From assembly GCA_050273025.1 (NCBI GenBank), contig CP158635.1, forward strand, positions 8,928,001-8,992,000: a stretch of 64,000 bases of DNA. Reading direction: 5' to 3'. The notes below the pieces were generated by a model, which was not told the origin of the DNA, searched no databases, and saw only the letters and a program-made list of their open reading frames with translations. Positions 1-64,000 of this stretch are shown in pieces (position 1 is the stretch's first letter; each line of letters opens with the position of its first letter). Source of the DNA: Cenococcum geophilum. Its lineage: Eukaryota. The position numbers and the translations under genes are program-made.

Positions 1-2771
1 AGTATTCTTCTATAAGGAATTATTTTAGTTAAAGTATTAAGTCTCCTAACTCTTAAACTTCTATTAAATGCCAGCCGTATATATACTTAGAATTTCTATA
101 CTATTACTTATCTAGCGCCTAATATATCCTTATAGGGTATTTCCAATTCTTTTCTTTTAGACCCTTGTGTATTTTATATATATTGTCTATATATGCAATT
201 TATAATAGCGTATAGTATACTAGGTGCTTTAGGTTAACTCTTAACTTATCTTTATTTTTAAGTTTAAACCTCTATTATGTTAATCTAAACGTTATAACTT
301 TATTTATAGGTACTAAGATACGTTATTTACTTCTCTAGTCCTCTAATTATTCCTTTAGATCCTTTAACGTTATAATTAAGGCTCCTTTAATATAAGTTAT
401 AGCCTTCTCTATAATCGGGTAGTCCTAAATAACTTATTTATCTAACTACATATAAAAATCTTCCTACTCGTTATTATATCATTACCTATACTACTTTTAG
501 TATAGCTGCTAGAGTATATATAGCTTATCTATAAGGAAGTATTTTCTTATTACTATATTATAATAGCCTTTTATATATTGTTTTTTAAACCTAGTAAAGA
601 TCTTTAGATCCTTTTTATCTTCTAGTTTAATAAGCTACTTAGCTCTTAGTATACTTACCCTAGGCCTATTAGTAATTCTTTATATAGGTGCTCTATCCCT
701 TATACGCCCTAATATACTAGATCTCTTATCTAGTTTCTATTCTTACTATACGATAATTCTTTGCCTAAACTCTTTTATAGTTTCTTTTAGTTTACATCTT
801 ATAAATAGATCCTTAAAGTCTTCTTACTTTTTAATCTTAGTATTAATACTTTAATCCTATTGCTAAGCCTTACTCGTAATTTCTTTAATAGTCCTTATTC
901 TATTACTGAAATCTTAGTCCTATAGGATTTTTAATCCTAAGCTTACTTTTATCTTAAGCTTAACTCTAGCCTTAGTCTAACTAGGCTTTACTAGTATTCT
1001 TATCTTATCTTAAGAGTCTTAAATCTTACTTATCTCGTTTTAAGAGTTTTATACCTTTAGGAAACTTCGTCCTAAGCTTATTTATATATTGCTAAACTAA
1101 GCTATTACTCTACTCTATTAGTTATTATCCGTTATAAGTCCTTAAGCTTACCTTATTTTATCTTAAGAATCTTAGTTATTTTATATCTCGTCTTAAAAAT
1201 CTTAAGCTTTTAGCCTTTTGCTTTTATTAAGTGCTAAAGTAGCTTACTATCCTACTTCTCTTATATCTCGCGAAGCGATAGATATTATATCTAGTAGGGT
1301 TTTAATCCCTACTAATGTTCCCTATTCTATAGTGAAATTATTCTTTACCTCTTATGTAATATCTCTAAGGTCTATATACTCCTAATAAGCTACCTTTATT
1401 ACCTTATTATTACGGAATGTTTCGCCTATATTAAATTTATTGTCCTTAATATCCGATCTATAAACTAGTTTATTAGTTCCTTTATATTCTACTAAGTATA
1501 GCTCCTATAGCTAATAGCTTACGCTATATTTAGCGTCCTTATAAATTTAGCATACATTATTATAATAAAATGTAAAGCTTTTAATTAAATATTCTTTTAT
1601 TTCTTATAGTATATTATTATTCCTCTATATATATATGTTATTTACTAGTCTTATTCCTTTTACTATATAGTAACTTTAACTACTTTTATAGTCTTTAATG
1701 TAATAACCTTATTTTCCGTGGTTTATATAAGCTCCCTCTTTAAACCATTTTTCTTACTATAGAGTCCGCCTAAATGTCTTCTGCTATTAAAATCCTTAAT
1801 TTAGCCTCTGCTCTTTAGACCTTTAATTACTTAATTCTTGTTCTCTAGGTTTCTATAATTTCTTATTTTATTTCCTAGATTCTTTAGTACTACTTAGGTC
1901 TATTAGCTTTACGCTATACTATAGTTTCTAACTTAGCTTTAGTTGTTATATACTCTACGCCTTATATAACTATAGAACTCTATCCTAGCCTCTCTTAGCC
2001 TATTTCTTTTGGTAGATCCAATTATTAATTTTAATTACTTAATTTATTAGTTCCCTTAGGGTTTTCGCATCTTCTATTAGGATAATTATATCTTAGACTT
2101 TAGCCTTAAGTCCTTACTTATACTATACTATAAGCGCCTTATTATTCTACTTAACTTATATTACTAGCGTCTAGAACTATATTATATACCTAATTGCTAA
2201 GGTTTACTGCGTAATATCTTAGAGTTTTTTTCCGCCGTAGTTACTGCCTCTAGGTCTCTAAATATTTATATAAGTTGCTCTATAAACCCTTCCTAGCTTA
2301 TAAATATAAACCGCACCTCTTAATTAGTAGTTATTATCCTATTTGCTTATATCTCTATAAGGTAAGGCTTAAACTACTTAAGTACTCTCCCTAATAGGAA
2401 TAGTCCCGCATATGCTATTCGATCTATAGGTATTAGTAGCTTTACTCCTTCTTACGTAACCTTAAAGTATATTTACATAAAAAATCCTTTAAGTTTTAAT
2501 CTTTCCCTTAAGTACCTCTTAATTAATAGTAACTTAATCTTTACTACTCCTATCCTATTAATCCTATTTTCTAGCATTATATTATTTTCTATTAACTAGT
2601 TAACTATCTCTTATAGTTATTTAACTGTTATAGGTTGCTATAAGTTAGTGTTTATTATACTAATATCGTTTTCTAACCTTAAAGTAGTTGCCGCCGTTAA
2701 TGGCGTTGTGGTGGCTGCTTTTAGTAGTATATTATTTAACTTTATTAATACTATAACCTTAGTAGTAAATG
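1..2771 (-). mobile_element. RIP-degraded Ty3/Gypsy retrotransposon A, gag region (continues beyond left edge)
   Basis: Minus-strand de-RIP reading resembles retrotransposon gag (KLPSIERYSGERSKLKGF...AYAGLFLSGRALEWFEPY...MFGDPEAATTAEKKL...QYKQGLKAEVQD). It directly follows an LTR ending TTGTTACA at 2772. Many TAA/TAG stops. Confidence 0.8.
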
Positions 2772-3259
2772 TGTAACAAAGCCTTGTAGTAGGAACTACG
2801 GTAGACTTATTAATAGGCTAGGTATATAGGTAAATAAGAAGTTAATAATATAATAATAACTAGTGGAGTGGTTGCCTAATAGATTAACTCTAATTATATT
2901 CTAAGATTTACTATAAAGGAGAGAACTATCTAGGTAGGGACTGTAGTCCTTTAAATACACAACCGTACTCCTAAGAAATCCCCTTTATACGTAAGGTATA
3001 TATACTTTACTTACTCTATTACAGATCCTATAGATCTTACAGATTATATAGATTACGTTATATAACCTTAGTTACCATTCCTCGTCATATAGCTCTATTG
3101 GCTCTATTCTAGACCGTGCCTAAATTAACTAACTAGCTTCTTCTAACTACTCTCTAAATAGTCGTAATATTGTACTTAAAGCGTTCGTAATATCCTTATA
3201 GTAAATCTTAGAATATAATTAGAGTTAATCTATTAGGCAACTACTTTACTAGTTATTAT

Positions 3260-3484
3260 TGTAAGGTAAGGATGTAGATAGGGAGTCTAATAATAGAACA
3301 ATAGGTATATTGTATAGACAGAGACGAATCCTTAAGGGAAAAGGAGGAGTCTGTGTACAAGGTAGGAAGGGTTTTCCCTAGGCACGTATAGAGCACATGC
3401 CTTATGGGCGAGTCACCCCTAGGTTGCCCTAGGGTCGCCCATACCTTACAGCTATATAACTATCTACTTAGGTTTTACCTAATA
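3260..3484 (-). repeat. 3' LTR of chromovirus B
   Basis: Direct repeat of 9854-10078, differing by transitions. TGTAAGG...CCTAATA termini. Confidence 0.92.
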
Positions 3485-6400
3485 ATGCCCCCCCCCTTTA
3501 AAAAGGGTTGTCCCTAATCCTTTATATACTTAAGCCTTAATAAAACCCCATAAAAAACCTTAGTAAGGAAAAAATTTAGAGGGGAAAGAGCGTCTTAATT
3601 TTGCGTATAAAGAGACGGGTGGTACATATACGCGGCGCGAAGATGTTAAGGAACTTTAACCGGCGGTCGAAGTTATCTAATTGGTTAGATTTGCCTTGCT
3701 AAGACTCCCCCACATTTAACTAAGCTAGTAGCGATTTTATATACCCGGTATAGAAAATCCTAATTGGTCTATTTAATAGGTAGAGCTAGTGGAGCTTAAT
3801 ACCATCGCCTGAATTTGGTAGACCAGAAATATTCTAAAAGCTCGCTTATATAGGTAGGTCGCTAGTACCTCGCGGGTCGGTTATAGGTTATTTATATACA
3901 GCCAGATTTATGGACAGTAAGGCTATATACCTGTTAAATCCGCCGCTAACCCTACTTTAGCCTTACGCTATACCGGCGTAGCGCCGTATATACTTTGTAG
4001 GTAGGTTATAGGTTACTTGCATATAGCTAGGTTTAGGACGGTAAGGCTATATACCTATTAAATCCGCCGCTAACCCATACTTTAGCCTTACGCGTTATCT
4101 ATATAGTATATGTATAGAATAGTATAAGTTATTAGTATAGGTTGCTACTAGCGGGTTACTAGCAGGTTATAGACCCTGGTTAAATAGACCCTAGTTATAA
4201 ATGGGCCTATTTTCTAATATATAAATAATCTGCTTAGCTGGCATAGAGTGACGGACTAGGTATAGGATATTAATAAATTAAAACTTCACCCCGTATATAC
4301 GCCGCAGTTTTTATAGCAATTATTACTTATTCTTTAATCCCTTAGGACGTCCTCTATTCCGCTTTAATATAGGTTATATTTTAATAGCGGCGCTTACTTT
4401 TTACCTGCGCTTTAGCTATAAGGCTAAGGTATTCCGCTTGCAGTACTCGTTTAGCAGTTATTAATAATTCTTAAGTTCTGTCTTGTATTTCTATTTATTA
4501 TACTTATTTAACCATCCTAGCTATTTAATAAGGTACTATGGTTATCTAGTACGATCCTAGTAGGCGACAATTGCTTCTACTTCCCAGCTGCCTTCTTTAA
4601 GCTCTTCTACTGCCGGGGGTTAAAACCTAGGGCGTGACCTATAAGGCTCTAGTAGGGAGATATAGAAGACTAGGTGGAGCCGTGCTATAGTAGGTAGAAG
4701 CTCTAGCTTATATACTTGCTACCCTACGCGCTCTAGGATCTAAAACGGTCCCATAAACTTATAGTTAAGCTTTTTATAGGGACGTTTTGTGCGGATGTTC
4801 TTAGAGGAAAGTAGGACTTGTTTACCGACGGCGAAGTGTTTAGCTAGGTGGTAATAATTGTAGTATTTTGCCTGAAGCTTTTAGGTGTATATTATTAACG
4901 CCGCCGCTACCTTATGTGTAAGGTGTAGGCGTTATAGGTACGTCTCTGCGAGTTGGATATTTGTTAACTTAGACCCCTCCCTACCTTATTAAGCGTCTTA
5001 AACGCTGTCTGGGACTCCGTCTAAGACGTTTAGTAGCTAGCTATAGGCGAGCTTAATAGGGGAACGCTTTATTATGGTATAGACCTTAGAGTTATAGGTA
5101 AATGCTACTTCTTTAAGTAGGGAGGCCCAATTAGACTGTTTCTAGTTCGTAAATATACGTAGGTATACCTTAAGCTTCTGGTTCTAACGCTCTATCTAAC
5201 TATCTATTTGCGGGTGAAATATAGTGCTAAGTTTACGTTAAACGCGGAGATAGTAGCACATAGTGCTCTAGTACTCGCTTATAAATATACTCCCCCTATT
5301 AAAGACGATATTGTTTAGAGGCCCTATTTATATAAAGACTCTAAATAAAAGTTCTGCGAGTTGTGTAGTATTAATTGTCTTACGCACTAGATAGTAGCGT
5401 ACTAGCTTTATAAAACGGTCTATAAGGACAAGGACGGAGTTATACTCTACGCTATTAGGAGTCTTAGACTCTAGGAGATCTATAATAAAGTTAAGTAAAT
5501 AATGCCGCTAGGCTTAGGTGGGGGCCTAGAGAGGCTATAGCTCACTATAGGGCTTATAGTGGCGCGATTTAGAGCATTAGTAGGTATTATAATTATCTAG
5601 GTATTTACGGAGGTTCTAGGTAAGGCCGTTCTAAGCATACTTCTACGCGATTACCTTAAAAGTATAGTTAAAACCATAGTGGCCGCCTATAGGATCGTTA
5701 TGATTCCGCTTAAGGATCTCCTATTATAATAGTATGTAATTTAGCACCTAGACCTTATTATTTTGCCTTAGGAGTCCTTAATTATTAAGGGTATAGTCCT
5801 TATTACTAGTAGGAACTTGTTCCTAGGTTAACTAATTATATATAGAGCGTGTAAAGGCGTCCCTTTTTTATACTCTATAAATAAAATTAACTAGTAACTT
5901 AGGGGGGTGTTCTATAAACGCTATTTCGGCTAAAGTAGCTACTACTACCTCTTGCCGTAGTACGAGACTTTACGCAAAGTTAGTGCTAGCGAAGTAACGT
6001 GCGATATATAGGTAACTCGCTAGGTTATTATAGGGGACTATAGCCTAGGCCAAGGGGTCTTCCCTAGGGTTAAGCGCCATTAGGTTAGTTGAAGTGGTCT
6101 TAAAGAGAATAGTAGGACGCTCTAGTCCGCCGGCGCTAAGTTCGCGAGGGTTGCTTATATACTGCACGTATGCTACTTACTAGTTTGGTATAGTAGTACT
6201 AGGGCCGCCTATAAGGCCTATAACCCGCAACTTTTACTATAATATAGGCAGTATAGCATTAAGGATTATCCTCTTACTGCTATTTTTAAAGCCTTTAGTA
6301 TAATCCAGGCGCTAGGATAGTGTGTTAGTAGAATTTATCTTACCTGGCTTATATTTAATCTTAAAATCGAACTTAGCTAGTTTCTTAGTGTATTAGGCCT

Positions 6401-9400
6401 AGCGAGCAGATAAGCTCTTAGTAGTTATAAAGTACTTAAGATTATTATAATTGCAGAGTACGCGCGTTATATACGCGGCGTGTTTAAGGTAATGGCGCCA
6501 TGTCTTAAAGTATTGCACTATAGCGAGTAGTTCTTTATTATATGTATTATACCATACTTTTAGGCTAGTAAGCTTCTAACTATAGTAGGCGATTAGATAC
6601 CAGTGGAGTTAATCTCCCTACCCCAAAGGCTATAGAAGTATACCGCTATAGATATAATTAAAAGCGTTAGTAATTACTATTAGGGGTAGATTAAGGTCAA
6701 AGTGGCGAAGTAGAGAAGCCTATATAAACGCAGCGCGTAGTTTACGGAACGCCTACTACGCGTTATCGGGCTAGGACTAGGGTTAATACTATTTAGTAAG
6801 CCCTTTTAACTTACACTTCTTCTTCTTCTCCCTATTTAATATTAGGTTATAATGTGCCTATATAAGATGTGCGTATAGGGGGTATGCGGTATCCAAGTAG
6901 TTCTAGATAAATTGCCTATAGAAGTTAGCAAAGCTAAGGAAGACCTGGATGTCCCTATAGGACTTAGGCTTAGGCCATTTTTTAATAGCTTTTACGCGGT
7001 CTAGGTCTATTATAATACCCCTAGGGGTAATAATAAAGCCTAGGAACTTAACGTTCTTAATATAAAAGATATAGTTTAATAGTTTAGCGTATAGGCCCTA
7101 AGCGCGGAGCTATTGTAGTACCTACTTAACGTGCTTAACGTACTTATCCTTGTTATTTAAGTAGATAAGAATATTATTTAGGTAAACTACGTAAATAGTA
7201 TCTACTAGGGTTCCTAGAGCTTTATAAATGTAGCTTTAGAAAGTTATAGGGGTGTTAGTAAGACTAAAGGGCATTATTAGGTACTTAAAGTGACTATAGC
7301 GTGTCTTAAATACAGTCTTCTATTTATCTCCCTTTTTAATGCGAATCCTATAGTACGTATTATAAAGATTTAGCTTTATAAATATCTTTATATAGTTAAG
7401 CCTATTAAAGAGCTTACTGACTAGTGGTAGGGGGTACCGATTTTTAATTGTGATCTTATTTAGGCGTCTATAGTCAACGTATAGCCATATTATACTATCT
7501 GCTTTTAGTATAAAGAGGATGGGCGCTCTAGTAGGAAACTTGCTGGGCCTAATCTAGCTCTTTTTAAGAGCACTGTTTATAAGATCTATAACTTTTTCTA
7601 TAAGAGGTTGTAGAGGGGCATTTATAGTGGCGTCTTGCCTTTTTTTAAGTTAATTGCATAGTCGTACTTAGAGTTCTGCGGTAGTATGCTTGCTAGCTTA
7701 TTAAAAAAGATATTAATTTCTTCCTTATATACCTCTGGTAGGCTAGGGGCTATAGAGGTTAAAGCGACTATTATATAGTAGTATACTTCTAGGAGCTAGT
7801 AAAGAGAAGGGTGCGGCTAATATATGTTTCGTAGGTATACTTATATAGAGAGTGTATATAGCTCTGCTATAGTATACTTAATAGTTTTAGGGTTTTGATT
7901 ACCTCCTCCTTATATATAGGTAATCTGCGCTAGCACCGGAGGGTCTCTGCGGGTACTCGCTGCTAGTAACGGTAGGTCCTCTACTATGTTTATAACTGGT
8001 GTCTCTATATCCGGAGGGTCTGTATAGGTACTTGCTGCTAGTAATAATAGGTCCTTTATTATATTTACGACCGGCGTAGAGAAGGAGTCTTCTGGCTATA
8101 GCGAATAGACTATTTCGCTAGCCTTAATATCTGCTAGGAGAGCGTTAATGGTGACTATTTAGAGGCGTTTAGGGTCCGAAGTACCCTAGATAAACTATCT
8201 AGAACGGAAGCTAATTAATAGATCTACTTCTGCGAGCTAATCCTATCTAAGAACCATATTATAACTATTAAATAAGCCGCCCTAAAAGGTCTGCGGGTTA
8301 ATAGTGTAAGAGGTACCCTAGGAGTCGCTAGTGGTAACTATTAGATTATAAGCATCCTAGATTATTATCTGGTTGCTATTAAGGAAATATATAATAGGTT
8401 TACGTAAACGTAGCGCGTAGCGTATAGGTAGGTTAAACCTATAGACAATATCTTAATTAATAAGGTTAATTTGGCACCTATTATTATATAAAGCATATAG
8501 GCGGACTTTACCCTAGGGCGTATCTATCGCGATATATACTATAATACATTTCTTCTTTCCCTCTGTATTAGGCCCTAGTTATAATTAAGAAAGATACGCT
8601 ACTAGGGCTTTAGGTTTTCCGAAGCCCGAGCTAACTTCTTCTTATTAGCCTACTTCTAGTGTTTCTTATAGTGGCCGCCTGCGGTCCTTTGACTCGCCTA
8701 TATAGTACTAGCGTCTAGGGGGTCCCCTAAGCTATCTGGCTTTTAGGTAGTCTCCCTAGGAGTTTACTTAGAAAAGCGTTGCCCTTTTTAAGTTCTGTTC
8801 CCTAAGCCTAACTCTATAGAGCCTGTGCTGTAACCGCGCTTTATACGCGATAATTTGCCGCTACTACTTACGCGATCTTCCGCGAGCTTTATGGTATTAA
8901 GCAATTGCTTTATATAGCGGATTTTGTTAAAGAGGTCTTTAGCGGTTCTTACCTATTAGGCGAAGTTTTAGCGGAAGAGCTTTGCTTATAGGTGGGCTAG
9001 GAGATATAAGAACTAAAAGTCTACCTATTGTTTAGGATTGATAAAAGGGGTATATAAGAAGAGGTCCTTTAAGCTACGTATACGGGCTAGGAAGACGTTA
9101 AACCTCTAGTTCTCCTTTATAATAGCCGTATAGTACATTATAGCGTTATTAAAGCGTCTTACTATAGGGTTCCTAATCTAGTCTTGGACTATAGTCTTAA
9201 ATTTGTCCTATAGTAAAGGACCCTTATCCTTAGTACCTAACCGGTAATAAACTAGTTAGGTAATTGTCTTTTCTTTTATAAGACCTTTAATAGTCTAGCG
9301 CGTGTGTTGCTTATAGTTATAGTTAGCGTTATTAACCTTAAATTGGTTCTTAACTACGGCGATCTACTAGTTAAAATGCTATTAAGTAGTACCGCTAATA

Positions 9401-9853
9401 TTGGGTAGTGACTTCTTAACTAGGGTGTTAAGATTTAATCGGCGTATACGTTTACCGCGTAACTTATGCTCTTTACTAAAGAGGTAACGGGAGGGCTTTA
9501 TCGAATTAATAATGCTCCGTAAGTTGGCTATTTTCTTAGCTAGCTTATCTAGCTCCTTTATATTAGTGGTATTAGGTAGGACGCTAGTAACCTTACTAAG
9601 CTTTTATTAAGCCTAGGTATATAAATTAAACTAGTCTCTAGCGTTTATAGATATCTAATTATTTTAAGATTTAGAAAATAGCTTAGATGCTACTAGTATG
9701 CTTTTAGTAGTTTCGTCTACACTAGATCTTAAGGTATTCTGCGGTTGCATTGCTAGCGTATTACTATTGGGTGTAGGTGTTAGTTTTCTTTTCAGAGGTA
9801 TTGTAGAAAAATTAAACTGGCTATCCTCCTAAGGGGATTAGTAAGGATTTAAA

Positions 9854-10078
9854 TATAAGGTAAGGATGTAGATAGGAAGTCTAATAATAGAATAATAGGT
9901 ATATTATATAGACAGAGACGAATCCTTAAGGGAAAAGGAGGAGTCTATATATAAGGTAGAAAGGGTTTTTTCTAGGTATATATAGAGCATATGCCTTACG
10001 GGCGAGTCACCCTTAGGTTGCCCTAGGGTCGCCCATACCTTGTGGCTATATAACTATTTACTTAGGTTTTACCTAATA
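9854..10078 (-). repeat. 5' LTR of chromovirus B
   Basis: Direct repeat of 3260-3484. Confidence 0.92.
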
Positions 10079-10081
10079 TTA

Positions 10082-11035
10082 ATAATAATAATAATAGATT
10101 TAATTTACCGTCCGACCCGGTCCCCCTAATGGGTCCACGCAGACTAATTCCTATGGGAAAAAACCTCCTTATTTATAGAGAAAAACCCCATTTTTGGGTG
10201 AACAAAAAACTTCCAGGGGAGACGTGAGAGGTAATACTTCCAGATAGCATCCGTACTACATTAACGGGAGGAAAAACACCGTCAGGTTACTGCTCTGAGA
10301 CTTTCCCCTTACGCGGGAAAGTGTCTAAAATGCCTGTCTTGCCCTGTCTGCCACTTAAACCAATTTGCTACGCTTGTATATTGCCTATATAAAGTCGTAT
10401 GCCTGTCCCTAGCTCCTTTTCTAAGTCTCCTATAAATATCTCCTAATAATGACGCTTGCGCTCCGCCCGGGCCTATATACTAAGGTCTCTTATCCATTCC
10501 TCTATTAAAAGGTTTCTATAACAGGATGTATATAACTTGGTATCGCTTAAGCCCTAGGGCCTAAACCCAGGCCCTTATACCTATTTGTGAGGTATAGAAG
10601 GACGCTCTAGTATTTAATAGGGGGGACCAGTCCCTATAACTAGATACCCAGATTACCAGGTAATGTTAAAATAGGGGGCCTCTGCTACGCTTAGGGCGCG
10701 GATTGTTCGCGTATATGTGGGTACTGCGCGGTGTATATAGTATTTATAGGAGGGAGGGGGTACGCCGGAGGGATAATTGCTTGTCGATTCGAATGACCGA
10801 ACGTGTATAATAGACGTGGTAGCTATGTTTAAACTTTTTACTGGGGCTCACCCCCCAGTGAAAAAATTTTCACACCACCACCACCACGTCGCTGCGCAGG
10901 CGCTGCGCAGCCGTATACACGTCTCTGCGTTTGCTCTGGTAGTCTATTGACACGATCCAAATGGAACATCAATAGTAGCTGCCAGGTTCCCGGGCTCCAC
11001 CGCGTAAAAATGCAGAGGCCGATTTCGTCAAGCCC
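10082..11035 (-). mobile_element. Non-autonomous non-LTR (LINE-derived/SINE-like) retroelement, ~950 bp
   Basis: 11-bp TSD ACCTAATATTA (10071-10081 / 11036-11046). (ATT)n 3' tail on the minus strand at 10082-10095. No TIRs or LTRs. Pro/Gln-rich RIP-stopped ORF remnant from ~10787. Confidence 0.7.
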
Positions 11036-11344
11036 ACCTAATATTATTATATTATTAACTTCTTATTTACCTATATACCTAGCCTATTAATAAGTTTACC
11101 GTAGTTCCTACTATAAGGCTTTATTATAAAACTATTCCTTATATAAGAAGCCTAGCTACTATATTACTAGCTATATAGCTTAAAGCTCTATCTTATATAA
11201 GCTAAAGTTAAGGATTTATTTAAATCTAGCCGTTAATTAACGTATGTGATGGGGTTATAAAGGTAACCCTAGTTATAACCGATTTGAAATTAAAATTCAC
11301 TAAAATGCTAATTTAGTGGTAAATAATTAGTAAAAGCTATTATA

Positions 11345-11703
11345 AATTATCGCATCATCCTTCCTGCAAATCCTTTGGTAAGTAGCTTCTTCTACTACCT
11401 TCTTACTAGCCTCCTAAAGTTGCATAATAAAAGCTATAGCTATAGCTATAGCGGCGGCTACAGACTCTTCCGCCTACTTTTAGAGCGGTTAATTGTTTCT
11501 ATACCTTAATATACGCTAGGTAGACTCTAGGATACATTATATAGGCCGCAAAATACACACCTATGCTTGCGTATACGCTAGCTTAAAACTTTCTAGACTT
11601 TTATATAAGCTTCGGCGCTTTTATAAAGATTTTTTATTCGCTAGGCTATTAAAGCTGCTTATAGACGATCTTCTATATCTAGAGCACTCGGCTAGTAAGG
11701 CAT
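11345..11703 (-). pseudogene. Internally deleted pogo-like transposase remnant (psq-type HTH N-terminus)
   Basis: ATG at 11703 gives MPY*PSALDIEDRL*AALIA*RIKNLYKSAEAYIKV*KVLS*RIRKH, which resembles the Fot1/pogo N-terminal HTH. No DDE core remains. Confidence 0.5.
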
Positions 11704-11729
11704 AGCTTTAAGTTCTATATAAGGAAGTA

Positions 11730-12017
11730 CAGCCTATACAACCTCTAGTGTCCCCCCCCCCTTATATACGCGCGCAACACATAGCAATTTCGCTTCATAC
11801 GCACTAGAGAATTTTAAGTTTAACTTTTATAATTAAGCTTAAAAATTTAAAGGCTTTGCCTTTCTTATAGGTGTATAGCTCTTCTAGCAAGCGCACGGCT
11901 CTTTTGGCAAGCGCACTGTATCTACGCTGGATGGTGCACTTAACTAGTAATTACCGAAATTGCTATATATTGCGCGCGCACATAGGGGGGGGGGGACACT
12001 GGAGGTCGTACAGGCTG
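11730..12017. mobile_element. Tc1/mariner-type MITE (288 bp)
   Basis: ~60-bp TIRs (CAGCCT.TAC.ACCTC.AGTGTCCCCCCCC...). TA on both sides (11728-29, 12018-19). Confidence 0.85.
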
Positions 12018-12387
12018 TAAGGAGAAAAGTCGATGTGTTGGTGTTCACGGCTCGGCTGAGCGCCCGATCAGTCGCTGAGCCGCACGTGACACATACAACC
12101 CCCGTCGACATTCGCGGATGTCCACGGCCGAGCCTGCAGCCAAGCCGTGGACATCTTCGAATGTCTTTACCCCTACTGATCGAGCCGCTGATGCACGCGT
12201 ACTATTGGCCTATTGGCCCAGCCGTGCGCCCATATATTTACCCTATGCGGTAAGGTCACTTATCCGCTCGCTAAACGGCCAGTAAATATACTTTCTCTAC
12301 CTCTCCTCCCCGGTCTTTGTCTGTGTATATATAAAAAATAGGAACCCCCCTAGGGCACAGCTTCTCTAGCAGCGTCCTATCTTAAAA

Positions 12388-14632
12388 ATAGCGTTAATTA
12401 GTCGCGTAGAGATTAACGTCACGAATAATGCCAAACTACGCGCTAACGCGCAGAGTATCCTCGCCCTTACGCGTGCCGAGAGGCCTAAAAACATATCTTT
12501 AAATTATAAGCCGAAGTAGAAGGAGTTTAAGGTAGGTAGCTAGATACTTTATAGAGTAGTATACTTATAGCTAACGCGCGTCTTCTTAGGCCTTTTGTAA
12601 GAAGAAGCAGTACTATAATACCAATACCATTATAGAGGAGAAGCTACTTCTTTTCCTCGTTAAGAAGGTTATAGGCTGGCCACTAAAAGCAAAAAGCCGT
12701 AAGGCCAGTGACGATATACCCTAAGACGAGACGCGGCTCTCCTGGCGCTTAGTTTACGGCTATATTACAGCCCTAACGGACCTTTACCAGGCGCAGAAGG
12801 CTATAGGGATAAATAGCCACTAGTCCCCGCGGGAGGATAATATTAGGAAATACCTTAAGATTCTATAACAGAGGGACGCGCAATAGGAAAAGCAGTAGTT
12901 TGCGGATAAGGGTAGGGATACGCTGCTTAACAGATATACGAAGGACGAGTTTAAGAACGTTTACCGCTAGCTATAAGCCCGCGGAGACTCCTCGCCAGAA
13001 TACTACCTTCGCACGCTCATAGATATCCTACTAGGCCACTACATGCTTACCCACGGCGGCGATAGGCGCTCCGCTAAGATCTTAAACTTATTTACCTTTA
13101 AGTTTAAAGGGGAAGGCCCTACCCACTATATGCCCCTAATATTTACTATACGCGTTAGTAAGTAGAACTAATACAGCCGCCTTAAGATTATTAGGGCTCT
13201 ATATAATAAGAAGCCGCTTATCTACATACTTAATAGGCTAGCTTTTTACCTCCTATATCGCTAGGACCTTAACAATAAGCCGTTCCTAGACTTTAGTAAG
13301 CGGTTAGCATAGTACAATATCCGCCTAATTAAGAGCAGCGCTAGGGACTATAAGGCGGCCTTCTTATATAACTTGCAGTAAAAGTAGGTTGCTAAGGCGT
13401 TCTAGTACGTCGGTGTCTTCTTGCAAAAGAAAACCCATATTAGATAAAGCGCTGGCGCTAAAACGGCAGAGCTAAAAGGGGTTAGTAAGGACTAGATTAA
13501 ACACACTAGCAGGTAGAACTAGGAGTAGATAGTTAGCTACTACTTAAACTTACTACCGCGGGAGTTTATACAAATAATGGCTGGCCATACGCCGCAGATA
13601 GGCTGCTTTAAAATTCGTAGGGCAAGCGTCGCCCCCCCTAACGTACTACTATCGACGATCTAGCCAGATCTAGATGTCTAGAAAGGTTAGTTCAGCCCTT
13701 AGGTCGGCTAAATTAACGACTTCGCAGCTATAAGCGCCACGAACCTCTTATTTTACCTCTAGGAGGTCATCCTATAGGACTTAATAGTCCTCCGCAAGGT
13801 GTTCCTAAGCAGCCCTATATAGAACCACCCTATCTTCTAGTATAAGGCCTATCTACCCTTTACATAGAAGGTCGAAACCTACCTATAGCAGAAGGAAGAA
13901 GGCCCTAGCTAGCTATTAATACTCTACTAAGCCGTACCAGCTATTATAGACTGCCTAAAGACTATAAACGCCTAGAACAACTAGAGAGCATATAAGAATA
14001 ACTAAAAAGCACGCGAGCTATAGGCGTTGTTTAACCGTATAGCCGAGTCCTAGTGGGCGCAGTCTTTACAGCTTTAATTACTTACATCTAGTAGCCTTAC
14101 CTTTCAGCTTAAGGTCCCTTCGGCACGGCTACTAACGGCATATCTACTAACGGCACCAGCACCTCTATCTATCGCGGGATTAAGCCAGTATGCGTCAGCC
14201 TAGGCGAGCGCTGTAGCTTCCCCTTTACCAGCGCTGCCGTAGCTACAGCCGCAGCCGTAGCCGTAGCAAGGGCCCGAGTCTAAGCTCAAGCTTAAGCTCC
14301 CGCCTAAGCAGCCGCCCGTATATTATATATGCCGTGTAGTAAAGTCCGTACGGGCCCTTTAGCGCGAGTAGACTAAGGGGCTTAGAGATAATCCTTCCGT
14401 AGTAGCGCTAGATTCTAAATAGGGCAATAGGTAGTAGGCCGGCCGGCAGAACGAGCTCTAATAGTACTCCCTACGGCTTAAGGTTATTAAGGAGATTAAG
14501 TGGGTTGCGTAGGCCTAGAGGGTTAGCGAGGAAGCGGCTATATAGCAGGTTAATCTACAGTAGGAGTAGATACAGTACTCGCTAGATTAGCTTTATAAAC
14601 GGCTTTAAATAGGTAAAAAAGCTATTAAATAG
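12388..14632 (+). pseudogene. Crypton (CryptonF-type) tyrosine recombinase with Ndc10-like domain and C-terminal GCR1_C DNA-binding domain, RIP-inactivated
   Basis: RPKNISLNYKPK*KEFK, then GT-AG intron 12532-12589, then ITEEKLLLFL-like, LLGHYMLTHGGDRRSA, KKTHIR*SAGAKTAELKGV..SR*N*E*IVSYYLNLLPREF (de-RIP H-x-x-R..W..Y catalytic motifs, ~13425-13560). VKSVRAL*RE*TKGLRDNPSVVALDSK*GNR* (GCR1_C) at ~14335-14435. The start ATG reads ATA. Confidence 0.88.
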
Positions 14633-15073
14633 TATATATCTCTAAAATACTAAGGAGTTTTCTATTAAAACCTTTATCTATAGCCCCTTAGGGGCTTATT
14701 TTAGTGTGGTATAAGTTTAGTAGAATACTTATATAATAGCAGCGCCCGACTTAAATTATAAATATCTTTATTAACCCATGGCTAATTTTTACCATTCTAG
14801 TGCGAGTAGAGAGCTCTTAGCTAGCTCTACGTATAGCGCTCGACAGGTATTAAGAGCGTAGTATTACTGGCGATTGTAGATCAACCGTAGATATAGGGTA
14901 ATGTTCAAAGCGGCAGTATATTTAGCTAGCCTAAATAAAAAGGCGGTAATATATATCAGTTATAACTATAGTTACCTTTATAACCCCATTATATACATTA
15001 GGGGTATAATTCACTTATAATATATCTTCTAGTTAATTATACCCTATTTCTTCTCCTAAAAGAGATAAGGACC

Positions 15074-18000
15074 TGTAACCGACTACCGACACTGCGTTAA
15101 GATACAAGATTACCGCTTAAAAGGCTCCAAGATGGCGTTAACGCCACCCAATATAGTGGTTGCAGATCAATATTAGTAGCAGATTACCGTTCCTATTTCA
15201 GCTATCTATTACCCTATCACTTCTACCTTCTTTATATATATATAGAGCCTCTAGAGCTACATTCACAATTAAGTCGTTTATTTAATTCTTCGCACTGTAA
15301 AGCTTACAGTTATAAGCCTGGATCGCACTACCTGCTAACCAATTAATCTACTACCTTATTTAAGAAGTCACTACTTTTACTACCTTTATAGTGTCTTAAG
15401 CTTCTTTACCTATTAAACAAACGGACGATTAACCCCAGTTAACGTATATACCCGACCAATAAACGAACTAATGAATTAAATTAAAAGTTCGAAATGTTAA
15501 AATAAGGTTTTTGCTAAGACGCTAATTGGACCCTGCCTAACCTATTAAATCCTAAAAATAATAACTATAAGCAAATTAAAAGTTAACCTAATCCTTAACC
15601 AGCCTTCTAATTAAACACAGTGGTTCTTTATTATCCAAAATACTGCTAAAACTAACAAGGTATGGGAGCACATTGACCTATCTAAAAAAGGCAAGCGTCC
15701 AAAGCTAGCATAACTAAGTCATCCTATACTAAGGGATATACTACCCACAACTACATCGATAGCAAAGCTAGACCCAAGTCAGCTCACTGCTTATAACTAG
15801 CTCTATACTAAATATAAAGACGATCTTCGCATATATAAGAAGTAAAAACGGGCTATAAACGATATCAGTAACTATATCGTTCACACTACATTAGTAGCCT
15901 ACCTTCTACTTATTAACGACCTTAATACGGTACACGAACGGCTTTAAGCACTCAAGACTACACTAGCCCCTACTACCTTAGGTTAAAAACAAGACGTCCT
16001 AAATCAGTACACGGCTTTAAAAGTCTATAATAAAAAGCAGAGTATTGATAAATGGTTAAATAACTGGCGGAATATCTATAAGCTTGTGGAGTAATTAAAG
16101 CTACCAAATATACAAGGATTTAGGCTACACTATAACTTTATTTAAGCTATTAAATCTATCTCTTCTAGTTTTATAGGAGCACTAGAAGTAGACCTTATTA
16201 AAAAAGAATAGAAGGATAAAGAGGCCCTATCTATCATCGATCTAATTAAAGAATTTAAGGAGCACTACCGCATGTAGCAAGCAGTATCCTCGGCTACCCC
16301 TACTAATAACTCTGCTTTTGCAACCCTAGGCAATTCCAATTTAGATTCTAATAACAATTCTAATTTAGATTTAAAATAGAATAAGGAATGCATATACGGC
16401 TTTAAACATTAATTTAGTAGCTACTACTATATTATTAAGTAGAAGCGCCCTTAAGGATAGAAACCAAACCCAAATATCTAAAAAAAAGTAGAAAAAGCAA
16501 TCTCATCTACGCCTTAGATTAAACGCATTATTAACCTCATCTTAAAAAAAAATAGGAAGTAAAGAAGAATATAGAATCTACAATTAATTTTAATTCCAAA
16601 ACCCTACCTTTTAAAACCCCGACTAGCCATGCTGCTATATTTAGTACTGGTTAAACTCTATTTAAACTCTAGAATACCTGAATACTTAACCCTGGTATAG
16701 ATACCCACGTCTATAACAACTAAAAAGACTTTACCTTTTCCTACCCAGCTATAGAAGACGACTACCTAATTACTAATAGAAATTATGAAAAGATACAGGC
16801 TTATAGAATAGTAACGATTACTATTAATACACCTACTAGGAGCTTAAAAATAAAGCTATCCTATATAGCATTGGTACCTACCATATTTACAAATATTGTA
16901 GCACTATTAAGGGCTATAGATAATAATATCCATTTCGACTTAGGACAAAACTTGCTATACTGTTTAATAACTAGCAAAACAGTATGCTATATAAAACAAC
17001 TAGGGGGCCACTAGGCACTAATGCATAGAGAGCCTACCCTAGATTTGACAACTTAATCGACCTTCTTAATAAGAAGATATTAACCAAGCAGAATGGCCCG
17101 CAAATTAATTAGAGCTACAGCTACAAAATGGCACAAAATACTTGGCCATACAGGACCTAACACTATTAAACAGCTTCCTAAGCACATCAATAGCGCAGAG
17201 CTCGAAGAGCTAATTAATGAACGAGTACCGCTCAAAATCAAATGCGAAGTCTACTTAATATCAAAGCATATACAGCAGATCTCTCGAAGACGAGAATACA
17301 AATTTCTAGCCACTCAACCATTCGAGCGGGTAGCATTTAATATCATTACCCTTAGAGAACCAGGGTATAACGGCGATAGATACGTAATACACTTCTATTG
17401 CACGTATTCTAAATTTAATTTTGTATTTACCGCTAAGAATAAAAATAAAGCTACCGTCCTACCTATCATCCGTAAGACCCACCGTTTAATCAAAATACGA
17501 TTCCACTAAGATGTGATCTTCTTCTGGAGCGATAATAAATAAGCTTTTAGATAAATAGGAGACACCTTGTATATATAGTGCGCAGACAAAGGCATTACTT
17601 TTAAATGCTGAGCCCCGTATACAGAAGAACAAAATAGCGGAGCTAAACAATCTAAATAAACCCTTATGGATTAATCAAGGGCTATACAGCTAGAAGCATC
17701 CTTACCCCCGTCTTTAGGACCAGAGACGTTCCTTACCGCAGGATACGCACTCAATTAAACCCCAAATAAGTAACTAGGATGGAAAACTCCGTACAAAATC
17801 GCCTACGGCAAGCCGCCATCACTTACCCATATGTATATATACGGCTGCAAAACCTATACACTAGATAAACAAATCAAAAGGGGAGATAAACTAGCTCCTC
17901 GTGCATTAATTGGACACCTAGTTGGCTACAATTTAACCAATATCTATTAAATCTGGATTCCGAGTCTCCGCAAGGTCATTTAAACTAAAGACGTCACATT

Positions 18001-20583
18001 TGACGAGACCTCGTTCTATAACCCCAAGGGTTAAGACATTAACTACCTGCTAAGGGAAGTATTAGAAGACACCCTCTAGACAATCAGTCTACTAAAACCT
18101 CTACATGAGGACAAATCTAAGGACAAATCAATCCTATACACAGTCAATCTGGACCCTTAAAGATCTACCTTAGGTATAGATTAAACAACTATATCTAAAT
18201 TAAATAATTTAGCAAAGCTTCGTATAAAGGATACTAAGCAGTTACTAATACCTAGCAGAACGGTATCTCCAGATTTACTAGAATCGAACACCTTACTATA
18301 AGGACTTCAAGACAACATCTTAGATATAATTGAAACAATTTTAACCTAGCTAAGCTCTTTAGAACCATCCAATAGAGCAATTAATATAGCTCTACGAGCT
18401 AACGAAGTCTTGGCCAAACCTTCTACCAACCTTATTCTATTAGAAGGATCAAAACAAATTCAACGTTAAGCGCATGCAGTAGCACTAACCAATCTATCTA
18501 CCCTATTTGGTTACTACGCTGGATTTGCCACAGGATTAGTAAAGGACATCGACTGAACTAGATCCTTATCTCTATATCGGGACAACCTTCCTCCTAAACC
18601 AAAGAATCTTAAAGATCTGAGAAAGCATCCTTTAACTATTGGCTTTTAAAAGGCTATAGAAAAAAAATACAACGACCTAAAACGCCGAGGGACATTTAAG
18701 ACTGTACTAAAAGCAGAAGTAGGTAACGAGTAGATCCTTTTACTAAAATGGGTCTTTAAATATAAGCTTAATAGTGACGGCTACCTACAGAAGCTCAAAG
18801 CTAGACTATACGTCCGCGGAGACCTGTAGATTATAGAGGAAGAGACCTATGCAGCAACCCTAGCTGCTCAAATATTCCGTGCTCTCATGGCTATAGCAGC
18901 CGCATTCAACCTGGAAATTCAACAGTATAACGCTGTAAACGTATTTACAAATGCCAAGCTTAGTAAACCAATCTACTGCTACTGCCCAGAAGGTTTTAAT
19001 TAAAACGGATATGTCCTAAAGCTACTTATAGCGCTATATGGATTAAAAATCTCACCACTACTTTAGTATAAAGAGCTTACTAATACACTGGCTAAATTCG
19101 GATTAGAACTAGTACTAGGCACTAACTACCTATTTACTAATAGACGACTTATTATCTTCTTCTATATAGACAATATAGCCGTCCTATTTGCTAAGAAGGA
19201 CCTTTTAAGACTTAAAGAATTTAAAGCAAAATTGCTGCATTAATACGAAATCCGTGCACTAGGAGACCTACAGTGGTTCCTAGGTATTTAAATCAGTCGA
19301 GATTAAGTAAGTAGGAAGCTCTGGCTTTGCCAAGACTCCTATATTGAAAAGATAGCCAATTAATTCAATATTTAACCACTAGAAAGATTTCCTAAGTTAC
19401 TACTTCCTGCCGAAGAACTAATTCCGTCCGACTAGCAGACGAACCCTTAAAGAACCCTAGCCTACTAGTAACAAGTAGGGTCACTTATACACCTTACCGT
19501 ATTTGGAAGACCTAATATTACTAAGACGTATTCTAAGCTAGCCGAATTTTTTACTAATCCAAATTAATAACACCTTGACGCAGTAAACTAAGCTATTGCT
19601 TACTGTCTTAGAATAAAATCTACAGCTATTAAATACTCTGGCGAAGTATTTAGAGCCTATATCTACTTCAGAAACCCTAAAGGAGAAGACGTTACCTTTT
19701 ACGGAGTATTTAACGCAGTATTTGCGGACTATATAGAAACTAGACGAAGCTCTTAAGGATATCTATTTATCCTATTTAGAGGACTAATTAATTGGAAAGC
19801 AACCCTACAGCAATTTGTTACTCGCTCGACTACTAAAGTAAAGCTTCTCTCCCTATCTACTGCTGCCGTTAAAATTATCTGGTGGCAATAATTCTTTGAA
19901 GTAATTGGCTTCAATTTAAAACGCGAATTTACTATACTCTGCGACAATATGCAGACCGTATGACTCCTAAGACAGAATATACTAAAGCTTGACACTAAGC
20001 TTCGACATATCGACGTCTACTAGCACTAGCTAAGACAGGAAGTTTAAGACAAAAAGATTAACGTCTAATGGGTCCCTATAGACAAGATGCCTACCGACGG
20101 CCTTATTAAGATCTTACCCCGTTAAAAGCACGAGGCATAGATAAAGCAATTAAATTTAGTGGATATTCAACATTAGATTAATTAATTCCATTTATAATAT
20201 CCGCAATATTTATAATATTCGCAATATGCTATTCTTACCCTATCCGTTTACTACTCTTAAATTATATCTAAATTTCCTATTTTGGTATAGCTTCTGCCCT
20301 TATTTTATGTTCTACAGCTTTAACTACACCGTTAAATCTGGGGGGGTGTGTAACCGACTACCAACACTATATTAAGACACAAGATCACCGCTTAGAAGGC
20401 TCCGAGATGGCGTTAACGCCACCCAATATAGTGGTTGCAGATCAATATTGGTGGCAGATTACCGTTCCCATTTCAGCTATCTATTACCCCATCACTTCTA
20501 CCTTCTTCGTATATATATAGAGCCTCTAGAGCTACATTCACAATCAAGTCGTTTATTCAATTCTTCGCACTGTAAAGCTTACA
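15074..20583 (+). mobile_element. Full-length RIP-inactivated Ty1/Copia retrotransposon
   Basis: 235-bp LTRs at 15074-15308 and 20349-20583 (TG..CA). 5-bp TSD GGACC. GTTATAAGCC after the 5' LTR and a G-run PPT before the 3' LTR. Domain order is protease (*ILNPGIDTH), integrase (WHKILGH..C), RT (FYIDNI), RNase H. Confidence 0.95.
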
Positions 20584-22219
20584 GGACCTTTTATAAAGCT
20601 ATTAAAACACCCTTAAAATATCTAGCCTTATTACTTATAAATCTTATCTACTATATATATCCCCTTAACCTCCTCTCCTAAATATCTTATAACCTATTAT
20701 TTTATATATCTTCCGCCTATTTACCTAGGTCTTATCTATTTATAGTATTAAATACCACTACTTTTTAGTCTAGTTAACATGCTCTAGGGCCTATTAAAGG
20801 CGTTTCTCCTTATTAGCTTATTAAAGGGGAGGTTTAGCACGTATAATATATTATTTTAAGCTAGCTTTCCAAAGGGCGTTTTAAATAGCATATTTAGAGA
20901 CTTATTAGTACAATAATAGGCTATTTACTAGCTAAAGATAAGATATAAGCCGACTAGAACGTAAGGAATAGATATAGAGGGTAAGGTTTTAAACTTATTT
21001 ATTTATAAGAGACAAAGGATAGCCAAAATACTTCTTAGGAGTAACACGTTCTATAAAGACAGCATATTAAGCTTAACGCTGTATAATATTTAAAAGCTAT
21101 ATAATCTTTTTATAGGTATAGCCAGCAAGGCGTAAAGTTTAAACTTAAAGGCGTTAATTACGCGTAAGCCGCTTATGCTAAGGTATTAAAGGCGCTATAA
21201 TAAATTATAGAGGATAAAGGTATAAAGACGCGTGTACGCGACTGCGAGGTATAATAAATAGTTAATAAGAGTGCTGAAAGATATTATAGGACTAATTGGT
21301 GGAAAATCCTAGCAAGAATCCCGGCTAATATTTTACGCTAATTTTTATACTAACGAAACTTATGCCTGATACCGTAGTAAGTTTTGGTGTGGCTTAATTT
21401 AGAAGTTTAGACTTAGTATAAATACAACTAATACATACTAATAAATATATAAAGGGGAGGGGTTAAAAAGGAAATTAAAAAAGTAATAAGTATATAGGTT
21501 AGTGCCTACATATGAATACACGTGACCACATGAATGTCACGTGTAGTCATGTGATGATAAGATAAAAGAACTTATGCTACAGCCAACTTTGCACACGTGC
21601 CATATATCGACACTGGAGCTCCGCAGCGCTTCTGGCGTCAAATCGTTATTTTGGTGGATGGAGTGGATTTGCCTTCAGATCCGCTCCACTCCGATCCAAA
21701 TAGATCTCTGCTCCCCGCTACATAGCATCTTGGCAGCGATAGATATAGCGACGCTGGCTCTCGACCACACTGTATCCAAAGGAGAGCTACTGGGGTTCTT
21801 ACGCTCTCGTTGAGTCTTGGGATGACAAATCAAAAGAGTGTGGCGTCTATGGACTTGCCGGGCTTGCTGAGGATATAAGTGAGACTGAAGGGAAGTACAT
21901 GTCTTTCAGATGCTGCGGTTAAGTGCAGGCAACTAATATCATTTTCCATCTCTGCGGACTGTGACTGTCTGCAGGTAATCAGCTTAGGTGGACTAAGGAA
22001 TTCAAGGAGTGCCTTGAATCATTCGAGGGGGCGCGTACAAGAGCATTGTTAGAATCCTGAATCACTGGAGACGTCGAAGTCATCAGGCACATATGCGTAA
22101 CCCCGCCCAATTTTCCTCATGCCCGACGACACATCAACTCTAAAAGCACAAACTTCATATAAGACCGGTTGCACGGCAAGAGCCGCTTAACTACTTGGAC
22201 TACCTTCGATAAGTACACA

Positions 22220-23928
22220 ATGGTATAGGATTTGGGGAAGTTTGTGGAGTGCTTGCTAACGTGCTCGACCAGAATCATCCGTACCCCGATGGGAAACTTC
22301 CTTACACCTGGAAGAGCGTAGGCGATTACTGGCCACGCCGACTCTTACACATTTCCTCCATGACTTCCATCGAAAGAGACGAGTCGAACTTCTACGGGGC
22401 TGTGTGCAAACCCGAATACAGCATCCTAACGTACACTTGGGGCCGCTGGAAGATCAGGGATGCGAAGGGAGGACCGGCTTTGCCTGTCCTTGGGACTTCC
22501 TGGAGGATACCGGCTGTGAAAGAAGAGCATTTCACGGTCAAAGCTTTCCAAAGCGTTGTGCAGAGAATGAGTAGTGACAGTATCGAATGGGCATGGATCG
22601 ACATTGCTTGCATCGATCGAGAATGCCGCCGCTCAGGCGGAGGAGGTTGGCAGGCAAGCTAGCATTTTCAAAAACGCGCGTCGGGCCTTCGTCTGGCTTT
22701 CGCATCTTCAAACGGAAGCTCTCTCGTCTGCAGTACAGTCTATACAAGAACACGGCCTTCAGTTACGGGACTACATTGACAGGTTAGGCCCATATCTATC
22801 ACCCCACGACCTGCTCCATTCGTTGCACAAAGAGTTAAATGTCCTCTTCGATGATCCTTGGTTCTCGTCGTTGTGGACCCTTCAGGAAGTCGTATTGAGA
22901 AATGACGCACTTGTTCTCTCAGCGCAAGCGGAGCCCATTTGGTGGGAATCAAACCAGTACGTGTACCTCACCATGTTCATTAACCACTGCCAGAATATGT
23001 TCAAGGACTTTGCGGAACTCGAGAAGGAACTTAATAGACCCGAAAACACACGGCGGTCTCAGGAGCCAAGGGGTCAAGAGATGAAGGATCTCATCTCTGA
23101 AGTCAAGAAACGGATTCTTCAAGCCGGCTTCTACTATCTCTTCACTGACAACCCGAATGTCCAATACGGCACTGCTCGCTACCGCACGACATCTCGAGAC
23201 GTGGACCGCATCTATGCTATCATGCAGATATATAACCTCCGAGTTGGCAAATCCATTCGTCCGCATGAGAACCCCAGTCTGGACGAGCTCGTGGATGAGT
23301 TTGCGCTAGCTATTAACCAGACATGTCTGATTATGGGACAGCTGTTTGTTCACACAGAGCCTCCACCTCCGGGTAAAAGCTGGCGCATTACGAGAGCCTC
23401 AACTGTCCCGGACACTCTCATGAACTACAAAGAACCAAGGCAGCAGAGTACCGTGACAAAGAATGCATTGGGTAACATCGTTGTCACTTGCCAATGTTGC
23501 CCTTTTCCTAGTCTGCTTGAGTTGGTTCGGGATGCTGAACAAGCGAGTCCGATAAACCTTGAGTTCAGACTCGCTCTGGACGAAACCATTCTTCACATCC
23601 CCTGTTCGGCGAGGCAGTTGCGGGACATAGATTCTCAAACGGCAGGGTTCCCGGATGGCCGCTCCTACCCCATTTTGGAGGTCAAAACCTTTGGGTTCTC
23701 TTATTGGGTGACATCCGGGGGGAATGGGACATGCGGAAAAGAGGATTCGTTCGCAGATATGTTGGCTTGTTGATAAATCGTGGACTTGGAGGATGGAGTC
23801 TTGAAAAAGAGTGGCAAGATATACCGCATTATCGCCTGGGGGTTTGCACCTGGGAGGCCCGTGCAACTTGGCACGAAGAACGGCTAACCACACTTCCGTG
23901 GAAGTGTGTCCAGGTGGAATTATACTAA
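22220..23928 (+). pseudogene. Heterokaryon-incompatibility (HET) domain protein with two apparent frameshifts
   Basis: ATG at 22220, intron 22223-22272. HET motifs PRRLL, YSILTYTWG, WIDIACID, EVGRQASIF, PWFSSLWTLQE. Frame changes at ~22618 and ~23640-23690. C-terminus ..RLGVCTW.. ends at 23928. Confidence 0.8.
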
Positions 23929-24424
23929 GTTGTCGCTTTTTGACCGGATGGGACGCAGAGAGGGAACCCCGGAAGACGCTGAAGAGTGAAGATTGCTTCG
24001 AATATAATTAGGATCGTGATCGACTTGGCTATACTTGAATGAGTCGCGCGACGGAGACATGTGGACAACGCGCTTAAAATACTTCCTTTTAAACCAACAC
24101 GGAAACTTAAGAGCTCTGATTGCGGAGCTTCGGACAAGAATAATTCTCTCCTTCAAGTTCTTCCTTGCTCGGATGATCTTCGTCGTTACCATTCACCTGT
24201 GATACAGAGGCCCCTTACAGTAAATATTGGACAAATCCCACCCTGGTCGGTATGAGGACGCCACATTCTGTCTGTTCTTGACAGCTGACTGAAATTTCAC
24301 TGACCCCGACATATCGAATTTCTCGACTTCGCTCTCGTGGCTCATACCCAGAAGAAAATCAGTCTCAGGGTTTTGCAATGTTCTAGAAATACGCTATACA
24401 GTCAATATTATCCCATGCGCCGTT

Positions 24425-25806
24425 CTCTCCACAGGAGAAAAAGGTGGCCGATTTTGACGCACGGGCTAAAAACACCAAAAGCCTTATTATACTCTCTAAT
24501 ACTTTATTATTTGCCCACCAAGCCTAATACATTCGTGCAGTCTCTTTGTATACCACGTAAACTACTCATTAATCTTCTCCTGATCTGTATCCTCTCCAAA
24601 AACCTTTTTAAACCGCGTTAAGGCAGTCTTTTCAGAGGCATAGTGCCTTAAGTGAAATGTCCTTTTAATTGGATGCGCCATTGTCTCCATAATTAAGAGA
24701 TTAGGAGAGTTCCCTAGGCTTATAATTACAGAGAGACCTTAAGCTTTTATATAGTCCTTAACTACCTTTAAATCGTGCGCCAAGTCCTTGTCCTGCCAGA
24801 GCGTTATACCATTTAAATTACCGCCTAATTCCTTAAGAATCTGTATATACACCTCCCTAGCTATCTTCCCTACCTTATTAGGGACTGTGTATGCAATCGC
24901 GCGGCAATAATTCTTCCTAACAATCACGAAGACAGAGATTATTTTAAGGTAATTTTCCTCTCGTACCTTCTTCTTTACCTCCTTTAACGGCATCTCCTTG
25001 CGATATATATTTATCGGCTTATCCCTATATTCCCTACCTCTCTTTCTCTTTACTCTTTTTATCGTTTAAGGGCCTATACTAAAGTAAAACTTATTATAGA
25101 AGTAAACGTCCTCCTAATTAATCAAATATAGCCTTTCCTAGAGTTATTTGTCTGAAAAATTAACCCGGTTATTAGCTTATTATAGTAGTAACTTCTTCTC
25201 TTTATAGCAGATTGCATTAATAATCCTAGCGTCCTTTTTGTAAGCCTGTTGGAGCGTTTAAGTCTATACTTTGCGTTTCCCCAGTAGCTTAAAATATATA
25301 GTCTTTGGGATATCTACGCCGGCTTCTTCTGCGATATTAAGCTAGGGCGCACCTCGATCTTTAAGAGGGACATCCTTGTCGGATAGATACTCCTTAATTA
25401 CGCGTATATCTAAGCGTACAAAAGCCGCAGGCCTGCCTCGCGGATCTAGGCCATTATCTAGGCGATTATGTAGGGTTCGGATCTCTTTTGAGGCTGTAAT
25501 TCAACTCTGCGATCGGGAGGAGGCACTAGTGAGCTTAGTAAGGAGGGCAGGAGGGGTAGGGATAGAGAGTTCTTACTCTAAAGCTTTGGCAAAGATAATA
25601 TAAGCTCGCTAGGGAGTCTCTAAGACCCTTAAATCAGAGAATAAGGTTAGAGGAGGGGTATAGTGCTTCTTACGCATGCGATACCCTGAATTAAAAGCCA
25701 TTGCGGAGGATTAAAGTGTAAGGAGTGCTTTGTTTACACTGAGAGTAGTATTTTAGTGTTTGTAGACCGTGCGTCAAAATCGGCCACCTTTTTCTCCGGT
25801 GGAGAG
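24425..25806 (-). mobile_element. DD34E IS630/Tc1/mariner-type DNA transposon, RIP-mutated (transposase 25701-24496)
   Basis: ~40-bp TIRs CTCTCCAC.GGAGAAAAAGGTGGCCGATTTTGACGCACGG. WQDKDLAH...NSPNLLIME with 34 residues between D and E. Flanked by GCCGTT on both sides. Confidence 0.88.
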
Positions 25807-25819
25807 GCCGTTGAGGTGC

Positions 25820-26093
25820 CTCTCAGCCGGAGAAAAAGGTGGCCGATATTCGTCCTTACGCCCGCACTAAAATCGCTCAATTTCTCTACCTAGCTAGTAC
25901 CTAGTCATTTGCCCATCTCTCCTCTCACATTCATGTAGCTTTTAGTATACCAGTTATGACTGATTTACGTACTTTAATTACCTTATAAGAAGGCATTGTA
26001 AGGTGTGGGAGTGGTAATAAGTGTCTTGTTTACATCAAAATAGTGTAGTGGGCGCACGGACGAATATCGGCCACCTTTTTCTCCGGCTGAGGG
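25820..26093. mobile_element. MITE related to the adjacent DD34E element
   Basis: ~36-bp TIRs CTCTCAGCCGGAGAAAAAGGTGGCCGATATTCGTCC share the GGAGAAAAAGGTGGCCGAT core. Flanks (GG)TGC. Confidence 0.82.
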
Positions 26094-26151
26094 TGCTACG
26101 CAAACGTGGCCCGTGCGCGAACACCAAAACATCAACACGCGTCTCTACCAT

Positions 26152-26375
26152 AGCAAAAAGGGATTTCCACTTCCTTTTTGGGACTAGTGGCAACCCCCCA
26201 TAAGGTCGCTAAAGTTATGGGGGCTCTGTCGCCTAAGTAACGAGGTTTCAGGCAGTCTATGCCCCTAGACCCGCCAAAGGCCCCCCAAAGAGGCCCAAAA
26301 CCTCAGCAACCTTATGGGCACCTTATGGGGAGAAAACCGCTAGTCCCAAAAAGGAAGGGGAAATCTCTTCCTGCT
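26152..26375. mobile_element. MITE-like inverted-repeat element
   Basis: GATTTCC.CTTCCTTTTTGGGACTAG at the left, with its reverse complement at 26340-26366. Internal CCCCATAAGG / CCTTATGGGG. TSD uncertain (CCAT/CCGT). Confidence 0.65.
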
Positions 26376-27324
26376 CCGTCCTCCGTACCTCTTCTTCTTC
26401 TCCTTAGCTTAATATCTTCGTAATACAGCATTCGTTCAAGCTTTGGTTCAGAGGCATTTGCTCGGGCCGTCACAACTAGTACATATTAAGCTGCCTAGAA
26501 AGGATTCATGTATATAGAACTATAGCGCCATTGCCTAGAGGCTGCATGCGTAGTATTGTACGTAGTATAATACAATGGATATATAAAAAGGTTTTAGGAA
26601 AAAAATTATATCAAGCAACTTAACTCTAAGGATTAAGCTATATAATCAATTTAGTATATAATTTTACAACTATTACGAGCTTCATATTCCTGTGCACGAA
26701 TGATTTGATTCGGTTGATTTAATTGGCTAGTTATTATCGATAACAGATGGACGTAATTACCAAATAATGAGAATAACGACAAAGAATATGGCAAAGGCGG
26801 TTCGTTTTCGGAAAAGCACGCAAACTGTCTTCGAAATCCATAAGTTCATTCAACAAGGCATGCATCTAATACTCCATCTTCAAAGTGTAATGGAAGGCTG
26901 GAAAAAAGAGCCGGCGCCACAGCGCCAAGCGCCAGGTAGTAGAAGCTTGATGATTTAAGGTTTAACTTATCTCCGATTCCTCGCTGGGACATCTTGGCAT
27001 ATGCTCTGCAGGGCTGTACTGCCGCGAATGAATGTAGGTCGATTGACTGAGTATCTTACTGGAAACAGTATGTCGGGGTATTTTCGTTGGGAGTGGAGCT
27101 GCATAGCTTGGAGTGTTGTTATTGACAACGATGACGAAAGCGTGCTTTCCAAAATTACCGCCCCACATGTTGTTCCAGGAAGCACAGGACCCTCATCTTC
27201 GCTTAGGGGTCTTCCTCACCTCTATCACCAACCTTCTCATCATCTTATACCTTAGGAATCGACTGCGACACCTGTTCGACCCTTTTCTCGACAGGAGGCC
27301 GGATCGGTTGCTATAGTATTTGCT

Positions 27325-29746
27325 ATGAGTTTCGCAGTTGGCGCATCCGCTTATCGCAATGGATTGAAATGCTCGGGACCCATGATTCTAACCTCCTTCA
27401 ACCTTCTCTTCTTCGCCATCGCATGCGCGCCGTTCGCTCATGCTGCTCCTTTTGATCGATCTCCATTCGTTACTTTGAAGGAAGGTGAAGGTAAACCGGC
27501 TGAAGATCCGAGTCTATGGGCATACCTGGGCACTGCTGTCGCTCTCGTACTGCTTGGAGGGGCTTTCGCCGGCCTAACCATTGCGTATGCTCTACCGTCT
27601 AATCACCTCCTCATTACATGTACCGATAGCTAAATTTCCGTAGCTTAATGGGCCAAGATGAGATTTACCTCCAAGTCATCGCTACCTCAGGCGAAGGTTC
27701 AGAGCAGCAAAATGCGAAAAAGGTGCTCAAGCTCCTGAAGAAAGGCAAACATTGGGTTCTGGTCACTCTCTTGCTCAGCAATGTCATCACTAATGAAACT
27801 CTACCCATCGTGCTTGATAGATCCCTTGGTGGAGGCTGGCCCGCAGTCCTCAGTAGTACCGTCCTCATTGGTACGCCCTTTCGCGATTTCGCATTTAGTT
27901 TACTAACCGGCGTAGTTATCTTCGGCGAAATTGCTCCTCAGTCGATATGCGTTCGATACGGGTTACCCATCGGAGCTTGGATGTCTCCCTTCGTGCTCGC
28001 TCTCATGTGGATTATGTCGCCTATTGCTTGGCCGACTGCAAAACTTCTGGACAAACTACTTGGAGAGGATCATGGAACAACGTACAAGAAGGCTGGACTG
28101 AAGACACTGGTGACACTTCATAAGACTCTAGGGACGAGTCCTAACGAACGTCTGAACCAGGACGAAGTCACCATTATTAGCGCTGTACTAGACTTGAAAG
28201 ACAAGCCTGTTGGAAGTATCATGACGCCTATGAACGATGTGTTTACGATGTCTGCCGATACTGTGCTCAATGAAAAAATGATGGACACAATTCTCTCGGC
28301 TGGTTATTCCCGAATACCGATATACGCGCCGGACAATGCCCGCAACTTTGTGGGTATGCTCCTTGTGAAAATGCTTATCACCTACGACCCGGAAGATGCT
28401 CTACGAGTAAGAGACTTTGCGTTAGCCACGTTGCCAGAGACAAGGCCTGAAACAAGTTGCCTGGATATCGTAAATTTTTTCCAAGAGGGTAAATCACATA
28501 TGGTACTGGTCTCTGACTTCCCCGGGGAACCATATGGCGCCCTTGGAGTCGTTACTTTGGAAGATGTAATAGAAGAGTTGATTGGAGAGTCAGTTTCTAT
28601 AGTTTCCTTAATTCCTAGTGCAAGCACTAAAACTCTCATAGGGAAATCATCGATGAATCAGACGTCTTCATTGATGTTCACAAAGCAATTCGGCGGTTAA
28701 CACCCGCTCCTCGAACTCGCGTTCCCAAAGGTGAAATCGTCGCTGACGCCGCCCACTCCCCCGAAAATGTTTATGAAGTATTAAACATGTCAGACGGTCA
28801 ACCAACTATTGACATTACTGGTCCTGAACAACGGAAGTCATCATTATCGGAGTTAGGCGTCAGCCCTAAGGTTGCAACATTTCTTATGCGGCGCCGCAGT
28901 AGTGGCAACGGCTCAATCGACAAACAGACCACACCACTTACTCTCCGCAGTAATACCCCAGAAATAAGAGAGCACCTCAAGCACTTAGGCCCATCCAATG
29001 CAGCACACAGACCTAAGCAGACTCGTATCAATACCGTCAAGATCAAACCTGGTGTTGGCACCATACCCGAAAACGCCGCAAAACCTCAAGATGGCGCAAC
29101 CGTTACTCCAACCGTTTCGCGTGGTGGTATAGGTGAAGGATTGTTGGAATCTGCTGGTCGGGATGCAAGCGATGGCGTACACGCTCTCCAAGCGGGCTAT
29201 GGGACCATAAATTCTAACGCGCACTGGACGACGTCTTGGTTCCAGGACTCAAATGCAAATGGTGATGGTACAAAATCACTTCCACAAGGAAGCGACGACG
29301 TCACATCTCCTAAATCGCAGCCTCATGATGAGAACGTTAAAATAGTAGTCGACAATCGGCCAGCTTCACAGTCCAGCGGACATTCGACGAGCACATTAGG
29401 ATCGCTGCATTCAGTTCATTCCAGGTCACGCTCGCCTATGAAGAGGCACAAGCACACCACTGCGCGTAGTGGTAGCATAACTGAGAACTTTGTCGATTTG
29501 GGCGGAGTGAAAAAGATGGTGCTCGAGACAGCGAGCTCATCCGACATAGAAGAAGCTAGAGGATCCGAGGGCAATGACAATAAAAGCCGAAGTCCAACCA
29601 AGACGGATACAGAGGGGGAGGGGAAGACAGATGAGGATGGCGGAAAGAAAAGCGGAGGGAAAAAGAAAAGAAAGAAGAGAGCTGGAAGGAAGAAGCACAA
29701 GGGTGCAGCAAGTGAGAGTGCGTCGCTCTTAGGCTGGAAGAGTTAA
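27325..29746 (+). CDS. MAM3: CNNM/Mam3-family metal transporter (DUF21 + CBS pair), 4 exons
   Basis: [72 protein letters not shown]. Introns 27585-27643, 27871-27915, 28589-28641. Confidence 0.92.
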
Positions 29747-31547
29747 GGCCGAATAGAGATGAGAAATGGGAGGGGCGGAGTGTGCGATTCCATTAAATTT
29801 CGATATTATTCCGAAGGTTTTTCTAAAGGCGTTAGAGTACTGGGAATGAGTCATATCGACTGGATTCAGGACTGGAGTGTATCTTTGTAAATGGAATGGC
29901 GTGGATGGCTAGACTCTATGCGCATTGCTACGCCCGTAAGGTATGAAAGCTAGAGCTATTGCTGTCAGGAAGTATGAGCGGTCGAAGTGTAACGTACTAG
30001 ATGGTTCACTATAATGGTTTACAGATCTTGTCTTTCTAGCGTGAAAGAACTAACTCGACCATATTTTGGGAGTTCACAGCCACCTACTACTTTCAATCCC
30101 CTGAATAATAGCATTCCGTATTCTCATCTGCCATCTCCCGGGTTGCCTAGGAGCTCTGCTCATAATCAAGATACCTTTATGCATCCAGATCAGTCCCAGT
30201 CATCTTTTAGTGCAGATACGGCTCATCCATCGTATCTAGCACGCCCCGATTCACAAAGAGGACATCTTGCCGACGAACACAGCTCCAAAGTCCAGTCAAA
30301 TGATCTTTGGTATCTCGCCCCGGAAGATCCACACCACTATTGCCCAGCTAAGTATAAACAACCAAAACCATTCGCACGCCACCTTCTCTAGCACCTCGAC
30401 GACATGCTGGAGCAGCCATATTTTTGTTCATCATGTAATAAAAACAGCTTTACTCCGTTCGAGCAGCTAGGCGCCCACTGGCGTTGCTGTGTGGCCTTAG
30501 ATTTGTTTGCTTGTGATCGTTGGGAATGCCACAAGGTATTCCCATCAAGGTCCAGTCTATCCGCACACGAAACCGGGTAATACGGCTCTATCTGCTTACA
30601 CCACTCCAAACAAAAGGAAACGGATACCTGGGACGAAATTATAAGGCTACTGATTCTGGGATCTGGGGTCTTTTCTCTTCCTACCGGAATTGCGGAAGGC
30701 GCGGGGCCGAGGCGGAAGGTTGTAGTATCCCTCGAAAACGAAATTGGGGAGTGGGATCCGTCGTTCTAGATTGGCTTGGGATGTTGATGCCTTTCGAAGC
30801 TGTCGCCTAGCTGTGAAGACGTCGCAGTTGTATGACTGTATAAACTTGATTTATGATTTTGCCTGAACGTATATCCCAGTGCTCGCAAGCACCACTGAGT
30901 TTATGGCCACGGGAACATCAGAGACAAAGCGCGCAGTATATAACGAATCCTTTCGTATATCAGAAGATCCTGTCCAGGTCGGTACATGGTATTTCCGGCG
31001 CTCGATATTTCCACTTGATCGCGAAATTCAATTTAACTTGCGTGCCATTCGATTTCGGCACCGTCTGTGACACGGCCATTCCGCTAATGGCCATGCATAT
31101 TTTGTATAGTTGTTGTAACATCTGAAGACAGTGTAAAAGCAGATGGAGGGGCAGTAGCCCTACGAAAGTGCCGGTGCGGTTGCTCCTAATGATGAGGCCA
31201 TGCTTAAAGAACGTTGAGTACATTGCGAAATGTAGAAACAACAATCTAGTGGGTAAAATAAACTCTTCGGAGAGGATAATGTATTGATATGAATGTTAAA
31301 CGCATTCGATGCGACCGCACATCAGTGCAGAGAGATATAGAACAAGGAAAATACGAACAAAGAGTAGATGCTAACATATGCACGCAAGCCACGCAACGCC
31401 ATTTGCAACCCGAGCAAACCCAGAAATGTTTCAAAAAAGCAATGACGCCGTACGGATATGCTCATGCTCGTCCAGGTGCCAAAACGCTACCAAACAATGC
31501 CGTAACGCTAAAGATGATGCAATGGGAAATGTCACGTTCTACTATTA

Positions 31548-32797
31548 TCAATGGGGTTGAAAGAGCATCCTCAGTGGCGACGGCTGCTTCTTCTTCTTCT
31601 TCTTCTCCTTATCGTCTTTGCCGCTCCGTGACGTCTTGGCGCTCTTTGTCGACTTGGCGGTTTTAGGCTTGCTTCTTGATTCTCGCCTGTGTGTTGATCG
31701 TCGGGACTTCAGATCGTCTTCTTCGAGAACGCCGGCGGCGATTAGGTGCTGTGATGCCCCAGGAGTAATGAATTCGCCGTCGACGGTGGTGCCAGCGCTG
31801 TCCGCTTCAACTTCAGCGATGCCGCGCCGCCACATCTCGATTCGGCTGAGCTCCTGGCCCTGTAGCTCATCTAGTACTAATGGTTCTTCCAATTCGTTTT
31901 CCTTTTTGGCTTTAATCTTCTTAATGATCTTATATCCGCCAAGAGCGACGATGGTGACTCCCACGCCGACGCCGGCCGCAATCATGAATTGCGGGCTGGC
32001 CAATAGAGCGACGACGGCAGGGAAACTTCCCTTCATTGCTGTCAAAACACCAGGACCCATCTTGCCCACTATATTGCTGATCTCCGCCAGCGTGAGGGCA
32101 ACGGCAGCTAGTGCTTCTGGGTTCTTCTGCAGGTTTTCAATCATAGCTGTAACAGAATATTGTAGGCAGTTGGCCTCGTCTAGAAGTATGGTAAGCTTAG
32201 ATGCCTTTTCCCTTAGCTCGCCATCGTCGTATTTCTGAGCCGGAAGTGGAGGAGGCAAGTCGCCATATGCCAGATCCATATCTATGTGTGGTTCGGAATT
32301 CGACCGTGAAGTCCTGTACGGCGGTTGTAGGATGGGCCCATCTGTGTGCCTCCGGGCGAGTTCCTGCCGATGTACGTCTCCTGCTAGATCTTGCGCAAAA
32401 TGGCGGTGTGTAGGACTGTTGTGTCTCGGAATGTCATCGTTGGCATAGAAGCTGTCCGTGTATCCCCGTTCCATAGGTGGCTTCGGGTGTCTATGTGATT
32501 TCGATCTGTGAGTCCGACCAGACGCTCTTGACCGGGTGTCGTCTTCGATGTGGAGGGTCTTCATGCTATGCATGAGCTTTTTCTGCTCTAGGGCGGCATT
32601 ACGCTCTGCTCTGATTTCCGCTTTACGTTCACGATAGGCAGATTTGGCTTCCTTGAACACGCTTATAAGGTGCTTACTCTGCGGCTTTCATTAGCGCCGT
32701 TACGTGTATTGAAGTCAATTTCTTCTCGTCTACTCACATTGCTCACAACCTTTCCCGACCTGTTAATAACTGTGATTGTTTCCCCGAGGGCCACCAT
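31548..32797 (-). CDS. Hypothetical fungal protein with one predicted TM segment, 2 exons
   Basis: Exon 1 MVALGETITVINRSGKVVSN, GT-AG intron ~32680-32737, then a 370-aa ORF with hydrophobic FMIAAGVGVGVTIVALGGY. Confidence 0.8.
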
Positions 32798-34340
32798 GAC
32801 GTAGATCAATAGTGGGTATCTGCAGCTGCAATGCTGGCGGGTGTTTTTGTTCGTGGAATGTGAATTCGTTTGGCTGTGTGGTACTTGGTCAACAAGTACG
32901 GTAGTCTGCCGGGCGGCTGGGCAGGTAGGCGTAGGTAAGTAAAGGATACTTTGTTCTAGTGATTTGCATTAAAGAAAAGATTATTGGGAGATCCATGGGT
33001 CAATGGAGACAACAAAGAAACACGCTGACAGAGTTGGGCTGTGGTGAGGCAAATACTAAAAAGTGAGCAGGCCAGCCATGATTGCTATGGCGCATAGGAT
33101 CGGGCGTCGGGAAGAAGGGGGGTTGCGGTCGTGGGTCGGTGGCCGCCTATGATGGAGGCAGGCCCATTCAGGACGCTGCCCGCTTGTGCCTATCGTGACT
33201 TCGAGACGGAGTTAGGCGTGGACTGCCCTGGATTCGTGGAGGTGCAACAGTTGATCGGGGAAAACGGCAAAGCTTTTGGTTGCTGGTTTGTCGTGGCGCT
33301 CGTCAATTGACTCTCCGTGTCGCTTCAAGCCGAGACAAAGGTTTAATCATGCGGGCAGCGTATCGCCGCCCAGTTTGGCTTCAACGGGTTACCACCAACG
33401 TCAGCCATTGGCATGCTCTGCATGACAGAAATTTCTTTCTGCAGCGCCGCAGGACGTGTCATAGCTATCAATGGCTCAACAACACCGCCCTGATGTAAGG
33501 GCCGAGGACGATCTGAGATGACTGATGCACGCCTCCTGCAGAATCTTGAGCGAAAGATTTCTGCCCGAGTTCCGCGGCAGCACCGATGGGCATCCCGGCA
33601 TGGCCTGCTTGCTGCGCGTCGTCACCAGATAGGCCTCAGCTGGTGTGCGAAGGCGCTAGTAACGCCACATGTGTGGCTCAGCCACTAGCCACATCATCGG
33701 CTTTGTTCCAGAACGTTGTTACCAATTTCTTCTTCGAGCATGAAAATGACGCTTATTGCCTCAAAAAGAAACTCATCGCCGCAATTTCTCAAGCTATGTC
33801 CCAGACCTACAATTCATGCCTCGCATCCGACTAACTACTGCCTCGGAATAATAAGCAGGACACCCCACGAGACCGGAGGAGCGGTGTTGCTAAGATGACA
33901 GGTCATCATGATCAGCCTTACATTATGAAAATGAGAAGCACGCCATCGGATCTTTGCTCAAGCATCGAAGATGATACACGACGCGTCTGTGGGCCCTAGA
34001 GGCAGAATTGATCATTTTATTAAAACCTGTAATTGTATGGTCAAATCGAGGAGTTGGAGCAATGAGAGTGGTGAAAATTATCTCCGAAGAAGCTTCCTCA
34101 AGGTACACTAGCTTATCAAACTAAAGACTTGACATTTCCATCCCCATTGCGAAGAATGTCGAACAAGGAGCGCGCCTGCACCGATAAGGTGTTTAAACTG
34201 AACCCTCGCCTACCGGGCAGCAATCGTCTAGCCAAGGATTGAAAACCGCCGTAACGGTTCAGTTTTTGACCCACTTAAACTGGCAAATCATGGCAGCTTG
34301 AACCTTGTTTAGACTTTTTTCTCGCCCGTCGGCCTGGTAC

Positions 34341-35559
34341 TTACAGCGTACGCTGCATGGCGTTTCCGAGCCCTGAAAATCCATCTTGCGCAACTTTGTG
34401 CCCAGCAAGCTCGTTTGCAAACCCAAGCTTGCGTGACAGTGTCCAGTCATCTTCGTGGCAGATAAGACCGTACAGCATACCCGCTATGAAAGTATCGCCT
34501 GCACCTATAGTACTGTTTCACTTTTAGGACTGCATTGGCTTATCAGACGGTTACCATACGCACTCAACAACTTTGGAATACTCCGCTGCATATGCAGGAT
34601 TGTGCTTGTAGGTCAAGCTGGCCACTTCTAGAGCGGAGGCACCTCCGTCACCCCAGGTACAGCATAGCAATGAGCTGGCCATCCAATTAGCTCCATTATT
34701 CCGGAGATGGATGGACGTGATATGTACGCTTTCGGAGTTAAAAGAGCTTGCTCTCGTAGACAGTCTTCGGATGTTTGATAGCTACAGGCCTGAAGCAGGT
34801 TGGGATTCAGTATGAACAAATTAGTGAGTAGGAATTTAAGGACTGCTTACCTGAGCCCAGCTTTTTGAATAGAAAACAACGTCAGCTTCTGCTGCGAGCT
34901 CTTGCAGTCCAACCCGGCCAGGCTTTTCTACCTCCACGCTAATCCTGACAGTAGGGAAATTGTGGCGAAGGTGACGCATACACTCTAAAGTAACATCTAC
35001 AATACGCCCCTAGAAATTCTCAGTGATAATGCAAGATAGTAATTCGAGGAAAGAAAGAGACATGCTTCGAAATGATACCAACTCGCTTCACTATCTATCT
35101 TGTCCGCTACCACAATAAATTCCTTCGTTGTCATCTCCGGCAGCTCATTATAATTAACGATCGTTCTACTATCGGTAGAACAGCTCTTGATAATATAACT
35201 AGATGCTAGCTCGGTAAATTCGTCCCGGTAGATGCAGTGCGTCAAGTCCACCATAGGTCCAAATGACGGCTTGATTAGCTGTGTTCCGGATGACGATCTT
35301 GAGGGCAAAACGATACATAAAGAAAGGCATAAAGAAATGGTTTTATTGTGCTCTACCAATTGCTGTAGCACCTCTAGCGTGTTGGGACAGTTGCCCCCGC
35401 GACGTCGAATAATGTTGGATGCACGTAGCTTTTCATCTTCTCCGGGATAGTGGTCGACACTATTGGTAGGCAGTTAGGCTCTCGAAAAGAGCTAAGTAAG
35501 CCTACTCACATCAGAATGGTGTCAAGATAGCAGGCGCCGACGGCCACCAAGCGTTTCAT
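34341..35559 (-). CDS. PfkB-family carbohydrate kinase (ketohexokinase-like), 6 exons
   Basis: Spliced reading MKRLVAVGACYLDTIL.VDHYPGEDEKLRA..RRRGGNCPNTLEVL...SRTIVNYNELPEM...WYHFE|GR...VEVEKPGR...CTWGDGGA...VVDTIGAGDTFIAGM (PfkB signature)...KVAQDGF. Only fragments appear in the ORF track. Confidence 0.88.
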
Positions 35560-35994
35560 GATTGTTGAAATTCTGTAACGTTGTTGCGGGGAAAACCGAT
35601 ATGCTGCTACATTGGGCAAAGTTAGTGTCCAGGTCTTCTGTACTGCCTATTGTAGAGACAGATAGTCAATAGAAAGTAAGTATCCGCATGCTCCAGACTG
35701 CTGTAGGAGAAGAGGAGTAGTATAGTGACTAAGCCCGCCATGAGTATTCTTCCGCCGACGCTAGGAAGCACGGACGTAATCTTATCCCCGCGGAAGCGCA
35801 GCGTAAATGCTTCTCCATACGCTAAGTTCTTCACGAGGAGACGGTCTCCGGCTATCTAGACCGCTCTACCTGGTGATTAACCGTTACATTTTGCCATCCA
35901 TATCGACGAAAGAACAAGAACCACTATAGAAGCATACAATGTCCGCTCATCACCATGAATCGGCTGTTCAACACCTCGAGCCCAGCGCTAAGCC

Positions 35995-37643
35995 ATGGCG
36001 AACGAACGGTCGAATCACAATCTCTACCTAGCTGCAATCGTTGCCTGTCTGACAGGAGCGTTCTCTGGCTACTCTGTTGGCTTTATTGGCGGCATCCTTG
36101 TCTTGCCTTCCTTCCTACAACACTTTCCGCCTCGATAGACTTCCGCCAAATAGCCTGGCCTCTGCAACCTCCGGCACCGTGTCCATTTGACTGGTCGGTA
36201 CACTCATAGGAGTACCCTTGGGAATGCCAGTATGTTCTCAATGGGGGAGAAGACGATACCTCAGCTTCTGCTCTACGCTGTACGTCTTGGGAGCTGCACT
36301 ACGGATGGTCAGTATCAACGGTAGCCTTCGCCTTTGACACCGGAAGGCTACTCAATGGTCTAGGTGTTGGAGCTAGAACTCTGGTATCGCCAGTGTAGTA
36401 AGTATTTGTAATCTGAAGTCAGATTCTGTTTGCTAATATTGGACCAGTATATCTGAATCTTACCACGGACGGAACGAGGTATGCTGCTTTCGGGCTACCA
36501 AACAGCCATTCAGCTTGCTGCACTTGCAGGTTTCTGGGCTGCTTTTGTAGCCCACTCGACACTCTCAGATTGTTCTGCTCTGCAGCGGCAGATCCCAGTT
36601 ACCGTTTAGTTACTTCCAGGCATCCTCCTCTTACTCGGCACAATAATAATACCGGAAAGCCCCAGGTTTCTTGTGGAGAAAGGCCTACTATTGTCTGCGG
36701 AAGACGCGCTTTTATAGTTGAGGGCATTGCCTAGGGAGCATCCGGATATTTTGGAGGTTGAGGAACTTCGAGAAGATACTCAAACCCTGGAAATATTGGA
36801 TACACCCGAACGAAGCTTCTTTCATGAGCTGCTAGACAAATGTGTCAGGAAGCGGTTATTCATTGGGGTTGGCTTGATGATTGCTCAAAATATGGCGGGC
36901 TCGAATGCACTCAACTACTGTGGGTTCTCCCTTAGGAATTGGCTCTTATTTCTACGCCACTTGCTAACGTAGTCACATCTAGATGCACCCACCATCTTCA
37001 TGTCCACTGGCTTTACCTCTGTTTCCTCATCACTTTTCCTCACTGCCCTCTTTGGCATCGTCAAAGTTCTTTCCGCTACACCCTTCATGTTCGTATTTGT
37101 TCGACTGCGTGGCAATCGTTTCTGGCTACAGTTTGGCTCTGCTGTATGCGATGTCTCAATGCTTGTTTTAGCTTATTGTGTCCGTCGCATGCTAGCACCC
37201 GGAAACACAAACCCGAAGCAGGCCAGCTTACGGCGGATGCAATAATCCCTGTTCTTACGGTTTACATCATTTGCTTTTGCTTTCGGTGTCTCCCTTGGAC
37301 CGCTCTCTTGGAATATTTGCAGCGAGATCGTCCCCGTCCATATAAAAGCAAGGTGCCGTGCGATTACAACCTGTGTTCAGCGGCTGTTCCAAATTGCCAT
37401 CGCGGGGATTACGCCACACCCGCCAGCGAGCATCGGATGGGCCACATACCTTCCGTACGCGGGCCGTTGCGCCGCTAGCTTACCTCGGGCGCCCCACCGG
37501 GAAGAGCGACAGATGATCTGTTTTGTCAACCAGGGAAGGGACCGCAAATGGAGTGCATTGAGGAGGTAGACGAAACGACAGCTCTTTTACGCCGCCAGCA
37601 ACGTTCAGTAGGAAGGCGAGATTCTATTAGATTCCCAGTGTGA
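35995..37643 (+). pseudogene. MFS sugar-porter (quinate/hexose permease-like) pseudogene
   Basis: GAFSGYSVGFIGGIL, GRLLNGLGVG, YISE, PESPRFL, QNMAGSNALNY and GPLSWNICSE motifs. Interrupted by in-frame TAG stops (~36607, ~36715) and frameshifts. End approximate. Confidence 0.8.
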
Positions 37644-38206
37644 ATGGGTGGTGAGGAGTTCGGGTTGGATTTGGAGGGCAGAAGGAGAAAGAGCCTATGA
37701 CAGCATCTTCTAAAGATACATGGGAATAACTATTCTTCGGGATGATATTAGAACGAAAATAAAATATGATGATGATTTTCCTCACAAACGTACCCGTTTG
37801 GGATGCTGGATTTTGCCTAAATTCCTAGCGCGATGTAAGGGCCGATCTAGAGCTATCCCTTCGTGCGGCAGAAGTCACTTTTTGTATTAGGCACTTTTGG
37901 CCCCCCCTGGACCCCCCTTCCTGTATATCGTGTGTCGTGTATAGGGGAGGCGGTGAGAAAAAAATTCAGCTGCGTTAGGGTGCAGTACGGTCGTGTTCGT
38001 GTTTAGGGGCAGCACGGAGCAAACGTCAGGTTCATGTTCAAAGTATCGCAGGCATATCGGCGCGGTACTTATCGGTTCGTAAAGCAGTACGGTGCCAGTA
38101 CGGTGCTAGCGTTGGGTTCATTCAGGTTAACGTGCCACCCCAGGCAGCGAGACCCCAAGCGAGCCAATTTTTAACACGTTTTCTCAATTTCAGTAACAAT
38201 AAAATA

Positions 38207-39068
38207 CAGTAAAGCCGCGTTTTAACGTTATCTTGGTACACCGTTCATCTACGGTATACCGGTCAATAGCCAGGAACAGTTGATTTTACTATGAGGCGTG
38301 TAAGGCTTTACGTTTAAATTTAATACGCCGTTATGTTTAAAGCTCTCTTATACAAGAACGGTATAGCGCGAGCTATTGTGGTGTTGGAAACCCTATTTTT
38401 GGGGCTAATTTGGGCGCCTGATGGGAGGTTAATTGCCCCGGAGGATTAGGAATAACTATTCTTTAACGGAATTGCTTAATTCTTAATGGAGGTTAACTGC
38501 ATACATCTGCTTTATTAATCTATAGTTTAACCGACTGGTAAATGTATATCTATAGATTATTATAGGGGTGGTTTAAATTCCATCTCCACCGGGCGTAATT
38601 TGGTTATGGTATTTCAGAGCATAAGAGGCAGCAGATCCGGGTATACTGCCGTAAGAACCCTTAAAAACCTTAGAGAGACGCTGCTCGCTTTTTTACCGAT
38701 TAATTTTAACGCCCTTATATAATACGCCAGATAACAAGGAAGCGATAATAAGGTTAAGCCACAAGCTATTAAGCTTAATGAGTTTAGATGCACTAGAGCG
38801 CCTTAAGCTCTATAAGGGGCAGCAAGAGGAGGGTAATAAGACTCTAATTACAGCTCTTATAAAGGCAGAGAGAGTAATTCAAGGCCGTTAAGTTGCGCAA
38901 GTAAAGCAGACGACTATTACAAGCTTCTTTAAGTAGTTATGAATAGAGAGAAGAGTTGATTTAGCCCCTTGCAGCGATTAATAAGTAAGCTCGCAATATA
39001 ACGTTTCCATACGGCATAACGTTCAAACCCCCTACTACCGAGCTGAACGGTATAACGAGGTTTTACTG
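38207..39068 (+). mobile_element. Internally deleted pogo/Tigger-like DNA transposon
   Basis: TA|CAGTAAAGCCGCG ... CGAGGTTTTACTG|TA termini. Retains transposase C-terminus ..VKQTTITSFFK* (~38900-38935). Confidence 0.75.
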
Positions 39069-39412
39069 TAGCTTTTTTATAAGAGGCCAGTCTGACTGGG
39101 ACGTATGATCCTTCTAAGGCACTAGTAAAACCTTTCGCCCCTTGTCTGTCTGACCATGTCTTCTCTGGGACGTTGGTGAAACCTTCATCTATCTGGCTAC
39201 TGCCTCATCTGATATGTACCATTTGGGAGAGTCCGTTACATTTTTCTAAAATTAAAAAATTTAATATAACGCAAATATCTTTAATTTAGCTAGATCCTTA
39301 TTACTACTAATAAACTAGGGTTTTCCAATTTTTTTGTAGTTATAGTATATTTATATCTCCCTTTTTACCTAATAAACTTATTTTCTAAGTAGATAGTTTA
39401 TTTTTAAGATAT

Positions 39413-39537
39413 TGTGAGGTGACAAGCTCCGCTCAGCCACCAGACAAACCTGCAAAAGGTAAGCGAGTGACTGGCAAGTTGCCAGGCACGGCTATGCGGA
39501 ACAATATATATAAGCGAGGTGACTCCGTCACCTGACA
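39413..39537. repeat. Short solo LTR (125 bp)
   Basis: TGTGAGGTGAC...GTCACCTGACA termini. Perfect 5-bp TSD GATAT. Confidence 0.75.
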
Positions 39538-40098
39538 GATATACTTTATTTTGGAAATAGATTTAATAAAATATTATTTTATGTGTGGCTTAGAATTAGG
39601 TAATTAAAGTGGCTCGCTTGGGGGGTGTCTCGTTGCCTGCGTAGGCAAATCGGCGCGGAGCTTGTCGGTTCGTGGGGCAGTAGGGTGCTAGTCATCGTCT
39701 TCGAGTCCAAATTCGTGTTCGAGTTCGAATTCGAGTTCGTAATACCCTTCGGATCATCAACGTAGTATATGTATAAAGGGGGAGGTCGGCATCTAAAGTC
39801 TTTGCACCTTCCCGGTTAGGAAGTTTAGCTTACCGCTCGGCAGAACTTTATATATTTTATTACTAAAGGTTTAAAACTCACATTTAAAACACTAGATATC
39901 TATATAAATAGTTACTAAGAAAGTAGGAAGAGGGTACTGATGAGATATTACTACTTAACTAGAGGACCTTATAGAGTCGGTGGCGGAGCCAGAATAGAAC
40001 AGGAACTTATAGACGTAGATAACTTTAAAACTAACCAGCTTATTATTATCCAAAGCTTTAAATACAAGTTTCAAGCCTTTAGTAATAAAATATATAAT

Positions 40099-40358
40099 TG
40101 TGAGGCATATTGCCAGGGTGTATGGTAGGGAGCAGGCAAGCCGAACATGAGTCACAGGAGAGTCGATGGAAGAGGACGACATGGCAAAGAGTAGGGTAGG
40201 GCAATACCCTCGTACAGAGACGAAACGATAACGAGAGGAAGGGCTGCAAGCCCGAGGAGCTTATAAGGAGGTGCCAAGGCCTAGCCGAAGGCTAGCCCGG
40301 GCAGCCCCTGAGGCTTCCTAGGCGATGCACTCGAGTAAGGGATAAAATATCTCTTACA
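40099..40358. repeat. Solo LTR (260 bp)
   Basis: TGTGAG...CTTACA termini. Perfect 5-bp TSD ATAAT. Confidence 0.8.
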
Positions 40359-40706
40359 ATAATGTTCTGCCAGACGGTAAGCCAAACTTCCTGATCGGGA
40401 AGGTGCAAAGACTTAAGAGAGCGACATCCGTACCAGGCTTTAATTATTGAATTAACAATGTAATGATTCGAAATCGTGAAACCAATGACGAAAACTTTGT
40501 TCAACCTACCCAATATCCTAAACTACCGCAATACTATATTTATATTTAAAGCTTCAAGTCAAACCTCAGGTGTACGGCAGAACGACTAACCGTCAATAAA
40601 TGCAGTTAATTGATTGGTCGAGCTCTGACCACAAGTTATTGGACGGGTTTAACTGTGCAAGGGATAACCTTCCTACCTTTGTCCTTGTATTCTCGGTAGG
40701 GGTATA

Positions 40707-41044
40707 CAGTAAAATCTCCTTAATACGATATGGGGTATATAACGATAACCTCTACATTACGATCTACACCCCTTAATCAAGCCTTTTTTGGTGTAATATT
40801 ACGATAATCTGACTTTTGGCAATATCGTTAAGCACTTACCACCAATATCGGTATAACCAGTAGAGAATTTGTATGGGAGAGGGCCCTATTTAGCCCGCGA
40901 GGTAGACATCCTAAGCCTTTTTAGGTATTAAGCTCCTCTTTTTCCTACTTATTCACCCAACACGTGACTCTCAATATAACAATACCATTGGTATTACGAT
41001 ACGATCGGCCGAACAAACTGTATCGTACTAAAGAGATTTTACTG
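40707..41044. mobile_element. pogo-type MITE (338 bp)
   Basis: TA|CAGTAAAATCTCCTTAATACGATA ... TATCGTACTAAAGAGATTTTACTG|TA. Confidence 0.8.
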
Positions 41045-41769
41045 TAGCCTTGTATACTCGTTCGTATGTGCGGCAAGCTCTTTAAGTAAGTTGTCCGTCC
41101 ATATAAGCCTGAATAATGCAAGAGGATCAATAGGATTAACTTGTAGTGGTGGGTTTGGTGCGCCATCAGTGTACAGAGGGTCAATAGGAAAGGGGTTGAA
41201 ATTAGGCTGTGGCTAGGGCTCGGGCGGTGGAATTTTGGCCTTCTTGTGCTTTGGAACAATATATTAATCAGGTTTAACAAGGCCTGCATCATCGGAAGTA
41301 CGTTTACGACCCTCTGTGGTGGTTTAATTAATATACAAAGCTATAGATACTACGGCGGAGCCGCGTGTTATTCGCGTACGGGCCTCAATAGCGCTTGGGA
41401 TAACTCAGCAATGACCCCTACCGTATCATAGCCTGTTCTCTATTACAACGTTGCAGGGACTTCTATTTGTAAGGGTAGACGCTATGCAGGCATTGTGTCA
41501 GCACGAGCGATACAAAATCCCTTGATGATTCGGCAATTGACTTTCTCTAGTGATTCTGCCTCTATTTCTAGTGCGGGAATTCCCATCGTCATGAAAGCGT
41601 TTCCTTGAACGTAAGGGCCCTGCAGTTGTAAGCTGCGACTGGATACTGCGGTATTTCGGCATTCCTTACCCACTATGCAGTTATAAGAACCTGAAAAGCT
41701 CGAAGACTTTTGGGTTTCAGTGTCTACAAGCACATCTTTAATCTGCAGTATACAGTCTACGGTCTACAA

Positions 41770-44397
41770 ATGTCTATTTTACTTGTGACCGCTATCTTAT
41801 TGTTTGGGAGTGAAGTATTGGCACTCTTCCCGGACTGTGTCAATGGCCCATTAAGGAATAATACAGTCTGTGACACGTCAGCCTGTAAGTTTCCTTTGAT
41901 CACCCACGAGCCCCATTGTCTGCATCAATGCTGAGAAGTACTAAACCAGCTTCTCTCTCAAGAGCAACTGCTCTGATCTCCCTCTTCACTATCGAAGAAA
42001 AGCTCATCAACACCGGCAATACAAGTCCGGGAGTGCCCCGTCTTGGACTACCACCCTATCAGTGGTGGCAAGAGGCCCTTCATGGTGTTGCATCATCACC
42101 TGGTGTTAAATTCTCAGATTCTGGAGATTACAGCTATGCTACTTCATTCCCGCAACCTATATTGATGGGCGCTGCCTTCGATGATTCCCTCATTACTGAT
42201 GTGGCTACCGTAGTTAGTACTGAGGTACGTGCATTTAATAATGCAAACCGGGCCGGGCTAGATTTTTGGACGCCAAATATTAACCCCTTCAAAGATCCAC
42301 GGTGGGGTAGAGGCCAAGGCAAGTATCTGCATTAATGTCCAGCAAGGGCCTGAGGAATAAACGGTTACTAAAGCTTATGATTTAGAAACGCCGGGAGAAG
42401 ACCCATTTCATTTGTCGTCGTACGTACATGCTTTAATTAATGGGTTGCAAGGCGGGTATGATCCGAAGTACAAACGTATAGTAGCAACCTGCAAGCATTT
42501 CGCCGGTATACTAAGAATCCTTTTACCCACGACATCTGTCCGCTCCCGCTAAAATTCTGCAATAGGTTATGACATAGAAAGCTGGAATGGTAATTTCAGG
42601 TATCAATTTGATGCTCAAATGCAAATCCAAGATATGGTAGAGTATTATCTACCACCCTTTCAAAGTTGCGCCCGTGATTCCAACGTTGGCGCTTTCATGT
42701 GCTCCTACAGTCAGTCTCGGCCAATCTCTCCGCCTTTTAAAATTCTAGAGCTAAATATGGTAGATGCTGTAAATGGAGTCCCAACATGTGCGGATCCCTA
42801 TCTGCTACAGAACATACTCCGCGAGCACTGGGGTTGGACGAACGAGCAACAGTGGGTTGTTAGTGATTGCGATGCAGTCCAAAACATTTATCTCCCTCAC
42901 GAGTGGGCTTCATCCCGCGAACAGGCAGTGGCAGATGCTTTGAACGCAGGAACAGACATCAACTGCGGCACCTACTATCAAAATCATCTTCCAGCAGCCT
43001 TTGCTCAGGGCCTTTTCAACGAATCTACGTTAGACCGAGCTCTTATCCGGCAGTATTCCTCTCTCATACGTCTTGGGTATTTTGATCCACCGGAATCCCA
43101 ACCATATCGTCAGTACGATTTTAGTAACGTTAATACCCCCGAAGCTCAACAGCTTGCATACAGGGCTGCAGTTGAGGGTATAACTTTACTCAAGAACGAT
43201 GGCCTTCTTCCGCTTTCTCTCAGCCCCAGCTCTTCAATTGCCCTTATTGGAGATTGGGCAGATGCCACTCAGCAAATGCAGGGCAATTATTATGGGCGGC
43301 CTCCATACCTCCACAGTCCACTCTACGCCGCGCGGCAATTGAATGTAACTGTAAACTATGCCCAGGGCATTGGAGGTCAGGGAGATCCAACGACGGACAA
43401 TTGGCGTCCTGTTTGGCAGGCTGCAGAGGCGAGCGACCTGATCATCTTCGCCGGAGGAATCGACAACTCTGTCGAATCAGAAGGAAATGATCGCGTATCT
43501 ATCGCCTGGAGTGGCGGGCAGCTCGATATGATCGGTCAGCTAGCCATATATGGCAAGCCTATGATCGTGCTCCAAATGGGTGGCGGGCAGATCGACTCCT
43601 CCCCGCTTGTCAATAATCCGAATATCTCCGCACTCCTCTGGGGAGGGTACCCAGGCCAAGATGGCGGCGTCGCGCTATTCGATATCATCACTGGCAAGGC
43701 GGCGCCTGCTGGCCGTCTGCCTACGACGCAGTATCCAGCTTCTTACATCCACGAGGTTCCAATGACAGACATGTCCCTCCGACCTGGGCCGCACAACCCG
43801 GGGAGAACATACAAGTGGTACAACGGCACTGCTGTCTTCGAATTTGGCAGTGGACTGCATTACACCAATTTTACGGCGCAGATTCAATCTTCCCTTCAAC
43901 AGAGCTATAGCATTTCCACCCTCCTCGCCACATGCCGCGCGAGCAACGCAACCTACCTAGATCGCTGCCCCTTCTCTCCGTCTACTCTCGAAGTAACCAT
44001 CAGCAACACAGGTAACGTGAGCTCCGACTACGTTACCCTCCTCTTTCTCACCGGGTCTTTCGGGCCTGCACCCTATCCTAAGAAATCGCTGGTGGCGTAC
44101 CAGCGCCTCTTTTCTATATCTCCGCAATCAACGAGCACTGCTAATCTCAATCTTACGCTTGGCTCGTTAGCGAGAGTGGATGAACAGGGAAATAAAGTGC
44201 TTTACCCTGGCGATTATGCGCTGATGGTTGATATTCAGCCTATGGCTATGGTCAATTTCACGCTGACAGGTAATCCGGTGGTGTTGGACGAGTGGCCACA
44301 GCCGCCAAAGAATAGAAAGGGGAGTGGAGTCGAAGGGCTAGAAGGGTATTTTGCGGGAGGGTATGGCAGCGATGTGGCGCAGGAGACGGTGTCATAA
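41770..44397 (+). CDS. bxlB: Secreted GH3 exo-1,4-beta-xylosidase
   Basis: Signal peptide, then FPDCVNGPL, WWQEALHGVA, FWTPNINPFKDPRWGRGQ|ETPGED, ATCKHFA, MCSY, VVSDCDAV (nucleophile Asp) and an FN3-like C-terminus. Four introns. Confidence 0.93.
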
Positions 44398-45651
44398 TGC
44401 ATAATGTAGTTCTGTATGGTTGGAAATGAGCTGAGCTCTGCTTGTGTACAGTTTGTTGGACGCATATCATGTGGAGTAGCGTAGATCAAAAGCGATTGAT
44501 CTTTCCCGCTAAGAGTGCAACTTGCCCAATCCCCGTAAGCCGCATCTCGGGGAATAATTGGGGCTCGTCTATTTAGGTCGAAAAGGTACTTGGCTTCAGT
44601 ATAGATCCCGTTTAGGAGCGCAGCTGTTATTTGTACAACATGGAAATCTGGTTGGAACCGCACTGAGGTGTTCCAGCTGTAGTGAACCGCTCCGCTCCGC
44701 AATCATGCCTGGGTATGAAATGATGACCACTCTGGTAGGAGGAGCTCTACATGCATTCGGAAGAATTTTATGAGCAATTGGCCGCATGCGTCCGAAATAT
44801 CTAGTCTATATGTAGATGTCACGTTTTTTTTTTTCGATTCATCGTCGATCTGAAAGAGACATACAACGAACGGACTACCTCTTTTTGCTGGGTTAAAAAG
44901 GAGGAACCCCAAAGCTAACATGACATGTCCGATATGTGCAAAATAGGTGCCTAGTAGAAAAATAGATAAAAGAAAAGTTAGAAGCGATTGCTGATTGATT
45001 TCTCAAGCCCCTCGGCGCTTCCGCCATATGCATAGCTCGTCAATAGTTGTACCTGCATAACCTTGCATGCACGTAACCTTGGAATGTCCTACGATCTGGA
45101 ATTTTTTGTGCTTGCAGGCGCGGGCAAGGCATTTGGGTAGGTCTGGCCAGCGCCTCAAATTGTAGGAGTCATCCATAAATTTCGCAATTCTGGAGTGCTC
45201 GCTCGTCATCCCATATATCCCTCATTGTAGGATTGGAGTTCAGAGCGGTGTATGATGGCGGCCATTCGCCATTCGACTTTAAGTACTGCTGCCATTCCTC
45301 GTACGCAGCCAAAGCGAATCTATCCCACGCAAGATGTCAATTCTGAGAATGAGTGTCCGGTTCTTCGACATGATCCAATAACACGAGCGTCAGCGGCTCG
45401 ACAGTCAGAACTATTCCAGTGTCTCAATTTTACCGGGTGTAGTTCTGTCGGCCGTACTATGTGTCAGCTTTCGAAGCTGGTGGATATAGAAATGCAGCTA
45501 TCGAGTGTTCCCCATGGTGGTGATGTATTGTTGAGGCAAGGTGAGAAAACTCGAGATCCCTCTCACGCCACCAAAAAAAATTCGGGCCGAGCCGAGGTCA
45601 GGGGTTTCGCCAAAGCTCTGGTCCCACCTCGAAGATTAAAACAATCTTCTC

Positions 45652-48615
45652 ATGTCGTCCATTGGCTCATTACAGCATGCGCTGACAGATCCACGCGGGG
45701 TAGAAGATACCACAGTTCATTATGAACCAACTATGGACGACGATGGTCGACCAACCGCGGCGACCAAGCCAGTGGCCACCCCTGCCTTATTTCATCGCAT
45801 GAGGCACGACAAATCCATTCTTGCGCTCGTTGTCTCTAAGGCGTATATTTTTGCTGGTACACAGGTTGGGGAGGTTCTAGTGTACAGTCTCGATACTTAT
45901 GAGCGTGTTACTGTCATTGAGGGACACAGAGGGAGTGTGCTGGGGCTTGGCTTATCACACGACCAAGAGCTCCTCTTCTCAAGCGCCGGAGATCGGATAG
46001 TTAATGTAAGCTTGTGGCTACAGCAATCTAGCTCACTACTTATTCTACCGCTAGGTTTGGAGCACGCGAACTTTCTCACGGGTATACTCCATATACTCCA
46101 CCTACGACGTTGGCGACATATTCTGCGTCTCGTATTCCTCCACCCTCCAGACGGTATACTTGGGCGCTCAGAACACAAGCATACAGGTATTATGGGCCCA
46201 ACGGAAACTCATAGACTGACACTGATATTTGGACAGTGGTATGACTTGAAGGAAAAGGACACGCGACCACGGCCTAAACCCACATCACACCCCTCGTTTC
46301 GAGAAGACAGATTCTTTGACTCATCTGGACCAGGAGGAGTCCGAACGCCAAGACGCCAGTCAGTTGAAGGAGGTCCTCGGCATGCTACAGGCGGACGCTT
46401 ACTTGAGATCGACAAACAATATATACGTCAGTTTGCACACTTTGGGTACGTGTATTGCATGCTATTGGCTCGAGGGATAATATCGGATGATCCAAGTGAG
46501 GAAATACTCATCTCAGGCGGCGGAGATGGCGTCATCCGGTTGTGGGGTTTGGATGCCAAACGTGGAGGTGCTATCTACGAACTCCATAGGCTCGAGGATG
46601 GAAGAGAAGAGGGAGAGTCTATCTTGACACTTGCATTGGATGGAACATTTCTCTATAGTGGACGTCTTGATGGGGAAATAAACGTCTGGGACCTCGAGAC
46701 CAAGCAGCTTGTGCGAAGCTTGAAGGCTAAGACTGGTGATGTCCTGACTCTGAGTGTGGGTGGTGGGTATCTATTTAGTGCTGGAGTTACTGGAATTGTT
46801 CAGGTAAGCGTATGCATGGCCCCCTGATCTATAGGATACTGAAAATCCTACAGAAATTCAACCGTCAATATGAGAGCGTTAGCAAATTTCAAGCACACAA
46901 CCATCTTATCTTGGCGTCAACTTTCACTATATATAACGACCGACCTATTTTCGTGACTGGAGGAAATGATAACACTGTAGCGATCTGGGATGTGCGTGAT
47001 TGCGTCTCTGCCCCCGCTAGTGGGAAGAAGACTAGCAATGGTAAGTCCCTTCCAATTAAAAGCCATCTACATTGTCGCTGACATTGATCCCACAGAGCAT
47101 TTATTTGAAAGTCTAAAGCAATTTGTTTCCTACCGTACGGTGTCTTCTGATCCACGATACAAAGGGGACTGTCGGAGAGGTGCCTCGTACCTTCGATCAG
47201 TATTCAAGAATTTCGGGGCAGCTACTGAGATGCTGAATGCCGAAGACCCTTATAATCCAATCATTCTTGCAAAATTCAGAGGTAATCCTGCCAAATCGGC
47301 ATCACGAAAGAAAATTCTATTCTATGGCCATTACGATGTCATTCCAGCCGAAAATGAACAGGGCAAATGGATCACCGATCCGTTCTCGATGCAAGGAATT
47401 GACGGATATTTGTATGGACGCGGGGCATCCGACAATAAAGGACCAATCATGGCCGCAATATATGCTGTGGCTGATCTAATTGCAGATCAGACACTAGACT
47501 CGGATGTCGTTTTCCTAATTGAGGGCGAGGAAGAGTGCGGCTCTCGCGGTTTTGCTGATGCAATTCGCCGTAACAAGAAACTCATTGGTGATATCGATTG
47601 GATCCTTTTAGCCAATAGCTATTGGCTTGACGATCATGTTCCTTGCCTTACATACGGCTTGCGTGGAGTAATTCATGCTACAGTACAAGTCGAAAGCAAA
47701 CACCCCGACCTCCATAGCGGAGTCGACGGGAGTGCTATGTTGGATGAATCCCTCAAAGATCTGGTAATGCTTCTCGCCAAACTCACCGGTACCCACGGGA
47801 GAGTGCAAATTCCATGTTTCTATGATCCTATTCTGCCACTCAGCCACGAAGAGAAAACACTATATGCGGACATTACACAAACGCTACTTCGAGGAAATCC
47901 TGATCTCGGTGATCCGGAAGAGCTTGCAACGTCGCTAATGCGACGTTGGCGAGAAGCATCTTTGACCATCCACCGTTTTCAAACATCGGGTCCAGAAAAC
48001 TCAACAATTATCCCAAGGCTAGCTCGTGCCTCGCTTTCCCTACGTCTCGTGCCAAACCAAGAGTCTGCCGAAATTGCGGGGATGCTCACCAGCTTCTTAC
48101 ATTCTGAATTCGACAAACTTGGCTCTCAGAACCGACTCACGGTTACAATCGACCACCAAGCCGAGCCATGGCTTGGAGACTTCAATAATGAGATCTTTAA
48201 GACTCTGGAAGAGGCCATTATGAAAGTCTGGGGCCCAACCCAAGGCCGACGAAAAAGCTCGGTGAGCGCGGCCAAGTCACTCACCAAGCAACTTGGCTTC
48301 ACTTCCTCTAAACCTTCTCCTGCAACATCGAACACACTCGCAAATAGTAGTACTAGCGTCGGTGACGATGTGCCGAACGATAATGAGTCTAGCCAGCCGA
48401 CAACTCTGGCCAGAAAACCACTGTATATCCGTGAAGGTGGCTCCATCCCATCAATTCGCTTCCTAGAGAAGGAATTTGGCGCTCCGGCAGCGCATCTGCC
48501 GTGTGGCCAGGCAAGCGATAGCGCGCATTTGGACAACGAAAGGCTACGATTGCTGAATTTGTACAAGAGTAAGGATATCTTTAAAAAGGTGTTCAGGGAC
48601 TTGCCAAAGAAGTAG
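45652..48615 (+). CDS. DUG2: Dug2-like di-/tripeptidase (WD40 repeats + M20 metallopeptidase), glutathione degradosome subunit
   Basis: WD40 repeats (GH..SVL..LFSSAGD; LISGGGDGVIRLW) followed by the M20 motifs YGHYDV, GRGASDNKGP, EGEEE, REGGSIP, AHLDNE. Several GT-AG introns. Start is 45652 or 45732. Confidence 0.92.
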
Positions 48616-49020
48616 ACGGTTTTTTGAATGGAGTATTCTTGCTTTTGGGTTGGTCTTGGAAAATTATGGTACTTTGATGGCGGTGCTGGTTGGAGTTAGA
48701 GTTCTGGGCTCTTATACCCTTGTTCAGTCCTTTGGAAATGGAGAAATTGTAAATTGTGCAGTCGATTAATGCAAGTCTGCTGTATCACTCAAGAGACGTC
48801 TTGGCGATTCTTCTGACTCGCCAGAAGTACTTTGGACAGCCTTTTAGACGCCTTTAGTTAGAGCATATAATCTGCAGCAACAGGACATATCCTGCGTATA
48901 GGGCTAAAATACGTGGGAAGAACCATTCGATTAGTCCTCGCCACTCTAAATTTAATCCAGACAACATGAAATAATTTAAAACTCAAATATATAGACAAAC
49001 CGGCATGTTTTTCTTCAGTA

Positions 49021-49312
49021 TGTAAGAGCCGTTCATGAGGGCACAACTAGGGCGCCAGAAACCGAGTGGACGCCTTAATGAGGCAGGTGATAGGTGCCCT
49101 TATCTCATAAATCAGACGGATCGTTGGTGCGCACGGACGTTTGTACTGCTCCCTATCCAACGAATTTTCCACGGGGGTCCGAGAGCTTATGGTCCAAGCT
49201 TTGGTGGTAGTCGAAAGTTGCCAGGTGAACGGTAGGGAGCAGGCAAGCCGAGCAAGAGTCACAGGAGAGTCGATGTAAGAGGACAATATGGTAAAGAGTA
49301 TGGGCTCTTAAA
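49021..49312. repeat. Solo-LTR-like remnant
   Basis: TGTAAGAGCC...GGCTCTTAAA termini. ~70 bp shared with the solo LTR at 40099. No clear TSD. Confidence 0.55.
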
Positions 49313-49829
49313 ATATAAGGAGCAGACGAGTGTATTCTTGCCCCGTAACTAAGCACGTGCTAAGTTAACTAAGTTCGGTTAAATTCTGCTACGGAGCGTC
49401 TGATTTACGAGATAACACTCACCAATCGTCGCTGGGAGAAACATGTCCCGCATCCCGCAGGTGCGTGCCGCTGTGTTCCGCGCTAGCTAATGGAAGGATC
49501 CTTGTTCCTATATGGTGGCTTGAATTCGTCCTCGCTCCCGTGTTCCCTAGCTGAAATAATGCGGCTCGAGGACATGTCACAGTTCCTATGATACATTAGC
49601 GCAGGCCGCCCGGTGACTGGGCTGGCCCTGCTCTCAGGTTTCTCACTGCCCCAACTCGAAGACAAGCTTTTGCTGCAAACCAATCAGTACTTGTGCGGAG
49701 ACCCGCGTGCAAATCGCGTAGATTTCATACAGACAACCAAACCTACAATTGCGCATGGAAGCCATCCTTGGGAACCTCCCAACGCAAGGATGGAACGCAA
49801 AATGCATCACGGATCTACCGTTATAGGAA

Positions 49830-51775
49830 GACCAAAACTTCACGAAAGGTCTAATTCACCTGGTTGACGCGAACGGGCAGCCCATATCACAGATCACTAA
49901 TGACACGTGGGGAGTCACGATCGCCGACTGTTACAAGTACTGCAATATGAGCGCGATCCCATATGTACTGACCCCAAAACACGCAATTGCTAGTTGAAGA
50001 CATTTCTATAAGTCTCCAGAAGCTAATGCACCGCCCAGAGTTTCGATTTCCAGCAATTTGCTGCCTCTTTCTCCAACTATCTACTTCCATGGTTAGCACT
50101 CACGGCACAACTGCCCTACGAAACCGCCACGCCATGGGGAAATATGATGAGCTTCTGCCTTGCAGTCGGTAGTCCGACCATGATCACATACTCGCTGACG
50201 CTCACCATCCTCAACCGATACTGGGTGCGCGAGCGGTTCCACAAGTTGTCCATGAAAGCGCAGTCGCACGCTGTGCATGACAAATACGCTGAATACAGCG
50301 ACCGGGTGCGTGCGATCCAATATCTGCTCCAGGAAGCGCAGCAAGTGCCTCTCCGGGCATCGCAGGAGAAGGGATGGTTGAGTAGTCTACTAGTTGCGCC
50401 GAAGAATCAGACATGGTGGCGGAACGTGCAAAAGAGGTTAAGAACGACAAGAAGAGGAGTTACGTTTTCGCTCGTTGCACAGATCCTGGCCGCTGCAATT
50501 GCGTGGTTATTCACCGTCAGCAGCTCATTCATAACCTCAACAGGTGATATAGTTGTTGCGTATCAGCTGTCCTCGAGTAGTTTGTGGACGTGGTTGGTAA
50601 GCGGAAACCACCAGTCGTTGAGGGGTGCTCCTTTGCTAATTTGTCCCTAGATTCCTGTCATCTGGGGATGGGTCACGGTCGGAACTCAGGCAAGTGCGGA
50701 CTCGATCGACGAAGCTCTTCACACCGATGATGCCTATCGGGCCAAAGAATCGCCTGTCAGTGATGAAGGTCCTTTTACGGAAGAGGGCGAGCAACTCGGC
50801 ATCGTTGTCCGGACAGGTCTCGCTCTGCAGCCTCATCGCATGCCGACTAACGAGGCTGCGTTTGAAGCTCCTCCAGTGACAAATCTCGAGCTTCCCGGCT
50901 GGTGTGGCGCTGATATCATCGGTGATGAGAGACTAGAAGGTCCCATCTTCAATTATGCACGCGTCTTTACATGGTGGCAGCTGGCCCGCACTATCGAGTC
51001 CGCAACGGCAACTACGCTCGCTGCGCTCGCTAGCGGCAAGACATGCAAGCCAGGATCGTCATGGGACTCTACGAAACGACCTGAGAAGAACTTAGCAGGC
51101 GACCTATGCACCACAGCACAGTACTGCGGCCTAGATCGCGACAGAGCTCCGATTATGGCGTATCCCGAATGGAGTGAGATCGCGGCAGAAGTCTGGAAGC
51201 GCATCTTTGTCGCAGCTCTCTTCGCCGTTTTCGTGCAATGGGGCACAACTGGCCCAGGAATACTAATAGCTTATTACACACCTACCAGAGGAATTGGGTG
51301 CCGGTCAGGCGGCTATGCACTTTACGGCGGTTTTGCTACGCTAGTATGGATACTCCTTACGGCATCGATGTTCTTCTCCCACGCCGCGCTGCTGCGGTAT
51401 CAGCGCGAGCACCGCAATACACCTGCCATAGACTTTCGCAAACATAATACGCGCACCTGGGGCCACTCCGCGCTATGTGGTGCGGCTGTCCTAACCCGCG
51501 TTTTGGGCAAGTTGATAGCGGCGCTGAACGCCTTCTGGTTGGTCTTGAGCTCGCTGCTCGAATACACGGGAGTCTACGATCGGTGCTATTGTAAGGGCGA
51601 TCAGCTGGGGCTTGGCGGCAATGGCTGGTTGGTGCTGTTCAAGACTGACGCTGAGCTAGCACAGTTTGCGACCACACCGTGGGCCGGGGGCGTTGCCATG
51701 AGTGTTATTGTATGCTCCATTACTTATTTTTTCTTCTGGCTGGGTAGCCGGAAGGGATATTTAAGTGGAGCGTAG
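49830..51775 (+). CDS. Uncharacterised multi-pass membrane protein (5' end unresolved)
   Basis: ..CYKYC.. intron ..NYLLPWLALTAQLPY..CLAVGSP.. intron 50597-50650 IPVIWGWVTVGTQ..GPIFNYAR..FVQWGTTG..TPTRGIGCRS. Several hydrophobic helices. Confidence 0.72.
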
Positions 51776-52058
51776 GGTGCAAGCACTGCGGTGAAAGATA
51801 TCCGGGATTTATGTTTGGAAATACTGGACAGCGGAATTGCTACGATATATGCAACTTCGAAATATGCTCTGTGGCTATAAATAGAACCTTTTCTAAGTTG
51901 ATAACTATGACGTGTGTTGAGAGTAGAATAGATACCAGAAACTAGGTACAAACTAGGATAGTGGCACCCTCAGACTTTTTGAAGACGATTTTGCTTGGTG
52001 GATTTACATGATTGGTTCGCAGCTGAAAGATCGTCAGAACTCTCAGCACCCCGAATAT

Positions 52059-52405
52059 AAGTTCTTGCACCTTCCTAATTAGGAAATTAAGCGACTGCGC
52101 ACGCGCAATCACGGGTGCGCAGCTATCAGCCTACCCCACGTAAATTTAGGCACGATCCCGCTACAAATGCGTAATTTTTAGCACTGCTACATAAGCTGCA
52201 ATACCGGCTGCGTAAATTACAGCACTAATAAATTTTAACAAATTTTAAGTTATAATAACTACTTTAATGCTACTAATTATATAATAGCTATAACTTAGAA
52301 TTTATATAAAGCTTATAAAAATTTATATATAAAAAAAAATCTTACTTAATAATATACTAAGAGAGTTAGTAACTTAACCTCCTAATTAGGAAGGTGCAAG
52401 AACTC
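52059..52405. mobile_element. MITE-like element with AT-rich RIP-type interior
   Basis: AGTTCTTGCACCTTCCTAATTAGGA at the left, with an exact reverse complement at 52380-52404. Confidence 0.75.
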
Positions 52406-52666
52406 ATGACAGCGATCTCTGTCGCTCATCCTTTGACGTTCAGCCAGTGACAACGATCGTATCGTAACCCTCGTATTCTGTGGAGGCTGTGTACAAGCGC
52501 ACTAATTTAATTGGCCCACGCGACCTCCTGTCTAGTCTGCGCGTTTTACGAGCCTTATGATATTAACACGGCGTCACCTCAACTAGCCATGCGACAATGT
52601 CGGCCAGAGACTATATGATATTCCGAACTCGCCGAGAGCTCCTCCGGAGCCTCGCTCAACAACACC

Positions 52667-54469
52667 ATGGTCGGCAGCCAGCATTATGGCTTTAATGGTA
52701 ATCAGGATGTCTATGGGCTTGGGATTCGCATCGGTTACTACACACAGGCGTTATCGGTATGGGCAGCGAACCGTTTTGTGCCGGGCGAGGCCCCCTACCT
52801 CCAATCTGTCAATATTCTCTTCATGGTTGCCATGATATTTGGAACTGCTTTTCTCTGTCGGGATACGTCAAGCACCTACGCCGTGGAACCGTTCCTACTT
52901 ATTCAGATTACTTATCTCGTCGCCTACATCGGCACCAATATGTATGGCGTGAGTCTTCGACGCCAGGATGGACAACGTAAGGACAGTCTTCCATGGGTTG
53001 CTCCTGTCAAGCTTCAGTTGATGCAAGGGGTCTGTTTCATCGCCCTAGATGCATTCAGCATCTGGTATTGGTTTGTTGGAATAAATCAAATGAAGAGGAC
53101 TCCAACCCCTAATAATCAAACTATGGTGTACTGGCTGTATACTCAAGGGAACCTGCTTGGTTGGGTTAGAATTGCCAATCTGATTCTCTGTGTTCCTTGG
53201 ATTCTGGGTAGATGCTTCCGCTTTACTCTAAATGCCATTCGAGGTTACCGGAATCGTCAACTAGAGAAGGTTACCGAAGGAAACTTCATGAAGGCCCTTG
53301 AGAAGGAATTGCGGGAGGCACTACAAGATAGTGAAGACAGTCTACACGGCTGCGAAGATGAACTCCGCGTCTCTATGGAGAAGCGGCGCGAAGAGCAAGA
53401 GCAGAGCGACCCATTAGCCACTCGCTGTAGCACTCAAACCGGGAAGGACGACATTCTCCAAACAAGATCCGCTGAAAGAAGTGAAGGTTGTGATTGTAAA
53501 CGTGCGATTCCAGCCTCGACATCTCCACATAGCCCACTAGAAAAGATTGAACTGAACGAAGAGGATTTTGACTTCTCTGGGCCAACAAGAGTGAACACCG
53601 TAAATATATCCCAACCATCATCGCCAACAACCAAATCAAGCAAAACTTTCAAAAGTGGACCGGCGGCCATCTCACCATCCGGTACATCAATCATTCGACA
53701 GCCATCCGGATCTTCTTATAGCATCGATGCTCTCCTCTCAGCAAACACCTATCTCACCCGGCTATGCCCGCCACCTTCTCCGCCGCCTTACTCCCTCCTT
53801 CGTCTCCCCTACACCATCCTCACACACCCACACAGCCTTCCCCGCATCGTGACGCTCATCTATCACATCCCGACCTATCTTTTCCCAGGCATGCCTTCAC
53901 CAAACAAGCGAAGATGGTACAAAGGCTTCTTCAACTCCTTGACGCCTCAGCTGCCGCACCTCATGGCCTTCCTCTCACAGTCCTACTCGCGGCCGCCGCT
54001 GAGAACGTGGCCGGCGCTCCTGCATGCCGCGTTGACCTACCCCGCGTCACATGTGCCGACCGCCAACACGCTCGGCCTCGTGCAGCGGCTGCACATGACG
54101 GCGCACCCGCCGCCGCCGCCGGACCGCCGCGCCATCATCGGTGACGCCATCACCACCGCCTCTATCTTCATCCAGCTCGTCATCTCGACCGAGCTGACGA
54201 TCCAGTGGAACTATGTCAATGGCGTGCAGAGCATCTTGCCCGTCGGCCAGCTCATTCCGTTTAGTCTGGGTGTGGGCGCGCTAATCAAGGTGGTCTGGGG
54301 TGCGGTGTTTGAGGAGCAGGAGGAGGGGTGCAGATTAGTATGCCGTGAGGCGGAGAGGAAAGAGGAGTGGAAGGAGGTGTCGAGGTTGTTCTTTGAGCTT
54401 GTGGAGAGGCAAAGTAAACCGCCCGTGAAGGCAGACGAAGAGCAGAAAGAGGAGAAGGTCGATGTTTAA
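52667..54469 (+). CDS. Uncharacterised membrane protein (600 aa, single exon)
   Basis: Long ORF. N-terminal GNQDVYGLGIRIGYYTQ, ~5 TM segments, a Ser/Pro-rich loop, and C-terminal ELTIQWN..GQLIPF plus TM. Confidence 0.82.
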   Translation: MVGSQHYGFNGNQDVYGLGIRIGYYTQALSVWAANRFVPGEAPYLQSVNILFMVAMIFGTAFLCRDTSSTYAVEPFLLIQITYLVAYIGTNMYGVSLRRQDGQRKDSLPWVAPVKLQLMQGVCFIALDAFSIWYWFVGINQMKRTPTPNNQTMVYWLYTQGNLLGWVRIANLILCVPWILGRCFRFTLNAIRGYRNRQLEKVTEGNFMKALEKELREALQDSEDSLHGCEDELRVSMEKRREEQEQSDPLATRCSTQTGKDDILQTRSAERSEGCDCKRAIPASTSPHSPLEKIELNEEDFDFSGPTRVNTVNISQPSSPTTKSSKTFKSGPAAISPSGTSIIRQPSGSSYSIDALLSANTYLTRLCPPPSPPPYSLLRLPYTILTHPHSLPRIVTLIYHIPTYLFPGMPSPNKRRWYKGFFNSLTPQLPHLMAFLSQSYSRPPLRTWPALLHAALTYPASHVPTANTLGLVQRLHMTAHPPPPPDRRAIIGDAITTASIFIQLVISTELTIQWNYVNGVQSILPVGQLIPFSLGVGALIKVVWGAVFEEQEEGCRLVCREAERKEEWKEVSRLFFELVERQSKPPVKADEEQKEEKVDV

Positions 54470-54834
54470 GACGGAGTTGGGATGGAGGTTTGCGACCTCC
54501 TGGCACGCTTTAGAGAGAACTGGAAGTACATGAAACGCCACCGTTCCCACACTATAGACTGTACATGTATGCCACTGTGCTTGGGATTATTCAATGTATG
54601 ATATCCTATATAGTGCTTGTATCAAATCTTGTTTACGACACCATCTAATTTGGCCCGTTTAGCTGCAGGTCTATCAGTCTCGGTCTCGCTCGGCAACTCT
54701 TCGGGTCTATGCTTTACTAGGTCGCTTGGATTTGTTGATTCTATCGATAATGCGGCGTGGTTCCTTCGCTACTTAACATCTACAACACCAGCCTTCACAT
54801 CCCTCAGCTTCCATATCCCCCTGCCATACACCCA

Positions 54835-55848
54835 ATGAAGCTCTCCTCAGTAGTTGCTCTTTTTTCCGTTGCCACGTCTGCATTAGGAGAAAAGCCTGTA
54901 CTAGCTACATCCGACGGCTCAACCGCCGAGGCAGCTTTGACGCCCAACTTCTCAGCCTTATCCCAGAACGCGCTCAACCAGCTCTCATCTCTCGTGCAGA
55001 AATCCTCCATCTACCTTGCAGACACTGCAATTTCCGCTTACCAAGCATCATTCAAGTCTTGTCTCGCCTCCGCTGACTGTAATAAATTCTCCACAGAAGT
55101 CCAAGAGAAGCTTCGTGAGGCCCAAGATGGCGTTCTTGCAATCGACTATAATAAACTCTCCACGGACGCGCAAGAGAAGTTTCGTGAGGTCCAAGACGTC
55201 GTTTTTGCAATTGACTACAAGAACCTCCCCACAGATGTGACAGATTGGATCATAGCGCACCCATACCAAACTGCTTTCCATGTTGCCGGTGGTGTAGTGT
55301 TTTTTGCACCGGGCCTTGTGTCCACCCCACTGCTTGGAGCGCTTGGGTGGACGAGCATTGGGCCACGCGCAGGTACTATTCTCCTATTCTGGGATTTGCA
55401 CTAGTAATAATAAATGCTCTACCTCGCCCCCCCCCCCACCTTTTTTTCTCAATACGATCTTGAGCATCAACGGCCCTGTTGTCCTGCTCCACCCCTATCC
55501 CAACTTCTCCTAGCACTGCCACCCCGGTGTCAGTGTTTGTTACTTGCCCATTTCGTTTTATACCACTTACTCCCTAGAATCTTTGACTGACTTTTCTTTT
55601 TTCATTTCCTAGCTTCCGTTGCTGCGGGCATTCAAGCCACATTGGGCACTGGCGCGGCCGGCGGTATCTTCGCGACGTTGGAAAGCGCGGCGATGGGCGG
55701 ATATGGAGTCGCTCCTGTGGCATGGAGCACGAGAGCCGGAGTGGGGGCTTTTCAGGCAGCATCGTGGGTTTGGGGAGGAGAGAAGCAGAAGGCTGAGGAT
55801 GCAAAGGACGAGAGCGGGGCGGAGACGCCGGAGAAGAGCAATTCATGA
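54835..55848 (+). CDS. Secreted/membrane protein with 23-aa repeats and Gly/Ala-rich (IFI6/IFI27-like) C-terminus, 2 exons
   Basis: MKLSSVVALFSVATSALG signal peptide. Intron 55373-55612 joins LGWTSIGPRA to ASVAAGIQATLGTGAAGGIFATLESAAMGGYG in frame. Confidence 0.75.
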
Positions 55849-56142
55849 GTGGTGCGGTTTGTTATGGGGTGGTGACTGCTTGGGTAGAGGCTTTGACTTT
55901 GATGGCAGCCATTGAGCTCGAGATGGTCCCAGTGCGAGTAATAGTGCATGGAACATTAAACTACTTTTGTCATTAAGGCGATAACATCAAGGGGAAAGGC
56001 GTTAATAGGCTTAAGTCCGTTTCGAAAGACATGCCACTGAGATCAACGTTATCTATTAATACAGAAGTTAAAAACTAGATGGAATTCCAATGAAAATTGC
56101 TCCGCCCCTTATGAGTTAAGACGCAGAACCATTGTTTCCACT

Positions 56143-58815
56143 TTACATAGTCGCTCCGGCAGGTGTGGCTCCATCGGCATCCAACAATGCCGCCTCCTCG
56201 TCATCTTTGGGCTTTACTAGTTTGATGGTAACGTCTTGATCCTTCGAATACACGCGAAGGCCGATAACACAAACCGCATTCCAAGGATTAATCTTTTCCT
56301 CGGCGGGAGGAGGATTGGCAGCAGGCTGAGGAGCAGCGTCGGCGTCCTCGAGAGAAGGCCCACCGTCTGGGTCCGCGCCAACCTCGGGCGGGGTTGGATA
56401 GTCCGCGGCGGCGCTTGGTTTAGGAGCGGCGGGCGCGGTCTTCTTCTTGTGTTTTCCAGTCTCCTTAGCTCCATTCTCTTCTTCTTCCTCTTCCTCACTT
56501 TCTTCGCTCTCTTCCTCATCTTCACTTTCATCTACCCCCTCACCTTTCCCATCTTCTCCTTCCTTGCCTTCTTCTATATCTTCTTCCGATTCCTCTTCCT
56601 CCGACGACTCCTCTTCCTTCTTCTCTTCCTCCTTTGCTTCAGGCTTATCCTTCTTCTTCTCCGCAACCTCTTCTTTCTTGGCCTTCTTCTTCCCCTTATG
56701 CTTCGGCTTCTTAGCTTTCTTCTTCTCGGCCTTCTCCTTCTCAGCCTTCTCCTTTTCAGCCTTCTCCTTTTCAGCCTTCTTCTTGGCCTCCTTCGCCTTT
56801 TTCTCTTCCTCCGTCAACTCCACAACACCCTTCGCATTAGCCATGTCATAATTCATGCCGATCTGCCTTAGTTTCTGCGGATTCTTCTCCGCCAACTCCT
56901 TTACCACATCTTGCACCTCCGGCTTGGTCGGAATCTTTATAGCCGCAACCTTAGGCAGGACTTCGTAGCGTCCAGGCTCCAGGTCCACTTCGGCGCTGAT
57001 GGACCTGTTGCCGAACCAGGCGCCGCGGGCACGCACGATGTGGTCGCCCGCTTCGGCGCCTTCTTCCTGCAGCAGGAAGTGCAGGTCGAACCTGTACTGG
57101 CCTTCGAGGCCTCTGAAGTAGCGGTCGTCAAGCTGGGACAACCCGGTTAGCGTCAATGGGATTCTGTGATTCAGAACTAGCGCAGACGAACCTGTGAGAG
57201 CACAAACACGGTCGGGCCGGCCTTCTTGATCTCTACCAGGAACTTGGTGTTGAGGTAGCCGCTGACCCACGACACGTTGACGCTGGCCCATTGCTGGACG
57301 ACCGTCCACTCGTGGTCGAAGAGGCGTGTGCGGTCGAGCATCTCGAATTTACTGCGGAGGTCGTCGTACGACATCCAGAACTCGCCGTCGTCGCCGAAGC
57401 GGTGGTTGAGTTTGCTCATCCAGTACGGCGTCCATTCCTTGGAGCCGTCGCTCCACGGGCCGTTCCATTCGCCGATGCCGTTCCAGGCTCTCTTGCCCCA
57501 GGGATTTCTAAAGTGATATTGTGTGAGCCAGGACGTGCCGGTGAATTTGGCGAGGGGCTGTCTTGGAATACTGAAATGCTTACCTTATTAACACCAGCCT
57601 AACTTTGTTGCCCTCCTCGTCCTCCTCTTCCACGGCCTTGAGAATGGAATATGCGTGACTGAGGGCAAGACCTCTTCTGGCTTCAGAATCAGATCCGAGC
57701 CACGGCGACGATGCTGCGAAAATGAACTGCTTGTTGACATTCAAGAGTTCCTTCCAGAGCCTCTCCTTGCTCAGAATCTTGTTAGTCATGATGTTGGTTG
57801 TCACACCACCCGTCATATCCTCAACTGCCTCTCCAGAAATTCCGCCTTCAATGGCTTCGTAGTCACCATGTACTTTAGCGTACGCTTTCTCCAGCAGTGG
57901 AAGCCAGATTTCATTCGCGTCCGCACATTTGGCGAAGTAGAGAGCATCGGAGCCTGTTTGGTTGTTCTTCTTGTACTTGCGCTCCTTTTCGCCGCTGGCA
58001 TCGTAATTATCGCCAAAGACATCGAAATCCTCATTTGTAAGATAAAGGTTGTCGTCGATGACTGTGGAGACCCACTCTCCGTCGCGATGAAAGACGAAAC
58101 CATAAACCCCGCATTCTTCATCACGGGCAACGCAAACCTTGTCCATCAGCTTCTCGAGGCTGCAGAGTGTAGCGACGGCTGCAATCCACCAGCAGTCTCC
58201 GTTTCTACCTTGGCGTACGTCAGAGCTCGAGTAGCCGTCTACCACAAACGAAGGATTCTCATAGATCCATTCAACTCTGTGAACGGAACCTGGTTCAGAA
58301 GAGCGAGAGCTGCCAACGTAGTCGAAACATTTGCTGAGGAGGTTCATGTCCAGCGAGACTATAGGACTAGCCAGAATGCCGGAATCCTTAAGCGTGTTCA
58401 GGCATTGCTTGAGCTGAAAAACGCTAACAGGGCTCGCACTTGAGGGGCCAGAGTCCTCATCATCGTCAAAACACGATAGCAATCCCTTCAAGCAATTCCC
58501 CCGCCTGAAGTCCCCCTCAATGTCGAAGTCGGGATCGGTGAACTTCTCGTTGGTGCGGTTGCACTCCCGCACAATGCGTTTGACCTTGTTCCTACATTCC
58601 TCCGCCGCAGCCTCATAGCTCTCGGCCGCATTTTTGCCTTTGGCTGGCCCCTTCTTGTGTCTTGGCGGGAGGAGGTTGGCGTATAAGCTCGGGGGAAAGA
58701 TCGAGGTGACCTTGCCCGGTTTCTTGGTTATCAGGCTATCCCAAAACTCGTTGAGGGTCTGCTGAGGATCTTTGGCCGCTGGCGGGTCCTCGGAAATTCC
58801 AATATCAGAGGCCAT
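56143..58815 (-). CDS. Calpain-like cysteine protease (peptidase C2), 3 exons
   Basis: DVRQGRNGDCWW (Cys), LLEKAYAKVHGDY, SHAYS (His), R|NPWG (Asn), DDGEFWMS. Lys/Glu low-complexity C-terminal region. Confidence 0.93.
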
Positions 58816-61800
58816 CGCAGGGAGTAGTGGTATTCACAAGACGCTGGGTATGGATAGAGGAGAATTGCCCGCTCGACGAAGCGGGGGAGCTGTTGTTAAT
58901 TAGATGCGCTATCAGCAATGCTGCACGGACGGTTTGGGGGCCAGCCCACCTAGCTAGCTACCATTGGGCCAATTCGCCCATGTCCGGGAGGAGACTTCAG
59001 CCCCCGCGTGTCGGAGACTGCGAAGTCAATAAATGTTCGCCGATTGTGCATGTGCTTCGTTGTTCATGCCGTTAGGCAACATCTCTCCAGTCTAGCTTTC
59101 ATTATTATCTGTGGGTTTGGGGCAAGTAGCGTGTGGTTGCGGCTTACTGGTAGCTTCACTTAAGCTGAAAAACCTGGGGCGGGGTTTGCAAATGCGGGGT
59201 TAAAAGCCAATAAACTTGTCTGCTTAGGCACACCGCAAAGCATTACCAATCTTAAACTACCCTGGCTTAACACCACCAGAGCGAGCATAGCATCGCCGGT
59301 AAAGCTAAATTTAGCTTTATCTACCTACTTAGAGTCACCTATATAAACCTACCATCACAGTGACCTCGATGTACAAATTTTCCATGCTTCAGGGAGATTG
59401 AGAGTGTTGTACGAGGGATGGGTTATCTTGGAGAAGATCATTCTCTTTTTATTTCAATGACATATCCTTCCTCCGGCTATCCTTCACGATATTGGTAATT
59501 TTTTGCTTCGTTGCGGACTCTAAACGCTCCAATCTTGATCAAGTAGAGCATGCTAACGGTAGCGCTGCTACGGCGGCATGTAGTGCAACCAGCCGTTATG
59601 AGTTGCACCGTCGCCAGATAGTGCAGCTTGGTAGGGTTAGAGTTAGGTAGCAGCACTGGAGAACGGAGAAGTGCAGTAGTGGCGTGAAAATCGTCCGTCA
59701 GCGGATACTAAAATCCCGCCTTGCTTACCTGTGATCAAGCGTGTCTGAGACGGAGTATTGATCTGTAACTAAATCTGACTTTGGGTGGCTTCGGTGATAC
59801 AATGGCGCAACGACTAACCGCAAGAGGCGCCTTGATTGATGAGTTTTGATAGTTTCATGCAACAGCTTCTCTTTAAAAGATAGCTCCTCTATAAGAGGAT
59901 AGTCCGAATAGTCATATGGGCAAAGAAGAGTGGATTGAGATCTTGCTGCAGCGATGCTATCATATGGTGCTGGGCTGTTTGTAATTCCATGCGCCTGATT
60001 GCATGAAGCGGTGGATGGGTGTAGTGGAATGGCCAGGCAGATGTGATCAAGTGCTCACGTTGGCGGATTAGGAAATCGCGATTCTGAGCGCGAGGCGTGA
60101 GCTTGACAATGGGGAGTATTTAGAGTGATGTGAGATATAATGTGATCGGGTAAGCCGTAAATCGGAATTCAACTGCAAGCCTAACCGAGGATCATATTAA
60201 CGAACGTAATTTTCACCGGATAGCTGCAGTATCTTGCCTGTGCCCAGAGATCCGTCCGGTGAGATATGCATGTGAAGTTTCACGGAGAATCTAGACCAGT
60301 AACAAATTTGTCCAACTAGGTACCGAAATCGCGTCCGTAAGAATACACAATTTACCTCCCACCGTATTGAGACGATAAAAGCATCAAAGTATGCTTCAAC
60401 AACAGCCACGCAAAAAAATCCACAGGGTTTGATACATTGAAATCCTGCAAAAAACCAACGACAACGCGCGGTCTTACATGGTAGGGTCCTGAAAAGGCAC
60501 GGAAATGATTAGAAATTACGGGAAGGGGAAGGAGGCAGTGGTACAATTGAAGGTTCGTAGGCGAGTACAGGAAACTTTTTCAATCAACAGGCTGAAACAA
60601 GGGCAATGGCCCACTGATGGCGTGAAAGAAAGCGGTGAGATGCCACGAAGGATGCTGACTCCAGCGGACCAGATGGAACATTCCCCCACGCCACATCCAA
60701 AACCGATCTAGAGCAGAAGTTCAAGTTTGCTTTTTGGTGTACCGATTGCGAGGCCAAAAACGAAAAGGACGAGATAGCCGCCAGGTTAACTCCGGGAGAA
60801 AAGGTATCCACCAGAGGCGCCGCAAATTCCGCAAATACCCGACTGGACTGCCCAGCAGACATTAGAAAACATAGAAAACCGACAGGGAGATTGGAAAGCC
60901 GATGGGAGCGATCGAGGCGCCGTGACAAGGCCCTCATGCAACGAAATGTGACAGAGATCTTGGGGAACCGACAGCGTGGACTTGGGGATGGGGCATCCCT
61001 GCCGGCTGGCGACGCAAAACGCAGATCGTCACAGCACACCACAGGGGTCCAAAATCATCTGCGGTCGCTCATCATTAGCATTCGCTTGTCAGCTTTCTTC
61101 TCCTCATTCCTTTTCTGCTGGGTGCTCGCCCTTTCGCCGTCGTGGGAATGCCGAATGCCATGCGCATAAGCAGCCAATTGTATCATCTTCAGGCTTTCTT
61201 TTTTTCTCCTTTTTTCTTCCTTTTTTTGTTTAATTAAATTTCTTCGGGTTTCTGGTCTCCGGCGGTGCAGTTTGGAATGCAGCCGCACCACGTGGGAACG
61301 ATGCGTAGGAAAAGAGAGCTTTTGGGTTTAGGGGTTTGTGCGTACCGCGTGTCAGCCAGCCTCCGCTTAAGCCTTGTACGTGCACGGCCTGCACGTCTTC
61401 AACTTGCAGTGTTGGCATTCGAAGATGTACCAGTGGGGCCCTGAGTGGCACATGTTGCAATTCCAGAGAATAAGGGTTGTGTCTGATTTGATCATTTTGA
61501 AGGAGTGTTCGCATTGGCCTGGAACTGCCATTGTCTCGAGTTGTAAGGCTGAAGGGCTGAACGGGTGTTGGAGGCCTGAAGCGATTGCAGATGCACGTTA
61601 GTGAGGGTGATTTGGGCGCGCAGCATATGTATAGTCTGGGGATGTGGAAGACTACTATGCGAGGACGTTGACGCACAAGACCTAGCCAACGTAAGGCGTG
61701 GGATGCGTGTTTCGACTGCGCTGACTTGAAGTGGCTGAGCAAAAGCAAAAATGGTAGGTGCAGATGAGTAAGGTGAATCGTATGCTCGAGGAAGGAAAGA

Positions 61801-63524
61801 TCTAAAGTCAAATGGTGGGACGTGGGCTCTGATTCGGTCACTGCCGGCGCGGAAACGGGTCAATCTTATATCTGGCCTTCGCCCTTATTAATTTGCTGCT
61901 ATCTCCACAGTGCGTACAAGAAAGCAAGTGCGTTGCCGAAACCGACTTTTTACAGTCTAACGAATTCGTGGTGGCCAGGCAAAACGGCCTTGAGTGGTGT
62001 CAAATGCGGACGGCCGTTGCATGGATAAAGCAGAAGATGGTCTCTTGGTCACACGCTGGGAGTAGAGTGGAATCTGCATCTTGCTCCCTATATCTGAGCA
62101 TCAGTGGCATCCTCCACAGCCCGCTACTAGGCCAAAAAGTGACCTGGCCCGATGAAAGCAAGAGGTGCTTGTCAAACTAGGACTGGCTGGCCCGCTGCCG
62201 CGGACATGGTAGTATCTCTGGGTAGCTGATCCTTGTTGCAGAGAAGCGTAGTGTCATGCTAGGCCCGAGTGATGACGGCGTTATGAGAGTGTTATGTTGG
62301 CGCATCGCATGTGTCACAGGATAGCAAGTACGGAAACTGGTACGAGTACTGGTGCAGGATAGGCGGGCCAGTGGCTGGACACTGCGAGTCTAGGAGAGTC
62401 TAAGGGAGGGAAGGGGGATGGCTGGAGGAAAGAGAGTCCACTCTGGGCCTTGGGATGGGGCGTAGCGGGCTGGTTTGGACAAATACCAGTGGGGATGGGC
62501 TTGAGGAGAAGGGGAGATGGGTTGCGGCGCGATGTACCGATGTTCAGGGACCAGCCAATCGCCGGCCTGCTACCAGTGCAATGGTTTGGGTTTGGGCTGA
62601 GCTGGGGTTGAGAATAAGGTTTGAGGTATGTGCGAGGGGATGTGCTTTTTTTTCTTTGCTGGCCGCTTGAGCACGACCGGCCGCGTGAGCTGCACGAGAG
62701 TATCTATACGGCCAAAAAAGCACTGCGAGAAAAGGTGCCCGGTGCCAGGTGCTGCCAGGTGCCCACCGCTGCCTGCTGCCTGCTGTCCGCCCGCTACCCA
62801 CATCCTGAACAGGCTCCTGCAAGCGGCCCTCCCCCCTGCCCCCCCGCTTCCTCCAAGCGCCACCTGGCCGCGGTCGAACCGGGTCAGCGCTGCACTCTGC
62901 GTTCTTCCTGCACTGTCTGCTTGCTTGCTTCCTACTTTCTTTTGTAGGCGGTCAGCCGGTTCACACGTCAGGCCCAAATTGGCGTCCTGCAGGGCGCCAT
63001 CGCGAACGTTGATTCTCCGCCTGCACGCCCACCTTTGCGGATCTCCTCCCATGGCCGCACCGCAACGAGAAATGTCCGATCGACCCATCGTCTGCCAGAG
63101 TCTGCGTGCAACTCGCCCCGTCGTCACAGCTGCTGCCGTCCGGCTACTGCCATCCCTTCACCCTTTTCCTCTCCATACCGTGGCGTGCATTCCGCTCCTC
63201 AACCGCTACTTCTGACGTTTCAATGGGGAAGCCTGCATCGATCTGGCTTGCATGGGCCAAACGCCCTGGCCAACCTCGCATGCCACAAAATCGCCCGTGG
63301 CAGGCCGATCTGCTGCAAGAATCACCGCGAAACCCGGTTCTGCTCGGCGGCTGCATGCAGCCTCATCTCATGGTCCGTCTTGGGCGCTCTTCGCTAAAGC
63401 ACATGTCCCACTAAAGGCCGTTCCATGGCCCTTGCCTCAAAGCCCCAGAATCTTCTTTGGGATGCGGGTATACCGGAAGTGGTTGACCTCGCTGGAGAGG
63501 CGGCTGCATGGCTTAAAGATTTGG

Positions 63525-63775
63525 ACTATGCGTTAATCCTTTAATGCTTGGCACAAAAAGTTCCCGTTTTTCCGCCAAAATAACGCTGACAATTTTAAAT
63601 GCAGTACTTTATAGCTTATTAAGCTTTATATTTTACATTATATGATTATTAAAGGAAAGCATATGGTTATAAAGTGATTGAGCTATAAAGCCATTGTAAA
63701 GTGCTACGTTCAACCCCGTTTTTGCGGGAAAAAGGGAATTTTTTGCGCCAAGCATTAAAAGGATTGACGCACACG
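63525..63775. mobile_element. MITE/foldback-like inverted repeat
   Basis: TGCGTTAATCCTTTAATGCTTGGCACAAAAA versus reverse complement at ~63740-63771. AT-rich spacer. Confidence 0.6.
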
Positions 63776-64000
63776 CCAAATTCCCCCATGGCCAAGGAGA
63801 CCGCCTTTTCCAAGGGATCAGCTCGTCAAAGTTGGTCCTGCATGCGGCACTGGCCAAGTCGTCTGCTGTATGCGACCGACCCGAAAGGGCTACAGAGACG
63901 TCGAGAGAATGCAGAGCCAGACCCTCCCCTGATTCACTATAATAGGTAGAAGCAAAATGGCTGTGGGGACATTGGTAGAGCGCGCCTAGTAATGCCAGAT

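What the first reader, a model, noticed from the sequence alone, without database searches (positions are those of the whole stretch)
11240..14998. Hybrid transposon: Crypton tyrosine recombinase carried inside pogo-type TIRs, moved as one unit
Seen: ACGT-starting ~44-bp TIRs and a TA duplication whose removal restores the host Tc1 frame exactly, showing the 3.76-kb unit arrived by DDE-style insertion. Inside are a full-length intron-containing YR/Ndc10-like + GCR1_C gene (+) and a divergent, internally deleted pogo-like HTH remnant (-). Established: Cryptons typically lack TIRs and TA TSDs; a mariner/pogo-Crypton composite (MarCry-1_FO, Fusarium oxysporum) has been described. Inference: this is a rarely reported two-enzyme element in which the DDE gene was lost but the recombinase kept. 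The YR might act as a resolvase, a regulator, or cargo mobilised in trans.
Basis: partly seen in the sequence, partly recalled or inferred. Interest (0 to 1): 0.8.

Follow-up and report, generated by a model that had tools for sequence, protein, structure and literature searches.

The report
Dead pogo transposon carrying a Crypton
This is a mutation-riddled copy of a rare two-part fungal jumping gene, in which a Crypton (a recombinase-type transposon) sits inside the ends of a pogo-type cut-and-paste transposon that has lost its own enzyme gene.

Summary
Window 11240-14998 is bounded by about 46-nt inverted ends starting ACGT and by TA on each side. Contigs from two public runs skip exactly the element plus one TA.

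Inside is a CryptonF-type gene (NDC10_II plus GCR1_C) with its intron and no frameshift. It is dead from RIP: the start codon is ATA and there are 57 premature stops.

Window 11703-11587 (-) encodes the first 39 codons of a pogo transposase.

Related metagenome loci show a longer form: a full-length DDE_1 pogo gene head to head with three tandem Crypton units, ending in the same inverted end plus TA. The composite lies at three sites with different flanks, so it is not a one-off nesting.

The same Crypton mostly lies outside these ends. Only 2 of 19 left array ends and 2 of 18 right array ends adjoin pogo arms. It integrates by its own 8-bp repeat, TTGGTGTT, and forms tandem arrays.

Best reading: a Crypton integrated 44 nt upstream of a pogo transposase start, and the composite then spread by pogo transposition. 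The window copy is a DDE-deleted derivative. It is a new variant of the MarCry kind. Movement as one unit is inferred, not proven.

The parts
11238..11239 (.). TA target-site duplication, left copy
   Evidence: the empty-site joint skips the element plus one TA
11240..11285 (+). left terminal inverted repeat (ACGTATGTGATGGGGTTATAAAGGTAAC...)
11240..11729 (.). left arm, an internally deleted pogo element, colinear with L048 750-1242 at 88%
11587..11703 (-). remnant of the pogo transposase gene: first 39 codons, with 3 in-frame stops
   Evidence: tblastn to the L038 pogo ORF, 59% identity, E 1.8e-7; the only pogo match in the window
11730..12017 (.). nested 288-nt MITE with 65-nt inverted ends; TA duplication at 11728-11729 and 12018-12019; absent from L048
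12020..12037 (.). rest of the pogo 5' leader, lying between the transposase start and the Crypton
12038..14905 (+). one Crypton unit, from TTGGTGTT (12038-12045) to TGTT (14902-14905); it lacks the roughly 95-nt linker end seen at array ends in L058 and L061
12107..12165 (.). palindrome holding an inverted pair of the CCGTGGACAT motif that clusters around the crossover site
12388..12531 (+). Crypton exon 1; start codon mutated to ATA; 1 premature stop
12532..12589 (+). intron of 58 nt (GTAGGT ... CTAAC ... TAG)
   Evidence: the exon join EFK|AFC matches P0021 and P0025
12590..14632 (+). Crypton exon 2 (NDC10_II plus GCR1_C); 56 premature stops; native stop at 14630-14632
14906..14998 (.). right arm with the right terminal inverted repeat (about 14953-14998)
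14999..15000 (.). TA target-site duplication, right copy

Best explanation
The element is a RIP-inactivated, non-autonomous member of a pogo-Crypton composite transposon family, of the same kind as MarCry-1_FO.

**Origin (shown by anatomy).** A CryptonF element integrated by its own tyrosine-recombinase route into the 5' leader of a pogo/Fot1-type transposon. The site is 44 nt upstream of the transposase start codon, at a TTGGTGTT that matches the Crypton's crossover core. This left that 8-mer on both sides. The two genes lie head to head.

**Spread (inferred).** The composite was then moved by the pogo DDE transposase acting on the roughly 46-nt inverted ends, duplicating TA. This gave at least three insertions.

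**Window lineage (shown).** An internal deletion removed the transposase gene except for its first 39 codons. Such copies could then move only if a full-length copy supplied the enzyme in trans (inferred).

**Arrays.** Inside the composite and elsewhere, Cryptons stand as tandem arrays (shown). These probably arose when Crypton circles recombined with resident copies (inferred).

**Later events in the window copy (shown).**
- It lost about 95 nt at the Crypton's right end.
- It received a 288-nt MITE.
- RIP destroyed it.
For: - **Ends, TA and empty site:**
- **Crypton identity and layout:**
- **Crypton boundaries.** They are set by 68 of 69 related loci. The 8-mer lies at both junctions in L048, L058 and L061.
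- **Pogo nature of the ends.** Solo element L061 10029-12579 has TA|ACGTAGGTGATAGGGTTAT ends and DDE_1 at 1.8e-17.
- **Full-length composite.**
  - The L038 pogo ORF runs 9257 to 7398 (-), with DDE_1 at 2.1e-14, directly beside its Crypton.
  - L038 and L058 overlap by 100 nt at 100% identity.
  - The two halves of the Crypton unit are split by one LTR element, with LTRs of 423 nt at 91% and TSD GGCGG.
  - This gives pogo gene, three units, right end and TA in one locus.
- **Window remnant.** It equals the first 39 codons of that ORF.
- **Three sites.** The flanks next to the TA differ at each end. The L048 and L061 contig ends overlap by 48 nt exactly.
- **Scarcity of the ends elsewhere.** Arms and ends occur in 4 of 69 loci (L038, L048, L058, L061), always beside a Crypton, and nowhere else in about 254 kb of non-Crypton DNA in the 38 loci with close units. 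That makes repeated chance hits into them unlikely.
- **Unoccupied site in relatives.** Pogo relatives carry a similar unoccupied sequence, ATGTTTTGATATT, at the same place.
- **Precedent.** MarCry-1_FO has TIRs and TA TSD with the DDE held responsible, and is active today.
Against: - No copy shows both ends together with an intact transposase. The left end of the L038 copy was not found.
- Site-specific integration would give the same junction in independent events, so identical junctions do not prove common descent.
- Transversions carry no signal within clade A, so common descent of composite-borne units could not be tested.
- The same Crypton is mostly outside pogo ends: 17 of 19 left array ends and 16 of 18 right array ends.
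- In L002 a Crypton lies 98 nt outside a pogo end.
- The loci come from metagenomes, not from the window's genome. Linking L048 to L061 rests on a 48-nt overlap within a repeat.
Confidence: 0.72

Rival explanations
1. A recurrent target rather than a vehicle. The pogo family, including its deleted form, carries a preferred Crypton attachment site in its 5' leader. Cryptons entered several separate pogo copies independently. The composite as such never transposed.
For: - Crypton integration is site-specific at a short motif. Here the 8-mer lies at both junctions, and CryptonF-1_cRei targets CAYCG.
- Pogo relatives keep a similar sequence at that position.
- Composite copies hold clade A units in one case and clade B units in another.
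- A joint from 11710 to 14899 in runs X1, X6 and X14 is compatible with ends that lack a Crypton.
Against: - Other integration sites share only a few bases with the 8-mer, so suitable sites should be very common.
- Yet 3 of roughly 17 clade A and B arrays lie at this one position. Meanwhile no solo copy of these arms occurs in about 254 kb of neighbouring DNA.
- The window and L048 share both the same internal pogo deletion and the Crypton.
Confidence: 0.2
2. The composite copies were spread by segmental duplication or ectopic recombination of a larger block, not by transposition.
For: The region is a dense nest of repeats, where such rearrangements are common.
Against: - Similarity between copies stops exactly at the inverted ends, next to TA, and the flanks differ from there on.
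- The empty-site contigs lack exactly the element plus one TA.
Confidence: 0.03
3. A one-off nested insertion: an unrelated Crypton happened to land in one small TIR element at this locus only.
For: Within the 64-kb window there is a single copy, and the Crypton is common elsewhere without these ends.
Against: The same junctions recur in L048, L038, L058 and L061 with other flanks, including a form with a full-length transposase.
Confidence: 0.02

Closest known systems
MarCry-1_FO of Fusarium oxysporum (Kojima and Jurka 2011, PMC3212892; passages read)
   Same: - A CryptonF gene (YR plus GCR1_C) lies inside a Tc1/mariner-superfamily DNA transposon.
- It has TIRs and a TA duplication.
- It has several copies.
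- The DDE enzyme is held responsible for movement.
   Different: - The ends are about 46 nt here and 16 nt there.
- The window copy has lost the DDE gene. MarCry keeps it and is active.
- The Crypton part can be a tandem array of three units.
- The Crypton's own 8-bp junction repeats are still visible.
- The DDE here is the DDE_1 (pogo) type, whereas the paper says "Mariner-type".
- No sequence comparison with MarCry could be made.
CryptonF elements (Crypton-Cn1; CryptonF-1_cRei, PMC9977147, passages read)
   Same: - The domain pair is the same.
- It has short terminal direct repeats rather than TIRs.
- It integrates at a short motif matching one terminus.
- It occupies many independent sites.
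   Different: - Some copies here ride inside pogo ends.
- Units stand in tandem arrays with a 92-93-nt linker.
- The repeat is 8 nt (TTGGTGTT), against 4-6 nt or CACCG in the literature.
Fot1/pogo family DNA transposons of fungi (family traits recalled; DDE_1 tested here)
   Same: TA duplication, inverted ends of about 45 nt and a DDE_1 transposase in the full-length relatives.
   Different: It carries a second mobile element in its 5' leader. HTH_Tnp_Tc5 reaches only E 0.046 in L061.
Non-autonomous deletion derivatives moved in trans, such as Hormin derived from Hornet (10.1101/2025.02.18.635021, passages read)
   Same: An internal deletion removes the transposase while the ends are kept.
   Different: The derivative here is not miniature. 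It keeps a 2.9-kb Crypton as a passenger.

Membership tests
CryptonF | Protein with a tyrosine-recombinase core (Pfam NDC10_II) followed by GCR1_C | tested here: met
   NDC10_II 1.8e-51 and GCR1_C 5.1e-6. All 109 homologues found carry NDC10_II and most also GCR1_C.
CryptonF | Catalytic residues of the recombinase kept (assignment of R-H-R-W/H-Y to boxes is recalled, not tested) | tested here: not met
   Alignment A1 shows LTRGGDRR changed to LTHGGDRR, THIGRS to THIRXS and RWNQEQ to RXNXEX. H283 and Y318 are kept. The losses are RIP-type changes in a dead copy, not a family difference.
CryptonF | Short terminal direct repeats and no TIRs of its own | tested here: met
   TTGGTGTT or its RIP forms stand at both ends of arrays in and outside pogo arms.
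MarCry-type DDE-Crypton composite | Crypton gene enclosed by TIRs with a TA duplication | tested here: met
MarCry-type DDE-Crypton composite | DDE transposase gene within the same element | tested here: not met
   In the window copy only 39 codons remain and Pfam finds nothing. The feature is met in the related copy L038+L058, which has DDE_1 at 2.1e-14.
MarCry-type DDE-Crypton composite | Several copies with the same structure at different TA sites | tested here: met
   Three sites with different flanks. The copies are 82-89% alike because of RIP, not above 97% as in MarCry.
MarCry-type DDE-Crypton composite | Sequence relatedness to MarCry-1_FO itself | not testable with these tools
   No MarCry sequence was available to any tool. 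No Fusarium name appears among the named hits.
pogo/Fot1 clade of Tc1/mariner | TA duplication, TIRs and a DDE_1 transposase | tested here: met
   TA and TIRs. DDE_1 in relatives that share the ends.
pogo/Fot1 clade of Tc1/mariner | CENP-B/Tc5-type HTH at the N-terminus | tested here: inconclusive
   HTH_Tnp_Tc5 reaches E 0.046 and 14.1 bits, below the cut-off, in L061 only. There is no hit in L038 or the window.

The most novel reading that the evidence does not exclude
The pogo-Crypton composite may be a lasting two-enzyme lineage rather than an accident. The pogo part would give the Crypton access to any TA site. The Crypton part would be an expandable cassette: three units appear in each of the two longer copies. 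Its recombinase could add or remove units, or release circles, from every new landing place. A DDE-less derivative would persist as a carrier. Tandem Crypton arrays would then be a regular product of Crypton biology that, as far as my three searches went, has not been described.
Probability: 0.3. Interest if true: 0.7.

Novelty: new variant of a known kind. Interest (0 to 1): 0.58.

Why it matters
[quoted passage not shown] This would be a second family.
- **How the fusion arose.** The recombinase-type junction repeats are still readable in the 5' leader of the transposase gene.
- **Stages preserved.** Three are seen: a full-length two-gene form, a form without the DDE gene, and the free Crypton.
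- **Arrays.** This Crypton builds tandem arrays, which bears on the open question of how Cryptons gain copies although they excise.
- **Limits.** All copies seen are RIP-mutated. The matter is therefore evolutionary and mechanistic, not a live element in this genome.

Tried and rejected
- **Whole-genome search.** No genome is held for this window, and the records behind the loci are not held.
- **Earlier notes of this scan.** Nothing was found by place, sequence or words.
- **Pfam on the non-Crypton parts and near flanks.** There were no hits. The pogo remnant was found only with a relative's protein.
- **One Pfam call.** It failed because its output was too large. I repeated it on shorter stretches.
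- **TIR pattern scans.** Genome contigs and viral contigs gave 0 hits, as expected for a fungal element.
- **Left end of the L038 composite.** It was not found by alignment or by a transition-tolerant scan; scores were at shuffle level.
- **Transversion-only tree and private-variant count.**
  - The tree used 52 units of at least 2300 nt and at least 78% identity; shorter or more distant ones were dropped.
  - There is no signal within clade A, so unit transposition could not be told from repeated hits this way.
  - One search's zero counts were an artefact of gap handling and were redone.
- **A 19-nt purine/pyrimidine pattern.** It was far too loose, with 263 control hits, and was discarded.
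- **Inverted ends of the host Tc1-like element.** None was found.
- **Empty sites for the L048/L061 and L058 insertions among the loci.** None was found.
- **Summed depth.**
  - Depth is several-fold lower over the arms than over the Crypton body.
  - The tool warns it is not a copy number, so I draw no count from it.
- **The 11710 to 14899 joint.** It has only 25-26 nt on one side, so it is only a hint that ends without a Crypton exist.
Full report
**1. Setting**

The first 21 kb of the window are AT-rich and made of nested repeats. Copies elsewhere differ from them almost only by transitions, the mark of RIP (repeat-induced point mutation) in fungi. In one search, thousands of contigs from four runs lie on 9500-16500: 14251, 12646, 10747 and 1173. 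No whole genome is held. Comparative evidence therefore comes from public runs and from 69 metagenome loci found with an alignment of Crypton proteins.

**2. The observation**

- *Ends.* The inverted ends are 11238-11283 and 14955-15000, 46 nt with the TA, 87% complementary. They differ only by RIP-type changes.
- *Empty site.* One contig each in runs X1 and X5 joins 11235 to 14997, skipping 3761 nt. That is the element plus one TA, with 4 nt of placement ambiguity. Other copies of the host repeat therefore lack the insert exactly.
- *Host.* It is a Tc1-like element on the minus strand.
  - HTH_Tnp_Tc3_2 scores E 3.1e-5, below the Pfam cut-off, at about 20773-20958.
  - After removing a nested Copia (15074-20583, LTRs 93% alike, TSD GGACC) and the element plus TA, its frame continues across the site.

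**3. The Crypton gene**

- Exon 1 is 12388-12531, the intron is 12532-12589 and exon 2 is 12590-14632. The gene reads in one frame without indels.
- Pfam gives NDC10_II at 1.8e-51 and GCR1_C at 5.1e-6.
- 109 homologues were found, the best 66% identical. They confirm the exon join and the native stop.
- The copy is dead.
  - The start codon is ATA, whereas most other copies carry G at 12390.
  - There are 57 premature TAA or TAG stops. They lie where homologues have Q, W or R.
  - Conserved boxes are hit.

**4. Crypton boundaries and behaviour**

- 68 of 69 loci match the window's Crypton at DNA level. The matches begin at 12038 and end at 14901 or 14902.
- By my reading, units stand head to tail in 19 of those 68 loci. 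Arrays hold up to four units, separated by a 92-93-nt linker.
- Units within an array differ by 5-11%, with 0 or 1 transversion. The arrays are therefore real, and their units were identical before RIP.
- Arrays begin with TTGGTGTT and end with the linker followed by TTGATGTT or a similar form. The flanks are many and different. This fits the published model of integration at a short motif shared with one terminus.
- Three exact copies of CCGTGGACAT and one near-exact inverted copy (ATGTCTACGG) cluster within about 220 nt of the crossover. I read these as recombinase-binding sites, which is an inference.

**5. What the inverted ends belong to**

A sensitive search with the arms found a 2551-nt element in L061 (10029-12579) with related ends. 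The first 22 or so nucleotides are shared, as is a subterminal TACCGCCTTCCTATTTAGG, and TA lies on both sides. It encodes a transposase with DDE_1 at 1.8e-17. The ends are therefore pogo-type.

In L038 a full-length pogo ORF (9257 to 7398, minus strand) lies directly left of the Crypton.
- DDE_1 scores 2.1e-14.
- It has 18 stops in the first 560 codons.
- It is 51% identical to the L061 protein.

Its first 39 codons match window 11703-11587 (-) at 59% identity, E 1.8e-7. This is the only pogo match in the window. The window's left arm, colinear with L048 over 490 nt, is therefore a pogo element with an internal deletion.

The Crypton lies 44 nt upstream of the transposase start, head to head with it. 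Two solo pogo relatives have an unoccupied, similar sequence at that position.

**6. Recurrence**

The end motif occurs in 3 of 69 loci, with 0 control hits. Each occurrence lies next to a Crypton array, and each has TA and its own flank.

- *L038 and L058.*
  - The two loci overlap by 100 nt at 100% identity.
  - One LTR element, with TSD GGCGG, splits the first Crypton unit.
  - Together they form one locus: pogo gene, three units, right end, TA.
- *L048 and L061.*
  - The two loci overlap by 48 nt exactly.
  - They are probably one copy: deleted pogo, three units, right end.

With the window this makes three sites. Against that, only 2 of 19 intact left array ends and 2 of 18 intact right array ends adjoin pogo arms. 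In L002 a Crypton lies 98 nt outside a pogo end.

**7. Unit transposition or repeated hits**

- Junctions cannot decide, because integration is site-specific.
- Transversions give no signal within clade A.
- Three points favour unit transposition.
  - Other integration sites need only a few matching bases, so suitable sites should be very common.
  - No solo copy of the arms occurs in about 254 kb of neighbouring DNA.
  - The window and L048 share both the pogo deletion and the Crypton.
- I put unit transposition at about 0.7 and repeated targeting at about 0.2.

**8. Later events in the window copy**

- A 288-nt MITE (11730-12017) with a TA duplication is absent from L048.
- About 95 nt is missing at the Crypton's right end: GGGTAA is followed directly by TGTT.
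- RIP has mutated the whole element.

**9. Literature**

- MarCry-1_FO is a Crypton fused with a Mariner-type transposon, with 16-bp TIRs and a TA TSD (PMC3212892, passages). It is active, with 46 copies in one strain (preprint 10.1101/2025.02.18.635021, passages).
- A 2026 paper says a DDE gene in a Crypton has been reported only in MarCry (PMC13465315, passage).
- RepeatMasker-type mentions of MarCry exist for other fungi (PMC4511438 and PMC9410150, passages).
- I found no account of Crypton tandem arrays or of a DDE-less TIR-borne Crypton. The searches were:
  - "marcry" (14 papers hold the term, 13 listed);
  - "cryptonf" (10 papers);
  - "crypton" with "tandem array" and "tyrosine recombinase" (5 papers, judged by listing only).
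- Goodwin et al. 2003 was not read.

**10. Verdict**

It is a new variant of the MarCry kind, and this copy is dead.

Noticed in passing
window 11730-12017: A 288-nt MITE with 65-nt inverted ends (CAGCCTATACAACC...C-run) and a TA duplication is nested 19 nt from the Crypton's left end. It is absent at the same place in L048.
   Followed up: partly
window 15074-20583: A Copia-type LTR retrotransposon lies on the + strand. Its LTRs (15074-15309 and 20349-20583) are 93% alike and it has a 5-nt duplication, GGACC. It splits the same Tc1-like host element. Integrase and RT motifs were seen only in a printed translation, with no Pfam result.
   Followed up: partly
window about 3500-9000 (-): Gypsy-like reverse transcriptase and integrase motifs are visible in the translation printed by the failed. 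They were not scored against Pfam.
   Followed up: no
window 10904-11128: A very abundant repeat ends at 11128, where 59 contigs of run X1 diverge. Window 11042-11126 recurs at 2858-2774. The same piece lies near the start of the LTRs of the element that splits the Crypton in L038/L058.
   Followed up: partly
L022, L044, L047 and L063 right array ends: Four Crypton arrays end against the same repeat, CACGACCAGCTTC(C)AC followed by a C-run. It resembles the ends of the nested MITE in the window. This looks like a second recurrent Crypton-MITE neighbourhood.
   Followed up: no
L063 153-2997 (+) and 3664-6508 (-): Two Crypton units lie in inverted orientation, 666 nt apart, tail to tail.
   Followed up: no
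L066, L040, L033, L005, L031 and L052: A more distant Crypton subfamily, about 72% identical to the window unit, also forms tandem arrays but with a gap of about 357 nt between aligned units.
   Followed up: no
L047 5292-5520; window 12107-12165 and 14885-14894: The 10-mer CCGTGGACAT occurs three times directly and once nearly exactly in inverted form (ATGTCTACGG), within about 220 nt of the Crypton crossover site. These are possible recombinase-binding sites.
   Followed up: partly
L058 7551-7597 and 8044-8090: Immediately beside the composite's right TA lies another small element with 47-nt inverted ends (96% alike).
   Followed up: no
L002 979-2326: A third pogo relative, 43% identical in protein, ends with its own inverted end plus TA only 98 nt from a Crypton's left end.
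   Followed up: partly
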